A stretch of 64,000 nt of DNA from Eledone cirrhosa (Eukaryota). The stretch spans positions 4,402,001 through 4,466,000 of the forward strand of contig OZ024759.1 of NCBI GenBank assembly GCA_964016885.1. Direction: 5' to 3'. The translations under genes and the position numbers were made by a program. This document shows, one piece after another, positions 1-64,000 of this stretch (position 1 is the stretch's first letter; the number at the start of each line of letters is the position of its first letter). The notes beneath the pieces were generated by a model, which had not been told where the DNA came from, ran no database searches, and worked only from the letters and a program-made list of their open reading frames with translations.

Positions 1-625
1 GTGTTGTGTGGGTTCTGTATGTGCATGGGGTTTTTTGTTTTGTGTACCTGCTTGTATTTGCATACCCATGGCGGGTGTTTTTGCATATGCATGTGTATGT
101 ACGTATTTGGATGCGTGCATGTATATATTTAATTTTTGTTGATTCCTCTAATTTATTTACATTATTCTTAACTCTGAAACCGAGAATCATTCGGTTTCCT
201 AAATAAAATTTTAGTCTACGACTTCAGTTATACCATTTACGTGGTTTTTTCTTTGCGTGCAATTGTTCTCAGTGCTCCTCATAATGACGTATTATCTTCG
301 TTTTTTCCGTTCATTGCCAGAGAACGTCTCCACGAACCACCTAATAGAATATTAGTCTACGACTTCATTTATACCATAAACATGGTTTTGTCTGTGCATG
401 TAATTTTTCTCACCACTCCAAATAATGACGTATTATCTTCGTTTTTTCTGTTCTTTGCCAGGGAACGTTTCCATGAACCAAAGTATCGTCTTCCTGTCTT
501 CTTTCAGTTGCAACGTTTTTCGAAATATTTACTTCTGCGTTCACAGATTGATTTTTTTAGTTTCAGAAGATCCTGTTAGGGGTGAAAGCAGCGATTCTTT
601 GCTTAAACTTTAATCTGTTATTTTA

Positions 626-672
<47 letters not shown>

Positions 673-674
<2 letters not shown>

Positions 675-788
675 AGTTGAAATAAAATGAAAACGAAATT
701 TCATTTCTCACTCTTAGTACGGCACTTACTTAAATGTAAGTATGTGTGTATACGTACATACATATATGTATACAGACGTACAGTAGCA

Positions 789-854
<66 letters not shown>

Positions 855-1101
855 TATACATGCACGTATCAGTTTAGCGGACGCTTATTATAACGCCGCT
901 TTGTTCATTTGTAAACAAACTGAACAGCCTGAATTTTATCCCGTATGGTGTTAAGGCAACCACGTCACCTTTTTGTTCAACACTGCCTTAACACCATACG
1001 GCATAAAATTCAGGCTGTTCAGTTTGTTTACAAATGAACAAAGCGGCGTTATAATAAGCGTCCGCTAAACTGATACGTGCATATATGTATGTGTACCTGT
1101 A

Positions 1102-1140
<39 letters not shown>

Positions 1141-1197
1141 GCATGCTACTGTACGTCGGTATACATATATGTATGTACGTATACACACATACTTACA
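673..1197. mobile_element. Penelope-like non-autonomous repeat (family 1), fold-back copy
   Basis: 673-985 matches 43578-43872, which carries a hammerhead motif. 984-1197 is the reverse complement of ~727-958, giving a long inverted repeat with a ~25 nt spacer. Confidence 0.65.
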
Positions 1198-1269
1198 TAT
1201 ATATATATATATTTATATATATAATAGTATAACACTAGTTATATCCGTAGTAGTAGAACACTCAGTCCA

Positions 1270-1965
1270 TCAGCTCGGTTTAAATGAGATTATACGAAAA
1301 GGGAAACATCATTATCATCATTGTCGTTTAACGTCTATCTTCCACGCGAGCATGGGTTTACAATTATAAACAATTATACAAGTACACATACACAGAAGAA
1401 GTTCTTTTCAAAGGGGAAGCAACTCACACTGTAATTTACGAAGCCTTAGTCACTTCTAACCGACCAAATCAATAACAAGAGGTTAAATCCTATGTAGGTA
1501 TGGCGGAGGGCCAGTTTAAAGAATGCTTCCTGAATCAACTGTCGACATTCAGACACCTGGACAAACGATCGTCCACGAAGCTCACAAGTCACATGTGGTC
1601 TCTCAAGACGCAGGCGTGGATTACTCCATTCAATGGAAAGTTATTACTGAGTCTATACGGAAATGGGATTCGTCTTGTGGGCTGTGCATTGAAGAAAGAA
1701 TCAATATCCTGAGTAGTTACGTAATAGTGCTTGTCTAAATTCAAGAATTTAAAAGCTCCAAACTGACTACTGGATGTAACTTCTAGACCGAATACCATAA
1801 ATAACTTATTGTATTCTGAGCTTTCGCTGTTGCCTCTAATGTGAGTTGCCTTCCCTTTGAGAAGAACTTCTGCACATGTGTATTTGTATAATTGTCTCCC
1901 TTTCCATATAATCTCATTTGAACTGAGCTAATGATCCAACTTAGGTGAAACAAATTGTTTTCGGA
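1270..1965 (+). mobile_element. Degenerate Penelope-like element: GIY-YIG endonuclease remnant flanked by inverted terminal segments
   Basis: Frameshifted translation VIYEALVTS..KSYVGMAEGQFKE..STKLTSHMWSLK..DYSIQWKVI..CGLCIEE resembles the C-terminal GIY-YIG domain of PLEs. 1270-1430 is inverted relative to 1840-1930. A degenerate hammerhead lies at 1922-1964. Confidence 0.7.
1922..1964 (+). ncRNA. Degenerate type-I hammerhead ribozyme (family 3)
   Basis: ctgag-CTAATGA-tccaacttaggt-GAAA-caaattg-TT-ttcgg. The core has G>A (CTAATGA instead of CTGATGA). The inverted partial copy near 1268-1290 reads ccgagCTGATGg on the minus strand. Confidence 0.5.
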
Positions 1966-2009
1966 AATGGTGAATTAACTGTTGTCGAACTACTTATATA
2001 TATAAATAT

Positions 2010-2340
2010 GGAGGCACATGGCTTAGTGGTTAGAGCATTGGCCTTGCAATCGAAAGGTTGTGAGTTCAATTCTCAGACTGGGTGATGTGTTGTTTCCTTG
2101 AGCAAGACAATTTATTTCACATTGCTCCAGTTTACTCAGCTGTAGAAATGAGATGATAGGGACTGGGGTCCATATCATTCCACTGCAAAGTGGTCGTGGA
2201 GGTGCCACGGCAAAAAAGCACCCAGCACTCACTGTAAATGGGGTTGGTGTTAGGAAGGGCATCCAGCTGTAGAAATCAAGCCAGAATCAGTTCCCATCCC
2301 ACCCTTGCAAACAGGGAAAAAGCGGACATAAAATGGAAAT
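2010..2340 (+). mobile_element. tRNA-derived SINE (family A) with RTE-like 3' tail
   Basis: A-box-like TGGCTTAGTGG and B-box-like GAGTTCAATTC. The 3' part (gttggtgttaggaagggcatccagctgtagaaa) is shared with the RTE 3'UTR at ~41370. Similar copies lie at 41783-42003 and 43143-43470. Confidence 0.85.
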
Positions 2341-2719
2341 ATATATATATGTATAGATAAATAAATATTTGCTCTAGGGTTCTTATATATTTGATATATA
2401 TTTATCCTTATCGAGCCCTCTTTGGATTTTAGTCTTCACATTTATTATTATTACTATATATATACAGTATATATATGATAGACAGAGAGAGAGATTATAA
2501 TATAGAGATTTTATAGTTGTAGACAAACTACATATAGACTCACAGACACACATAGACACTCACATACGCATGCATGTGTACAAAGAAATATATATTTCTT
2601 TGTAATCTTGCTCATGGAAGTCAGTGACAGGCATGTACATCATTGGATGTACATGCCTGTCACTTTATGAGACCCATAAACTCTACGACAAATATTACAT
2701 ATGTGTTGTGCTGGTGTGT

Positions 2720-3030
2720 TACGTAGAGCTATGGTGCAGCTACACTTAGAATTTGCATCACCAGTCTGACACTCCTGTCTTGCTCAGAATATTGACCTCC
2801 TGGAGACTGTTCAAAAACATGCAACCAAGCGAATACCCTCCATCAGTCATCTACAATACTCTGAACCCCTGGCATGGATACATTGAAGCTCCGACATCTG
2901 GCAACTGACTTGGTAAACATCCACAAAATTATTAACCATCTTACCAACAACAACCCCGAGCACCTTTTTGAATTCCATGTGTCTAACACACGTGGACATG
3001 CTAACAAAGTCAGAAAACAGCACAGTTGCT
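2720..3030 (+). mobile_element. Decayed CR1/L2-type LINE 3' ORF2 fragment
   Basis: Translates to AMVQLHLEFASPV*HSCLAQNIDLLETVQKHATKRIPSISHLQYSE, resembling the LVRPHLEYASPVW..IDLLEKVQRRATK region C-terminal to CR1-type RT. Confidence 0.7.
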
Positions 3031-3449
3031 AGGTCATGTGTAGCTAGGTCAGGTCAGGTTTCTGCTTGCTACTGGTACCTTATAACTCAGTACAACCTGC
3101 TTCATGGTAGAGTAGGCGGTGACTAAAACAGTTCCCCTACCAAACCAGGGTCTAGTGGGGGAGCTGGTTTAGGGGAACCCCAGCAGCACAAAATGATGAG
3201 CTGTTAAAGTTCTATCTCATAAGAGACTTTTAATGATAGAGGCCCCAGTCAAGTTGTTACAGCTCACATGTGTTAGTTTAGCTGATCCCCTACATGGTTC
3301 TATCTCAGAGGCGATTTCTCAGCTGTTTTAATGAAAAACAATATGAAAAAATGTGCCCTGGTTAAGATACATAAAATTTCATGAGAATAAATTCTTACAT
3401 TTATCGTCATTATATGTTCATTTTTTTAAATGTTTGCAGGGATTGAATG

Positions 3450-3830
3450 GATCTTATCTAGCAGAGTTTCCCTCCACAGTTCCTTAGTGATCTCTGTGAG
3501 GTTCACTCCATCTCATCTGCCCAAGTCTTCCTCTACTTCTTTCCATCGAGATCTCTTGGCACTTCTTCACCCAACAATCATCATCCATATGCATCACATG
3601 TCCATACCAGCAGAGAACACTACATCTGAATCCTCATATCTAATTATTATTTCAGCTCATCTGAGCTTTGACTTCCATGCACATTAACATCACACATCCA
3701 TTAGAACATGTTTGACTCATTTCTCTTCAGACATTGCATATCTTCTCTATTTACTGCCCATGTCTCATTACATGCAGCACCATACTTTGTATTTAGCCAG
3801 AATACAGCCTACCGACCATACAACATTATA
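3450..3830 (-). mobile_element. Highly decayed RTE LINE 3' fragment
   Basis: The reverse complement contains WYGHVM-type remnants (catcacatgtccatacca on +), shared with the RTE pieces at 40.9 kb and 63.4 kb. Confidence 0.55.
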
Positions 3831-3874
3831 CAGCCATCATTCACTGACAATTCTCCATGGTTATAAAGGCCCCC

Positions 3875-4163
3875 ATCAGTCTCTAATGATCATGGTTTTG
3901 TACCTAGAAAGTTTCCCTCCAAGGAATAAGCCTGGGCAAGGTTTGTTTGTGGAAGACCAGCAGTCACCCATGCATACCAGCCTCCCTTCTCCATGCCACC
4001 GATGATGTCCAAGGCAAAGGCAATGGTTGAGACAGCTTGGCACCAGTGACGTCGCAACTCATTTACAGCTGAGTAAACTGGAGCAATGTGAAATAAACTC
4101 AGTCTGAGAATTGAACTCACAATCTCTCAATTGCAAGCCCAACACTCTAAGCACTAAGCCGTG
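3875..4163 (-). mobile_element. tRNA-derived SINE
   Basis: Reverse-complement tRNA head (gcttagtg..gagttcaattctcag). The body matches 52940-53220. Confidence 0.7.
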
Positions 4164-4283
4164 GTTATACAACATCAGATTTCATATGTAGGTAACATAC
4201 AACCTCTCTTTCCTATGTAGAGAGAAACCATTCATTGTCAAGAGAGAAGCTCCCAGGACATATATACATTAAGCTATACTTAC

Positions 4284-4509
4284 ATGTGTAAGTACATTGA
4301 CATTGCTCCAAATCTCCTTGCCGATATTATGTCTCATCATTATCTCTATAGCAGTTCCATTAGGAATCAATATGGTGTAATCACATTTCTGGAAGCCACA
4401 CTGTGCATAATCTTTGGGCAGATAAGCCTGGCTATTGTGGCTGTTTGAAGTTTTATCATCAGTCAGTTCATGTTGTAGTCCAGTTACACGTAAAGCAGAA
4501 AATGGTTGC
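4284..4509 (-). CDS. Internal exon of a fasciclin (FAS1)-domain protein
   Basis: Acceptor tttgttag and donor gtaagt. Its phase-2 start joins the 5850 exon in frame (at+g = Met). Encodes QPFSALRVTGLQHELTDD..CDYTILIPNGTAIE.., including a FAS1 H1-like TILIPN motif. Confidence 0.8.
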
Positions 4510-4519
4510 CTAACAAATA

Positions 4520-4700
4520 ATAATAATGGTTTCTGATTTAAGCACAAGGCCAACAATTTGGGGGAATGGGAAAGTTCATTAAATTTACACCATAAGGATG
4601 AAAGGCAAAGCTAATCTCGGTGGGATTTGAGCTCAGAACGTAACTATGCCGCTAAGCATGTTATCCGACACTCTACCGATTCTGCCAATCCACTGCCCTG
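4520..4700 (-). mobile_element. SINE family B
   Basis: Reverse complement of gggcagtggattggcagaatcggtagagtgtcg..; ends in (att)n. Homologous to 49.0-49.4, 50.6-51.0, 53.9 and 63.1 kb. Confidence 0.75.
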
Positions 4701-5354
4701 TGGTAGTAGTAATAGTAATAATAATACCTGTCCTGCACAAACAACAATATAACTCTCAAAGAAACTGAGAAATTAATCAAATATAAAGATTTGGAGACAG
4801 AAATAAGCTGAATATGGATGTTGAAAACAGAAACAATTCCCCTAGTAATAGGGAATGATTTAAAAAACAATACAGATACATAAGTAAAGTCCCATGACAA
4901 ATATATATAACATGCTGAAAATAACACTACTAGATACTATAAACATATTACAATTTGTGAGGATATAAAAATGATATATTTTCCTTATTTCACACGAGAA
5001 TACTCTTTGTTCTAAAGCTAGTCTTGTTAACCACTCATGGCTACATGAACTAAGGTAAGTTAATAACAGCTCATTCAAGGACCATATGTTGGCTCATGTA
5101 GCATACATTTATCTTGATTCTCAATTGCATTTAACTGAGAAGCGACATCTATGTCGTGGTAAACCTGTTGATGGTCTGAAGAGACACGTGACTGAAGACA
5201 ATATTGTCTTTATTATGCATTGCTTTTAAAGCTAAAAATCATCAGATGTCAAAAATATTAGAGACAAAAAATGATGTCAACAACTACAACAATAAGAAAA
5301 TGAGGGAGATATGACAAAACAAGTAAAAGAAAACATTAGATTGATTAATATTTC

Positions 5355-5690
5355 AGAGTTGTACTTGTCTAGCAGATGTCTTGATCTGAGACTGTGTTGT
5401 AAATGTCTGGCAGATGACTTGATCTGAGACTGTTGTACATGTCTGGCAGTTGACTTGATCTGAGACTGTGTTGTACATGTCTGGCAGATGACTTGATTCT
5501 GAGACTGTGTTGTACATGTATACCAGATGATTGATCTGAGACTATGTTGTACATGTCTGACATATGACTTGATCTGAGACTGTGTTGTACATGTCTGACA
5601 AGTGACTTGATCTGAGTGTGTTGTACATGTCTGGCAGGTGAGTTGATCCGAGACTGTGTTGGTGTGTATATGTCTGGCAGGTGACCATGT
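5355..5690. repeat. Minisatellite, ~38-40 bp unit (gatgacttgatctgagactgtgttgtacatgtctggca), ~8 copies
   Basis: Direct tandem repetition visible; lies in the intron between the FAS1 exons. Confidence 0.9.
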
Positions 5691-5849
5691 CATTGATAGA
5701 GCCTCACTATCAGTGACTGTGTCAGTGACACGGTCATAAAATATGCAATGAAAATTTTGACACTAAGAAATGTAAAAATAAATGTAAAAATAAATGACTA
5801 ATTTTAACTAATTAGTCAAAAATAAATGAAAAAAAAAAAAAAATTTTAC

Positions 5850-6000
5850 ATTTGAAGCCAAGGGTGATTATAGATGAGACTGGGTATATCCAAATCAGGA
5901 ATGCCAAATACTTTATCAATCTTTTGAATGAGGCCGTTAGTACAACCAATGTCTGCAGTAATTAGTTTAGCTTGGACACCGGCACCATCAACATAACGAT
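5850..6000 (-). CDS. Internal exon of a fasciclin (FAS1)-domain protein
   Basis: Acceptor ttctgtctccacag and donor gtaaaa. Encodes [34 protein letters not shown], matching the FAS1 H2 motif (DI.atNGvIh.IDkV). Confidence 0.85.
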
Positions 6001-6319
6001 CTGTGGAGACAGAAATTATAAAACAACAATGTCTTAGCAATGATTTAACACGTGTGTATGTGTACGAATGTGTGAGTGTGTGTGCATATGAGTGTCTATA
6101 TGTATATGTGCGCATGTGTACATGTGTTTATGTGTGTCAACAAGAATATGTATCTGTGTGCATATGTATATTTGTGTGTGTGTGTGTGTGCGTATGTGTC
6201 TATGTGTGTTGTGTGTCTATGTGTGTGTGTCTATGTGTCTACGTTTATGTGTCTCCATGTATATGTGTATGTGTGAGTATGTATGTGTGTCTAAGTATAT
6301 ATGTGTCTGTGAGTGAGCG

Positions 6320-9300
6320 TGTCTACAGAGCCTGTGTGGCTACAATGTCTGTGTGTCTACAGAGCCTGTGTGGCTACAATGTCTGTGTGTCTACAGTGTC
6401 TGTGTGGCTACAGTGTCTGTGTCTACAGTGACTGTGTGTCTACAATGTCTGTGTGTCTACAATGCCTGTGTGTCTACAATGTCTGTGTGTCTACAGTGCC
6501 TGTGTCTACATTGTCTGTGTCTACAATGTCTGTGTGTCTACAGTGTCTGTGTGTCTACAATGCCTGTGTGTCTACAGTGTCTGTGTCTCTACAGTGTCTG
6601 TGTATCTACAATGTCTGTGTGTCTACAGTGTCTGTGTGTCTACAGTGTCTGTGTCTACAGTGTCTGTGTGTCTACAGTGTCTGTGTCTACAGTGTCTGTG
6701 TGTCTACAGTGTCTGTGTGTCTACAATGTCTGTGTGTCTACAGTGTCTGTGTGTCTACAGTGCCTGTGTCTACAGTGTCTGTGTTTCTATAGTGACTGTG
6801 TCTACAGTGTCTGTGTGTCTACAGTGTCTACAATGTCTGTGTGTCTACAATGTCTGTGTCTACAGTGTCTGTGTCTACAGTGTCTGTGTCTACAGTGTCT
6901 GTGTGTCTACAGTGTCTGTGTCTACAGTGTCTGTGTGTCTACAATGTCTGTGTGTCTACAGTGTCTGTGTGTCTACAATGTCTGTGTGTCTACAGTGTCT
7001 GTGTCTACAGTGTCTGTGTGTCTACAGTGTCTGTGTGTCTACAGTGTCTGTGTCTACAGTGTCTGTGTGTCTACAGTGTCTGTGTGTCTACAGTGTCTGT
7101 GTGTCTACAGTGACTGTGTGTCTACAGTGTCTGTGTGTCTACAATGTGTGTCTACAGTGTCTACAATGTCTGTGTGTCTACAATGTCTGTGTCTACAGTG
7201 TCTGTGCCTACAGTGTCTGTGTCTACAGTGTCTGTGTCTACAGTGTCTGTGTGTCTACAATGTCTGTGTGTCTACAGTGTCTGTGTCTACAGTGTCTGTG
7301 TGTCTACAGTGTCTGTGTGTCTACAGTGACTGTGTGTCTACAATGTCTGTGTGTCTACAATGTCTGTGTCTACAGTGTATGTGTGTCTACAGTGTCTGTG
7401 TGCCTACAATGTCTGTGTGTCTACAATGCCTGTGTCACTACATTGTCTGTCTCTACATTGTCTGTGTCTACAGTGTCTGTGTGTCTACAATGTCTGTGTG
7501 TCTACAGTGTCTGTGTGTCTACAGTGTCTGTGTGTCTACAATGTCTGTGTCTCTACAGTGTCTGTGTCTACAGTGTCTGTGTGTCTACAATGTCTGTGTG
7601 TTTACAATGTCTGTGTCTACAGTGTCTGTGTGTCTACAGTGTCTGTGTGTCTACAATGTCTGTGTGTCTGTGTGTCTACAATGTCTGTGTGTCTACAGTG
7701 TCTGTATCTACAGCGTCTGTATCTACAGTGTCTGTCTCTCTACAGTGCCTGTGTCTACAATGTCTGTGTGTCTACAGTGTCTGTGTGTCTACAGTGTCTG
7801 TGTCTACAGTGTCTGTGTGTCTACAGTGTCTGTGTGTCTACAATGTCTGTGTGTCTACAGTGTCTGTGTGTCTACAGTGTCTGTGTGTCTACAGTGTCTG
7901 TGTGTCTACAGTGTATGTGTCTACAGTGACTGTGTGTCTACAGTGTCTGTGTGTCTACAATGTTTGTGTGTCTACAGTGTCTCTGTGTCTACAATGCCTG
8001 TCTACAGTGCCTGTGTCTACAGTGCCTGTGTCTACAATGTCTGTGTGTCTACAGTGTCTGTGTGTCTACAGTGTCTGTGTGTCTACAGTGTCTGTGTGTC
8101 TACAGTGTCTGTGTTTCTACAGTGTCTGTGTGTCTACAGTGACTGTATATACAGTGTCTGTGTGTCTACAGTGTCTGTGTGTCTGTGTGTCTACAACGCC
8201 TGTGTCTACAGTGTCTGTGTGTCTACAATATCTGTGTCTACAGTGTCTGTGTGTCTAAAATGTCTGTGTCTACAGTGACTGTGTGTCTACAGTGTGTGTG
8301 TGTCTACAATGTCTGTGTGTCTACAGTGTTTGTGTGTCTACAGTGTCTCTGTGTCTACAATGCCTGTGTCTACAGTGCCTGTGTCTACAATGTCTGTGTC
8401 TACAATGTCTGTGTGTCTACAGTGTCTGTGTGTCTACAGTGTCTATGTCTAGTGTCTGTGTGTCTACAGTGTCTGTGTCTACAGTGTCTGTGTGTTTACA
8501 GTGTCTGTGTGTCTACAATGTCTGTGTGTCTACAATGTCTGTGTGTCTACAATGTCTGTGTGTCTACAGTGTCTGTGTGTCTACAGTGTCTGTGTGTCTA
8601 CAGTGACTGTATATACAGTGTCTGTGTGTCTACAGTGTCTGTGTGTCTACAGTGTCTGTGTGTCTACAATGCCTGTGTCTACAGTGTATGTGTGTCTACA
8701 GTGTCTGTGTCTACTGTGTCTACAGTGTCTGTGTCTACAGTGTCTGAGTCTACAATGTCTGTGTGTCTACAGTGTCTGTGTGTGTACAGTGTCTGTGTCT
8801 ACAGTGTCTGTGTCTACAGTGTCTGAGTCTACAATGTCTGTGTGTCTACAATGCCTGTGTCTACAGTGTCTGTGTGTCTGTGTCTACAGTGTCTGTGACT
8901 ACAAAGCCTGTGTCTACAGTGTCTGTGTGTCTACAGTGTCTGTGTCTGCAGTGTCTGAGTCTACAATGTCTGTGTGTCTACAGTGTCTGTGTCTACAGTG
9001 TCTGTGTGTCTACAGTGTCTGTGTGTCTACAATGTCTGTGTGTCTACAGTGTCTGTGTGTCTACAGTGTCGGTGTGTCTACAGTGTCTGTGTGTCTACAG
9101 TGTATGTGTCTACAGTGACTGTGTGTCTACAGTGTCTGTGTGTCTACAATGTTTGTGTGTCTACAGTGTCTCTGTGTCTACAATGCCTGTGTCTACAGTG
9201 CCTGTGTCAACAGTGCCTGTGTCTACAATGTCTGTGTGTCTACAGTGTCTGTGTGTCTACAGTGTCTGTGTGTCTACAGTGTCTGTGTGTCTACAGTGTC

Positions 9301-12300
9301 TGTGTTTCTACAGTGTCTGTGTGTCTACAGTGACTGTATATACAGTGTCTGTGTGTCTACAGTGTCTGTGTGTCTACAGTGTCTACAGTGTCTGTGTGTC
9401 TACAATATCTGTGTCTACAGTGTCTGTGTGTCTAAAATGTCTGTGTCTACAGTGACTGTGTGTCTACAGTGTCTGTGTGTCTACAGTGTCTGTGTGTCTA
9501 CAGTGTCTCTGTGTCTACAATGCCTGTGTCTACAGTGCCTGTGTCTACAATGTCTGTGTGTCTACAGTGTCTGTGTGTCTACAGTGTCTATGTCTACAGT
9601 GTCTGTGTGTCTACAGTGTCTGTGTCTACAGTGTCTGTGTGTCTACAGTGTCTGTGTGTCTACAGTGTCTATGTCTACAGTGTCTGTGTGTCTACAGTGT
9701 CTATGTCTACAGTGTCTGTGTGTCTACAGTGACTGTATATACAGTGTCTGTGTGTCTACAGTGTCTGTTTGTCTACAATGCCTGTGTCTACAGTGTATGT
9801 GTGTCTACAGTGTCTGTGTCTACTGTGTCTACAGTGTCTGAGTCTACAATGTCTGTGTGTCTACAGTGTCTGTGTGTGTACAGTGTCTGTGTCTACAGTG
9901 TCTGAGTCTACAATGCCTGTGTGTCTACAATGCCTGTGACTACAGTGTCCGTGTGTCTGTGTCTACAGTGTCTGTGTCTACAATACCTGTGTCTAGAGTG
10001 TCTGTGTGTCTACAGTGTCTGAGTCTACAATGTCTGTGTGTCTACAATGCCTGTGTCTACAGTGTCCGTGTGTCTGTGTCTACAGTGTCTGTGACTACAA
10101 AGCCTGTGTCTACAGTGTCTGTGTGTCTACAGTGTCTGTGTCTACAGTGTCTGAGTCTACAATGTCTGTGTGTCTACAGTGTCTGTGTCTACAGTGTCTG
10201 TGTGTCTACAGTGTCTGTGTGTCTACAATGTCTGTGTGTCTACAGTGTCTGTGTGTCTACAGTGTCTGTGTGTCTACAGTGTATGTGTCTACAGTGACTG
10301 TGTGTCTACAGTGTCTGTGTGTCTACAATGTTTGTGTGTCTACAGTGTCTCTGTGTCTACAATGCCTGTGTCTACAGTGCCTGTGTCAACAGTGCCTGTG
10401 TCTACAATGTCTGTGTGTCTACAGTGTCTGTGTGTCTACAGTGTCTGTGTGTCTACAGTGTCTGTGTCTACAGTGTCTGTGTGTCTACAATGTCTTTGTG
10501 TCTACAATGTCTGTGTGTCTACAGTGTCTGTGTCTACAGTGTCTGTGTGTCTACAGTGTCTGTGTCTACAGTGTCTGTGTGTCTACAGTGTCTGTGTGTC
10601 TACAGTGTCTGTGTCTACAGTGTCTGTGTGTCTACAGTGTCTGTGTCTACAGTGTCTGTGTGTCTACAGTGTCTGTGTGTCTACAATGTCTGTGTGTCTA
10701 CAATGTCTGTGTGTCTACAATGTCTGTGTGTCTACAGTGTCTGTGTGTCTACAGTGTCTGTGTGTCTACAGTGTCTGTGTGTCTACAGTGACTGTGTATC
10801 TACAGTGTCTGTGTGTCTACAATGCCTGTGTCTCTACATTGTCTGTGTCTACAGTGTCTGTGTGTCTACAATGTCTGTGTGTCTACAGTGTCTGTGTGTC
10901 TACAGTGTCTGTGTGTCTACAATGTCTGTGTCTCTACATTGTCTGTGTCTCTACAGTGTCTGTGTCTACAGTGTCTGTGTGTCTACAATGTCTGTGTGTC
11001 TACAATGTCTGTGTGTCTACAATGTCTGTGTGTCTACAATGTCTGTGTGTCTAAAATGTCTGTGTGTCTACAGTGTCTGTGTGTCTACAGTGTCTGTGTG
11101 TCTACAGTGTCTGTGTTTCTACAGTGTCTGTGTGTCTACAGTGTCTGTGTGTGTACAGTGTCTGTGTCTACAGTGTCTGTGTCTACAGTGTCTGAGTCTA
11201 CAATGTCTGTGTGTCTACAGTGTCTGTGTGTGTACAGTGTCTGTGTCTACAGTGTCTGAGTCTACAATGTCTGTGTGTCTACAATGCCTGTGTCTACAGT
11301 GTCCGTGTGTCTGTGTCTACAGTGTCTGTGTCTACAATACCTGTGTCTACAGTGTCTGTGTGTCTACAGTCTCTGAGTCTACAATGTCTGTGTGTCTACA
11401 ATGCCTGTGTCTACAGTGTCCGTGTGTCTGTGTCTACAGTGTCTGTGAATACAATGCCTGTGTCTACAGTGTCTGTGTGTCTACAGTGTCTGTGTCTACA
11501 GTGTCTGTGTCTACAGTGTCTGAGTCTACAATGTCTGTGTGTCTACAGTGTCTGTGTCTACAATGTCTGTGTCTACAGTGTCCGTGTGTCTGTCTACAGT
11601 GTCTGTGTGTCTACAGTGTCTGTGTCTACAGTGACTGTGTGTCTACAGTGTCTGTGTGTCTACAATATGTGTCTACAGTGTCTGTGTCTACAGTGTCTGT
11701 GTGTCTACACTGTCTGTCTGTCTACAGTGTTTGTGTATCTACAGTGTCTGTGTGTCTACAATGTATGTGTGTCTACAGTGTCTGTGTGTCTACGTCTGTG
11801 TGTCTACAGTGTCTGTGTGTCTACAGTGTATGTGTCTCTACATTGTCTGTGTGTCTACAGTGTCTGGGTCTACAGTGTCTGTGTGTCTACAGTGTCTGTG
11901 TGTCTACAGTGTCTGTGTGTCTACAGTGTCTGTGTGTCTACAGTGTCTGTGTCTACAGTGTCTGTCTGTCTACAGTGTCTGTGTCTACAGTGTCTGTGTG
12001 TCTACAATGTCTGTGTGTCTACAATGTCTGTGTGTCTACAGTGTCTGTGTCTACAGTGTCTGTGTGTCTACAGTGTCTGTGTCTACAGTGTCTGTGTGTC
12101 CACAGTGTCTGTGTCTACAGTGTCTGTGTGTCTACAGTGTCTGTGTCTACAGTGTCTGTGTGTCTACAGTGTCTGTGTCTACAGTGTCTGTGTGTCTACA
12201 GTGTCTGTGTGTCTACAATGTCTGTGTGTCTACAATGTCTGTGTGTCTACAATATCTGTGTGTCTACAGTGTCTGTGTGTCTACAGTGTCTGTGTATCTA

Positions 12301-15300
12301 CAGTGTCTGTGTGTCTACAGTGACTGTGTGTCTACAATGTCTGTGTGTCTACAATGTCTGTGTCTACAGTGTCTGTGTATCTACAGTGTCTGTGTGTCTA
12401 CAATGCCTGTGTCTCTACATTGTCTGTGTCTACAGTGTCTGTGTGTCTACAATGTCTGTGTGTCTACAATGTCTGTGTCTCTACAGTGTCTGTGTGTCTA
12501 CAATGTCTGTGTGTTTACAATGTCTGTGTCTACAGTGTCTGTGTGTCTACAGTGTCTGTGTGTCTACAATATCTGTGTGTCTACAATATCTGTGTGTCTA
12601 CAGTGTCTGTATCTACAGTGTCTGTGTCTCTACAGTGTCTGTGTCTACAATGTCTGTGTGTCTAAGGTGTCTGTGTGTCTACAGTGTCTGTGTGTCTACA
12701 ATGTCTGTGTGTCTACAGTGACTGTGTGTCTACAGTGTCTGTGTGTCTAAAATGTCTGTGTCTACAGTTTCTGTGTGTCTACAGTGTCTGTGTGTCTACA
12801 ATGTCTGTGTGTCTACAGTGTCTGTGTCTACAGTGTCTGTGTGTCTAAAATGTCTGTGTCTACAGTGACTGTGTGTCTACAGTGTCTACAATGTTTGTGT
12901 GTCTACAGTGTCTCTGTGTCTACAATGCCTGCGTCTACAGTGCCTGTGTCTACAATGACTGTGTGTCTACAGTGTCTGTGTGTCTACAGTGTCTGTGTCT
13001 ACAGTGTCTGTGTGTCTACAGTGTCTGTGTGTCTACAGTGTCTGTGTGTCTACAATGTCTGTGTGTCTACAGTGTCTGTGTGTCTACAGTGTCTCTGTGT
13101 CTACAATGCCTGTGTCTACAGTGCCTGTGTCTACAATGTCTGTGTGTCTACAGTGTCTGTGTCTACAGTGTCTGTGTGTCTACAGTGTCTGTGTGTCTAC
13201 AATGTCTGTGTGTCTACAATGTCTGTGTGTCTACAATGTCTGTGTGTCTACAATGTCTGTGTGTCTACAGTGTCTGTGTGTCTACAGTGTCTGTGTGTCT
13301 ACAGTGTCTGTGTGTCTACAGTGTCTGTGTGTCTACAGTGACTGTATATACAGTGTCTGTGTGTCTACAGTGTCTGTGTGTCTACAGTGTCTGTGTGTCT
13401 AAAATGTCTGTGTCTACAGTTACTGTGTGTCTACAGTGTCTGTGTGTCTACAATGTCTGTGTGTCTACAGTGTCTGTGTGTCTACAGTGTCTGTGTGTCT
13501 ACAGTGTCTGTGTGTCTACAGTGACTGTGTGTCTACAATGTCTGTGTGTCTACAATGTCTGAGTGTCTACAATGTCTGTGTGTCTACAATGTCTGTGTGT
13601 CTACAGTGCCTGTGTCTACAGTGCCTGTGTCTACAATGTCTGTGTGTCTACAGTGTCTGTGCCTACAATGCCTGTGTCTACAATGCCTGTGTCTACAGTG
13701 TCTGTGTGTCTACAGTGTCTGTGTCTACAGTGTCTGAGTCTACAATGTCTGTGTGTCTACAGTGTCTGTGTCTACAGTGTCCGTGTGTCTGTGTACATTG
13801 TCCGTGTGTCTACAGTGTCTGTGTCTACAGTGTCTGTGTGTCTACAGTGTCTGTGTCTACAGTGTCTGTGTGTCTACGTCTGTGTGTCTACACTGTCTGT
13901 CTGTGTACAGTGTTTGTGTGTCTACAGTGTCTGTGTGTCTACAATGTCTGTGTCTACAGTGTTTGTGTGTCTACAGTGTCTGTGTGTCTACAGTGTCTGT
14001 GCCTACAGTGTCTGGGTGTCTACAATGTCTGTGTGTCTACAGTGTCTGTGTGGCTACAGTGTCTGTGTGTCTACAGTGTATGTGTCTACAGTGACTGTGT
14101 GTCTACAGTGTCTGTGTGTCTACAATGTTTGTGTGTCTACAGTGTCTCTGTGTCTACAATGCCTGTGTCTACAGTGCCTGTGTCAACAGTGCCTGTGTCT
14201 ACAATGTCTGTGTGTCTACAGTGTCTGTGTGTCTACAGTGTCTGTGTGTCTACAGTGTCTGTGTCTCTACAGTGTCTGTGTTTCTACAGTGTCTGCGTGT
14301 CTACAGTGACTGTATATACAGTGTCTGTGTGTCTACAGTGTCTGTGTGTCTACAGTGTCTGTGTGTCTACAATATATGTGTCTACAGTGTCTGTGTGTCT
14401 AAAATGTCTGTGTCTACAGTGACTGTGTGTCTACAGTGTCTGTGTGTCTACAATGTCTGTGTGTCTACAGTGTCTGTGTGTCTACAGTGTCTCTGTGTCT
14501 ACAATGCCTGTGTCTACAGTGCCTGTGTCTACAATGTCTGTGTGTCTACAGTGTCTGTGTGTCTACAGTGTCTATGTCTACAGTGTCTGTGTGTCTACAG
14601 TGTCTGTGTCTACAGTGTCTGTGTGTCTACAGTGTCTGTGTGTCTACAGTGTCTATGTCTACAGTGTCTGTGTGTCTACAGTGTCTGTGTGTCTACAGTG
14701 ACTGTATATACAGTGTCTGTGTGTCTACAGTGTTTGTGTGTCTACAGTGTCTGTTTGTCTACAATGCCTGTGTCTACAGTGTATGTGTGTCTACAGTGTC
14801 TGTGTCTACTGTGTCTACAGTGTCTGAGTCTACAATGTCTGTGTGTCTACAGTGTCTGTGTGTGTACAGTGTCTGTGTCTACAGTGTCTGTGTCTACAGC
14901 GTCTGAGTCTACAATGCCTGTGTGTCTACAATGCCTGTGTCTACAGTGTCCGTGTGTCTGTGTCTACAGTGTCTGTGTCTACAATACCTGTGTCTAGAGT
15001 GTCTGTGTGTCTACAGTGTCTGAGTCTACAATGTCTGTGTGTCTACAATGCCTGTGTCTACAGTGTCCGTGTGTCTGTGTCTACAGTGTCTGTGACTACA
15101 AAGCCTGTGTCTACAGTGTCTGTGTGTCTACAGTGTCTGTGTCTACAGTGTCTGTGTCTACAGTGTCTGAGTCTACAATGTCTGTGTGTCTACAGTGTCT
15201 GTGTCTACAGTGTCTGTGTGTCTACAGTGTCTGTGTGTCTACAATGTCTGTGTGTCTACAGTGTCTGTGTGTCTACAGTGTATGTGTCTACAGTGACTGT

Positions 15301-18300
15301 GTGTCTACAGTGTCTGTGTGTCTACAATGTTTGTGTGTCTACAGTGTCTCTGTGTCTACAATGCCTGTGTCTACAGTGCCTGTGTCAACAGTGCCTGTGT
15401 CTACAATGTCTGTGTGTCTACAGTGTCTGTGTGTCTACAGTGTCTGTGTGTCTACAGTGTCTGTGTCTACAGTGTCTGTGTGTCTACAATGTCTGTGTGT
15501 CTACAATGTCTGTGTGTCTACAGTGTCTGTGTCTACAGTGTCTGTGTGTCTACAGTGTCTGTGTCTACAGTGTCTGTGTGTCTACAGTGTCTACAGTGTC
15601 TGTGTGTCTACAGTGTCTGTGTCTACAGTGTCTGTGTGTCTACAGTGTCTGTGTCTACAGTGTCTGTGTGTCTACAGTGTCTGTGTGTCTACAATGTCTG
15701 TGTGTCTACAATGTCTGTGTGTCTACAATGTCTGTGTGTCTACAGTGTCTGTGTGTCTACAGTGTCTGTGTGTCTACAGTGTCTGTGTGTCTACAGTGAC
15801 TGTGTATCTGCAGTGTCTGTGTGTCTACAATGCCTGTGTCTCTACATTGTCTGTGTCTACAGTGTCTGTGTGTCTACAATGTCTGTGTGTCTACAGTGTC
15901 TGTGTGTCTACAGTGTCTGTGTGTCTACAATGTCTGTGTCTCTACATTGTCTGTGTCTCTACAGTGTCTGTGTCTACAGTGTCTGTGTGTCTACAATGTC
16001 TGTGTGTCTACAATGTCTGTGTGTCTACAATGTCTGTGTGTCTACAATGTCTGTGAGTCTACAATGTCTGTGTGTCTACAGTGTCTGTGTGTCTACAGTG
16101 TCTGTGTGTCTACAGTGTCTGTGTTTCTACAGTGTCTGTGTGTCTACAGTGTCTGTGTGTGTACAGTGTCTGTGTCTACTGTGTCTACAGTGTCTGTGTC
16201 TACAGTGTCTGAGTCTACAATGTTTGTGTGTCTACAGTGTCTGTGTGTGTACAGTGTCTGTGTCTACAGTGTCTGAGTCTACAATGTCTGTGTGTCTACA
16301 ATGCCTGTGTCTACAGTGTCCGTGTGTCTGTGTCTACAGTGTCTGTGTCTACAATACCTGTGTCTACAGTGTCTGTGTGTCTACAGTCTCTGAGTCTACA
16401 ATGTCTGTGTGTCTACAATGCCTGTGTCTACAGTGTCCGTGTGTCTGTGTCTACAGTGTCTGTGAATACAATGCCTGTGTCTACAGTGTCTGTGTGTCTA
16501 CAGTGTCTGTGTCTACAGTGTCTGTGTCTACAGTGTCTGAGTCTACAATGTCTGTGTGTCTACAGTGTCTGTGTCTACAGTGTCCGTGTGTCTGTCTACA
16601 GTGTCTGTGTGTCTACAGTGTCTGTGTCTACAGTGACTGTGTGTCTACAGTGTCTGTGTGTCTACAATATGTGTCTACAGTGTCTGTGTCTACAGTGTCT
16701 GTGTGTCTACACTGTCTGTCTGTCTACAGTGTTTGTGTATCTACAGTGTCTGTGTGTCTACAATGTATGTGTGTCTACAGTGTCTGTGTCTACGTCTGTG
16801 TGTCTACAGTGTCTGTGTGTCTACAGTGTCTGTGTCTCTACATTGTCTGTGTGTCTACAGTGTCTGTGTCTACAGTGTCTGTGTGTCTACAGTGTCTGTG
16901 TGTCTACAGTGTCTGTGTGTCTACAGTGTCTGTGTCTACAGTGTCTGTCTGTCTACAGTGTCTGTGTCTACAGTGTCTGTGTGTCTACAATGTCTGTGTG
17001 TCTACAATGTCTGTGTGTCTACAGTGTCTGTGTCTACAGTGTCTGTGTGTCTACAGTGTCTGTGTCTACAGTGTCTGTGTGTCCACAGTGTCTGTGTCTA
17101 CAGTGTCTGTGTGTCTACAGTGTCTGTGTCTACAGTGTCTGTGTGTCTACAGTGTCTGTGTCTACAGTGTCTGTGTGTCTACAGTGTCTGTGTGTCTACA
17201 ATGTCTGTGTGTCTACAATGTCTGTGTGTCTACAATGTCTGTGTGTCTACAGTGTCTGTGTGTCTACAGTGTCTGTGTATCTACAGTGTCTGTGTGTCTA
17301 CAGTGACTGTGTGTCTACAATGTCTGTGTGTCTACAATGTCTGTGTCTACAGTGTCTGTGTATCTACAGTGTCTGTGTGTCTACAATGCCTGTGTCTCTA
17401 CATTGTCTGTGTCTACAGTGTCTGTGTGTCTACAATGTCTGTGTGTCTACAATGTCTGTGTCTCTACAGTGTCTGTGTGTCTACAATGTCTGTGTGTTTA
17501 CAATGTCTGTGTCTACAGTGTCTGTGTGTCTACAGTGTCTGTGTGTCTACAATATCTGTGTGTCTACAATATCTGTGTGTCTACAGTGTCTGTATCTACA
17601 GTGTCTGTGTCTCTACAGTGTCTGTGTCTACAATGTCTGTGTGTCTAAGGTGTCTGTGTGTCTACAGTGTCTGTGTGTCTACAATGTCTGTGTGTCTACA
17701 GTGACTGTGTGTCTACAGTGTCTGTGTGTCTAAAATGTCTGTGTCTACAGTTTCTGTGTGTCTACAGTGTCTGTGTGTCTACAATGTCTGTGTGTCTACA
17801 GTGTCTGTGTCTACAGTGTCTGTGTGTCTAAAATGTCTGTGTCTACAGTGACTGTGTGTCTACAATGTTTGTGTGTCTACAGTGTCTCTGTGTCTACAAT
17901 GCCTGTGTCTACAGTGCCTGTGTCTACAATGACTGTGTGTCTACAGTGTCTGTGTGTCTACAGTGTCTGTGTCTACAGTGTCTGTGTGTCTACAGTGTCT
18001 GTGTGTCTACAGTGTCTGTGTGTCTACAATGTCTGTGTGTCTACAGTGTCTGTGTGTCTACAGTGTCTCTGTGTCTACAATGCCTGTGTCTACAGTGCCT
18101 GTGTCTACAATGTCTGTGTGTCTACAGTGTCTGTGTCTACAGTGTCTGTGTGTCTACAGTGTCTGTGTGTCTACAATGTCTGTGTGTCTACAATGTCTGT
18201 GTGTCTACAATGTCTGTGTGTCTACAATGTCTGTGTGTCTACAATGTCTGTGTGTCTACAGTGTCTGTGTGTCTACAGTGTCTGTGTGTCTACAGTGTCT

Positions 18301-21300
18301 GTGTGTCTACAGTGTCTGTGTGTCTACAGTGACTGTATATACAGTGTCTGTGTGTCTACAGTGTCTGTGTGTCTGTGTGTCTACAATGTCTGTGTCTACA
18401 GTGTCTGTGTGTCTAAAATGTCTGTGTCTACAGTTACTGTGTGTCTACAGTGTCTGTGTGTCTACAATGTCTGTGTGTCTACAGTGTCTGTGTGTCTACA
18501 GTGTCTGTGTGTCTACAGTGACTGTGTGTCTACAATGTCTGAGTGTCTACAATGTCTGTGTGTCTACAATGTCTGTGTGTCTACAGTGCCTGTGTCTACA
18601 GTGCCTGTGTCTACAATGTCTGTGTGTCTACAGTGTCTGTGCCTACAATGCCTGTGTCTACAATGCCTGTGTCTACAGTGTCTGTGTGTCTACAGTGTCT
18701 GTGTCTACAGTGTCTGAGTCTACAATGTCTGTGTGTCTACAGTGTCTGTGTCTACAGTGTCCGTGTGTCTGTCTACATTGTCCGTGTGTCTACAGTGTCT
18801 GTGTCTACAGTGTCTGTGTGTCTGTGTCTACAGTGTCTCTGTGTCTACGTCTGTGTGTCTACACTGTCTGTCTGTCTACAGTGTTTGTGTGTCTACAGTG
18901 TCTGTGTGTCTACAATGTCTGTGTCTACAGTGTTTGTGTGTCTACAGTGTCTGTGTGTCTACAGTGTCTGTGCCTACAGTGTCTGGGTGTCTACAATGTC
19001 TGTGTGTCTACAGTGTCTGTGTGTCTACAGTGTCTGTGTGTCTACAGTGTCTGTGTGTTTACAGTGTCTGTGTGTCTACAGTGTCTGTGTGTCTACAGTG
19101 TCTGTGTCTACAGTGTCTGTGTGTCTACAGTGTCTGTCTGTCTACAAGATGTGTCTACAGTGTCTGTGTCTACAGTGTCTGTGTGTCTACACTGTCTGTC
19201 TACAACGTTTGTGTGTCTACAGTGTCTGTGTGTTTACAGTGTCTGTGTGTCTACAGTGTCTGTGTGTCGACAGTGTCTGTGTCTACAGTGTCTGTGTGTC
19301 TACAGTGTCTGTGTGTCTACAAGATGTGTCTACAGTGTCTGTGTCTACAGTGTCTGTGTGTCTACAGTGTCTGTGTCTACAGTGTCTGTGTGTCTACAGT
19401 GTCTGTGTCTACAGTGTCTACAGTGTCTGTGTGTCTACAATGTCTGTGTGTCTACAATGTCTGTGTGTCTACAATGTCTGTGTGTCTACAGTGTCTGTGT
19501 GTCTACAGTGTCTGTGTGTCTACAGTGACTGTGTGTCTACAATGTCTGTGTGTCTACAATGTCTGTGTGTCTACAGTGTCTGTGTGTCTACAGTGTCTGT
19601 GTGTCTACAATGTCTGTGTGTCTACAATGTCTGTGTCTACAGTGTCTGTGTATCTACAGTGTCTGTGTGTCTACAGTGACTGTGTGTCTACAATGTCTGT
19701 GTGTCTACAATGCCTGTGTCTCTACATTGTCTGTGTCTACAGTGTCTGTGTGTCTACTATGTCTGTGTGTCTACAGTGTCTGTGTGTCTACAGTGTCTGT
19801 GTGTCTACAATGTCTGTGTCTCTACAGTGTCTGTGTCTACAGTGTCTGTGTGTCTACAATGTCTGTGTGTTTACAATGTCTGTGTCTACAGTGTCTGTGT
19901 GTCTACAGTGTCTGTGTGTCTACAATATCTGTGTGTCTACAGTGTCTGTATCTACATTGTCTGTATCTACACTGTCTGTGTCTCTACAGTGTCTGTGTCT
20001 ACAATGTCTGTGTGTCTACAGTGTCTGTGTGTCTAAAATGTCTGTGTCTACAGTTTCTGTGTGTCTACAGTGTCTGTGTGTCTACAATGTCTGTGTGTCT
20101 ACAGTGTCTGTGTCTACAGTGTCTGTGTGTCTAAAATGTCTACAGTGACTATGTGTCTACAGTGTCTGTGTGTCTACAATGTTTGTGTGTCTACAATGTC
20201 TGTGTGTCTACAGTGTCTGTGTTTCTACAGTGTCTGTGTGTCTACAGTGACTGTATATACAGTGTCTGTGTGTCTACAGTGTCTGTGTGTCTACAGTGTC
20301 TGTGTGTCTACAATGCCTGTGTCTACAGTGTCTGTGTCTACTGTGTCTACAGTGTCTGTGTCTACTGTGTCTACAGTGTCTGTGTCTACAGTGTCTGAGT
20401 CTACAATGTCTGTGTGTCTACAGTGTCTGTGTGTGTACAGTGTCTGTGTCTACAGTGTCTGTGTCTACAGTGTCTGAGTCTACAATGTCTGTGTGTCCGT
20501 GTGTCTGTGTCTACAGTGTCTGTGTCTACAGTGCCTGTGTCTACAGTGTCTGTGTGTCTACAGTGTCTGTGTCTACAGTGTCTGAGTCTACAATTTCTGT
20601 GTGTCTACAGTGTCTGTGTCTACAATGTCTGTGTCTACAGTGTCCGTGTGTCTGTCTACAGAGTCTGTGTGTCTACAGTGTCTGTGTCTACAGTGACTGT
20701 GTGTCTACAGTGTCTGTGTGTCTACAATATGTGTCCACAGTGTCCGTGTGTCTGTCTACAGTGTCTGTGTGTCTACAGTGTCTGTGCCTACAGTGTCTGG
20801 GTGTCTACAATGTCTGTGTGTCTACAGTGTCTGTGTGTCTACAGTGTCTGTGTGTCTACAGTGTCTGTGTGTCTACAATGTCTGTGTGTCTACAGTGTCT
20901 GTGTGTCTACAGTGTCTGTGTGTCTACAGTGTCTGTGTGTCTACAGTGTCTGTGTCTACAGTGTCTGTGTGTCTACAGTGTCTGTGTGTCCACAATGTCT
21001 GTGTGTCTACAATGTCTGTGTGTCTACAATGTCTGTGTGTCTACAGTGTCTGTATCTACAGTGTCTGTGTGTCTACAGTGTCTGTGTGTCTACAGTGTCT
21101 GTGTGTCTACAGTTTCTGTGTCTACAATGTCTGTGTGTCTACAGTGACTGTGTGTCTACAGTGTCTGTGTGTCTAAAATGTCTGTGTCTACAGTTTCTGT
21201 GTGTCTACAGTGTCTGTGTGTCTACAATGTCTGTGTGTCTACAGTGTCTGAGTCTACAATGTATGTGTGACTACAGTGTCTTTGCCTACAATGCCTGTTT

Positions 21301-24300
21301 CTACAGTGTCTGTGTGTCTACAGTGTCTGAGTCTACAATGTCTGTGTGTCTACAGTGTCTGTGTGTCTACAGTGTCTGTGTCTATAGTGTCCGTGTGTCT
21401 GTCTACAGTGTCTGTGTGTCTACAGTGTCTGTGTCTACAGTGACTGTGTGTCTACAGTGTCTGTGTGTCTACAATATGTGTCCACAGTGTCCGTGTGTCT
21501 GTCTACAGTGTCTGTGTGTCTACGTCTGTGTGTCTACACTGTCTGTCTGTCTACAGTGTTTGTGTGTCTACAGTGTCTGTGTGTCTACAATGTCTGTGTC
21601 TACAGTGTCTGTGTGTCTACAGTGTCTGTGCCTACAGTGTCTGGGTGTCTACAATGTCTGTGTGTCTACAGTGTCTGTGTGTCTACAGTGTCCGTGTGTC
21701 TACAGTGTCTGTGTGTCTACAGTGTCTGTGTGTTTACAGTGTCTGTGTGTCTACAGTGTCTGTGTGTCTACAGTGTCTGTGTCTACAGTGTCTGTGTGTC
21801 TACAGTGTCTGTGTGTCTACAGTGTCTGTGTGTCTACAGTGTCTGTGTCTACAGTGTCTGTGTGTCTACAGTGTCTGTGTCTACAGTGTCTGTGTGTCTA
21901 CAGTGTCTGTGTGTCCACAATGTCTGTGTGTCTACAATGTCTGTGTGGCTACAATGTCTGTGTGTCTACAATGTCTGTGTGTCTACAGTGTCTGTATCTA
22001 CATTGTCTGTATCTACAGTGTCTGTGTGTCTACAATGTCTGTGTGTCTACAATGTCTGTGTGTCTACAGTGTCTGTATCTACATTGTCTGTATCTACAGT
22101 GTCTGTGTGTCTACAGTGTCTGTGTGTCTACAGTGTCTGTGTGTCTACAGTGTCTGTGTCTAAAGTGTCTGTGTGTCTACAGTTTCTGTGTCTACAATGT
22201 CTGTGTGTCTACAGTGACTGTGTGTCTACAGTGTCTGTGTGTCTAAAATGTCTGTGTCTACAGTTTCTGTGTGTCTACAGTGTCTGTGTGTCTACAATGT
22301 CTGTGTGTCTACAGTGTCTGATTCTACAATGTATGTGTGTCTACAGTGTCTGTGCCTACAATGCCTGTGTCTACAGTGTCTGTGTGTCTACAGTGTCTGT
22401 GTCTACAGTGTCTGAGTCTACAATGTCTGTGTGTCTACAGTGTCTGTGTCTACAATGTCTGTGTCTATAGTGTCCGTGTGTCTGTCTACAGTGTCTGTGT
22501 GTCTACAGTGTCTGTGTCTACAGTGACTGTGTGTCTACAGTGTCTGTGTGTCTACAATATGTGTCCACAGTGTCCGTGTGTCTGTCTACAGTGTCTGTGT
22601 GTCTACATTGTCTGTGTCTACGTCTGTGTGTCTACACTGTCTGTCTGTCTACAGTGTTTGTGTGTCTACAGTGTCTGTGTGTCTACAATGTCTGTGTCTA
22701 CAGTGTTTGTGTGTCTACAGTGTCTGTGTGTCTACAGTGTCTGTGTGCCTACAGTGTCTGGGTGTCTACAATGTCTGGGTGTCTACAGTGTCTGTGTGTC
22801 TACAGTGTCTGTGTGTCTACAGTGTCTGTGTGTTTACAGTGTCTGTGTGTCTACAGTGTCTGTGTGTCTACAGTGTCTGTGTGTCTACAGTGTCTGTGTC
22901 TACAGTGTCTGTGTGTCTACAGTGTCTGTGTCTACAGTGTCTGTGTGTCTACAGTGTCTGTGTGTCTACAGTGTCTGTGTGTCTACAGTGTCTGTGTGTC
23001 TACAATGTCTGTGTGTCTACAATGTCTGTGTGTCTACATTGTCTGTATCTACAGTGTCTGTGTGTCTACAGTGTCTGTGTCTAAAGTGTCTGTGTGTCTA
23101 CAGTTTCTGTGTCTACAATGTCTGTGTGTCTACAGTGACTGTGTGTCTACAGTGTCTGTGTGTCTAAAATGTCTGTGTCTACAGTTTCTGTGTGTCTACA
23201 GTGTCTGTGTGTCTACAATGTCTGTGTGTCTACAGTGTCTCTGTGTCTACAATGCCTGTGTCTACAGTGTCTGTGCGTCTACAGTGTCTGTGTGTCTACA
23301 GTGTCTGTGTGTCTACAATGTCTGTGTGTCTACAATGTCTGTGTGTCTACAGTGTCTGTGTGTCTACAGTGTCTGTGTGTCTACAGTGTCTGTGTGTCTA
23401 CAATGCCTTTGTCTACAGTGTCTGTGTGTCTACAATGTCTGTGTCTACAGTGTCTGTGTGTCTAAAATGTCTACAGTGACTGTGTGTCTACAATGTCTGT
23501 GTGTCTACAGTGTTTCTGTGTCTACAATGCCTGTGTCTACAGTGCCTGTGTCTACAATGTCTGTGTGTCTACAGTGTCTGTGTGTCTACAGTGTCTGTGT
23601 CTCTACAGTGTCTGTGTCTACAGTGTCTGTGTGTCTACAGTGTCTGTGTGTCTACAATGTCTGTGTGTCTACAATGTCTGTGTGTCTACAATGTCTGTGT
23701 GTCTACAATGTCTGTGTGTCTACAATGTCTGTGTGTCTACAGTGTCTGTGTGTCTACAGTGTCTGTGTGTCTACAGTGTCTGTGTTTCTACAGTGTCTGT
23801 GTGTCTACAGTGACTGTATATACAGTGTCTGTGTGTCTACAGTGTCTGTGTGTCTACAGTGTCTGTGTGTCTACAATGCCTGTGTCTACAGTGTATGTGT
23901 GTCTACAGTGTCTGTGTCTACAGTGTCTGTGTGTCTACAGTGTCTGTGTGTCTACAGTGTCTGTGTGTCTACAGTGTCTATGTCTACAGTGTCTGTGTCT
24001 ACAGTGTCTGTGTGTCTACAGTGTCTGTGTGCCTACAATGTCTGTGTGTCAACAGTGACTGTGTGTCTACAGTGTCTGTGTGTCTACAGTGTCTGTGTGC
24101 CTACAATGTCTGTGTGCCTACAATGTCTGCGTGTCTACAGTGTCTGTGTGTCTACAGTGTCTGTGTGTCTACAGTGTCTGTGTGTTTACAGTGTCTGTGT
24201 GTCTACAATGTCTGTGTGTCTACAGTGTCTGTGTGTCTACAATGTCTGTGTATCTACAATGTCTGTGTGTGTACAATATCTGTGTGTCTACAATGTCTGT

Positions 24301-27300
24301 GTGTCTACAATGTCTGTGTGTCTACAGTCTCTGTGTGTCTACAGTGTCTGTGTCTACAGTGTCTGTGTGTCTACAGTGTCTGTGTCTACAGTGTCTGTGT
24401 GTCTACAGTGTCTGTGTGTCTACAATGTCTGTGTGTCTACAATGTCTGTGTGTCTACAATGTCTGTGTGTCTACAATGTCTGTGTGTCTACAGTGTCTGT
24501 GTCTCTACATTGTCTGTGTGTCTACAGTGTCTGTATCTACAGTGTCTGTGTGTCTACAGTGTCTGTGTGTCTACAGTGTCTGTGTGTCTGTGTCTACAGT
24601 GTCTGTGTTTCTACAGTGTCTGTGTCTACAGTGTCTGTGTGTCTACAGTGTCTGTGTGTCCACAATGTCTGTGTGTCTACAATGTCTGTGTGTCTACAAT
24701 GTCTGTGTGTCTACAGTGTCTGTGTGTCTACAGTGTCTGTATCTACATTGTCTGTATCTACAGTGTCTGTGTCTCTACAGTGTCTATGTCTACAATGTCT
24801 GTGTGTCTACAGTGTCTGTGTGTCTACAGTGTCTGTGTGTCTACAGTGTCTGTGTGTCTACAGTGTCTGTGTCTAAAGTGTCTGTGTCTCTACAGTGACT
24901 GTGTGTCTACAGTGTCTGTGTGTCTAAAATGTCTGTGTCTACAGTTTCTGTGTCTACAGTGTCTGTGTGTCTACAATGTCTGTGTGTCTACAGTGTCTGT
25001 GTCTACAGTGTCTGTGTGTCTAATATGTCTGTGTCTACAGTGACTGTGTGTCTACAGTGTCTGTGTGTCTACAATGTTTGTGTGTCTACAGTGTCTGTGT
25101 GTCTACACTGTCTGTGTCTACAATGTCTGTGTGTCTACAGTGTCTGTGTGTCTAAAATTTCTGTGTCTACAGTGACTGTGTGTCTACAGTGTCTCTGTGT
25201 CTACAATGCCTGTGTCTACAGTGTTTGTGTGTCTACAGCGTCTGTGTCTACAGTGTCTGTGTGTCTACAGTGTCTGTGTGTCTACAGTGTCTGTGTGTCT
25301 ACAATGTCTGTGTGTCTACAGTGTCTGTGTGTCTACAGTGTCTGTGTGTCTACAGTGTCTGTGTTTCTACAGTATCTGTGTGTCTACAGTGACTGCATAT
25401 ACAGTATCTGTGTGTCTACAATGCCTTTGTCTACAGTGTCTGTGTGTCTACAATGTCTGTGTCTACAGTGTCTGTGTGTCTAAAATGTCTACAGTGACTG
25501 TGTGTCTACAGTGTCTGTGTGTCTACAATGTCTGTGTGTCTACAGTGTCTGTGTGTCTACAATGCCTTTGTCTACAGTGTTTCTGTGTCTACAATGCCTG
25601 TGTCTACAGTGCCTGTGTCTACAATGTCTGTGTGTCTACAGTGTCTGTGTGTCTACAGTGTCTGTGTCTACAGTGTCTGTGTGTCTACAGTGTCTGTGTC
25701 TACAGTGTCTGTGTGTCTGCAGTGTCTGTGTGTCTACAATGTCTGTGTGTCTACAATGTCTGTGTGTCTACAATGTCTGTGTGTCTACAATGTCTGTTTG
25801 TCTACAATGTCTGTGTGTCTACAGTGTCTGTGTGTCTACAGTGTCTGTGTTTCTACAGTGTCTGTGTGTCTACAGTGACTGTATATACAGTGTCTGTGTG
25901 TCTACAGTGTCTGTGTGTCTACAGTGTCTGTGTGTCTACAATGCCTGTGTCTACAGTGTATGTGTGTCTACAGTGTCTGTGTCTACAGTGTCTGTGTGTC
26001 TACAGTGTCTGTGTGTCTACAGTGTCTATGTCTACAGTGTCTGTGTCTACAGTGTCTGTGTGTCTACAGTGTCTGTGTGCCTACAGTGTCTGTGTGTCAA
26101 CAGTGACTGTGTGTCTACAGTGTCTGTGTATCTACAGTGTCTGTGTGTCTACAGTGTCTGTGTGCCTACAATGTCTGTGTGCCTACAATGTCTGTGTGCC
26201 TACAATGTCTGCGTGTCTACAGTGTCTGTGTGTCTACAGTGTCTGTGTGTTTACAGTGTCTGTGTGTCTACAATGTCTGTGTGTCTACAGTGTCTGTGTG
26301 TCTACAATGTCTGTGTGTCTACAATGTCTGTGTGTCTACAATGTCTGTGTGTCTACAGTGTCTGTGTCTACAGTGTCTGTGTGTCTACAGTGTCTGTGTG
26401 TCTACAGTGTCTGTGTGTCTACAATGTCTGTGTGTCTACAATGTCTGTGTGTCTACAATGTCTGTGTGTCTACAACGTCTGTGTGTCTACAATGTCTGTG
26501 TGTCTACAGTGTCTGTGTCTACAGTGTCTGTGTGTCTACAGTGTCTGTGTGTCTACAGTGTCTGTGTCTCTACATTGTCTGTGTGTCTACAGTGTCTGTA
26601 TCTACAGTGTCTGTGTGTCTACAGTGTCTGTGTGTCTGTGTGTCTGTGTCTACAGTGTCTGTGTGTCTACAGTGTCTGTGTCTACAGTGTCTGTGTGTCT
26701 ACAGTGTCTGTGTGTCCACAATGTCTGTGTGTCTACAATGTCTGTGTGTCTACAATGTCTGTGTGTCTACAGTGTCTGTGTGTCTACAGTGTCTGTATCT
26801 ACATTGTCTGTATCTACAGTGCCTGTGTCTCTACAGTGTCTATGTCTACAATGTCTGTGTGTCTACAGTGTCTGTGTGTCTACAGTGTCTGTGTGTCTAC
26901 AGTGTCTACAGTGTCTGTGTCTAAAGTGTCTGTGTGTCTACAATGTCTGTGTGTCTACAGTGACTGTGTGTCTACAGTGTCTGTGTGTCTAAAATGTCTG
27001 TGTCTACAGTTTCTGTGTCTACAGTGTCTGTGTGTCTACAATGTCTGTGTGTCTACAGTGTCTGTGTCTACAGTGTCTGTGTGTCTAAAATGTCTGTGTC
27101 TACAGTGACTGTGTGTCTACAGTGTCTGTGTGTCTACAATGTTTGTGTGTCTACATTGTCTGTGTGTCTACACTGTCTGTGTCTACAATGTCTGTGTGTC
27201 TACAGTGTCTGTGTCTACAATGTCTGTGTCTACAGTGACTGTGTGTCTACAGTGTCTCTGTGTCTACAATGCCTGTGTCTACAGTGTTTGTGTGTCTACA

Positions 27301-30300
27301 GTGTCTGTGTCTACAGTGTCTGTGTGTCTACAGTGTCTGTGTGTCTACAATGTCTGTGTGTCTACAATGTCTGTGTGTCTACAGTGTCTGTGTGTCTACA
27401 GTGTCTGTGTGTCTACAGTGTCTGTGTTTCTACAGTATCTGTGTGTCTACAGTGACTGTATATACAGTGTCTGTGTGTCTACAGTGTCTGTGTGTCTACA
27501 ATGCCTTTGTCTACAGTGTCTGTGTGTCTACAGTGTCTGTGTGTCTAAAATGTCTACAGTGACTGTGTGTCTACAGTGTCTGTGTGTCTACAATGCCTTT
27601 GTCTACAGTGTTTATGTGTCTACAATGCCTGTGTCTACAGTGCCTGTGTCTACAATGTCTGTGTGTCTACAGTGTCTGTGTGTCTACAGTGTCTATGTCT
27701 ACAGTGTCTGTGTGTCTACAGTGTCTGTGTCTACAGTGTCTGTGTGTCTACAGTGTCTGTGTGTCTACAGTGTCTGTGTGTCTACAATGTCTGTGTGTCT
27801 ACAACGTCTGTGTGTCTACAATGTCTGTTTGTCTACAATGTCTGTGTGTCTACAGTGACTGTATATACAGTGTCTGTGTGTCTACAGTGTCTGTGTGTCT
27901 ACAATGCCTGTGTCTACAGTGTCTGTGTCTACTGTGTCTACAGTGTCTGTGTCTACTGTGTCTACAGTGTCTGTGTCTACAGTGTCTGAGTCTACAATGT
28001 CTGTGTGTCTACAGTGTCTGTGTGTGTACAGTGTCTGTGTCTACAGTGTCTGTGTCTACAGTGTCTGTGTCTACAGCGTCTGAGTCTACAGTGTCTGTGT
28101 GACTACAGTGTCTGTGTCTACAGTGTCTGAGTCTACAATGTCTGTGTGTCTACAATGCCTGTGTCTACAGTGTCCGTGTGTCTGTGTCTACAGTGTCTGA
28201 GTCTACAATGTATGTGTGTCTACAGTGTCTGTGCCTACAATGCCTGTGTCTACAGTGTCTGTGTGTCTACAGTGTCTGTGTCTACAGTGTCTGAGTCTAC
28301 AATGTCTGTGTGTCTACAGTGTCTGTGTCTACAATGTCTGTGTCTACAGTGTCCGTGTGTCTGTCTACAGAGTCTGTGTGTCTACAGTGTCTGTGTCTAC
28401 AGTGACTGTGTGTCTACAGTGTCTGTGTGTCTACAATATGTGTCCACAGTGTCCGTGTGTCTGTCTACAGTGTCTGTGTGTCTACAGTGTCTGTGTCTAC
28501 AGTGCCTGTGTGTCTACGTCTGTGTGTCTACACTGTCTGTCTGTCTACAGTGTTTGTGTGTCTACAGTGTCTGTGTGTCTACACTGTCTGTCTGTCTACA
28601 GTGTTTGTGTGTCTACAGTGTCTGTGTTTCTACAGTGTCTGGGTGTCTACAGTGACTATATATACAGTGTCTGTGTGTCTACAGTGTCTGTGTGTCTACA
28701 GTGTCTGTGTGTCTACAATGTCTGTGTCTACAGTGTCTGTGTGTCTAAAATGTCTGTGTCTACAGTGACTGTGTGTCTACAGTGTCTGTGTGTCTACAAT
28801 GTCTGTGTGTCTACAATGTCTGTGTGTCTACAATGTCTGTGTGTCTACAGTGTCTGTGTCTACAGTGCCTGTGTCTCTACAGTGTCTGTGCCTACAATGC
28901 CTGTGTCTACAGTGTCTGTGTCTACAGTGTCTGTGTCTACAGTGTCTGAGTCTACAATGTCTGTGTGTCTACAGTGTCTGTGTCTACAGTGTCTGTGTCT
29001 ACAGTGACTGTGTGTCTACAGTGTCTGTGTGTCTACAATATGTGTCTACAGTGTCTGTGTCTACAGTGTCTGTGTGTCTACACTGTCTGTCTGTCTACAG
29101 TGTTTGTGTGTCTAAAGTGTCTGTGTGTCTACAATGTATGTGTGTATACAGTGTCTGTGTGTCTACGTCTGTGTGTCTACAGTGTCTGTGTGTCTACAGT
29201 GTCTGTGTCTCTACATTGTCTGTGTGTCTACAGTGTCTGTGTCTACAGTGTCTGTGTGTCTACAGTGTCTGTGTGTCTACAATGCCTGTGTCTACAGTGT
29301 ATGTGTGTCTACAGTGTCTGTGTGTCTACAGTGTCTGTGTCTACTGTGTCTACAGTGTCTGTGTCTACTGTGTCTACAGTGTCTGTGTCTACAATGTCTG
29401 TGTGTCTACAGAGTCTGTGTGTGTACAGTGTCTGTGTCTACAGTGTCTGAGTCTACAATGTCTGTGTGTCCGTGTGTCTGTGTCTACAGTGTCTGTGTCT
29501 ACAGTGTCTGAGTCTACAGTGCCTGTGTCTACAGTGTCTGTGTGTCTACAGTGTCTGTGTCTACAGTGTCTGAGTCTACAATGTCTGTGTGTCTACAATG
29601 CCTGTGTCTACAGTGTCCGTGTGTCTGTGTCTACAGTGTCTGAGTCTACAATGTATGTGTGTCTACAGTGTCTGTGCCTACAATGCCTGTGTCTACAGTG
29701 TCTGTGTCTAAAGTGTCTGTGTCTACAATGTCTGTGTGTCTACAGTGTCTGTATCTACAGTGTCTGTGTGTCTAAAATGTCTGTGTCTACAGTGACTGTG
29801 TGTCTACAGTGTCTGTGTGTCTACAATGTTTGTGTGTCTACAGTGTCTGTGTGTCTACAGTGTCTGTGTCTACAATGTCTGTGTGTCTACAGTGTCTGTG
29901 TCTACAGTGTCTGTGTGTCTAAAATGTCTGTGTCTACAGTGACTGTGTGTCTACAGTGTCTGTGTGTCTACAATGTTTGTGTGTCTACAGCGTCTGTGTG
30001 TCTACAGTGTCTGTGTCTACAATGTCTGTGTGTCTACAGTGTCTGTGTCTACAGTGTCTGTGTCTACAGTGTCTGTGTGTCTAAAATGTCTGTGTCTACA
30101 GTGACTGTGTGTCTACAGTGTCTCTGTGTCTACAATGCCTGTGTCTACAGTGTCTGTGTGTCTACAGTGTCTGTGTCTACAGTGTCTGTGTGTCTACAGT
30201 GTCTGTGTGTCTACAATGTCTGTGTGTCTACAATGTCTGTGTGTCTACAGTGTCTGTGTGTCTACAGTGACTGTATATACAGTGTCTGTGTGTCTACAGT

Positions 30301-33300
30301 GTCTGTGTGTCTACAATGCCTTTGTCTACAGTGTCTGTGTGTCTACAATGTCTGTGTCTACAGTGTCTGTGTGTCTAAAATGTCTACAGTGACTGCGTGT
30401 CTACAGTGTCTGTGTGTCTACAATGTCTGTGTGTCTACAGTGTCTGTGTGTCTACAGTGTTTCTGTGTCTACAGTGTCTGTGTCTACAATGTCTGTGTGT
30501 CTACAGTGTCTGTGTCTACAGTGTCTGTGTGTCAAAAATGTCTGTGTCTACAGTGACTGTGTGTCTACAGTGTCTGTGTGTCTACAATGTTTGTGTGTCT
30601 ACAGTGTCTGTGTGTCTACACTGTCTGTGTCTACAATGTCTGTGTGTCTACAGTGTCTGTGTCTACAGTGTCTACAGTGTCTGTGTCTACAGTGTCTGTG
30701 TCTACAGTGTCTGTGTGTCTACAGTGTCTGTGTGTCTACAATGTCTGTGTTTCTACAGTGTCTGTGTGTCTACAGTGACTGTATATACAACGTATGTATG
30801 TCTACAGCGTCTGTGTGTCTACAGTGTCTGTGTGTCTACAATGCCTGTGTCTACAGTGTATGTGTGTCTACAGTGTCTGTGTCTACAGTGTCTGTGTCTA
30901 CTGTGTCTACAGTGTCTGTGTCTACAGTGTCTGAGTCTACAATGTCTGTGTGTCTATAGTGTCTGTGTGTGTACAGTGTCTGTGTCTACAGTGTCTGTGT
31001 CTACAGTGTCTGTGTCTACAGTGTCTGAGTCTACAGTGCCTGTGTCTACAGTGTCTGTGTGTCTACAGTGTCTGTGTCTACAGTGTCTGAGTCTACCATG
31101 TCTGTGTGTCTACAATGCCTGTGTCTACAGTGTCCGTGTGTCTGAGTCTACAATGCATGTGTGTCTACAGTGTCTGTGCCTACAATGCCTGTGTCTACAG
31201 TGTCTGTGTGTCTACAGTGTCTGTGTCTACAGTGTCTGAGTCTACAATGTCTGTGTGTCTACAGTGTCTGTGTCTACAATGTCTGTGTCTACAGTGTCCG
31301 TGTGTCTGTCTACAGTGTCTGTGTGTCTACAGTGGCTGTGTCCACAGTGACTGTGTGTCTACAGTGTCTGTGTGTCTACAATATGTGTCTACAGTGTCCG
31401 TGTGTCTGTCTACAGTGTCTGTTTGTCTACAGTGTCTGTGTCTACAGTGTCTGTGTCTACAGTGTCTGTGTCTACAGTGTCTGTGTCTCTACATTGTCTG
31501 TGTGTCTACAATGTCTGTGTCTACAGTGTCTGGGTGTCTACAGTGTCTGTGTGTCTGTGTGGCTACAATGTCTGTGTGTCTACAGTGTCTGTGGTTCTAC
31601 AGTGTCTGTGTGTCTGTGTGGCTACAATGTCTGTGTGTCTACAGTGTCTTAGTCAACAGTTTCTGTGTCAACAGTGTCTGTGTCTACAGTGTCTGTGTGT
31701 CTACAATGTCTGTGTCTACAGTGTCTGTATGTCTACAGTGTCTGTGTGTCTACAGTGTGTGTGTGTCTACAGTGTCTGTGTGTCTACAGTGTCTGTGTGC
31801 CTACAATGTCTGTGTGTCTACAGTGTCTGTGTCTACAGTGTCTGTGTGTCTACAGTGTCTGTGTGTCTACAGTGTCTGTGTGTCTACAGTGTCTGTGTCT
31901 ACAGTGTCTGTGTCTACAGTGTCTGTGTGTCTACAGTGTCTGTGTGTCTACAGTGTCTGTGTGCCTACAATGTCTGTGTGTCTACAGTGTCTGTGTCTAC
32001 AGTGTCTGTGTCTACAGTGTCTGTGTCTACAGTGTCTGTGTGTCTACAATGTCTGTGTGTCTACAATGTCTGTGTGTCTACAGTGTCTGTGTGTCTACAG
32101 TGTCTGTGTGTCTACAGTGTCTGTGTGTCTACAGTTTCTGTGTCTACAGTGTCTGAGTCTACAGTGCCTGTGTCTACAGTGTCTGTGTGTCTACAGTGTC
32201 TGTGTCTACAGTGTCTGAGTCTACAATGTCTGTGTGTCTACAATGCCTGTGTCTACAGTGTCCGTGTGTCTGTGTCTACAGTGTCTGAGTCTACAATGCA
32301 TGTGTGTCTACAGTGTCTGTGCCTACAATGCCTGTGTCTACAGTGTCTGTGTGTCTACAGTGTCTGTGTCTACAGTGTCTGAGTCTACAATGTCTGTGTG
32401 TCTACAGTGTCTGTGTCTACAATGTCTGTGTCTACAGTGTCCGTGTGTCTGTCTACAGTGTCTGTGTGTCTACAGTGTCTGTGTCCACAGTGACTGTGTG
32501 TCTACAGTGTCTGTGTGTCTACAATATGTGTCTACAGTGTCCGTGTGTCTGTCTACAGTGTCTGTTTGTCTACAGTGTCTGTGTCTACAGTGTCTGTGTC
32601 TACAGTGTCTGTGTCTCTACATTGTCTGTGTGTCTACAATGTCTGTGTCTACAGTGTCTGGGTGTCTACAGTGTCTGTGTGTCTGTGTGGCTACAATGTC
32701 TGTGTGTCTACAGTGTCTGTGGTTCTACAGTGTCTGTGTGTCTGTGTGGCTACAATGTCTGTGTGTCTACAGTGTCTTAGTCAACAGTTTCTGTGTCAAC
32801 AGTGTCTGTGTCTACAGTGTCTGTGTGTCTACAATGTCTGTGTCTACAGTGTCTGTATGTCTACAGTGTGTGTGTGTCTACAGTGTCTGTGTGTCTACAG
32901 TGTCTGTGTGCCTACAATGTCTGTGTGTCTACAGTGTCTGTGTCTACAGTGTCTGTGTGTCTACAATGTCTGTGTCTACAGTGTGTGTGTCTACAGTGTC
33001 TGTGTGTCTACAGTGTCTGTGTGTCTACAGTGTCTGTGTCTACAGTGTCTGTGTCTACAGTGTCTGTGTGTCTACAGTGTCTGTGTGTCTACAGTGTCTG
33101 TGTGCCTACAATGTCTGTGTGTCTACAGTGTCTGTGTCTACAGTGTCTGTGTCTACAGTGTCTGTGTCTACAGTGTCTGTGTCTACAGTGTCTGTGTGTC
33201 TACAATGTCTGTGTGTCTACAATGTCTGTGTGTCTACAGTGTCTGTGTGTCTACAGTGTCTGTGTGTCTACAGTGTCTGTGTGTCTACAGTTTCTGTGTC

Positions 33301-33330
33301 TACAGTGTCAGTGTCTACAGTGTCTGTGTC
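6320..33330. repeat. ~27 kb satellite array of mixed 17-bp (gtctacagtgtctgtgt) and 15-bp (gtctacagtgtctgt) units with higher-order structure
   Basis: Continuous tandem array. Variant units recur at spacings of ~5.0 kb, ~2.06 kb and ~1.13 kb. Confidence 0.97.
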
Positions 33331-34650
33331 CCACTGTCCCTCTATATTGTCCGACTCTAAATGCTCTTCCTTACTGTCGAAAGCATCAAGTAATATGCTT
33401 TGAAATTTATTTCTGGCTGTGGGGTCCTTTAGCTTCCATATTTTTCTCTTGAGGATAGTCCTCTTCTGCTGTCGAGTACGTCTCGTCCTGACTATGAGGT
33501 CGCTAATTATCAGTCTATGTTGGGAGGTGCTTTCTTCATGGGGGAGGGATTTAGTGTTTACAACAGACACTCTGTCACGTCTTCTGGTAAGGATATAATC
33601 TACCTGGCTGGTATGTTCCCCTGATCTGTAGATGATCAAGCGATTGTCTCGTTTTTTGAAGTTAGTGTTACAGATAGTTAGCCTATTTGCGTCACAGAAT
33701 TCCAGGGTTCTGGAGCCTTCCTCATTTCTAGTACCAAACCCATAGCCTCCGTGGATTCCGTCATAACCGTCACAATGTTGTCCAATGTGACCATTTAGGT
33801 CGCCAGCAATAGTTATATAGTCACTGTCGGTTATTTGGGAGGTAGTGAGCATCAGTGTCTCATAGAATCTGTCTTTTATAGCGCCAGGCAGTCCGGATTG
33901 GGGCGCGTACGCAGATATTACTGTCACAGTAGTACTATTTTGAACAAGTCTTATTTTAATTATTCTGTCATTCACTCTATTTACGTCTATTATCTTATCC
34001 ACCCATTTTTCTGCTAACATGATTCCTACCCCACCCAGCCCATTGTCATTTCCCAGCCAGAAAAGCTTATAGCATCGTTTTTACCCACAATGAATCTAGC
34101 AGACCCGCCCCTCCACCTGATCTCTTGGATACAGCAAACATCAACCTCCTTACGTTCAAGCATTTCTACAACCTCGTTAGAGCGGCCTTTTAAGGTGCCT
34201 ACATTCATGGTACCAACTCTGAAGTTTTGGATTGCGTTTGGTGGGTAGAGCGCAGGGAGGGGTGAGGGGGATGGGGTTGGGGTTATGTTGGCCATCCGCG
34301 GCCGCAACAAAGAGGAGGAGGCCTTGCCCTTTCGTCCGGCAGCATGACGTGAATTTGTCGTTATCTTTGGCATTGTCTTCGAGTGTCCAGATTCTTCAGA
34401 CTCTCCAGAAATTACTTAGTCCATCCATCATATCGAAAAGTAACCAGAAGTGATAGCATAGGCCGTTGACTTGTGATTGGTCCAAATAATAAAGGTGGAG
34501 AGTGGGGGAGGGAGGGGTATGGGGTAGTTAGCGAGGAGAAGATTATTTAGAACAGTCAGACAGAATTATAGAATAGCAATTATGAAGTAGGATTTGGATT
34601 CTGGGCGATTATAGATATATGGATGAATGAACTGAAGGGTGGGAGACAAG
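33331..34650 (-). mobile_element. RTE-clade LINE, 5' portion (APE endonuclease; BCNT/CFDP2-like), frameshifted and cut off by the satellite
   Basis: RVGTMNVGTLKGR..CCIQEIRW, then after a frameshift at ~34080 GVGIMLAEKW..ISAYAPQ..IAGDLNGHIG..SQVDYIL..SQHRLI. These are APE endonuclease motifs. Confidence 0.9.
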
Positions 34651-34698
34651 AAGAAAATGTTATTTATACATTACATTTCATATGTATATTTATATATT

Positions 34699-34742
<44 letters not shown>

Positions 34743-34745
<3 letters not shown>

Positions 34746-35220
34746 GGAAAAGATGAAACGATATTTCATTTCCCACTCTTAGTACGGCTGTTACTTAAAT
34801 ATAAGTATGTACACGTACACACATATATGCATACCGACGTACAGTAGTATGTATATATATATATACATACATGCACACATATATATATGCACATATGGAT
34901 TCACCGAATATTTATTATAATGCTCGGTGTGTTTGTAAACAAACATCCCGTATTAAGCCGTAGTGTCTAGCAACCACCGTTGCTCGTTTGTAGCCCGTTA
35001 ATATGCATAAGGTAAGTATATACGTTCAACAATCTGGCAGGAAGGTATACGTTGCTGACGATAGCTAACAAGCTTGAAACTAGTACAGCATTCCTTTGTC
35101 AGTGTTGAACAAACGAGCAACGGTGGTTGCTAGACACTACGGCTTAATACGGGATGTTTGTTTACAAACATTATAATAAATATTATAATAAATATTCGGT
35201 GAATCCATACGTGCATATAT
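34743..35220. mobile_element. Penelope-like repeat (family 1 relative) with internal inversion and hammerhead
   Basis: Homologous to 43578-43990. Arms ~34880-34990 and ~35108-35220 are inverted. Confidence 0.7.
35049..35091 (+). ncRNA. Minimal type-I hammerhead ribozyme (family 1)
   Basis: gttg-CTGACGA-t agct aaca agct t-GAAA-ctag-TA-cagc: intact core, stem II, palindromic minimal stem III, GUA cleavage triplet and short stem I. Confidence 0.75.
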
Positions 35221-35779
35221 ATATTAATCTGTTATTTTAATAAATATTTTCTCTACAGTTCTTATATATTTGATATATATTTATCCTTATTGAGCCCTCT
35301 TTGGATTTTAGTCTTCAATTTTATTATTATTACTATATATATATATATATATACACATATAATTGTGTATTCACACATTATCTTAGTAATGATATAATAA
35401 TTTTAGTAAATTGTTCAAAATTCTTCATTAACCATTTTGGTAGAAACCCAGCCAAAATAGGTTCTCGTTATATGGAAATGGTTCCTATCTAAATTAAAGT
35501 CTTCCAACGAAATTCTATATAACAACCATATGTTATGTTACTATGTTAGTAATTAACTAACAATTGTGATAAATAGCCCAAATTATTCATAATTAATTGA
35601 AATACGAGGTTCATAATTATAATAAAATCTTCGAACAGGCTACGAAGCCGGTAAACCTTAAAGGTACGCAACACACACATCGCTATAGCGTTTCACCAGC
35701 CAATTCATTCCTCAATCATTACATAGATGTGTGTGTATGTAATAAATATTTTGTATTGTGTCTATTTATGAATATGTAT

Positions 35780-37180
35780 GAGTAGATGTGTGTGTGTGTG
35801 TAACACAGTAGATGTGTGTGTGTGTGTAACACAGTAGATGTGTGTGTATATAACACAGTAGATGTGTGTATATCACACAGTACATGTGTGTGTATGTAAC
35901 TCAGTAGATGTGTGTGTATGTAACCCAGTAGATGTATGTGTATGTAACTCAGTAGATGTGTGTGTATGTAATACAGTAGATGTGGGTATGTAACACAGTA
36001 GATGTGTGTATGTAACATAGTAGATGTGTGTATGTAACACAGTAGATGTGTGTGTATATAACACAGTAGATGTTTGTGTATGTAACACAGTAGATGTGTG
36101 TAACACAGTAGATGTGTGTGTATGTAACACAATAGATGTGTGTGTATATAACACAGATGTGTGTGTATGTAACACAGTAGATGTGTGTGTATGTAACACA
36201 GTAGATGTGTGTGTATGTAACACAGTAGATGTGTGTGTATGTAACATAGTAGATGTGTGTATGTAACACAGTAGATGTGTGTATTGTAACACAATAGATG
36301 TGTGTGTATGTAACACTGTAGATCTCTGTATATGTAACACAGTAGATGTGTGTATGTAACACAGTAGATGTGTGTGTATGTAATACAGTAGGTGTGTGTG
36401 TATGTAACACAGTAGATGTGTGTGTATGTAACACAGTAGATGTGTGTGTATGTAACACAGTAGATGTGTGTGTATGTAACACAGTAGATGTGAGTGTATG
36501 TAACTCAGTAGATGTGAGTGTATGTAACCCAGTAGATGTGTGTAACACAATAGATGTGTGTGTATATAACACAATAGATGTGTGTGTATGTAACACAGTA
36601 GATGTGTGTGTATGTAACACAGTAGATGTGTTTGTATGTAACACAGTAGATGTGTGTGTATGTAACACATTAGATGTGTGTGTCTGTAACACAGTAGATG
36701 TGTGTGTATGTAACACAATAGATGTGTGTGTATATAACACAGTAGAAACGTGTGTTTATGTAACACAGTAGATGTGTGTGTATGTAACCCAGTAGATGTG
36801 TGCGTATATAACCCAGTAGATGTGTGTATGTAACACAGTAGATGTATGTGTATGTAACCCAGTAGATGTGTGTATGTAAGACAGTAGATGTGTGTGTATC
36901 TAAGACAGTAGATGTGTGCATGTAACACAGTAGATGTGTGTGTATGTAACACAGTAGATGTGTGTGTATGTAACACAATAGATGTGTGTGTATGTAACAC
37001 TGTAGATCTCTGTATATGTAACACAGTAGATGTGTGTATGTAACACAGTAGATGTGTGTGTATGTAACACAGTAGGTGTGTGTGTATGTAACACAGTAGA
37101 TGTGTGTGTATGTAAGACAGTAGATGTGTGTGTATGTAAGACAGTAGATGTGTGTGTATGTAACACAGTAGATGTATATA
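35780..37180. repeat. Minisatellite, ~22-24 bp unit (gtaacacagtagatgtgtgtgtat)
   Basis: Tandem repeats. The variant cactgtagatctctg occurs twice ~685 bp apart. Confidence 0.93.
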
Positions 37181-38014
37181 TAACTAAAGTGTAACGTAAG
37201 TTAAAATGGACGACAAAATGACTTTAACTTGTTTTTTAACAATTGATGGTGGAAAAGATTTTAAATTGTCTTAACTCAGACCATAAAGGGCTGCAACACA
37301 TGGTGTTTGACACTCTTACCGGCTACATAGCCAGGGATTCTATTTTACGGGGTCCGGTTACATAGCTTCTTCTTAAAAATCTTCCAACATAATTTTATAC
37401 AAGAACCACATGTTAAGTTACTAATAAAATAATTAATAATTAAAAACTTCAGTAAATCCTTCAAATGATATCTCAGTAATGAAATAATTAATAATTGTTA
37501 TAAATACCTCAAAATTCCTCATTAATTAAACCCCAGACAGGTAAAAACTCCAGAGTCTTTCAGTCGGACATGAAACAAATTCATTTCTAATGGAAAAAGT
37601 AAAGATTGTAAAGTCAGCCAAGGGAGATCACTCTCAGCGACTTATTGTAAATCTTGTTCGTGAATTAATCCGGATTAAATTATTCTGGTGTATTTTGTGT
37701 GGAGGAAACCGGGTTTACGCGGTGATAGCGCGTAATTCAAGAACGTATGGTTCGTGAGACCGGGTAGTCTGTGCGTTGGCCCCTTGAACAAAACATTTCT
37801 CCCAGCTGGCAAAACTAATAAGTTGTACCAGTAATTATAGGGTAACGTTGTTACATAGAATTGTCACACTGAATCTCTCTGAGAACAATGTCAACGGTAC
37901 ACGTGTCAATGAAATACCCAGACGCATTATAATATAAGATGGATTCTATATGTATTTAAAAAGGAAGGCATGTCACACGTTTTGTCTCGCTGAATCTCCC
38001 TGTGAACTATGTAA

Positions 38015-38968
38015 ATACTAGTGACTATCAGACATAGTGTATCTCGGACTACATTATCTAATGTACAGTACAGTAGTTAGTATTAGTGGTTATCAGAGAT
38101 AGTATATCTAGGACTACATTATCTAATGTACAGTACAGTAGTCAGTATTACTGGCTATCAGACATAGTGTATCTAGGACTACATTATCTAATGTACAGTA
38201 CAGTAGTTAGTATTAGTGACTATCAGACATAGTGTATCTAGGACTACATTATCTAATGTACAATACAGTAGTTAGTATCAGTGGCTATCAGACATAGTGT
38301 ATCTAGGACTACATTATCTAATGTACAGTACAGTAGTTAGTATTAGTGGCTATCAGACATAGTGTATCTAGGACTACATTATCTAATGTACAGTACAGTA
38401 GTTAGTATTAGTGGCTATCAGACATAGTATATCTAGGACTACATTATCTAATGTACAGTACAGTAGTTAGTATTAGTGGCTATCAGACAGTGTATCTAGG
38501 ACTACATTACCTAATGTACAGTACAGTAGTTAGTATTAGTGGCTATCAGACATAGTGTATCTAAGACTACCTTATCTAATGTACAATATAGTAGTTAGTA
38601 TTACTGGCTATCAGACATAGTGTATCTAGGAATACATTATCTAATGTACAATATAGTAGTTAGTATTACTGGCTATCAGGCATAGTGTATCTAGGAATAC
38701 ATTACCTATTGTACAGTGTAGTAGTTAGTATTAGTGGCTACCAGACATAGTGTATCTAGGACTACATTACATAATGTACAGTACAGTAATCAGTATTAGA
38801 GGCTATCAGAGATAGTGTATCTAGGACTACATTATCTAATGTACAGTACAGTAGTTAGTATTAGTGGCTATCAGGCATAGTGTATCTAGGACTACATTAT
38901 CTAATATACAGTACAGTAGTTAGTATTAGTGGCTATCAGGCATAGTGTATCTAAGACTACATTATCTT
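38015..38968. repeat. Minisatellite, 65-bp unit, ~14-15 copies
   Basis: ggactacattatctaatg recurs at 38111, 38176, 38241 and onward. Confidence 0.95.
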
Positions 38969-38999
38969 AACTGCACATAGCATCCAACCCTGACAGTAT

Positions 39000-39225
39000 G
39001 GTGTCCTGGAAATATGTACATTCAAAGCAGAGACCTCACTCTTCAGTTGGTCCTCTTCACAATCTCCACACAAGCCAGGTTACTGACGACCCAAGAAATG
39101 CACAGAATTCATTGTTGAAAGAAATGGAGGCATTTTCACTGTTGAAGACCAAAATGTACCATCTCCACCACCTCTGACATCAGATTCTATTACAACTATG
39201 GAATTTAGACCTGCAATGCCACCTT
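39000..39225 (+). mobile_element. Decayed LINE (CR1/Jockey-like) linker fragment
   Basis: Translates to ..IFTVEDQNVPSPPPLTSDSITTMEF.., resembling the pre-RT linker of such LINEs. Confidence 0.4.
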
Positions 39226-39482
39226 ACAAAACCTCTACGTAGTCTTTCTAACTGCTAGAAATAGCAGCGATATTATCCATTACAACTTCGTTTTTTTGTT
39301 TAAAATATCCAAAGTTTAGTTATGAAATCAACAGCAAGTCCTTTGCACAGACTTCGGAATAAACTCGAAGACCGTCAAAATATCATTCTCCTTCTCTCTC
39401 TCTTTAAACAAAGAATAGCTGCTTTCAACCTTAACGGGATCTTCTGAAACTCATTATTTTAATCAATAGTTGCTCTACGGCT

Positions 39483-39534
<52 letters not shown>

Positions 39535-39627
39535 GTAATTCCGTCGGAAAAGTGCAGGAAAAAAGAGTGCTCTATGTAGGCAACAGAGCTTAATTATTAT
39601 TATGTAATAAACAACATAAGGCAATTA

Positions 39628-39687
39628 TTCCATTTACCAGTGGTTTCTTAAAAGCAAAAGGTTTTGCTTTCAATCCTCAGAATGAAA
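39628..39687 (-). ncRNA. Type-I hammerhead ribozyme (family 2)
   Basis: Reverse complement of 42770-42829: ttcatt-CTGAGGA-long hairpin-GAAA-ccactgg-TA-aatgga. Confidence 0.8.
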
Positions 39688-39832
39688 AAATCCTGGTTTG
39701 TTTATTGAATTTGGATTTTAAAAAACAAAAATGCAAACTATATGAAAGTGAGGCTGGAGAAGGGAGAAGGAAAGGAAAAATAAAATAAAACTACACATGC
39801 AAACACACACACAAAAACACAAAAGCATACAT

Positions 39833-39899
<67 letters not shown>

Positions 39900-40147
39900 C
39901 ACATATATATAAAAAAAAACATTGACACTCCTATGATAAATCAACCGCCTTGAAATCCTTCCCTGCTCTTTACTTCTGCTACGGTTTTTATTTTGCTGAT
40001 TCTACGTTCTGTACTCTTGTATATTTACTTATTTTTTTCTCCCTTACCTCCCCTTATATTTTACCTTTTCTTATGCCCCCCCCCCATATATTCTGTTTGC
40101 CTTGCCCTTCACATACCTATGTGTATGTGTATGTATATTTGTGTGTA

Positions 40148-40216
<69 letters not shown>

Positions 40217-40293
40217 GTGTGTGTATGTGTATGTGTGTATATATATGTATATATTTGTGTGTGTGTATGTATATGTGGATAAACCAGGGTTTT

Positions 40294-40353
40294 TTTCATT
40301 CTGAAGATTGAAGGAAAAATTTTTTGCTTTTAAGAAACCACTGGTGAATGGAA
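40294..40353 (+). ncRNA. Hammerhead ribozyme family 2, probably inactive copy
   Basis: CTGAAGA..GAAA ccactgg TG aatgg. The cleavage triplet is GUG (not NUH) and stem II has mismatches. Confidence 0.6.
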
Positions 40354-40514
40354 TAATTGCCTTATGTTGCTTTATTACTTTACTACTATATATACGTATA
40401 TGTAAGGTTCATATGAATTATCTAAGACTGAGTCTTACACATACACACATGTATGTGTGTGTGTGTGTATGTGTATGCATGTGTATATATATGTATGTAT
40501 ATGTATGTATGTAT

Positions 40515-41523
40515 GTAGCAGCAAGTGCCCACAAAATACTAGCTCTTTCAATTGCGCAGAGGGTTCTATAGAAATAGTGGACAGCTTCCGTTACCTGGGC
40601 GATAAAATCAGCAGTGGGGGAGGGTGCTCTGAAAGTACTGTAGCTAGAGTCAGAACTGGTTGGAAAAAGTTCAGAGAGCTTATACCACTATTAGCTGCTA
40701 AAGGGTTCTCCCTAAAAATGAAAGGCAGGTTGTACGATGCCTGCATACGAACAGCAATGTTGCATGGTAGTGAGACCTGGGCATTGTGTGCAGAGGATAT
40801 ACGCAGACTAGAGAGGAACGAAGCTTGCATGCTCCGCTGGATGTGTAACAGTAATATACGTGAACGGCAAAGCATAAACGAACTAAGGAAAAAATTAGAG
40901 ATAAGAGGGATCAGATGTTGTTTACTCGAGAGAAGGCTGCGTTGGTATGGACACGTGATGCGCATGAAAGTCGATAGCTGTATTACAAAGTGCAGGGCAA
41001 TAAAGATAGACGGTAGCCACGGAATAGGCAGACCTAGAAAAACATGGGATGAGCTGATAAACTCCGACCTCACACACTTACACCTCTCCAAGACAATGTC
41101 ACTGGACCGTGACCTTTGGCGGTACTCAGTAACAGAGAAGACCCGCCTTGCCAGTAGGCATATCTAACAAAATACACCCCTCCCGCCGCCACCCCCACCC
41201 CATCCACACCACCCCGTTCTATGTAAAGTTATGTTGGTGCCGCGCCATCCAGGCCGAAACAAATGAGATCGTGTAGGTGTCACGACAAAAAAAACACACA
41301 GTCCACGCTGTAATGTGGCCGTGTAGGCAACACGGTAAAAACCTCCCAGACCCACACTGTAAATGTGGTTGGTGTTAGGAAGGGCATCCAACTGTAGAAA
41401 ACCTGCCAGACAGTCCTATGCGAGCAAGACAATCACTCTTGCCTCAAGTGGGACTACCCCCGTCCAAACCCATGCAAGCGTGGAACACGGACGTTAAACG
41501 TTGATGATGATGATGATGATGAT
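40515..41523 (+). mobile_element. 5'-truncated RTE LINE (C-terminal ORF, 3'UTR and (GAT)n tail)
   Basis: EIVDSFRYLG..LHGSETW..RRLRWYGHVMR..GRPRKTW motifs; stop at 41167; ends in gatgatgat repeats. Confidence 0.92.
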
Positions 41524-41731
41524 ATATATGTGTATATATATATATGTATATATATATGTGTGTATATGTATGCGTGTGTATGTATATATGTATGTGTGTC
41601 TGTGTTTGTGTTTGTATTTGGTTGTGCGTGTTTATGATATGTACGTATTTGTATGTGTATAATTGTTTAGCTATGTATCTATATGTGTGTGTATGTATAC
41701 GTATGTGTGTGTGTGTGCGTTTATATTTATG

Positions 41732-41782
<51 letters not shown>

Positions 41783-41783
<1 letters not shown>

Positions 41784-42003
41784 ACTCAGCTGTAGAAATG
41801 AGATGATAGGGACTGGGGTCCATATCATTCCACTGCAAAGTGGTCATGGAGGTGCCATGGCAAAAAAGCACCCAGCACTCACTGTAAATGAGGTTGGTGT
41901 TAGGAAGGGCATCCAGCTGTAGAAATCAAGCCAGAATCAGTTCCCGTCCCACCCTTGCAAGCAGGGAAAAGCGGACGTAAAATGAAATGATGATGATGAT
42001 GAT
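41783..42003 (+). mobile_element. SINE family A, 5'-truncated
   Basis: Near-identical to 2133-2340; ends in (gat)n. Confidence 0.85.
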
Positions 42004-42435
42004 ATATATATATATGTGTGTGTGTATATAATTACATATACATATGTGTGTGTATATATTGTATACGTGTGCGTATTTGTGCATGTATGTGCATGTATGT
42101 GTTTATGTATTTGTATATGTATATTTATGTGTGAGAGTGTGTGTATGTGTTTACGATTTCGTACGTATGTATACGTGCATTTGTGTGTATTACTTACCAC
42201 GCGTGTCTGTCCAGTTAGCTGCCTTATGTAATGGTGTCAAAAAATTTTTTTAATATATATATATATTTTTTCTTATATTTATTTGCGTGTGTGAATATGT
42301 AGAGGAGTGCATTTATGTATGTGTATGTACGTATGTATATATGTATGATTGTGTGAATGTATGTATGTATATATGTGTGTGTGTATGGCTATGTTTGTGT
42401 ATGTGTATGCTTGTACACACATATATATATATGTA

Positions 42436-42484
<49 letters not shown>

Positions 42485-42591
42485 ATATGTGTGTGTGTAT
42501 GTGTATGTATGCGTGTATGTATGTGTATATGTGTATGTATGTGCATGTGTATATTTGTGTATGTATATATATATGTGTATATGTATATATG

Positions 42592-42622
<31 letters not shown>

Positions 42623-42769
42623 ATGTATGCTTTTGTGTTTTTTTGTGTGTGTGTTTGCATGTGTAGTTTTATTTTATTTTTCCTTTCCTTCTTCCTTCTC
42701 GAGCCTCACTTTCATATAGATTGCATTTTTGTTTTTTAAAATCCAAATTCAATAAACAAACCAGGATTT

Positions 42770-42829
42770 TTTCATTCTGAGGATTGAAAGCAAAACCTTT
42801 TGCTTTTAAGAAACCACTGGTAAATGGAA
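42770..42829 (+). ncRNA. Type-I hammerhead ribozyme (family 2)
   Basis: Stem I ttcatt/aatgga, core CTGAGGA, 11-bp stem II ttgaaagcaaa/tttgcttttaa, GAAA, stem III cc..gg, GUA cleavage site. Confidence 0.82.
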
Positions 42830-43142
42830 TAATTGCCTTATCTTGTTTATTACATAATAATATTTTACATGGTAGACATTATTTGAATTTTGAAAATGTG
42901 AGACCAGAGAAATTGCTTCATGTGACACTGTAAGAAAACATTAAAAAATGAAATGTATATCTTCTTCTTTATCATTAAGTATGTCAGCAGCAGCAGCACC
43001 ACACACACACACACATATATATATACAGAGAGAGAGAGAGAGAAGAGAGAGAGTAGTTAATAATAAATACAAAGACCAAAATCTAGAGAGGGCTCAATAA
43101 GATAAGAGTTTTATGTATATATATATATATACATATATATGT

Positions 43143-43470
43143 ATCATCATCATCATTTTACGTCCACTTTTCCCTGCTTGCGAGGGTGGGACGGAAACTG
43201 ATTCTGGTTTGATTTCTACAGCTGGATGCCCTTCCTACCACCAACCTTATTTACAGTGAGTGCTGGGTGCTTTTTTGCTGTGGCACCTCCACGACCACTT
43301 TGCAGTGGAATGATAGAGGCCCAAGTCCCTATCATCTCATTTCTACAGCTGAGTAAACTGGAGCAATGTGAAATAAAGTGTCTTGCTCAAGGAAACAACA
43401 CATCACCCGGTTTGAGAATTGAACTCACAACCTTTCGATTGCAAGGCCAATGCTCTAACCACTAAGCCAT
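43143..43470 (-). mobile_element. SINE family A, full length
   Basis: Reverse complement of 2010-2340 with a (gat)n tail. Confidence 0.85.
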
Positions 43471-43577
43471 AGAGAGAGAGAGAAGTGAGAGAGTAGTTAA
43501 TAATAAATAGAAACACCAAAATCTGGAGAGGGCTCAATAAGATAAGAGTTATATATATATATATGTATATATATATA

Positions 43578-43695
43578 TAAGTTGAAAAAAATGAAAACGA
43601 AATTTCATTTCTCACTCTTAGTATGGCACTTACTTAAATGTAAGTATGTATGTATACGTACATACATATATGTATACGGACGTACAGTAGCATGC

Positions 43696-43728
<33 letters not shown>

Positions 43729-43990
43729 TACAGGTACACATACATATATGCACGCATCAGTTTAGCGGACGCTTATTATAACGCCGCTTTGTTCGTTTGT
43801 CAACAAACTGAACAGCCTGAATTTATGCCATACGGTGTTAAGGTAACCACGTCACCTTTTTGTTCAACACTGACACAGGAACGATGTACTAGTTTCAAGC
43901 TTGTTAGCTATCATCAGCACCGTTTACCTATCTGCCAGATAGTTGAACGTTCGAAAGTATATTCTTTCCTTATCAAAATTAACGGCTGAG
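43578..43990 (-). mobile_element. Penelope-like non-autonomous repeat (family 1)
   Basis: Homologous to 673-985 and 34743-35220; contains an internal (TA)n tract and a hammerhead. Confidence 0.7.
43880..43924 (-). ncRNA. Minimal type-I hammerhead ribozyme (family 1)
   Basis: Minus strand reads aacggtg-CTGATGA-t agct aaca agct t-GAAA-ctag-TA-catcgtt, with a 7-bp stem I, intact core and GUA site. Confidence 0.85.
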
Positions 43991-44500
43991 CAGCCTAATT
44001 TGCATATTGAGTGAGTTAAATCGGTCAGGCATCAAATTTGTGTTCTTTTATTTTGTTTTTGATATGCTACCAAGGATTGGGGGTTAGAGTTGTGTTTGCA
44101 TTCCTGTCCAGTTGTTATATGGTTTGGATGGCTATTCTAGTAGGCAGATATGAAGCAGGAGGTGCTATTGTTGCTGACATACTAGGGATGGTAAGTAGGT
44201 TAAGGTATCAAATTACCAGAGGGGTCAGTCATCACCCCACCCCCCGTTCATATATGTTAAAGAATTTGTTCGAATAATCTACTTATTTTTTTGTTTATTT
44301 GAACTTTGTTTATTTGTTTGAACTACATAGCTATATATCCAGGCTGTGTATTATTAGAGAAGGTGATTCTTGTGTAACTATGTAAGGATGCATTAAATGT
44401 ATAGATTTAGTCATTATGTTCAGCTCTAGGTGGAAGTTAGCATGGAATGTGTTAACTATCTAATCTAAGGAAAGTTTTAGATATTTTATGCATACAAGTA

Positions 44501-44708
44501 TTAACTCTTTAGCATTTACATTACTCTGTAATGTATTTTCTCTGTAAAGTCTTTACCTCACATAATATCAAATCAACAAGATTTTGATATTATTTATTTT
44601 GAGAACAATACCTTAACATAAGTATGAGCAGCCAGTTACGGCTGGTTTGAACAGAAAAAGGTGAGAGAATTCTGGCCGGATATGGCCGGTTTAAATGCTA
44701 AAGGTTAA
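44501..44708. mobile_element. piggyBac-like MITE (unexpanded copy)
   Basis: ttaa-ctctttagcattta ... taaatgctaaaagg-ttaa: terminal inverted repeats inside TTAA. Confidence 0.75.
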
Positions 44709-45587
44709 AGTGGTCAGAGCCTTTGTTAATTACTTCCTGTCTCCTATTAATAATGTGTTGAGCTTCCGTTGTACAGAGATCACAGCCACATGAAAAAGGA
44801 TTCGCATAAATATGGAAATGCATTTGTGAGAATACGCCAAGAAAACGAGTACTGTACCTGGTTCTGTTTTAGCCTCCTTATGATTTAGCATAATTTCAGA
44901 TAGCGCTGTGCTTCTTCTTCTGTCTATTCAGTTAAATGAGTGCTGATTGTACCATTTAACATACATACATATGTACATGGTGGCTGCCAACTCGTTTTCG
45001 AGTACGGCCACTACTTTATATCCATGTAGGAGAACCCCTACCGATGCGCTGAACAATAGTGACTTTTTAGTCCAGCCAGCGACTTGAAAATTCCTGTACA
45101 GAGAGATCTCCAGATACAAAGCAATGCCTGTGCCGTGAAGCTTTTATAGTGAGCAAAGGCACTGCACAAAGCCAGTCCCACTCTCTTAACTAAGATGATA
45201 TTTACCAAAAGGAAGAACAAGTCAACATCATTGGATACCATCAGGGTTGCAGGTGTAATATTAGAGTTTTCCTTCTCCTAGAATTCTGCCTTGAGAAAGG
45301 CTAAGGGGTCATCTCTCCCGGTGATTTTGGATGGCCATTGACACTTAAAAGCTCCGTTGCCCTTTCACAGGTTTTGTTTTTAGTCCTGCAGGATGTCCAA
45401 AGTCACCCTCCTCATCAAGAAACCTTGGTGGGGTTACCATTTCAGTCGCTAACGACCCGACCATGAGACAGGTTGTACTGGGATACATGTTACCAGTAGC
45501 ACCAACTGGTGACCTGACATATGTACATATGTACATATATACATACATACATAACCACTTTAAACTAAACAATTTTGTACCCTAGAA

Positions 45588-45906
45588 CAGGGGTGTGCAA
45601 CATATTCCATTGGCGGGCCACTTTTGAACATTGGAACAATTATTAGGGCTATTATTATTTATTAAGCACTATTCCGAAGATTCACCACAACTTCTTTCCA
45701 TAACATGGAACTGGGAAAGTATAACACACATAACCCTATCAGTGAAGCCCTTTAGTATAGGTCAACTAACAGAAAATTGTATTACGGTTATGAAAAAAAT
45801 TGTAAATAGGCCTACAAGGTAAACATTTAAAATGGTCACCGCGGGCCACTTTGACTGGTCTGGCAGGGCGGATTGTGGCCCACGGGCCGCCTGCTACATG
45901 CCCCTG
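45588..45906. mobile_element. hAT (Charlie-like) MITE
   Basis: CAGGGG...CCCCTG termini with a perfect 8-bp target-site duplication CCCTAGAA (45580-45587 and 45907-45914). Confidence 0.9.
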
Positions 45907-46041
45907 CCCTAGAAGCAGGGGCAGTCTTATGTGGTTTGATGTAAAAAAAATTAAGGACTCATTGATTCTCAACATTTAAACAGTGTTGTTGTATGAAGGG
46001 ATGGTTGTGTAAACAACGCTATCTGGTGGTAGGTTACTAAC

Positions 46042-46179
46042 CTGTCTGGCAGTTACTTCCCTTGTAACCAACTGCACATCCTCCACTTGAACATATCCCT
46101 GACACTATATTACATTTACTGTTGTCTGCACAGTGGCACATATACTTGCAGTTAGGACCAAATGAACCAGATGCACACA
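46042..46179 (-). CDS. EGF-like (MEGF/laminin-EGF type) exon 4
   Basis: 138 nt, phase 1-1, ag/gttagt. Encodes VCASGSFGPNCKYMCHCADNSKCNIVSGICSSGGCAVGYKGSNCQT. Confidence 0.92.
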
Positions 46180-46266
46180 CTGCAATGGAATAAAGCAACA
46201 ACAACAGAAAACATGAGGATGAAGAAGAAAAAGAGACAATTATACAGACAGATGCACATGCATAGT

Positions 46267-46515
46267 GGAGGTGTGTGGCCTAGTGGTAAGGGTGTTGGAC
46301 TTGCAATCATAATGTCATGGGTTCGATTCCTGGGCTGAGTTGTGCGTTGTATTCTTGAGCAAAACACTTCATTTCACGCTGCTCCAGTATACTCAGCTGA
46401 AAACGAGTACCAGCAATAGCTGGGGTTTTGACCCCACGATGGATTGGCGTCCTGTCCAGGGAGGAGTCTTGTACTCTCAGTCATTTCACACCATAAAAAT
46501 GGGATAAGCACCTAC
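46267..46515 (+). mobile_element. tRNA-derived SINE
   Basis: TGGCCTAGTGG and GGTTCGATTCC boxes; a related inverted copy lies at ~52460-52705. Confidence 0.75.
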
Positions 46516-46570
46516 TATTGTCTTGACACAATATATTATGTTACAAAAAAAGCTATACTACACCACTTAC

Positions 46571-46708
46571 CTGTCTGACAGTTGCTACCTTCATAACCAG
46601 CAGCACATCCTCCACTTGAACACACACCTGTCTGTTTGTTACACCTGCTGTTGTCAGCACAGGGGCATGTGTTGCCACAGTTTGGTCCAAATTTCCCCTC
46701 TGGACATT
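46571..46708 (-). CDS. EGF-like exon 3
   Basis: 138 nt, phase 1-1, ag/gtaagt. Encodes KCPEGKFGPNCGNTCPCADNSRCNKQTGVCSSGGCAAGYEGSNCQT. Confidence 0.92.
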
Positions 46709-46820
46709 CTACAATGAAAGATCATGAGAAAACCTCTGCTCTTTTATCTCACTAAACATTTGTAAAAAAAATGAGGTTCAACTGAGTAAGAATACAAAGG
46801 ATTAATAGGATTAATCAACC

Positions 46821-47040
46821 CTTACAATACTAAGGACCTTTGTTAAGTTATGTTCCAAATACCATCTTAACCGTTTTGATACCAAACTGCCAGATGTGGA
46901 CCTTGTTCTTACAATACTAACAACCTTTGTTAAGTTATGTTCCAAATACCATCTTAACCCTTTTGATACCAAACTGCCAGATGTGGACCTTGTTCTTACA
47001 ATACTAACAACCTTTGTTAAGTTATGTTCCAAGCACCATC
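46821..47040. repeat. 87-bp tandem repeat, ~2.5 copies
   Basis: cttacaatactaa..ttgttaagttatgttcc recurs at ~46821, 46908 and 46995. Confidence 0.85.
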
Positions 47041-47414
47041 TGAGACCACTCTTGGCAGGTCTGTTGGATGTTGGCTTACCTGGGGCTAAACAACATCAAC
47101 AATACCTACTACAATATGCAATACCACCACCACTACCACTATCACCAGCAGCAGCAGCACCACCAACACCACCACCACACCAACAACAACAAAACCAGCA
47201 TCCTCCTCCTCACCACCACCACAACTACCTCCACTCCACCACCACCATCACCACCTACACTCCACTCCCACTATAACCACGACAGCCACCTACACTCCAC
47301 CAACACCACCACCACCACCACCACCACCATCACCACCACCACCACCATCATCATCATCACCATCACCACCACCACCACCACCACCAGTACCACCATCATC
47401 ATCACCACCACCAT

Positions 47415-48730
47415 CTGGGAGATCCAAAATACTGTTGTGGTCCCATTCCATTACTTCACCAATCTTGTAGACCCTAAATATTGTAATGGTCACTGTCCTT
47501 TCTCTTCCACCAACCTGAGAGACCCTAAATACTGTTGTGGTCCATGTCCCTTCTCTTCCACCAATCTGGGAGTCCCTAAATACTGTCATGGTTCCTGTTC
47601 CTCCCTCCAGTAATCTTGGAGACCCTAAATACTGTTGTAGTACCTTCCCATTCCTTCCACTAATTTTGGAGACCCTAAATATTGCAATGGTTACTGTCCC
47701 TTCCTTCCTTCAATCTAGGGGACCCTAAATACTGTTCTGGTCCCTGTTCCTTCTCTTCCACCAATCAGTGAGTCCCTAAATACTGTCATGGTTCCTGTCC
47801 CTTACTTCTCTTCCACCAATCAGTGAGTCCCTTAATACTGCCGTAGTCCCTGTCTCTTCTCTTCCACCAATCAGTGAGTCCCTTAATACTGTTGTGGACC
47901 CTGTCTCTTCTCTTCCACCAATCAGTGAGTCTCTTAATACTGTTGTGGTCCCTGTCTCTTCTCTTCCACCAATCAGTGAGTCCCTAAATACTGTCGTGGT
48001 CCCTGTCTCTTCTCTTCCACCAATCAGTGAGTCTCTTAATACTGTTGTGGTCCCTGTCTCTTCTCTTCCACCAATCAGTGAGCCCCTAAATACTGCCGTA
48101 GTCCCTGTCTCTTCTCTTCCACCAATCAGTGAGTCCCTTAATACTGTCGTGGTCCCTGTCTCTTCTCTTCCACCAATCAGTGAGTCCCTTAATACTGTTG
48201 TGGTCCCTGTCGCTTCTCTTCCACCAATCAGTGAGTCCCTAAATACTATCATGGTCCCTGTCTCTTCTCTTCCACCAATCAGTGAGTCTCTTAATATTGT
48301 CGTGGTCCCTGTCTCTTCTCTTCCACCAATCAGTGAGTCCCTAAATACTGTTGTGGTCCCTGTCTCTTCTCTTCCACCAATCAGTGAGTCCCTAAATACT
48401 GTTGTGGTCCCTGTCTCTTCTCTTCCACCAATCAGTGAGTCCCTTAATACTGTCGTGGTCCATGTCTCTTCTCTTCCACCAATCAGTGAGTCCCTTAATA
48501 CTGTTGTGGTCCCTGTCTCTTCTCTTCCACCAATCAGTGAGTCCCTAAATACTATCATGGTCCCTGTCTCTTCTCTTCCACCAATCAGTGAGTCCCTAAA
48601 TACTGTCGTGGTCCCTGTCTCTTCTCTTCCACCAATCAGTGAGTCCCTAAATACTGTCGTGGTCCCTGTCTCTTCTCTTCCACCAATCAGTGAGTCCCTA
48701 AATACTGTCGTGGTCCCTGTCTCTTCCCTC
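47415..48730. repeat. 51-bp minisatellite, ~26 copies, intronic
   Basis: Unit gtccctgtctcttctcttccaccaatcagtgagtccctaaatactgtcgtg; degenerate on the left, homogeneous on the right. Confidence 0.95.
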
Positions 48731-48758
48731 TCTAAAGGGTAAACAGATAAAAACTTAC

Positions 48759-48896
48759 TTGACTGGCAGCTGTGTCCCCTGTAACCAGGTGAGCACCTTC
48801 CATTGATGCAGATACCATTGTCAGAGTAACATTTGCCATTATTCAGACAGTGGCACTTCTTCACACAGTTGACACCAAACATGCCATGGGCACATC
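48759..48896 (-). CDS. EGF-like exon 2
   Basis: 138 nt, phase 1-1, tcag/gtaagt. Encodes GCAHGMFGVNCVKKCHCLNNGKCYSDNGICINGRCSPGYRGHSCQS. Confidence 0.92.
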
Positions 48897-49002
48897 CTGA
48901 GAAAACAACTTCAATATGTAATTACTGTATTTCCTGACGCCGAAGACACTTCGTCCTCGAGGACACACCCTAATTCTGACAACCAAAAATTTGAAAAAAA
49001 AT

Positions 49003-49396
49003 AATTGTTTCTACTTTTGGCACAAGGCCAGCAATTATCCCAATGTATTACTGGTACTTTATTTTATCGACCCCGTAAGGATGAATGGCAAAGTTAACCT
49101 CGGCGGGATTTGAACTCAGTCCATAAAGGGACGTAACTCTTTGCTGCAAAGCATGGCGTCAGACCGATACTGCCAATCCACCGCTCTTTGAATTTGAAGA
49201 AAAATAATTGTTTCTACTATTGGCACAAGGCCAGCAATCACCCAGTACATTACTGGTACTTTATTTTATCGACTCCGTAAAGATGAAAGGCAAAGTTAAC
49301 CTTGGCAGGATTTGAACTCAGAATGGCAAGTGCTGTAACTCTATGCGTCAAAGCATGGCGTCCGACCCTCTACCGATACTGCCAATTCACCGCCCT
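49003..49396 (-). mobile_element. Two tandem SINE family B copies
   Basis: 49003-49185 and 49204-49396 are both homologous to 50779-51003 in reverse. Confidence 0.75.
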
Positions 49397-50447
49397 TTGA
49401 AGAAAAATAATAAACAACTTTCGGCCTCCAGGATGCATGGTAGATTTTTGAGACTTATTTTAGTAAAAGTAGCGTCTTTGACGCCGGGAAATACGGTGAG
49501 TTTAATTAATTCAAATTTCTGAGTTGTTATCTTTCATCCTTTGAGTGTATCCCATTTACAATAGTAACTCTATAACCCTGCATGTTGTAGAAAGAGCCTA
49601 AAATAGTTTGGCATCAAGAAGGGCATCCAGCAGCAAAATAATGCCTCAATACTATATATCATCATCATCATTGGATGCGCAATGTCAATGTGCATGAATG
49701 AGCAAGCATAGTTGTGTTTGCATTCCTGTCCAGTTGTTATATGGTTTGGATGGCTATTCTAGTAGGCAGATATGAAGCAGGAGGTGCTATTGTTGCTGAC
49801 ATACTAGGGATGGTAAGTAGGTTAAGGTATCAAATTACCAGAGGGGTAAGTCATCACCCCACCCCCCGTTCATATATGTTAAAGAATTTGTTCGAATAAT
49901 CTACTTATTTTTTTGTTTATTTGAACTTTGTTTATTTGTTTGAACTACATAGCTATATATCCAGGCTGTGTATTATTAGAGAAGGTGATTCTTGTGTAAC
50001 TATGTAAGGATGCATTAAATGTATAGATTTAGTCATTATGTTCAGCTCTAGGTGGAAGTTAGCATGGAACGTGTTAACTATCTAATCTAAGGAAAGTTTT
50101 AGATATTTTATGCATACAAGTATTAACTCTTTAGCATTTACATTACTCTGTAATGTATTTTCTCTGTAAAGTCTTTACCTCACATAATAATCTCACATAA
50201 TATCAAATCCACAAGATTTTGATATTATTTATTTTGAGAACAATACCTTAACAAAAGTATGAGCAGCCAGTTACGGCTGGTTTGAACAGAAAAAGCACCA
50301 CCTACACTCCACTCCCACTATAACCATGACAGCCACCTCCACTCCACCACCACCTACACTCCACTCCCACTATAACCACGACAGCCACCAACACTCCACT
50401 CCCACTATAACCATGACAACCACCTACACTCCACCACCACCACTCAC

Positions 50448-50582
50448 CTTTACAAGTGTTATTCACATCAATATATCCATCTTTACATCCAGTCACACAT
50501 TTGCCAGTCAATTGATCACATGTCTTTCTGCAGTTGTTGCACTCTTCTTTACAATTTCTTCCATAGAATCCAGGGAGACATT
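50448..50582 (-). CDS. EGF-like exon 1
   Basis: 135 nt, phase 1-1, ctag/gtgagt. Encodes CLPGFYGRNCKEECNNCRKTCDQLTGKCVTGCKDGYIDVNNTCK. Confidence 0.92.
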
Positions 50583-50619
50583 CTAGAAAGACAAACAATC
50601 TTAGTCATTATTTCAATCT

Positions 50620-51003
50620 AGGGCAGTGGATTGGCAGAATCGGTGGAGCATCGAACACCATGCTTTGCGGCATAAAGTTATGGCCCTTTATGATCTGAGT
50701 TCCAATCCCGCCGAGGGTAACTTTGCTTTTCATCCTTACGGGGTCTTGTGCCTATATAAGGAACCATTATTTTAATCAAGGGCGGTGGATTGGCAGTATC
50801 GTTAGAGTGTCGAACACCATGCTTTGCGGTATTGAGTTACGACCCTTTCCATTCTGAGTTCAAAACCCGCCAAAGTTAGCTTGGCCTTTCATCCTTACGG
50901 GGTCGATAAAATAAAGTACCAGTCACACACTGGGGTCATTTAAATCGACTTTCCCCCTTCCCTTCAAATTACTGGCCTTGTGCCAACAGTAGAAACAATT
51001 ATT
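50620..51003 (+). mobile_element. Two tandem SINE family B copies
   Basis: gggc(a/g)gtggattggcag heads at ~50620 and ~50780; att-rich tails. Confidence 0.75.
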
Positions 51004-51032
51004 TCAATCTACACTTTGACAATGCTGTTTAT

Positions 51033-51679
51033 TTTAACCCTTTAGCATTTACATTACCCTGTATTTACTATTGTATTTTCATGGTAAAGGCTTTACCTCA
51101 CATAATTATCTCATAACATTTACATTACTCTGTATTTACTATTGTATTTTCATGGTAAAGGCTTTACCTCACATAATATCTCACATAACATTTACATTAC
51201 TCTGTATTTACTATTGTACTTTCATGGTAAAGGCTTTACCTCACATAATTATCTCACATAACATTTACATTACCCTGTATTTACTATTGTATTTTCATGG
51301 TAAAGGCTTTACCTCACATAATATCTCACATAACATTTACATTACTCTGTATTTACTATTGTATTTTCATGGTAAAGGCTTTACCTCACATAATTATCTC
51401 AAATAACATTTACATTACTCTGTATTTACTAATGTATTTTCATGGTAAAGGCTTTACCTCACATAATTATCTCACATAACATTTACCTTACTCTGTATTT
51501 ACTATTGTATTTTCATGGTAAAGGCTTTACCTCACATAATGTTGAATCTACAAGATTTTAATATTATTTATTTTGAGAACAAAACCTTAACATCAGTATG
51601 AGTGACCAGTTGCAGCTGATTTGAACAGAGGTTAGAGATTTCTGGCCGGATATGGCCAGTTTAAATGCTAAAGGGTTAA
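51033..51679. mobile_element. piggyBac-like MITE with ~7 internal 72-74 bp tandem units
   Basis: ttaa-ccctttagcattta ... taaatgctaaaaggg-ttaa, with the subterminal unit repeated in tandem. Confidence 0.85.
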
Positions 51680-52137
51680 ACTGTTTACATTCCATTATAA
51701 TTTCATGTAAGAACCTTTGTTAAGTTACATTCCAAACCACCTGAAACTGCCCCAGGTTCTATGCTACAAAATTGTTTATTCCAAAGCCTTTATATTATCT
51801 AAAAATCTTCCATCTAATTTCATGTAAGAACCTTTGTTAAGTTACATTCCAAACCACCTGAAACTGCCCTTATTCCACTTTAAGTTTACGGTTCATTTCT
51901 TTTTCATTTAGAATTGTCTCCTGCAAGAACATAGATGAAAATGGATGAAAATGCACAAAAATTCAAACTGGTTATAATCAACAAGTAAAATCTTATTCAT
52001 TTTTTTTTTTTTGGCATGGCATTGGAAAAGCATCACACTGTCTAAAAAAGTCTGTCTTAAACCAGAAGGCTTGTTAGGCCAATGCTTATCTCGGTTTCAT
52101 GGCATGAAGCAACTTGAAGTACAAGACACCTTGCTGT

Positions 52138-53220
52138 GAAGGCACATGTCTTAGTGGTTAGAGCATTGGGCTTGCAATCGAAAGGTTGTGAGTTCAATTC
52201 TTGAGCAAGACACTTTATTTCACATTGCTCCAGTTTACTCAGCTGTAGAAATGAAATGATAGGACTGGGGTCCCTATCATTAAATTACTCTAGACACCTC
52301 CAACGAGATATACCTTGGAGGAGGCCAGCTAAACCTGCATATGTGTGAGCTGTAACAACAACAACCTCGCTGGACAGGACACCAGTCCATCACAGGGTTA
52401 AACCTCCAGCTATTACTGGTACTCATTTTCAGCTATATAATACAATATATTTTTCGTTAGGCTGGTGCTTATCTCTGTTTCATGGCGTGAAGCGACTGGG
52501 AGTACAAGATTCCCCCCTGGACAGGACACCAGTCCATCACAGGGTTAAACTTCCAGCTATTACTGGTACTCATTTTCAGCTGAGTATACTGGAGAAATGT
52601 GAAGTGAAGTGTTTTGCTCAAGAACACAACATGTAACCCAGCCCAGGAATTGAACCCATGACATTATGATTCTAAGTCCAACACCCTTACCACTAGGCAA
52701 TGCACCAAACTGTGCAACTCCTAAATATTTTTGTATCTCCTCGTGTTTGTGTTTTTGTAGTTTTTATGTCAAATGAATTCAGAGCATAATCGACATGTGA
52801 TGATTTCAACTAAAACCTGTTTCCCTATAAATATGAAACACCCTAATATATATGTATATATGTTAAAGGTATATTATAAAGAGAAAGGACCTGCTGGCTG
52901 AGCTCTTGCTCTTTATAAAATAGCCATGCTCTACTACCGCGGGCTTTGTGTTGTGTTCTTGAGCAAGACACTTTATTTCACGTTGCTCCAGTTCACTCAG
53001 CTGTGGAAATAGGTTGCGATGTCACTGGTGCCAAGCTGTATCGGCCATTGCCTTTCCCTTGGACAATATCAGTGGCATAGAGAGGGGAGGCTGTTATGCA
53101 TGGGCTACTGCTGGTCTTCCACAAAACAACCTTGCCCAGACTTGTGCCTTGGAGGGGAACTTTCTAGACTCAAATTCTATGGTCATTCGTGACCGAAGGA
53201 TCTCTTTACCTTTTACCCTT
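52138..53220. mobile_element. Cluster of SINE fragments (52138-52280 +, 52370-52705 -, 52940-53220 +)
   Basis: tRNA heads and the shared core ttgagcaagacactttatttcac..ctccag..actcagctg. Confidence 0.7.
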
Positions 53221-53323
53221 ACTAACCCATGTATCGAATACTCTGTTCAGTAATGGTCTAACTAGTTTTAAACTGGTTCTATCCTGATTTATGTTAAAGG
53301 TATAAAGGTATCTATATACTTAT

Positions 53324-53512
53324 GAAAGACCTCCACTTCACACATGCTAAGGCTAGGTCCTGACAGCAGAATTATTGTGATTTTGTTGCCCTTAACAGGA
53401 CTAGAACATTGCACATCAATAACTTTTGTCTTCTCTAGATTGGAAATCTTCTCACATATTCTGTGTTTTTTGTCTTTTGATACCAACACTATTATTGAGA
53501 ATTTATTTTGTG
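53324..53512 (-). CDS. Exon encoding the C-terminal half of a fucolectin/F5-8 type C-like domain
   Basis: Acceptor ttttctgcag, 189 nt, phase 1-1. Encodes ..QCSSPVKGNKITI..LSMCEVEVF (LSLCEVEV-type motif). The donor position reads ATAAGT rather than GTAAGT. Confidence 0.82.
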
Positions 53513-53906
53513 CTGCAGAAAAACATGGTAAGAAAGTTAAAACAAAAAACAAATAGCAATGGTATTTGGTGGTGATGGTGGTGAGGAGGAGGGAGATTTG
53601 GGTAAAGTTTAGTCAAAAACTGATTGGCAAACATGGGCTTGGACCAGTGCAAGATTTAGGGCACATGAAGCCCTGTGCTAGTTATGTTATGAGGCCTCTT
53701 ACTCGTAAAAAATTCATCATAAAAAATTGTGCCAAATTTAGAATTAACCCTTTAGCATTTAAACCGGTTGTATTCCGCCAGAATTTTCTCAACTCTTTCT
53801 ATTCAAACTGGCTGTAACTGGACACTCATACTTATATTAAGGTATTGTTCTCAAAATAAATAACATCAAAATCTCATAGATTCGATATTATGTGAGATAA
53901 TTATGA

Positions 53907-54122
53907 GGGCGGTGGATTGGCAGTATCGGTAGAGGGTCGGACGCCATGCTTTGCTGCATAGAGTTACGGCCCTTTATGATTTGAGTTCAATCCTGCCGAT
54001 GTTAACTTTGCATTTCATCCTTATGGGGTTGATAAAATAAAGTACCAGTCACTCACTGGGGTTGATTTAATCGACGTTCCCCCTACCCCAAAATTGCTGG
54101 CCTTGTGCCTATATAAAAAACC
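53907..54122 (+). mobile_element. SINE family B with 20-bp target-site duplication
   Basis: attatgtgagataattatga at 53887-53906 and 54123-54142. Confidence 0.85.
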
Positions 54123-54129
54123 ATTATGT

Positions 54130-55480
54130 GAGATAATTATGAGGTAAAGCCTTTACTGTGACAATACAATAGTATATATAGAGTAATGTAAATGTTGTGT
54201 GAGATATTATGTGAGGTAAAGCCTTTACTGTGACAATACAATAGTATATATAGAGTAATGTAAATGTTATGTGAGGTATTATGTGAGGTAAAGCCTTTAC
54301 TGTGACAATACAATAGTATATATAGAGTAAAGTAAATGTTATGTGAGATATTATGTGAGGTAAAGCCTCTACTGTGACAATACAATAGTATATATAGAGT
54401 AATGTAAATGTTATGTGAGGTATTATGTGAGGTAAAGCCTTTACTGTGACAATACAATAGTATATATAGAGTAATGTAAATGTTATGTGAGATATTATGT
54501 GAGGTAAAGCCTTTACTGTGACAATACAATAGTATATATAGAGTAATGTAAATGTTATGTGAGATATTATGTGAGGTAAAGCCTCTACTGTGACAATACA
54601 ATAGTATATATAGAGTAATGTAAATGTTATGTGAGATATTATGTGAGGTAAAGCCTCTACTGTGACAATACAATAGTATATATAGAGTAATGTAAATGTT
54701 ATGTGAGGTATTATGTGAGGTAAAGCCTTTACTGTGACAATACAATAGTATATATAGAGTAATGTAAATGTTATGTGAGATATTATGTGAGGTAAAGCCT
54801 TTACTGTGACAATACAATAGTATATATAGAGTAATGTAAATGTTATGTGAGATATTATGTGAGGTAAAGCCTCTACTGTGACAATACAATAGTATATATA
54901 GAGTAATGTAAATGTTATGTGAGGTATTATGTGAGGTAAAGCCTTTACTGTGACAATACAATAGTATATATAGAGTAATCTAAATGTTATGTGAGGTATT
55001 ATGTGAGGTAAAGCCTTTACTGTGACAATACAATAGTATATATAGAGTAATCTAAATGTTATGTGAGGTATTATGTGAGGTAAAGCCTTTACTGTGACAA
55101 TACAATAGTATATATAGAGTAATCTAAATGTTATGTGAGGTATTATGTGAGGTAAAGCCTCTACTGTGACAATACAATAGTATATATAGAGTAATGTAAA
55201 TGTTATGTGAGATATTATGTGAGGTAAAGCCTTTACTGTGAAAATACAATAGTATATATAGAGTAATGTAAATGTTATGTGAGATATTATGTGAGGTAAA
55301 GCCTTTACTGTGACAATACAATAGTATATATAGAGTAATGTAAATGTTATGTGAGGTATTATGTGAGGTAAAGCCTTTACTGTGACAATACAATAGTATA
55401 TATAGAGTAATCTAAATGTTATGTGAGGTATTATGTGAGGTAAAGCCTTTACTGTGAAAATACAATAGTATATATAGAGT
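54130..55480. repeat. 72-bp minisatellite, left block (~19 units)
   Basis: Unit aatgtaaatgttatgtgagatattatgtgaggtaaagcctttactgtgacaatacaatagtatatatagagt. Confidence 0.95.
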
Positions 55481-55717
55481 GGTTTCTTTATTTGCCACTA
55501 GGGCACAAAAGGTAGGGACAGATACAAGGGGGGAAGTTTACATATAATTAACGAGTACAAAAATATAACAATGAAATAACAACAACAAACGAAGTCCTCA
55601 ATAGGGAGGGGGCATTAACATGGGTCGCACACACCCCGGAAAAAATGTGCAACCCTTCTCCTCAGGAGCACAAAGAGTAGGTGCTTCCCTCGTCTCCTCT
55701 TTTTCCTGTTCTTTCAC

Positions 55718-58700
55718 CTACAGGCTGATATAGAGAGAAGACCCATTCACTCTGGCCATTCTCCCTACTTTCACCCACCTTTCATAAAACTTGCTGGGGT
55801 AGAGCACCTCTCTCTACATTCTGATCCTTCTTTTAAAATGGTATTTGAAAAAGAGGACCAGTTGTTGGCCGGAGAGAAAGGTGTCTGACCTCAGCCCTTT
55901 CAGCCTCGTCCACCATACAACTTCTTTAGCCATGGCTATCACACAGAGAAAAACCGCCTCTCCTTCGTTTTTGAAAGGGGGAGGCGCTTTGATCGTGACA
56001 ATGGACTCGGTGGTCAACCGGATTGGTTCCACCCTCAACAGTAGTCGTTCCACATAGCCCCACAGGTCAGCAATGCCTGGGCAGTGTACGAATGCGTGCG
56101 CAACGGTTTCGTCATCATGCACGCATCTCGGACAGATCTTATTCAAAGGATCTCTACCTAGGCTCCCATGCCTGTGGAGCTTGTCTCGAACGGGTAGAGC
56201 CCCTCGGTAGCACTGCCAAGCCAGGGACTTTTGGAAGTTGTCCATCGGTCCAGGGCCAAACGTCCTACCGAACAGACTGGCCAGTTCATCTTCCTCTATG
56301 CCTAGAGCTTCTCCGAGAGCATCGTCGCACCTGCTGCGTACCAACCCTCTATAGAATGTCGAGGTGGAGTCTCCACTGATTGCCGGGTCCGCTTTCCAGA
56401 GGGCCGTGAGCGCCTGGGCACATTCAATGTGCCAGTCGCCCACTTTTCTCGGTCTTTGCTTGACCCAGGATTGCAGCTCGGTGAGCGAGACGAGTCTGGG
56501 AAAGGCTCGCCTCACAAACGGGGCCCACACCGGTTGACCGGTGAGGAATACCTGGAGGTGCCGTAGCCTTAATGCGTATTTACGCATCTGTAGCCACGGC
56601 ATCCCCAGCCCTCCTTTCGAAGGGTGTTGACAGCAGATGGATCTCCTCACCAAAGGGGTCCGCTTGTTCCAAAGAAATTGGAACAGCGCGCACTCCATTT
56701 TGGCGAGTCTTTTCACTGGGCAAGGCACGACGGTCAAGCGGTAGTAGATGACGGATGCTATATAAGTATTCGCCACCTCCGCTCGACCTTTCAGGGATAG
56801 TTTGCACTGGGCCCACTTCTGGGTGAGTGCAAACAGCCTGGCCGTTACCTCGTTCCAGTTTTTCTCCACCTGGAGGTCTGGTCCGAACCAGACCCCAAGC
56901 AGCTTCACCGGGCCCTCCGTCCAGCGTCCGAGGACGTCGTTGGAGGGCATCGGTTTGCCTCTCCATGTTCCGAGTTGCAAACCGACGGACTTGTCCCGGT
57001 TCAGCTTGGCTCCTGTAAACCTTTCATATTCCTCCAGTAAGGTGCCGATCTCACCGATTTGCGAGGTTTTCGACACCATTACTGTCACGTCATCGGCGTA
57101 GGCCGACGCCGCTTTCTGCAATCCCGGTTCCAAAGGGATGCCCTGCAACCGCTCCAACTTCCGCAGTAGTGGCTCAAGAGCCAGCACATACAGTAGGGAG
57201 GAGAGAGGGTATCCCTGTTGGATGGATCGCATGATTTGGAATGGCTCCGAGAGGTGGCCGTTCACCTTGACCCTTGAGCAGACGTTGCTGCTGTGCATCG
57301 CAGCAATCCAACCCCTGAAAACGGGTCCGAAGCCTGCCGCCGCGAGCACCGCATCCAGGTAACGATGGTCAACCCTATCGAAAGCTTTAGATTGATCCAA
57401 GTTGATCAGGGCCCCACCCCAAAGCCGGTTTCATTCCCTACCCTCTCTATGATGTATCGCATAAGGTGGAGATTGTCGTGAATGGACCTGGACGGGATTG
57501 TGCATGTCTGCGCTTCTCCCACCAGGTTTCCAACGACAAGCGCCAACCTCTTCGCTAACACCTTGGCCAAAATCTTTAACTCTGTATTTAGCAGAGTTAT
57601 GGGCCTGAAGTTATTTATGTCATCCCCCTTGTTCTCATCCTTCCTCACCAGCGTAACTACGCCCTTGGTCACAGAACTGGGAATTCTCCCGTTCTGCTGC
57701 CAGTTGCAGTAGACAGCTTCGAAGATATCGGAGAACAAGTCCGGCATCGCTACATATAGCTCGTATGGTAGACCATCGAGACCCGGGGATTTGCGTTTGC
57801 TGCATTGGCTCAGCGCCGCCCCTATCTCAGCAGCTGAAATCGTCCTTTCGCAGGACTTCGCCTCCGCGTCCGAGAGGCGCGGCAGACCGTCGAGGTATGG
57901 ATTGAAATCCATAGTCTCACCCGGCGCGCCGCCCCTCTCGAACAGTCATGCAAAGTGCCACTGAAAGGCCGCACACATCTGCCCAGGTTCAAGGATCACA
58001 CGCCCATCCTGGTCCTTCAAAGACCGAATCGTGGACTTGTTACCACTTTTTGCCTCTGTCACTCGGGCCCAGCTCACAGCTTTGGCTCCCTCATTACCCA
58101 GAGCACGTATTTTACTCCTGACAACGCAGCCTTCATGCTTCACCTCAAAGAACTGGTCTAAGGCCATTCTTGATGCCAGCACGCCGGCTACATTGCCACT
58201 CCTAATCGCCTCATCTACTCTATCTACTAATTCCCTTTCCGTCTTGTTCCTATCCCTTGCTAATTCCTGACTAAAACCTATCGATTCTATTCTAATTGCT
58301 CTCTTAAGAGAGATTCACCACCTGTTGTTGACAATTGCCCCTGTCAAACTCTGCTTAACTAACGTGCTAATCCGTTTACTGTAAGCTTTGCTTCTCGGTA
58401 AGGACAAGTTCAGCTTCCAGTAACCGGGTCCCTGTCTATGGGTTCTATCAAGGTTGGCTATGCAGGTCACTAACTTGTGATCCGAATAGTCAACCATGAA
58501 CATTTTTGGACAGCTAAATGTGTCCCTATCCTTCTCTCTAACTAGGACCCTATCTAGGTACGACCTAGATGTTCCACTGCGATTGGTCCACGTCCATAGT
58601 GGTACAGTCGGAAAATCTAGTCGATATCTATCGGCCAGGTCAAATCGGCCGATTAACCTTTTGAGGCTTTTACACCCCCCTCTATTGGCACATGCCCCTA

Positions 58701-59162
58701 CATAGTCCCAACGTGCATCCAGGATACCATTCCAGTCCCCCACTAAAAGCAAGGAGCGGGACGTTCCCAGAAAAGTTTCCAGACGTTGGAAGTATTCCGG
58801 CCGCGCTGCCCAAAAAGGGGCGTACACAGCTATTAGTCTAAGGGCTCCACTTTCACTACTGCCGACGTCTAAAACCACCAGTCGACCCTCCGGGTCCAGG
58901 TGCACCTTCTGTATGGCGAGGCCCAGGTGTTTTCGCAGCAGAACAACAACTCCACCCCCACCCCCCCACCCGGTTGACAGAGAGATGCGAAGATCTCAAA
59001 GTCGTCGAAGAGGGGCGCCAGTTGGTGCTCGCTGCTGATCCTGGACTCGCAAATAGCCATTACATCCATTCTATGCGACCTGAGATCGTTTAAAAGTTTG
59101 CCTTGTTTCCAAGACAGTCCCAGGCCGCGTACATTCAGACACCCAACTCTTATATCAGCCAT
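55718..59162 (-). pseudogene. Tx1/L1 ORF2 (endonuclease-reverse transcriptase), disrupted
   Basis: Motifs CLNVRGL, AVYAP, GDWN, YLDR, SDHK, KSPGLDG, FRPITLLN, DQSKAFDRV, QG.PLS, YADD and CPRC..ETVAHAFVHC. Frameshifts at ~58950 and ~57410; in-frame stops at ~58315, ~57946 and ~55814. Confidence 0.9.
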
Positions 59163-59183
59163 GTTGGTTAAAAGAGGAAGGAC

Positions 59184-60895
59184 CTACCTGTTCGGCTCCT
59201 GAGGAGCAGGTTGCACAATATCCATGGGCGTATTGGAGGGGTTGTTTGGTGGGGTGTTGTTCTGTGGTGGAGTGGGGGTGTTTGGTGAGGTGTGGGTGGG
59301 GAAACGTTTCAAGAGGACGCGGTTATAGGGTCGAGTACATGTTTTCCCCACGTCCTCAGGAAAGTTCTCTCTTAGTTTTGCATAGGTGTCCATTGGGAGT
59401 CTTATCATTTTTAAATGCGGTTTGTTGGCCGCGCTTGCAAAGAATTGCCCTTCAGTTTCCACCGAAGGGTCTTTGTGTATTGTTTTTACTAGTTCTTTGT
59501 TATTTGTGTTAATGTATGTATACTGTTTTATTTGTGTTGTGTTTGTTTGTTGTTCTTGTGTGTGCTTACGTTTTGTTGTATGTGTTATGTTTTGGGGTGG
59601 GGCGGATTTTGTTTGTTCTGTTTGTTTTGTTTTTGTTGGTGGTTGTGTGTTTGTTTCGTTTATGTTCGAGTGGTGCTTTCTTTTTTTCCTTTTTACAGGT
59701 TGGAAGGGTTCCTCTTCTTCGTCACTAGGTGCCGTTTCAGCTGGGTCCTCGTCCGTGTTGTCGGGTAGTGGTGTATTTTGGGGTTTTGTTGTATTTGTGT
59801 GTGTTTTGGGAGTTGTTTTGGGTGGGGCCGTGTCTTGTGTTATTTTTCCGTGTTGTTTTTGTTGTTGTTGTGGTGGTGGCGGTGGTGGTGTGTGGGGTGT
59901 AGGCAAAAGAGCCTTTTTTTTGTCAATTGAGGACAAGCAGCCCTTAGATGACCCCTGCTTGAACAGTAGTAACATATGGGCCTCCTACCCTCGGCTGAAA
60001 TGTATATAAATGTTTCTCCATCGAGGGACACCCTCTGTGGTATTCTAGCTATTCGTTCTGATCTCATTTGGACCAGAACCTCCACGCTCAAACCGCCGAA
60101 AACGTCTGTGGTGACTTCTCCTACTGAGAGGATTCCGTCCTCGTCTTCTAAAAATCCTGTTAGTACCCAGGAAATGCATGCATTTGGCCGGATTCCGGAG
60201 ACCCTTATCTTCTGCGTTCTTTTCCCTAAATATGTGGGGAAAAATGTATGTAGCTTGGAAACAATTGGCGCCACAGAGTATTTCCTGGCCGTCAATTGAT
60301 CCTTCATTAGGACCGTTATATTCCCATAGAGTGGCCCTTTTTGTATGAACGATATATCACTCCACACATTTTTTAGGACCAGCTCAATCTCTTTTTGGGA
60401 TAATTGAGCTGGTTTCCTTGTTATGTTGGAAATTGTTCTGAAAGATATCGTTCTTAGCGTCGTGTCTCTTTTGATTTCTTGTGGGGAGGTGATTGTGAAG
60501 TCTCCTCCTTCTTTGAAAGTTACATACTGTTTCGCTTCCTTCATCTTTTCTCTCAGAGTTGTAATGTCCAGTTGCTTGCAGGTTTGTGTTTTCCGGACCG
60601 CCTGTGCAAAGGAGGCACCAGTAGTGGGTTCGCTTTGTTTGGTGTTATCGTTATTTTTTCCTTGGTTGGTGTTGTGACTATTGCTGTTATTGTCGTTGTT
60701 GTTTTTGTCTGCGTTTATGTGACTTTCTGGGTTTTCACCCATTTTTACAAATTTTTCTTTTAATTCCGTGTTCCATGTTTCTTTTGCAGAAGTGAGGAGG
60801 GAAGACTTAGAGCCTTGTGGTTCTAGCTTCTCTGTATCACCTTTCTTAGGGGGCGTGGCTTTCACGTTAGGATGAGATGTGAAAATTCCGTCCAT
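59184..60895 (-). pseudogene. Tx1/L1 ORF1 (gag-like zinc-knuckle protein) with one frameshift
   Basis: Starts MDGIFTSH; contains SFAQAV and CYYCSSRGHLRAAC; frameshift in an A-run at ~59915; Pro/Thr-rich tail; stop ~21 nt before the ORF2 ATG. Confidence 0.82.
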
Positions 60896-60940
60896 TTCTA
60901 TTAGTTTGCACACGTCAACACACGTCTCTCGTATACGAGA

Positions 60941-62080
60941 TGTTATGTGAGATAAAGCCTTTACTGTGAAAATACAATAGTATATATAGAGTAATGTAAA
61001 TGTTATGTGAGATATTATGTGAGGTAAAGCCTTTACTGTGACAATACAATAGTATATATAGAGTAATGTAAATGTTACGTGAGATATTATGTGAGGTAAA
61101 GCCTTTACCACAAAAATACAATAGTATATATAGAGTAATGTAAATGTTATGTGAGATATTATGTGAGGTAAAGCCTTTACTGTGAAAATACAATAGTATA
61201 TATAGAGTAATGTAAATGTTATGTGAGATATTATGTGAGGTAAAGCCTCTACTGTGAAAATACAATAGTATATAAAGAGTAATGTAAATGTTATGTGAGA
61301 TATTATGTGAAGTAAAGCCTTTACTGTGACAATACAATAGTATATATAGAGTAATGTAAATGTTATGTGAGGTATCATGTGAGGAAAAGCCTCTACTGTG
61401 ACAATACAATAGTATATATAGAGTCATGTAAATGTTATGTGAGATATTATGTGAGGTAATGCCTTTACCACAAAAATACAATAATATATATAGAGTAATG
61501 TAAATGTTGTATGAGGCATTATGTGAGGTAAAGCCTTTACTGTGAAAATACAATAGTATATATAGAGTCATGTAAATGTTATGTGAGATATTATGTGAGG
61601 TAAAGCCTTTACTACAAAAATACAATAGTATATATAGAGTAATGTAAATGTTACGTGAGATATTACGTGAGGTAAAGCCTTTACTGTGAAAATACAATAG
61701 TATATATAGAGTCATGTAAATGTTATATGAGGTATTATGTGAGGTAAAGCCTCTACTGTGAAAATACAATAGTATATATAGAGTCATGTAAATGTTATAT
61801 GAGGTATTATGTGAGGTAAAGCCTCTACTGTGACAATACAATAGTATATATAGAATAATGTAAATGTTATGTGAGGTATTATTTGAGGTAAAGCCTTTAC
61901 TGTGACAATACAATAGTATATATAGAGTAATGTAAATGTTATGTGAGATATTATGTGAGGTAAAGCCTTTACTGTGACAATACAATAGTATATATAGAGT
62001 AATGTAAATGTTATGTGAGATATTATGTGAGGTAAAGCCTTTACTGTGAAAATACAATAGTATATATAGAGTAATGTAAA
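60941..62080. repeat. 72-bp minisatellite, right block (~16 units)
   Basis: Same unit and orientation as 54130-55480; runs into the MITE terminal repeat. Confidence 0.95.
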
Positions 62081-62176
62081 TGCTAAAGAGTTAAAACATA
62101 ACTTAACAAATGTTCTTACATAAAGTTAGGATAGAAGGTTTTAAGATAGTTATAAACATTTTATCATAAACTAAGA

Positions 62177-62720
62177 TGCGTGGCTCTGTGTTTAGAGTAT
62201 TCGCCTCACAATCGTAAGGTCATGAGTTTGTTTACCAGCGGAGTGTTGTGTCCTTGAGCAAGACACTTTATTTCATATTGTTCCAGTTCACTCAGCTGGC
62301 AAAAATGAGTTGTACCTGTAATTCAAAGGGTCAGCCTTGTCACACTCTGTGACATGCTGAATCTCCCCGAGAGCTATGTTAACCCTTTAGCATTTAAACT
62401 GGCCATATCCGGCCAGAATTCTCTCACCTCTTTCTGTTCAAACCAGCCATAACTGGCTGCTCATACTTATGTGAAGGTATTGTTCTCAAAATATATAATA
62501 TCAAAATCTCATAGATTTGATATTATGTGAGATAATTATGTAAGATAAAGCCTTTACCACAAAAATGTAATATTAGATATGGAGTAATGTAAATGCTAAA
62601 GGGCTAAGGGTATGCATGTCTGTGGAATACTAAGCCACTTGCACGTTAATTTCATGAGCAGGCTGTTCCAGTAATAGTGTCAACTGGAACACTCATTGTT
62701 GTAACCGACAGTGCCAGTTC
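62177..62720 (+). mobile_element. tRNA-derived SINE interrupted by a MITE
   Basis: SINE head and core at 62177-62378. The body resumes after 62606 (gggtatgcatgtctgtgg..). Confidence 0.65.
62379..62607. mobile_element. piggyBac-like MITE (unexpanded) inserted at a TTAA in a SINE
   Basis: ttaa-ccctttagcatttaaactggccatatccggcc ... taaatgctaaaggg-ctaa. Confidence 0.82.
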
Positions 62721-62834
62721 AAGTTCAAGGGGTAGAGTTGATTCAGACAGTTTGGTATCCAAACAGTTAAACAATTAGGAACATGTGTGTTTCATGCCAT
62801 TTATAAATAAATGTCTTTAGGTGACATTCTAGAA

Positions 62835-63715
62835 CAGAAGTTCTCAAACTTTTTGGGGCCATCGCCCCCCACAGGGCCTTGTAATACCCTCTAAAACGCC
62901 ACACCTATTTCCAGAGAGACCTACCTACAAGCAAATTGTAAATAATATAAAAAAAAGGAACGATGGACTTTCGTCAAATCGGACCGAGGAAACAATGTTT
63001 CCGTTGGTCTTTCCAATTGCTAATACTATCTATCGGTCGCAACTCCAGGTAGAAGGAGCAACGTGAAATAAAGTAAATAATATATAATACATAAAATGGT
63101 TGATATATAATAAATAATTCTTTCTACTTTTGGCACAAGGCCAGCAATTACTCCAGTATATTACTGGTACTGTATTTTATCGACCAAGTAAAGGTGAAAG
63201 CAAAATTAACCTAGGAGGGATTTAAAGTCAGATCATAAGGGGCCGTAACTCTATGCTGCAAAGCATGGTGTCCTACCTTCTATAATATATCGACAGTCGA
63301 TCAACTTCCATCAAATTGGACCACGGAATCAATGCTTCCATTGGTCTTTCCAATTGCTTGGCAGTTCTTTACCCAGCTGTCATCCACCATGCGCATCACA
63401 TGTCCATACCAACACAGTCTTCTCTCCCACACACTACAACTTATCCCTCTTATACACAGTTTCTCTCTCAACTCGTCTATACTTTGTCGTTCACATACAT
63501 TGACATCACACATGCAACAGCATATACTTGCTTCATTTCTATCCACTATATAATATATACTATGTATCAATAAATATCATATACTTTTTTATTTTACTAT
63601 ATTTATATATAAAATTTATCATTTGATATTTGATATACTATTATATCCTCTCCACCCCCATCCTTAAGCCCCAGCACCCCTCTTGGGGCAGTAGCACCCA
63701 CTTTGAGAACCTCTG
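62835..63715. mobile_element. hAT (Charlie-like) element with nested SINE B (~63113-63285) and RTE fragment (~63345-63550)
   Basis: Termini cagaagttctcaaa / tttgagaacctctg with 8-bp TSD ttctagaa/ttctagag (NTCTAGAN type). Nested minus-strand RRLCWYGHVMRM. Confidence 0.75.
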
Positions 63716-63794
63716 TTCTAGAGGGAAGTGAAATTGTAAAGTGTAACAGGCAAGAAGACAACATTTTTCCAAACAAACAAAAAAACCAACTTAC

Positions 63795-64000
63795 TATCAA
63801 TATAGTTATAATATATCCTTAGTTGGGAAATATCGTATGTTTGTCTGAGTTCAAGAGTCCACAATGATCTTGGAGAGCTCATTGTATGAGAACAAGATCT
63901 GTGTTGTGGGTTTTGATCGAAGTTACCATCTTCAGCCAGGTTAGCTGACATTGAGTACATTTCATTGCGACAAACATTGTTTTTCATTAGAATTACACTG
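63795..64000 (-). CDS. Exon encoding the N-terminal half of a fucolectin/F5-8 type C-like domain (5' boundary at or beyond the window edge)
   Basis: SANLAEDGNFDQNPQHRSCSHT..SLWTLEL..YDISQLRIY matches the A.DGN..CSHT..WW.VDL pattern. Donor gtaagt, phase 1, in frame with the 53512 exon. Confidence 0.85.

Follow-up and report, generated by a model that had tools for sequence, protein, structure and literature searches.

Results

Three copies of a probable Penelope-like 3' end

Within the window, the whole 64,000-nt stretch of Eledone cirrhosa DNA that was analysed, three segments carrying hammerhead ribozyme motifs (copies A, B, and C) lie between positions 39592 and 42865. These segments are probably 5'-truncated 3' ends of one abundant Penelope-like family, likely of the Hydra clade or derived from it, and each was likely inserted separately into a TA/TG microsatellite that also gained a LINE and a SINE. 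The features of the region are as follows.

39592..39834, minus strand: copy A, a 243-nt 3'-terminal piece with a TG-rich leader, a U-rich stretch, the hammerhead, and an end of about 30 nt
39628-39687, minus strand: hammerhead motif of copy A, with a GUA triplet and a predicted cut after 39635
39835..40280, no strand: spacer region separating copies A and B, which lie head to head; it holds (TA)/(TG) tracts and a spacer of 203 nt (39912-40114)
40281..40378, plus strand: copy B, a 98-nt piece 90% identical to copy C, with microsatellite on both sides, spanning the predicted closed domain
40294-40353, plus strand: decayed hammerhead motif of copy B, with GUG and a broken helix II
40520..41523, plus strand: 3' part of a LINE, ending in a (GAT)n tail, a separate insertion by its open frame, homologues, and junctions
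41783..42002, plus strand: 5'-truncated SINE, a separate insertion, with a 3' end common to SINE and LINE
42621..42865, plus strand: copy C, a 245-nt 3'-terminal piece of the family
42770-42829, plus strand: hammerhead motif of copy C, with a GUA triplet and a predicted cut between 42822 and 42823

Scanning the window on both strands with a descriptor returned exactly three motifs, those of A, B, and C. The motifs of A and C are identical over 60 nt and are of type I, opening at helix I. They consist of a 7-bp helix I, the core CUGAGGA, an 11-bp helix II closed by U10.1-A11.1, GAAA, and a helix III of the form ACCA-C-UGGU, a 9-nt near-palindrome (4+1+4). Both contain the complete type I core (CUGANGA, GAAA, and NUH around three helices), while copy B fails at position 17, where it has a G, a base disfavoured there in hammerheads. 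Helix II of copy B also has an A-G mismatch, and the computed energy of its hammerhead fold is -4.2 kcal/mol, versus -11.1 kcal/mol for A and C. The consensus published for hammerheads includes H17 (PMC4209133). The original prediction had described the identical, oppositely oriented motifs with an 11-bp stem II as well as the decayed GUG copy, and the scan agrees on both.

To set these matches against chance, we used 150 resampled or shuffled windows that keep local dinucleotide content. A strict descriptor found two matches in the window and none in the 150 controls, and two looser descriptors found three and four matches, again with none in the controls; all of them exclude GUG, so copy B is uncounted. 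The isolated 60-mer is not unusually stable (z -1.3). No hammerhead family of Rfam was matched, either window-wide (E<=1) or on 42690-42900 (E<=10), and the hammerhead call therefore relies on descriptor matches and on likeness to motifs in the literature. The window-wide Rfam scan also misses the hammerheads of family 1, the other hammerhead family in the window. BLAST found no similarity between family 1 and the A/B/C family, as expected if the two are distinct, which had also been predicted. The Rfam matches that did occur in the region were microRNA models on microsatellites, all under their gathering scores, and were dismissed.

Folding was explored for both the core and its surroundings. 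Helix III has a computed energy of +0.4 kcal/mol as a hairpin versus -8.2 kcal/mol as a self-duplex, and these modelled energies point to a dimeric ribozyme form. With the hammerhead enforced and the flanks left to pair, a closed domain is predicted at 42751-42851 (plus strand), formed by the hammerhead and an irregular extension of helix I that ends in a 9-bp outer helix. Of 1,000 shuffled flanks per copy, 17 did at least as well as the real ones for copy C and 27 for copy A. Copy B starts and stops near the edges of this predicted domain.

Content of the region between the copies

Copies A and C form an inverted match (39592-39834 versus 42621-42865) of 245 nt at 97% identity. An inverted block had been proposed over a longer range (39590-39900 against ~42440-42860); it stands over the 245 nt, but beyond them the match reaches 39927/42530 only via microsatellite. 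Compared with the run sequences described below, copy A has the majority letter at the equivalents of 42701 and 42842, where copy C is private. The earlier description of the region as mostly microsatellite with no open reading frame does not hold. Microsatellite and low-complexity tracts make up at most 1,261 of 3,274 nt (39%), and the LINE and SINE together account for 1,224 nt, or 37% of 39592-42865.

The LINE fragment, which we take to be RTE-like, sits in a 253-codon open frame (40406-41167) with 82 homologues, the best at 65% identity. Pfam returned nothing for this interior frame itself, and RVT_1 was matched by four of the six homologues scanned. Named matches among the homologues point to an animal host, probably an octopus. 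The SINE is 94-97% identical to copies at 2133-2335 and 43153-43356 and 80% identical to the LINE at 41308-41410; a longer SINE copy in the window begins with a tRNA-like head at 2017-2080. No match to the 203-nt spacer was found elsewhere in the window. A search for a later exon of an EGF-repeat gene, using one cysteine pattern and the translation of ten regions, found none, and an intronic position is thus not supported.

Abundance and structure of copies across sequencing runs

Some of the element was present in 8 of 11 listed runs, which come from four studies; one run may itself be the window's source. Four runs (X1, X5, X6, and X9) were compared along 42630-42975 of copy C, with 42630-42693 skipped as repeats; X7 and X8, whose shares of the element are small, stayed outside the comparison. 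Matches to copy C comprised 1,578 contigs in X1, 3 in X5, and 27 in X6, together with 3,737 RAD reads in X9, with summed contig depth not taken as copy number. The expectation of a recurrent ribozyme-bearing repeat is borne out by the X1 and X9 counts. Depth in X9 exceeded 1,000 over the motif versus 0-1 on the right flank, RAD cover being patchy. Pattern scans for the family gave no matches in metagenome contigs, viral contigs, or prokaryote genomes, as would be expected for an animal repeat, and no coding element attached to this terminus came to light in the material covered.

Depth rises toward the 3' end and falls away sharply at about 42857, past which 42 X1 contigs run on into (TA)n. 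The 5' edges of copies vary, and before 42733 a TA-rich loose end occurs in 178 X9 reads. Among the five joints listed, four connect opposite strands and none goes back along the same strand; some of the RAD joints may be library chimeras. One opposite-strand joint just upstream of helix I (42760/42767) was seen in both X1 and X9. The 5' and 3' junctions of a B-like copy were observed as loose ends in X6, the 3' one also in X1. Piles of X9 read ends at 42746, 42749, and 42834 fall on AATT sites and were attributed to library cuts, not to ribozyme cuts or element ends; X9 loose ends and joints at these positions were discounted.

Inverted truncated copies are typical of Penelope-like elements (PMC8557442; PMC3846280). 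Their general pattern of 5'-truncated, partial tandem, and inverted copies is seen here in the head-to-head copies A and B, the opposite-strand joints, and the several 5' edges. Insertion at (TA)n was observed for copy B and the 42 X1 contigs; the 3' ends of A and C are not directly at (TA)n, copy A being followed by about 60 nt before (TA)n and copy C by another repeat.

Variation within the motif

Twelve variant rows fall in the motif, at 11 positions, among the 40 of 49 variant rows listed, and none of the 12 affects the core (11 positions) or helix III. Variation at N7 reaches 39-46%, and that in loop II up to 40%. Pairing is kept in five of the eight stem rows among those listed: two common changes (42807 and 42827; 25-40%) replace G.U by Watson-Crick pairs, three less frequent ones leave the pair intact, and no two-sided change was seen. 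The other three break a pair, two of them at position 10.1, where U varies to C or A at up to 9% each, and one beside loop II. The chance of sparing 19 protected positions is P=0.009, or 0.05 or 0.14 if one or two of the nine unlisted rows fall there; sparing of the core only gives P=0.085, and a stem-transition test P=0.16. Variants are inherited within subfamilies and the copies are related, so the rows are not independent, and the pattern would give moderate support for selection on the hammerhead fold, not proof.

Comparison with Hydra-clade elements

The closest published counterpart is the Hydra clade of Penelope-like elements described by Craig et al. 2021 (PMC8557442). In their File S2 we counted 17 of 26 Hydra rows with a 4+1+4 helix III and 15 of 26 in which helix II has U.U or U.C at its base; treating the 4+1+4 helix III as a Hydra signature is our reading of that table, not the authors' definition. 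The A/B/C family has this tabulated helix III and a hammerhead close to its 3' end. Hydra-1_Obim, as tabulated, likewise carries its type I hammerhead close to the 3' end, with 30 nt beyond helix I against about 28 here, and has the same 9-nt helix III with arms ACCA/UGGU (PMC8557442). Features common to our family and the Hydra entries also include a helix II without G10.1-C11.1, (TA)n beside the ends and, for one listed family, an inverted 5'-truncated copy; File S1 names (TA)n as the target for 26 of 27 families of the clade (PMC8557442).

There are also differences. Helix II is 11 bp here versus 7 bp in Hydra-1_Obim, and inspection by eye shows sequences in helix I, loop II, and the 3' UTR unlike those of the published entry (PMC8557442), which argues for a separate family. 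No ORF was seen here, unlike in Hydra-1_Obim, and our family looks far more abundant than that one, which was described from 4 terminating copies (PMC8557442). Unlike the clade as tabulated, it lacks an additional base separating A9 from helix II, unless U42784 is so read (PMC8557442). Motif architecture is the one line of evidence behind this putative clade assignment.

A broken Hydra-like endonuclease piece was found at 1398-1616, beside family-1-type sequence and 38 kb from copies A to C. The Hydra-form protein is described as a single ORF with RWK and DKT motifs, a CxCX5C linker, plus a GIY-YIG domain at the C terminus (PMC8557442). A full HMMER scan gave 51 relatives of the piece, with a sub-threshold GIY-YIG match in 1 of the 19 scanned, and the CxCX5C-type linker of the Hydra form was present in all seven aligned relatives, in one of them with an insertion. 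Pfam returned nothing for it, and neither a word-index search nor the Atlas found relatives. This apparent relic shows only that Hydra-like elements exist in the host genome.

We found no published description of the A/B/C hammerhead family in titles and the starts of abstracts, with subscription papers and Repbase outside the scope of the search. Its exact 12-letter motifs were absent from the supplements of PMC8557442, PMC4209133, and PMC13282606 as searched, where line breaks could mask a match.

Comparison with minimal hammerheads and retrozymes

Cervera and De la Pena 2014 (PMC4209133) describe solo and opposite-strand minimal hammerheads from truncated elements, with weak dimer activity and a G10.1-C11.1 pair. 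Those motifs resemble ours in being type I, with a long helix II and a palindromic helix III that favours dimers; they too are flanked by U-rich sequence on the 5' side and AU-rich sequence on the 3' side, and occur mostly as solo motifs or opposite-strand pairs (PMC4209133). Our motif lacks the G10.1-C11.1 pair with an extra base after A9 and has U-A instead; its helix III is longer, and its helix I is 7 bp compared with the published 4-5 (PMC4209133). The palindromic helix III favouring a dimer is shared, according to the computed energies.

For non-LTR retrozymes, Cervera and De la Pena 2020 report units of 170-400 nt in tandem (PMC7229834), and Li et al. 2026 give 51-972 bp and a probable origin from Penelope-like ends (10.64898/2026.07.22.740005). 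They share with our family a type I hammerhead in a non-coding repeat and a proposed origin in Penelope-like terminal repeats (PMC7229834; 10.64898/2026.07.22.740005), and one axolotl retrozyme motif with U.U at the base of helix II is reported as active (PMC7229834). Unlike the retrozymes described in these sources, our family shows no tandem 170-400 nt units, has its intact motifs on opposite strands, and is known from DNA alone. Among other cephalopods, recently active Penelope families are reported for Octopus vulgaris, in passages that do not mention ribozymes (PMC13282606), and 235 Rfam hammerhead matches for the giant squid (PMC6962438). PMC6765202 and PMC6155905 were further papers used for comparison.

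Alternative explanations

A and C have the same 5' edge in TG-rich sequence, which is unexpected under independent truncation and counts against separately truncated copies. A bolder reading would see a coding-free hammerhead SINE of a Hydra-clade Penelope, with a ~100-nt closed domain (the B type) and a 245-nt form with a TG/TA leader; this SINE would have multiplied well past the numbers of its autonomous partner and would both target and seed microsatellites in an octopus-like genome, its 5' edge at the outer helix being a real RNA/cDNA end. We regard this as unlikely.

The stretch from A to C might instead be a single Penelope-type insertion, with one inverted and two direct terminal repeats, and with host DNA (microsatellite, the LINE piece, and the SINE) captured between B and C or added later. 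An inverted-direct-direct order is part of the layout that Arkhipova et al. 2013 describe, and in Adineta it occurs with an unrelated gene carried between the pLTRs (PMC3846280). The close match of A to C and the fact that both of their ends are common would fit such an event; however, 823 of the 1,578 X1 contigs are at least 95% alike to copy C, so 97% needs no common event. In the 70 nt flanking the composite on either side, no target-site duplication of at least 7 nt was found (the longest common word is 6 nt, partly inside A), and the 60 nt after A cannot be identified as a 30-40 nt tail. The sequence preceding the right-flank repeat in X1 is absent from the window. Copy A is also longer than B and lies 446 nt from it, not adjacent, with B 10% divergent. 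We therefore consider a single insertion quite improbable.

Dispersed monomers of a non-LTR retrozyme, whose tandem units would be freed by double self-cleavage as circular RNA, are in our view very unlikely. The type I hammerhead, the low GC, and a shared part without an ORF are in its favour, monomers are common in some retrozyme families (10.64898/2026.07.22.740005), and the usual tertiary contacts are absent in mussel retrozymes as well (PMC7229834). Yet the window contains no head-to-tail array or short tandem repeat units, and no joint in the list above returns along the same strand. The same-strand pair, B and C, is 2,476 nt apart, against the 170-400 nt (PMC7229834) or 51-972 bp (10.64898/2026.07.22.740005) given for retrozyme units, and B is decayed. 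Loose ends past the 3' end consist of (TA)n and do not begin a further unit, within a comparison that skipped 42630-42693. Together with the opposed intact motifs, the separate LINE and SINE, and the lack of a target duplication, these results speak against the one retrozyme-like unit that had been drawn at 39590-42860. The same proposal had offered a Penelope terminal-repeat derivative as its other option, and a Penelope-like terminal derivative fits best.

A DNA foldback or MITE-like element with A and C as its terminal inverted repeats, and with an incidental or dead hammerhead, is highly improbable: the 245-nt inverted arms, the unremarkable z score, and the lack of an Rfam score would suit it, but the motifs are absent from the resampled windows, variation spares the core, the 5' ends are heterogeneous while the 3' end is fixed, the fit to published Hydra-clade motifs is close, and no target duplication was found. 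An LTR retrozyme (a type III hammerhead in direct LTRs, with PBS/PPT and a 4-bp duplication) was rejected, as the hammerhead here is type I, the arms are inverted, and there is no duplication.

Discussion

Under the preferred reading of separately inserted, truncated Penelope-like 3' ends, the events can be outlined from known Penelope-like biology. The RT/GIY-YIG protein of the family would nick (TA)n and copy the RNA from its 3' end; copying that stops early would leave pieces of about 100-245 nt with a terminal hammerhead, some of them head to head, and several elements could cluster in one microsatellite tract. The hammerhead would trim precursor RNA made of tandem copies, acting for the most part as a dimer, given that helix III is predicted to be unstable alone and stable between two copies. 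The three copies studied here are themselves likely inert as ribozymes, since B has decayed and any RNA spanning both A and C would let the two pair. Such an A/C duplex has a computed energy of about -378 kcal/mol, which would bury either ribozyme.

Most likely, the microsatellite is a landing site, and the longer form may bring a TG-rich leader along. An effect by which the element carries microsatellites around is probably secondary, because other copies end in (TA)n on their 3' side and (TA)n is the usual listed target of the Hydra clade. The common 5' edge of A and C, along with an internal microsatellite in family 1 of the window, keeps the cargo idea alive for the longer form.

The family appears to be new. 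Hammerheads at Penelope-like ends are already familiar, and the published table includes one from a Hydra-clade element of an octopus; the A/B/C hammerheads thus add a family, not a principle. We found no assay of the Hydra-clade motif in the parts of the literature compared. A natural series of such great abundance, in which an 11-bp helix II and a 4+1+4 helix III go with the lack of G10.1-C11.1, would suit a clean monomer-versus-dimer test of that motif. If the short B type were indeed an element in its own right, it would be a ribozyme retroelement linked to the microsatellite load of octopus-like genomes.

Candidate splice acceptor upstream of the copy A hammerhead

Copy A, a minus-strand piece of the hammerhead-bearing family (39592..39834), carries a YAG site at 39756 (-), about 70 nt upstream of its hammerhead, and this site was found to have the highest pyrimidine content (24/25) among the 6,446 YAG sites of the window. 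The equivalent position in the plus-strand copy C (42621..42865) is 42701, where a private change has removed the site, while 1,646 of 1,654 reads keep it. The copy A site could be a splice acceptor, like that of the Penelope terminal-repeat intron.

Possible sibling families and the right flank of copy C

Loose ends were observed at 42801 and 42810 (copy C coordinates) in 161 reads of the RAD run X9 and in 13 contigs of run X1. These loose ends suggest sibling families that have another helix II, with helix III and the 3' end in common. The right flank of copy C (42860-42975) is a repeat too, given that one X1 contig with a depth of 664 matches it with 0 substitutions over 84 nt. Elsewhere, the upstream neighbour of this repeat differs from copy C.

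Neighbouring elements and the host gene

Features of the window outside the copy A/B/C family
1398-1616 (+), broken GIY-YIG-type endonuclease piece, with a Hydra-type CxCX5C linker in relatives
6319-33329, 27-kb satellite, 17-bp unit, ~1,647 copies
35043-35095 (+), family 1 hammerhead, 4-bp helix II under a U.U mismatch
43031-43142 and 43471-43582, 112-nt direct repeat (92%), full SINE between the two
43876-43925 (-), family 1 hammerhead, 4-bp helix II under a U.U mismatch
46028-50580 (-), host gene, four EGF-repeat exons, reading towards the hammerhead copies
55814-60900 (-), nearly whole LINE whose zinc-knuckle ORF1, endonuclease and RT are spread over several frames

In both hammerheads of family 1, the other such family in the window, helix III is a perfect 6-nt palindrome. 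Family 1-related pieces also make up fold-backs at ~660-1200 and ~34740-35230, with internal (TA)n. The LINE, presumably L1/Tx1-like, is placed between two arrays of a minisatellite with a 72-bp unit, and the direct repeat around the SINE is long for a target duplication. An apparent duplication of roughly 600 nt (~44080-44680 versus ~49710-50290) was spotted by eye. The EGF-repeat gene would have copy A and the family 1 motif (43.9 kb) in sense orientation if both are located in its intron.

Follow-up and report, generated by a model that had tools for sequence, protein, structure and literature searches.

A type I hammerhead ribozyme motif with a U-U base of helix II in a repeat that likely represents a non-LTR retrozyme

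Introduction

A segment of 45 bases on the minus strand of the window, the 64,000-nucleotide stretch of DNA analysed here, was flagged in an initial annotation as a hidden hammerhead ribozyme, which raises the question of whether the motif is genuine, what kind of element carries it, and how such an element might cleave and spread. Published systems provide the background. Non-LTR retrozymes are described in PMC7229834 as head-to-tail units of 150-450 bp with a GC content below 45-50% and no gene; those of the axolotl include HHR_Amex1, with a 1-bp helix III and 6% cleavage as a monomer and much better cleavage as a dimer, and HHR_Amex2, with a U10.1-U11.1 mismatch and 22% monomer cleavage, which is also better as a dimer. 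In Penelope-like elements, inverted pairs of truncated copies have been described, as has a tail that follows a fixed end. For one such element from a lizard, PMC11167929 describes an internal start of reverse transcription and a ribozyme that depended on protein and could be dispensed with for insertion in vitro.

Results

Genomic context of the window

The window is animal-like in its DNA, in which EGF-repeat exons occur together with tRNA-derived SINEs, satellites, and pieces of LINEs, and it may resemble a cephalopod genome. On the minus strand, exons were recognised within 46040-50580 and 5852-6040: four are of EGF type and have splice signals, and a weak fasciclin-like exon (E 0.011) lies far downstream; the host exon search gave no match. 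A 27-kb satellite (6319-33329) has a 17-bp unit in about 1,647 copies. On the minus strand at 55814-60300 there is a long LINE that is lightly broken and contains RVT_1 and zf-RVT domains, further LINE fragments are present at 33268-34415 and 40406-41167, and a 586-bp duplication (44088-44660 and 49710-50295, 97% identity) has one of its members just upstream of the flagged repeat. Some 2 kb upstream of the flagged repeat itself, called copy 1, lies a minus-strand EGF-type exon with a GT donor at its end; because of this position copy 1 is probably intronic and in the sense orientation.

The hammerhead motif and its helices

The 45 bases in question form a genuine type I hammerhead motif with an intact core. 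The core CUGANGA...GAAA...UH with A15.1-U16.1 is present in copy 1 (Table 1), so that the CTGATGA and GAAA cores annotated on the minus strand stand, as do the AGCU arms of stem II and the CUAG mini-stem III, which was found between A15.1 and U16.1. The GUA site was also recovered, and its A17 places the predicted cut between 43887 and 43886. The helices that can be formed are an open helix I of 6 bp with an extension, a helix II of 4 bp, and a helix III of 1 bp in the monomer and 6 bp in the dimer. In both copies of the motif, helix I is prolonged by three outer helices, which the initial annotation had overlooked; in copy 1, positions 43927-43948 pair with 43862-43879. The stem I of 7 bp proposed earlier exists in copy 1 but not in copy 2 or in much of the family. 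Since U-U takes the place of the seventh pair in copy 2 and, of the summed contig depth at 43924, in 41% (sequencing run X1) and 80% (run X4), the helix I of the family is 6 bp plus a free U.

Scans with hammerhead models had been suggested at the outset. A descriptor composed after the motif had been seen, which accepts a palindromic helix III and a mispaired helix II base, matches only the cores of copy 1 (minus strand) and copy 2 (plus strand) in the window and has 0 matches in 100 block-wise dinucleotide shuffles of it. An Rfam scan of the window returned no hammerhead family among 124 hits at E<=10. The sense strands of the two domains (97 and 96 nt) have fold z-scores of -3.16 and -3.47, both beating all 200 shuffles, in comparison with -0.98 and -2.03 for the opposite strands.

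Table 1. Coordinates of the hammerhead motif, the repeat copies, and the family C sequences in the window.
Feature	Position	Strand	Remarks
Hammerhead core span, C3 to A17 (copy 1)	43887..43917	minus	C3-A9 43917-43911; U10.1 43910; U11.1 43897
Core span, helix II part	43909-43906/43901-43898, loop 43905-43902	minus	AGCU/AGCU, loop AACA
Core span, 3' part		minus	GAAA 43896-43893 (G12 43896); CUAG 43892-43889; U16.1 43888; A17 43887
Helix I, copy 1	43918-43923/43881-43886	minus	6 bp
Whole hammerhead domain, copy 1	43862..43948	minus	6-bp helix I, U1.7 (43880), three outer helices
Copy 1 of the repeat (family A)	43577..44030	minus	almost one full unit, short of about 12 nt of the head-to-tail linker; TTAT at the 3' end, then (TA)n
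Copy 2 (family B), forward piece with hammerhead	34991..35224	plus	both ends truncated; core 35055-35085 (C3 35055, A17 35085); domain about 35024-35110
Inverted 5'-truncated partner of copy 2	34740..34990	minus	start at equivalent of 35110, 24 nt past cut; TTAT end at (TA)n
Family A piece without core	672..985	minus	start 14 nt past cut (equivalent of 43872); TTAT end at (TA)n
Family A piece, inverted relative to 672-985	986..1201	plus	head-to-head pair
Family C, broken GIY-YIG-type endonuclease remnant of a Penelope-like element	1422..1770 (end approximate)	plus	in-frame stop 1473-1475; frameshift near 1615
Family C, degenerate hammerhead-like motif	1923..1964	plus	G5 replaced by A; U-CC-loop-GG-U; downstream of endonuclease remnant
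Family C, inverted partner	1268..1430	minus	CTGATG where forward copy has CTAATG, then stops

The U-U at the base of helix II

Instead of the standard 10.1-11.1 pair, usually G-C, copy 1 has U-U. To describe variation across the repeat, we used contigs with a likeness of at least 80%, which numbered 2,352 in X1, 13 in X4, 4 in X7, and 0 in X5; parts of the stretch are present in contigs of 20 of the 24 runs listed, and the runs examined are not on record as RNA; X1 may be the run from which the window itself derives. Neither U10.1 nor U11.1 has a variant at 5% or more in the 2,352 X1 contigs, nor in X4 and X7, and for this reason U10.1-U11.1 is a family state and not decay. It had been claimed that the U-U is shared by both copies and by a motif at 1922, which we take to be the one at about 1923-1964; this is correct for the two copies, and indeed family-wide, but the third motif is degenerate and belongs to a different element.

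The description of the ribozyme as an atypical variant cannot be maintained. Natural U10.1-U11.1 hammerheads have been in print since 2011 (Perreault et al., PMC3088659), where U-U is described as the best-tolerated mispair, and HHR_Amex2 cleaves (PMC7229834). As natural exceptions have been published, U-U is not disqualifying for a type I hammerhead; the feature is already known, and this hammerhead adds one more case to a known kind. Each arm of helix II (43897-43910) also lies within a 6-nt palindrome, UAGCUA or AAGCUU, and the two palindromes include both U residues. Their predicted stabilities, -5.1 and -4.3 kcal/mol, equal that of the helix III palindrome (-4.8 kcal/mol), and according to this model they could form decoy duplexes or alternative dimers.

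Conservation between copies and within the family

Copies 1 and 2 stand for two subfamilies, A and B. Between them, 30/31 positions of the core span are identical, as are 49/57 of the helix I arms; the upstream and downstream flanks agree at 24/41 and 63/111 positions, and the far 3' segment at 100/123. An excess of conservation in the core over its flanks, on which the initial annotation had made its claim depend, is therefore found against the downstream flank (Fisher P=9e-6) but not significantly against the helix I arms (P=0.15). Nor does it appear in the raw rate of variable sites: of the 16 sites that vary at 5% or more in the repeat contigs, 2 are in the 31-nt core span and 14 in about 237 positions elsewhere, a rate that is no lower in the core. 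Both core-span sites, N7 (43913) and a base of loop II (43903), fall among the 5 free positions of the 31 (P=0.02), and the catalytic positions have no variant at 5% or more.

The covariation attributed to stem I is reduced to a single case. The sole two-sided change in helix I between the copies is the swap of G-U for U-G at 43920/43884, but copy 2 loses two other pairs, the fifth (C-A) and the seventh (U-U). Each letter of the swap occurs as a variant in X1, X4, and X7, linkage on the same contig lying outside the scope of the variant table.

The repeat unit

Contig depth over the repeat drops to flank level past about 44032. The loose contig ends behind 44030/44032 (4+10 contigs in X1, 1 in X4, and 1 in X7) enter the element's own far end, an 11-nt piece of which occurs in the window only at 672 and 43577. 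Among the 15 loose ends listed out of 86, all six on the start side (44018-44032) carry a GCACCG/ACCGAAAA linker or its lead-in, and four at 44030/44032 run through this short linker into the element's own 3' end. Because the start-side loose ends of three runs lead into the far end of the element, the unit is arranged head to tail; the junction was found in 3 of the 4 runs, while the window has no tandem pair and no contig across two whole units was seen. The unit thus comprises 144 nt ahead of the cut site, 310 nt behind it, and a linker of about 12 nt, about 466 bp in all, just over the published range for retrozymes, with a GC content of 35.7%.

No convincing protein-coding gene was found in this unit, either by inspection of its reading frames (50 aa in sense, 132 and 43 aa in antisense, all of them crossing a TA/TG-rich stretch) or by tblastn with nine Penelope-like proteins, whose only match in the window is at 1395-1616 and which do not match families A and B. 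A linked reverse transcriptase and GIY-YIG reading frame was likewise not found at these families, in the loose ends listed or by tblastn, although with only 15 of the 86 loose ends listed the repeat may have a coding partner. As a circle, the unit is predicted to be 70% paired at -145 kcal/mol, against -96+/-6 kcal/mol in 30 two-base-block shuffles; this stability is owed in large part to the self-complementary TA/TG-rich stretch. The middle of the unit (43640-43760) is a conserved long hairpin and the source of spurious Rfam microRNA hits, and we rejected its interpretation as a random microsatellite.

The repeat is very common and likely moves as a non-coding retroelement, and its unit fits a non-LTR retrozyme better than the terminal repeat of a coding element. 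The proposal of a minimal type I hammerhead in a Penelope-like terminal repeat thus survives in part: the ribozyme is of type I, its helix III is palindromic, and a Penelope-related carrier is supported. However, with an extended helix I of 6 bp, a helix II of 4 bp, and a gene-less head-to-tail unit, the motif is not minimal and its carrier is probably not simply a terminal repeat.

Insertion traces

The natural 3' ends of families A and B all (3/3) read TTAT followed by (TA)n, at the same position; of the non-satellite window, 3.3% is close to a tract of this kind. At two of the three loci an inverted 5'-truncated partner is present (672-985 with 986-1201, and 34740-34990 with 34991-35224). 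The fixed 3' end matches the internal start of reverse transcription described for the lizard element (PMC11167929), and we infer that Penelope-like machinery may have acted on families A and B. We also considered whether truncation at 14-24 nt past the cut might prove cleavage in vivo and rejected this argument, since stalling at the long helix I is equally explanatory and copies 1 and 2 run through the ribozyme.

Other insertions were observed near the copies. The region 609-2475 is a nested (TA)n insertion hot spot with an inverted family A pair, an inverted family C pair, and a SINE inside a split repeat that stands intact at 35217-35353. A tRNA-derived SINE (43143-43470, within 43031-43582) is enclosed by 112-bp direct repeats that are 92% identical, possibly a long target duplication, and the repeat piece of 43031-43582 ends at the (TA)n tract of copy 1, on its opposite side.

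Family C and the motif at 1923-1964

The motif at 1923-1964 belongs to an element separate from families A and B, and no sequence shared between these families and family C, or with any coding element, was found. In this motif the U...U flanks a helix II of only 2 bp, and the fold z-score is +0.53. Since the loss of one base could yield this arrangement from a form with an unpaired U and a G-U pair, the motif lends weak support to a shared U-U.

A 49-residue piece of the endonuclease remnant has 49 relatives at E<=0.001 in an exhaustive search, whereas a word-seeded search with the remnant gave nothing and Pfam scans named no family for the remnant or its relatives. The longer relatives are proteins of 484-741 residues. 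In one of them (P0051), reverse-transcriptase-like, DKT, CxCX5C, and GIY-YIG-like motifs were recognised by eye, and its look-alike clusters carry RVT_1 or GIY-YIG families; the remnant in the window starts after the DKT/CxCX5C region, which is thus seen in the relatives. By these sequence features, the relatives appear to fit the Hydra clade of Penelope-like elements.

Searches in metagenome and viral contigs

The exact motif of the family is absent from the metagenome contigs. With a looser pattern, 108 of about 370 estimated metagenome loci gave 112 matches, of which 67 have an unpaired U and G-U, 3 an unpaired U and A-U, 7 a U-U, and 35 no helix II. Only three of the seven U-U matches have a helix I of 4 bp or more. 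Two of these three (L094 and L123), which are identical, look like mutated members of the G-U group. An unrelated locus (L067:595-810) holds a U-U hammerhead with 29/31 core-span identity to copy 2. This hammerhead has a 6-bp helix I of its own, its flanks are different, and short CCCTAA stretches follow it. Minimal hammerheads with an unpaired U and G10.1-U11.1 also form at least two abundant families in the metagenome contigs (L060, L064, L072, L076, L080, L087, L094, and L139), often within inverted repeats or as opposite-strand pairs. In viral contigs the looser pattern gave 52 loci with one weak descriptor fit, which we treated as chance.

Predicted folding of monomers and dimers

In the monomer, the helix III of copy 1 consists of one pair and CUAG, as a second pair would close a 2-nt loop, and in the best predicted fold the core CUG pairs with bases of helix III. 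All energies given here exclude tertiary contacts and Mg2+; under these terms the hammerhead fold of the monomer lies above the best fold by 7.5 kcal/mol in copy 1 and 9.1 kcal/mol in copy 2. Because the stretch from A15.1 to U16.1 is the palindrome ACUAGU, two motifs can give a helix III of 6 bp. The double hammerhead is lower in energy than two free monomers in copy 1 (-60.8 vs -59.0 kcal/mol) and higher in copy 2 (-53.0 vs -54.4 kcal/mol), and the best predicted dimer is not a hammerhead in either copy (-64.3 and -63.3 kcal/mol). The suggestion that this hammerhead probably needs a partner is supported, at the level of such models, by the palindromic helix III, and cleavage dependent on a dimer would be the likeliest mode, by analogy with HHR_Amex1 and HHR_Amex2.

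Discussion

Our results make it probable that this repeat, with one type I hammerhead per head-to-tail unit, is a non-LTR retrozyme whose ribozyme would cut mainly as a double hammerhead and whose copies would be spread by Penelope-like enzymes. Under this proposal, tandem units would be transcribed; a single motif with its 1-bp helix III would misfold, while two motifs would pair their ACUAGU segments into a 6-bp helix III and be cut after GUA. A monomer of about 466 nt would be released and may be circularised, as in the retrozymes of coral, mussel, and axolotl. A Penelope-like reverse transcriptase and endonuclease would then nick (TA)n and begin to copy from an internal site, always 310 nt beyond the cut; the copies left behind would be solo, truncated, or inverted, as in the window. 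The U-U would be a tolerated weak closing pair, and a solo copy such as 43577-44030 would be nearly inert.

A more specific version of this proposal must be regarded as tentative, and we hold it to be rather doubtful: the hammerhead would be doubly locked by the U-U and the one-pair helix III, only tandem transcripts would cut, solo sense copies in introns would be harmless, and the insertions, with every Penelope hallmark (priming at a fixed internal site, 5' truncation with inversion, and (TA)n as target), would point to a helper of the Hydra clade. A requirement for dimers would render the probably intronic copy 1 harmless; a preprint reports that retrozymes are depleted from introns in frogs.

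It is important to consider other explanations for the same observations. That the motif is a chance look-alike is already refuted by the conservation pattern: no hammerhead was reported by Rfam and our descriptor is post hoc, but the shuffles gave no match, and the motif is conserved in two families, three runs, and the unrelated metagenome locus. It is very improbable that the ribozyme is active as a monomer and rescued by a contact between its extended helix I and loop II, as in most invertebrate retrozymes. U1.7 and the last A of loop II, which would form the activating U-A contact, have no variant in the contigs, and most invertebrate retrozyme hammerheads cleave as monomers according to the literature; these, however, have a stable helix III, where in copy 1 a second pair would have to close the 2-nt loop and the predicted fold sequesters the core CUG.

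The opposite view, that the fold is kept for protein binding or packaging and that the U-U and the 1-bp helix III mark a weakened ribozyme with little or protein-assisted cleavage, is in our opinion quite unlikely. The misfolding of the monomers by 7.5-9.1 kcal/mol and the non-hammerhead best dimers agree with it, as do the low activity of Penelope hammerheads reported in the literature, even as dimers, and the protein-assisted cleavage of the lizard element (PMC11167929). Nevertheless, N7 and a loop base vary while the catalytic positions do not reach 5%, and HHR_Amex2 with its U-U and HHR_Amex1 with its 1-bp helix III both cleave, efficiently as dimers (PMC7229834). We also consider it unlikely, though less so than the weakened ribozyme, that the copies are pieces of the pseudo-LTRs of an autonomous Penelope-like element, as the initial annotation implied, and no separate non-coding retrozyme. 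Three traits are Penelope-like, namely the inverted 5'-truncated pairs, the fixed 3' end, and the targeting of (TA)n, and family C has this very layout in the window, an endonuclease followed by a hammerhead-like motif; but the start-side ends listed share one linker or its lead-in and four of them enter the element's own 3' end, which gives 466 bp with no room for an ORF, and the nine Penelope-like proteins match only outside families A and B.

The ribozyme itself is ordinary, given that its U-U closing position has been published before, and the modest added value lies in its context: an abundant retrozyme-like family missed by Rfam, whose insertions look Penelope-made. In the literature searched on hammerheads and retrozymes in octopus and cephalopods, no report of this repeat family was found; Lunse et al. 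2017, on dimeric Penelope hammerheads, may list U-U variants. A Penelope helper for retrozymes was proposed in PMC7229834 and argued from phylogeny in the preprint 10.64898/2026.07.22.740005, and a fixed priming site together with a candidate helper clade offers a concrete in vitro test. If the doubly locked reading is true, the proposed but unproven parasitism of Penelope by retrozymes becomes directly testable with one enzyme and one RNA.

Comparison with known systems

Among the systems compared, the natural hammerheads of Perreault et al. (PMC3088659) have the same U10.1-U11.1 mismatch as copy 1. The minimal Penelope hammerheads of Cervera and De la Pena 2014 (PMC4209133) are alike in being of type I, in their palindromic helix III and predicted dimer, in the occurrence of inverted close pairs, and in the U after A9. 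In their consensus, as given there, A9 is followed by an unpaired base and then by a conserved G10.1-C11.1, helix II is longer, and helix I is short. In copy 1, helix II has 4 bp and forms only in the U-U register (or as A-U with a bulge), helix I has 6 bp and is extended over a long stretch, and no linked ORF was found. The families of the Hydra clade, all of which insert in (TA)n and carry hammerheads according to Craig et al. 2021 (10.1101/2021.04.23.441226), share both features with families A and B but encode protein, which these do not. The axolotl retrozymes HHR_Amex1 and HHR_Amex2, as described in PMC7229834, resemble our repeat in their type I hammerhead, in a low-GC tandem unit a few hundred bases long, and in the use of dimers, which is predicted here, with the shared features split between them: the U-U with HHR_Amex2, and the one-pair helix III and palindromic tetraloop with HHR_Amex1. 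Here, by contrast, both weak features are combined in one motif, the unit is about 466 bp instead of 330-350, and the element, known from its DNA, shows inverted truncation of the Penelope type and (TA)n targeting.
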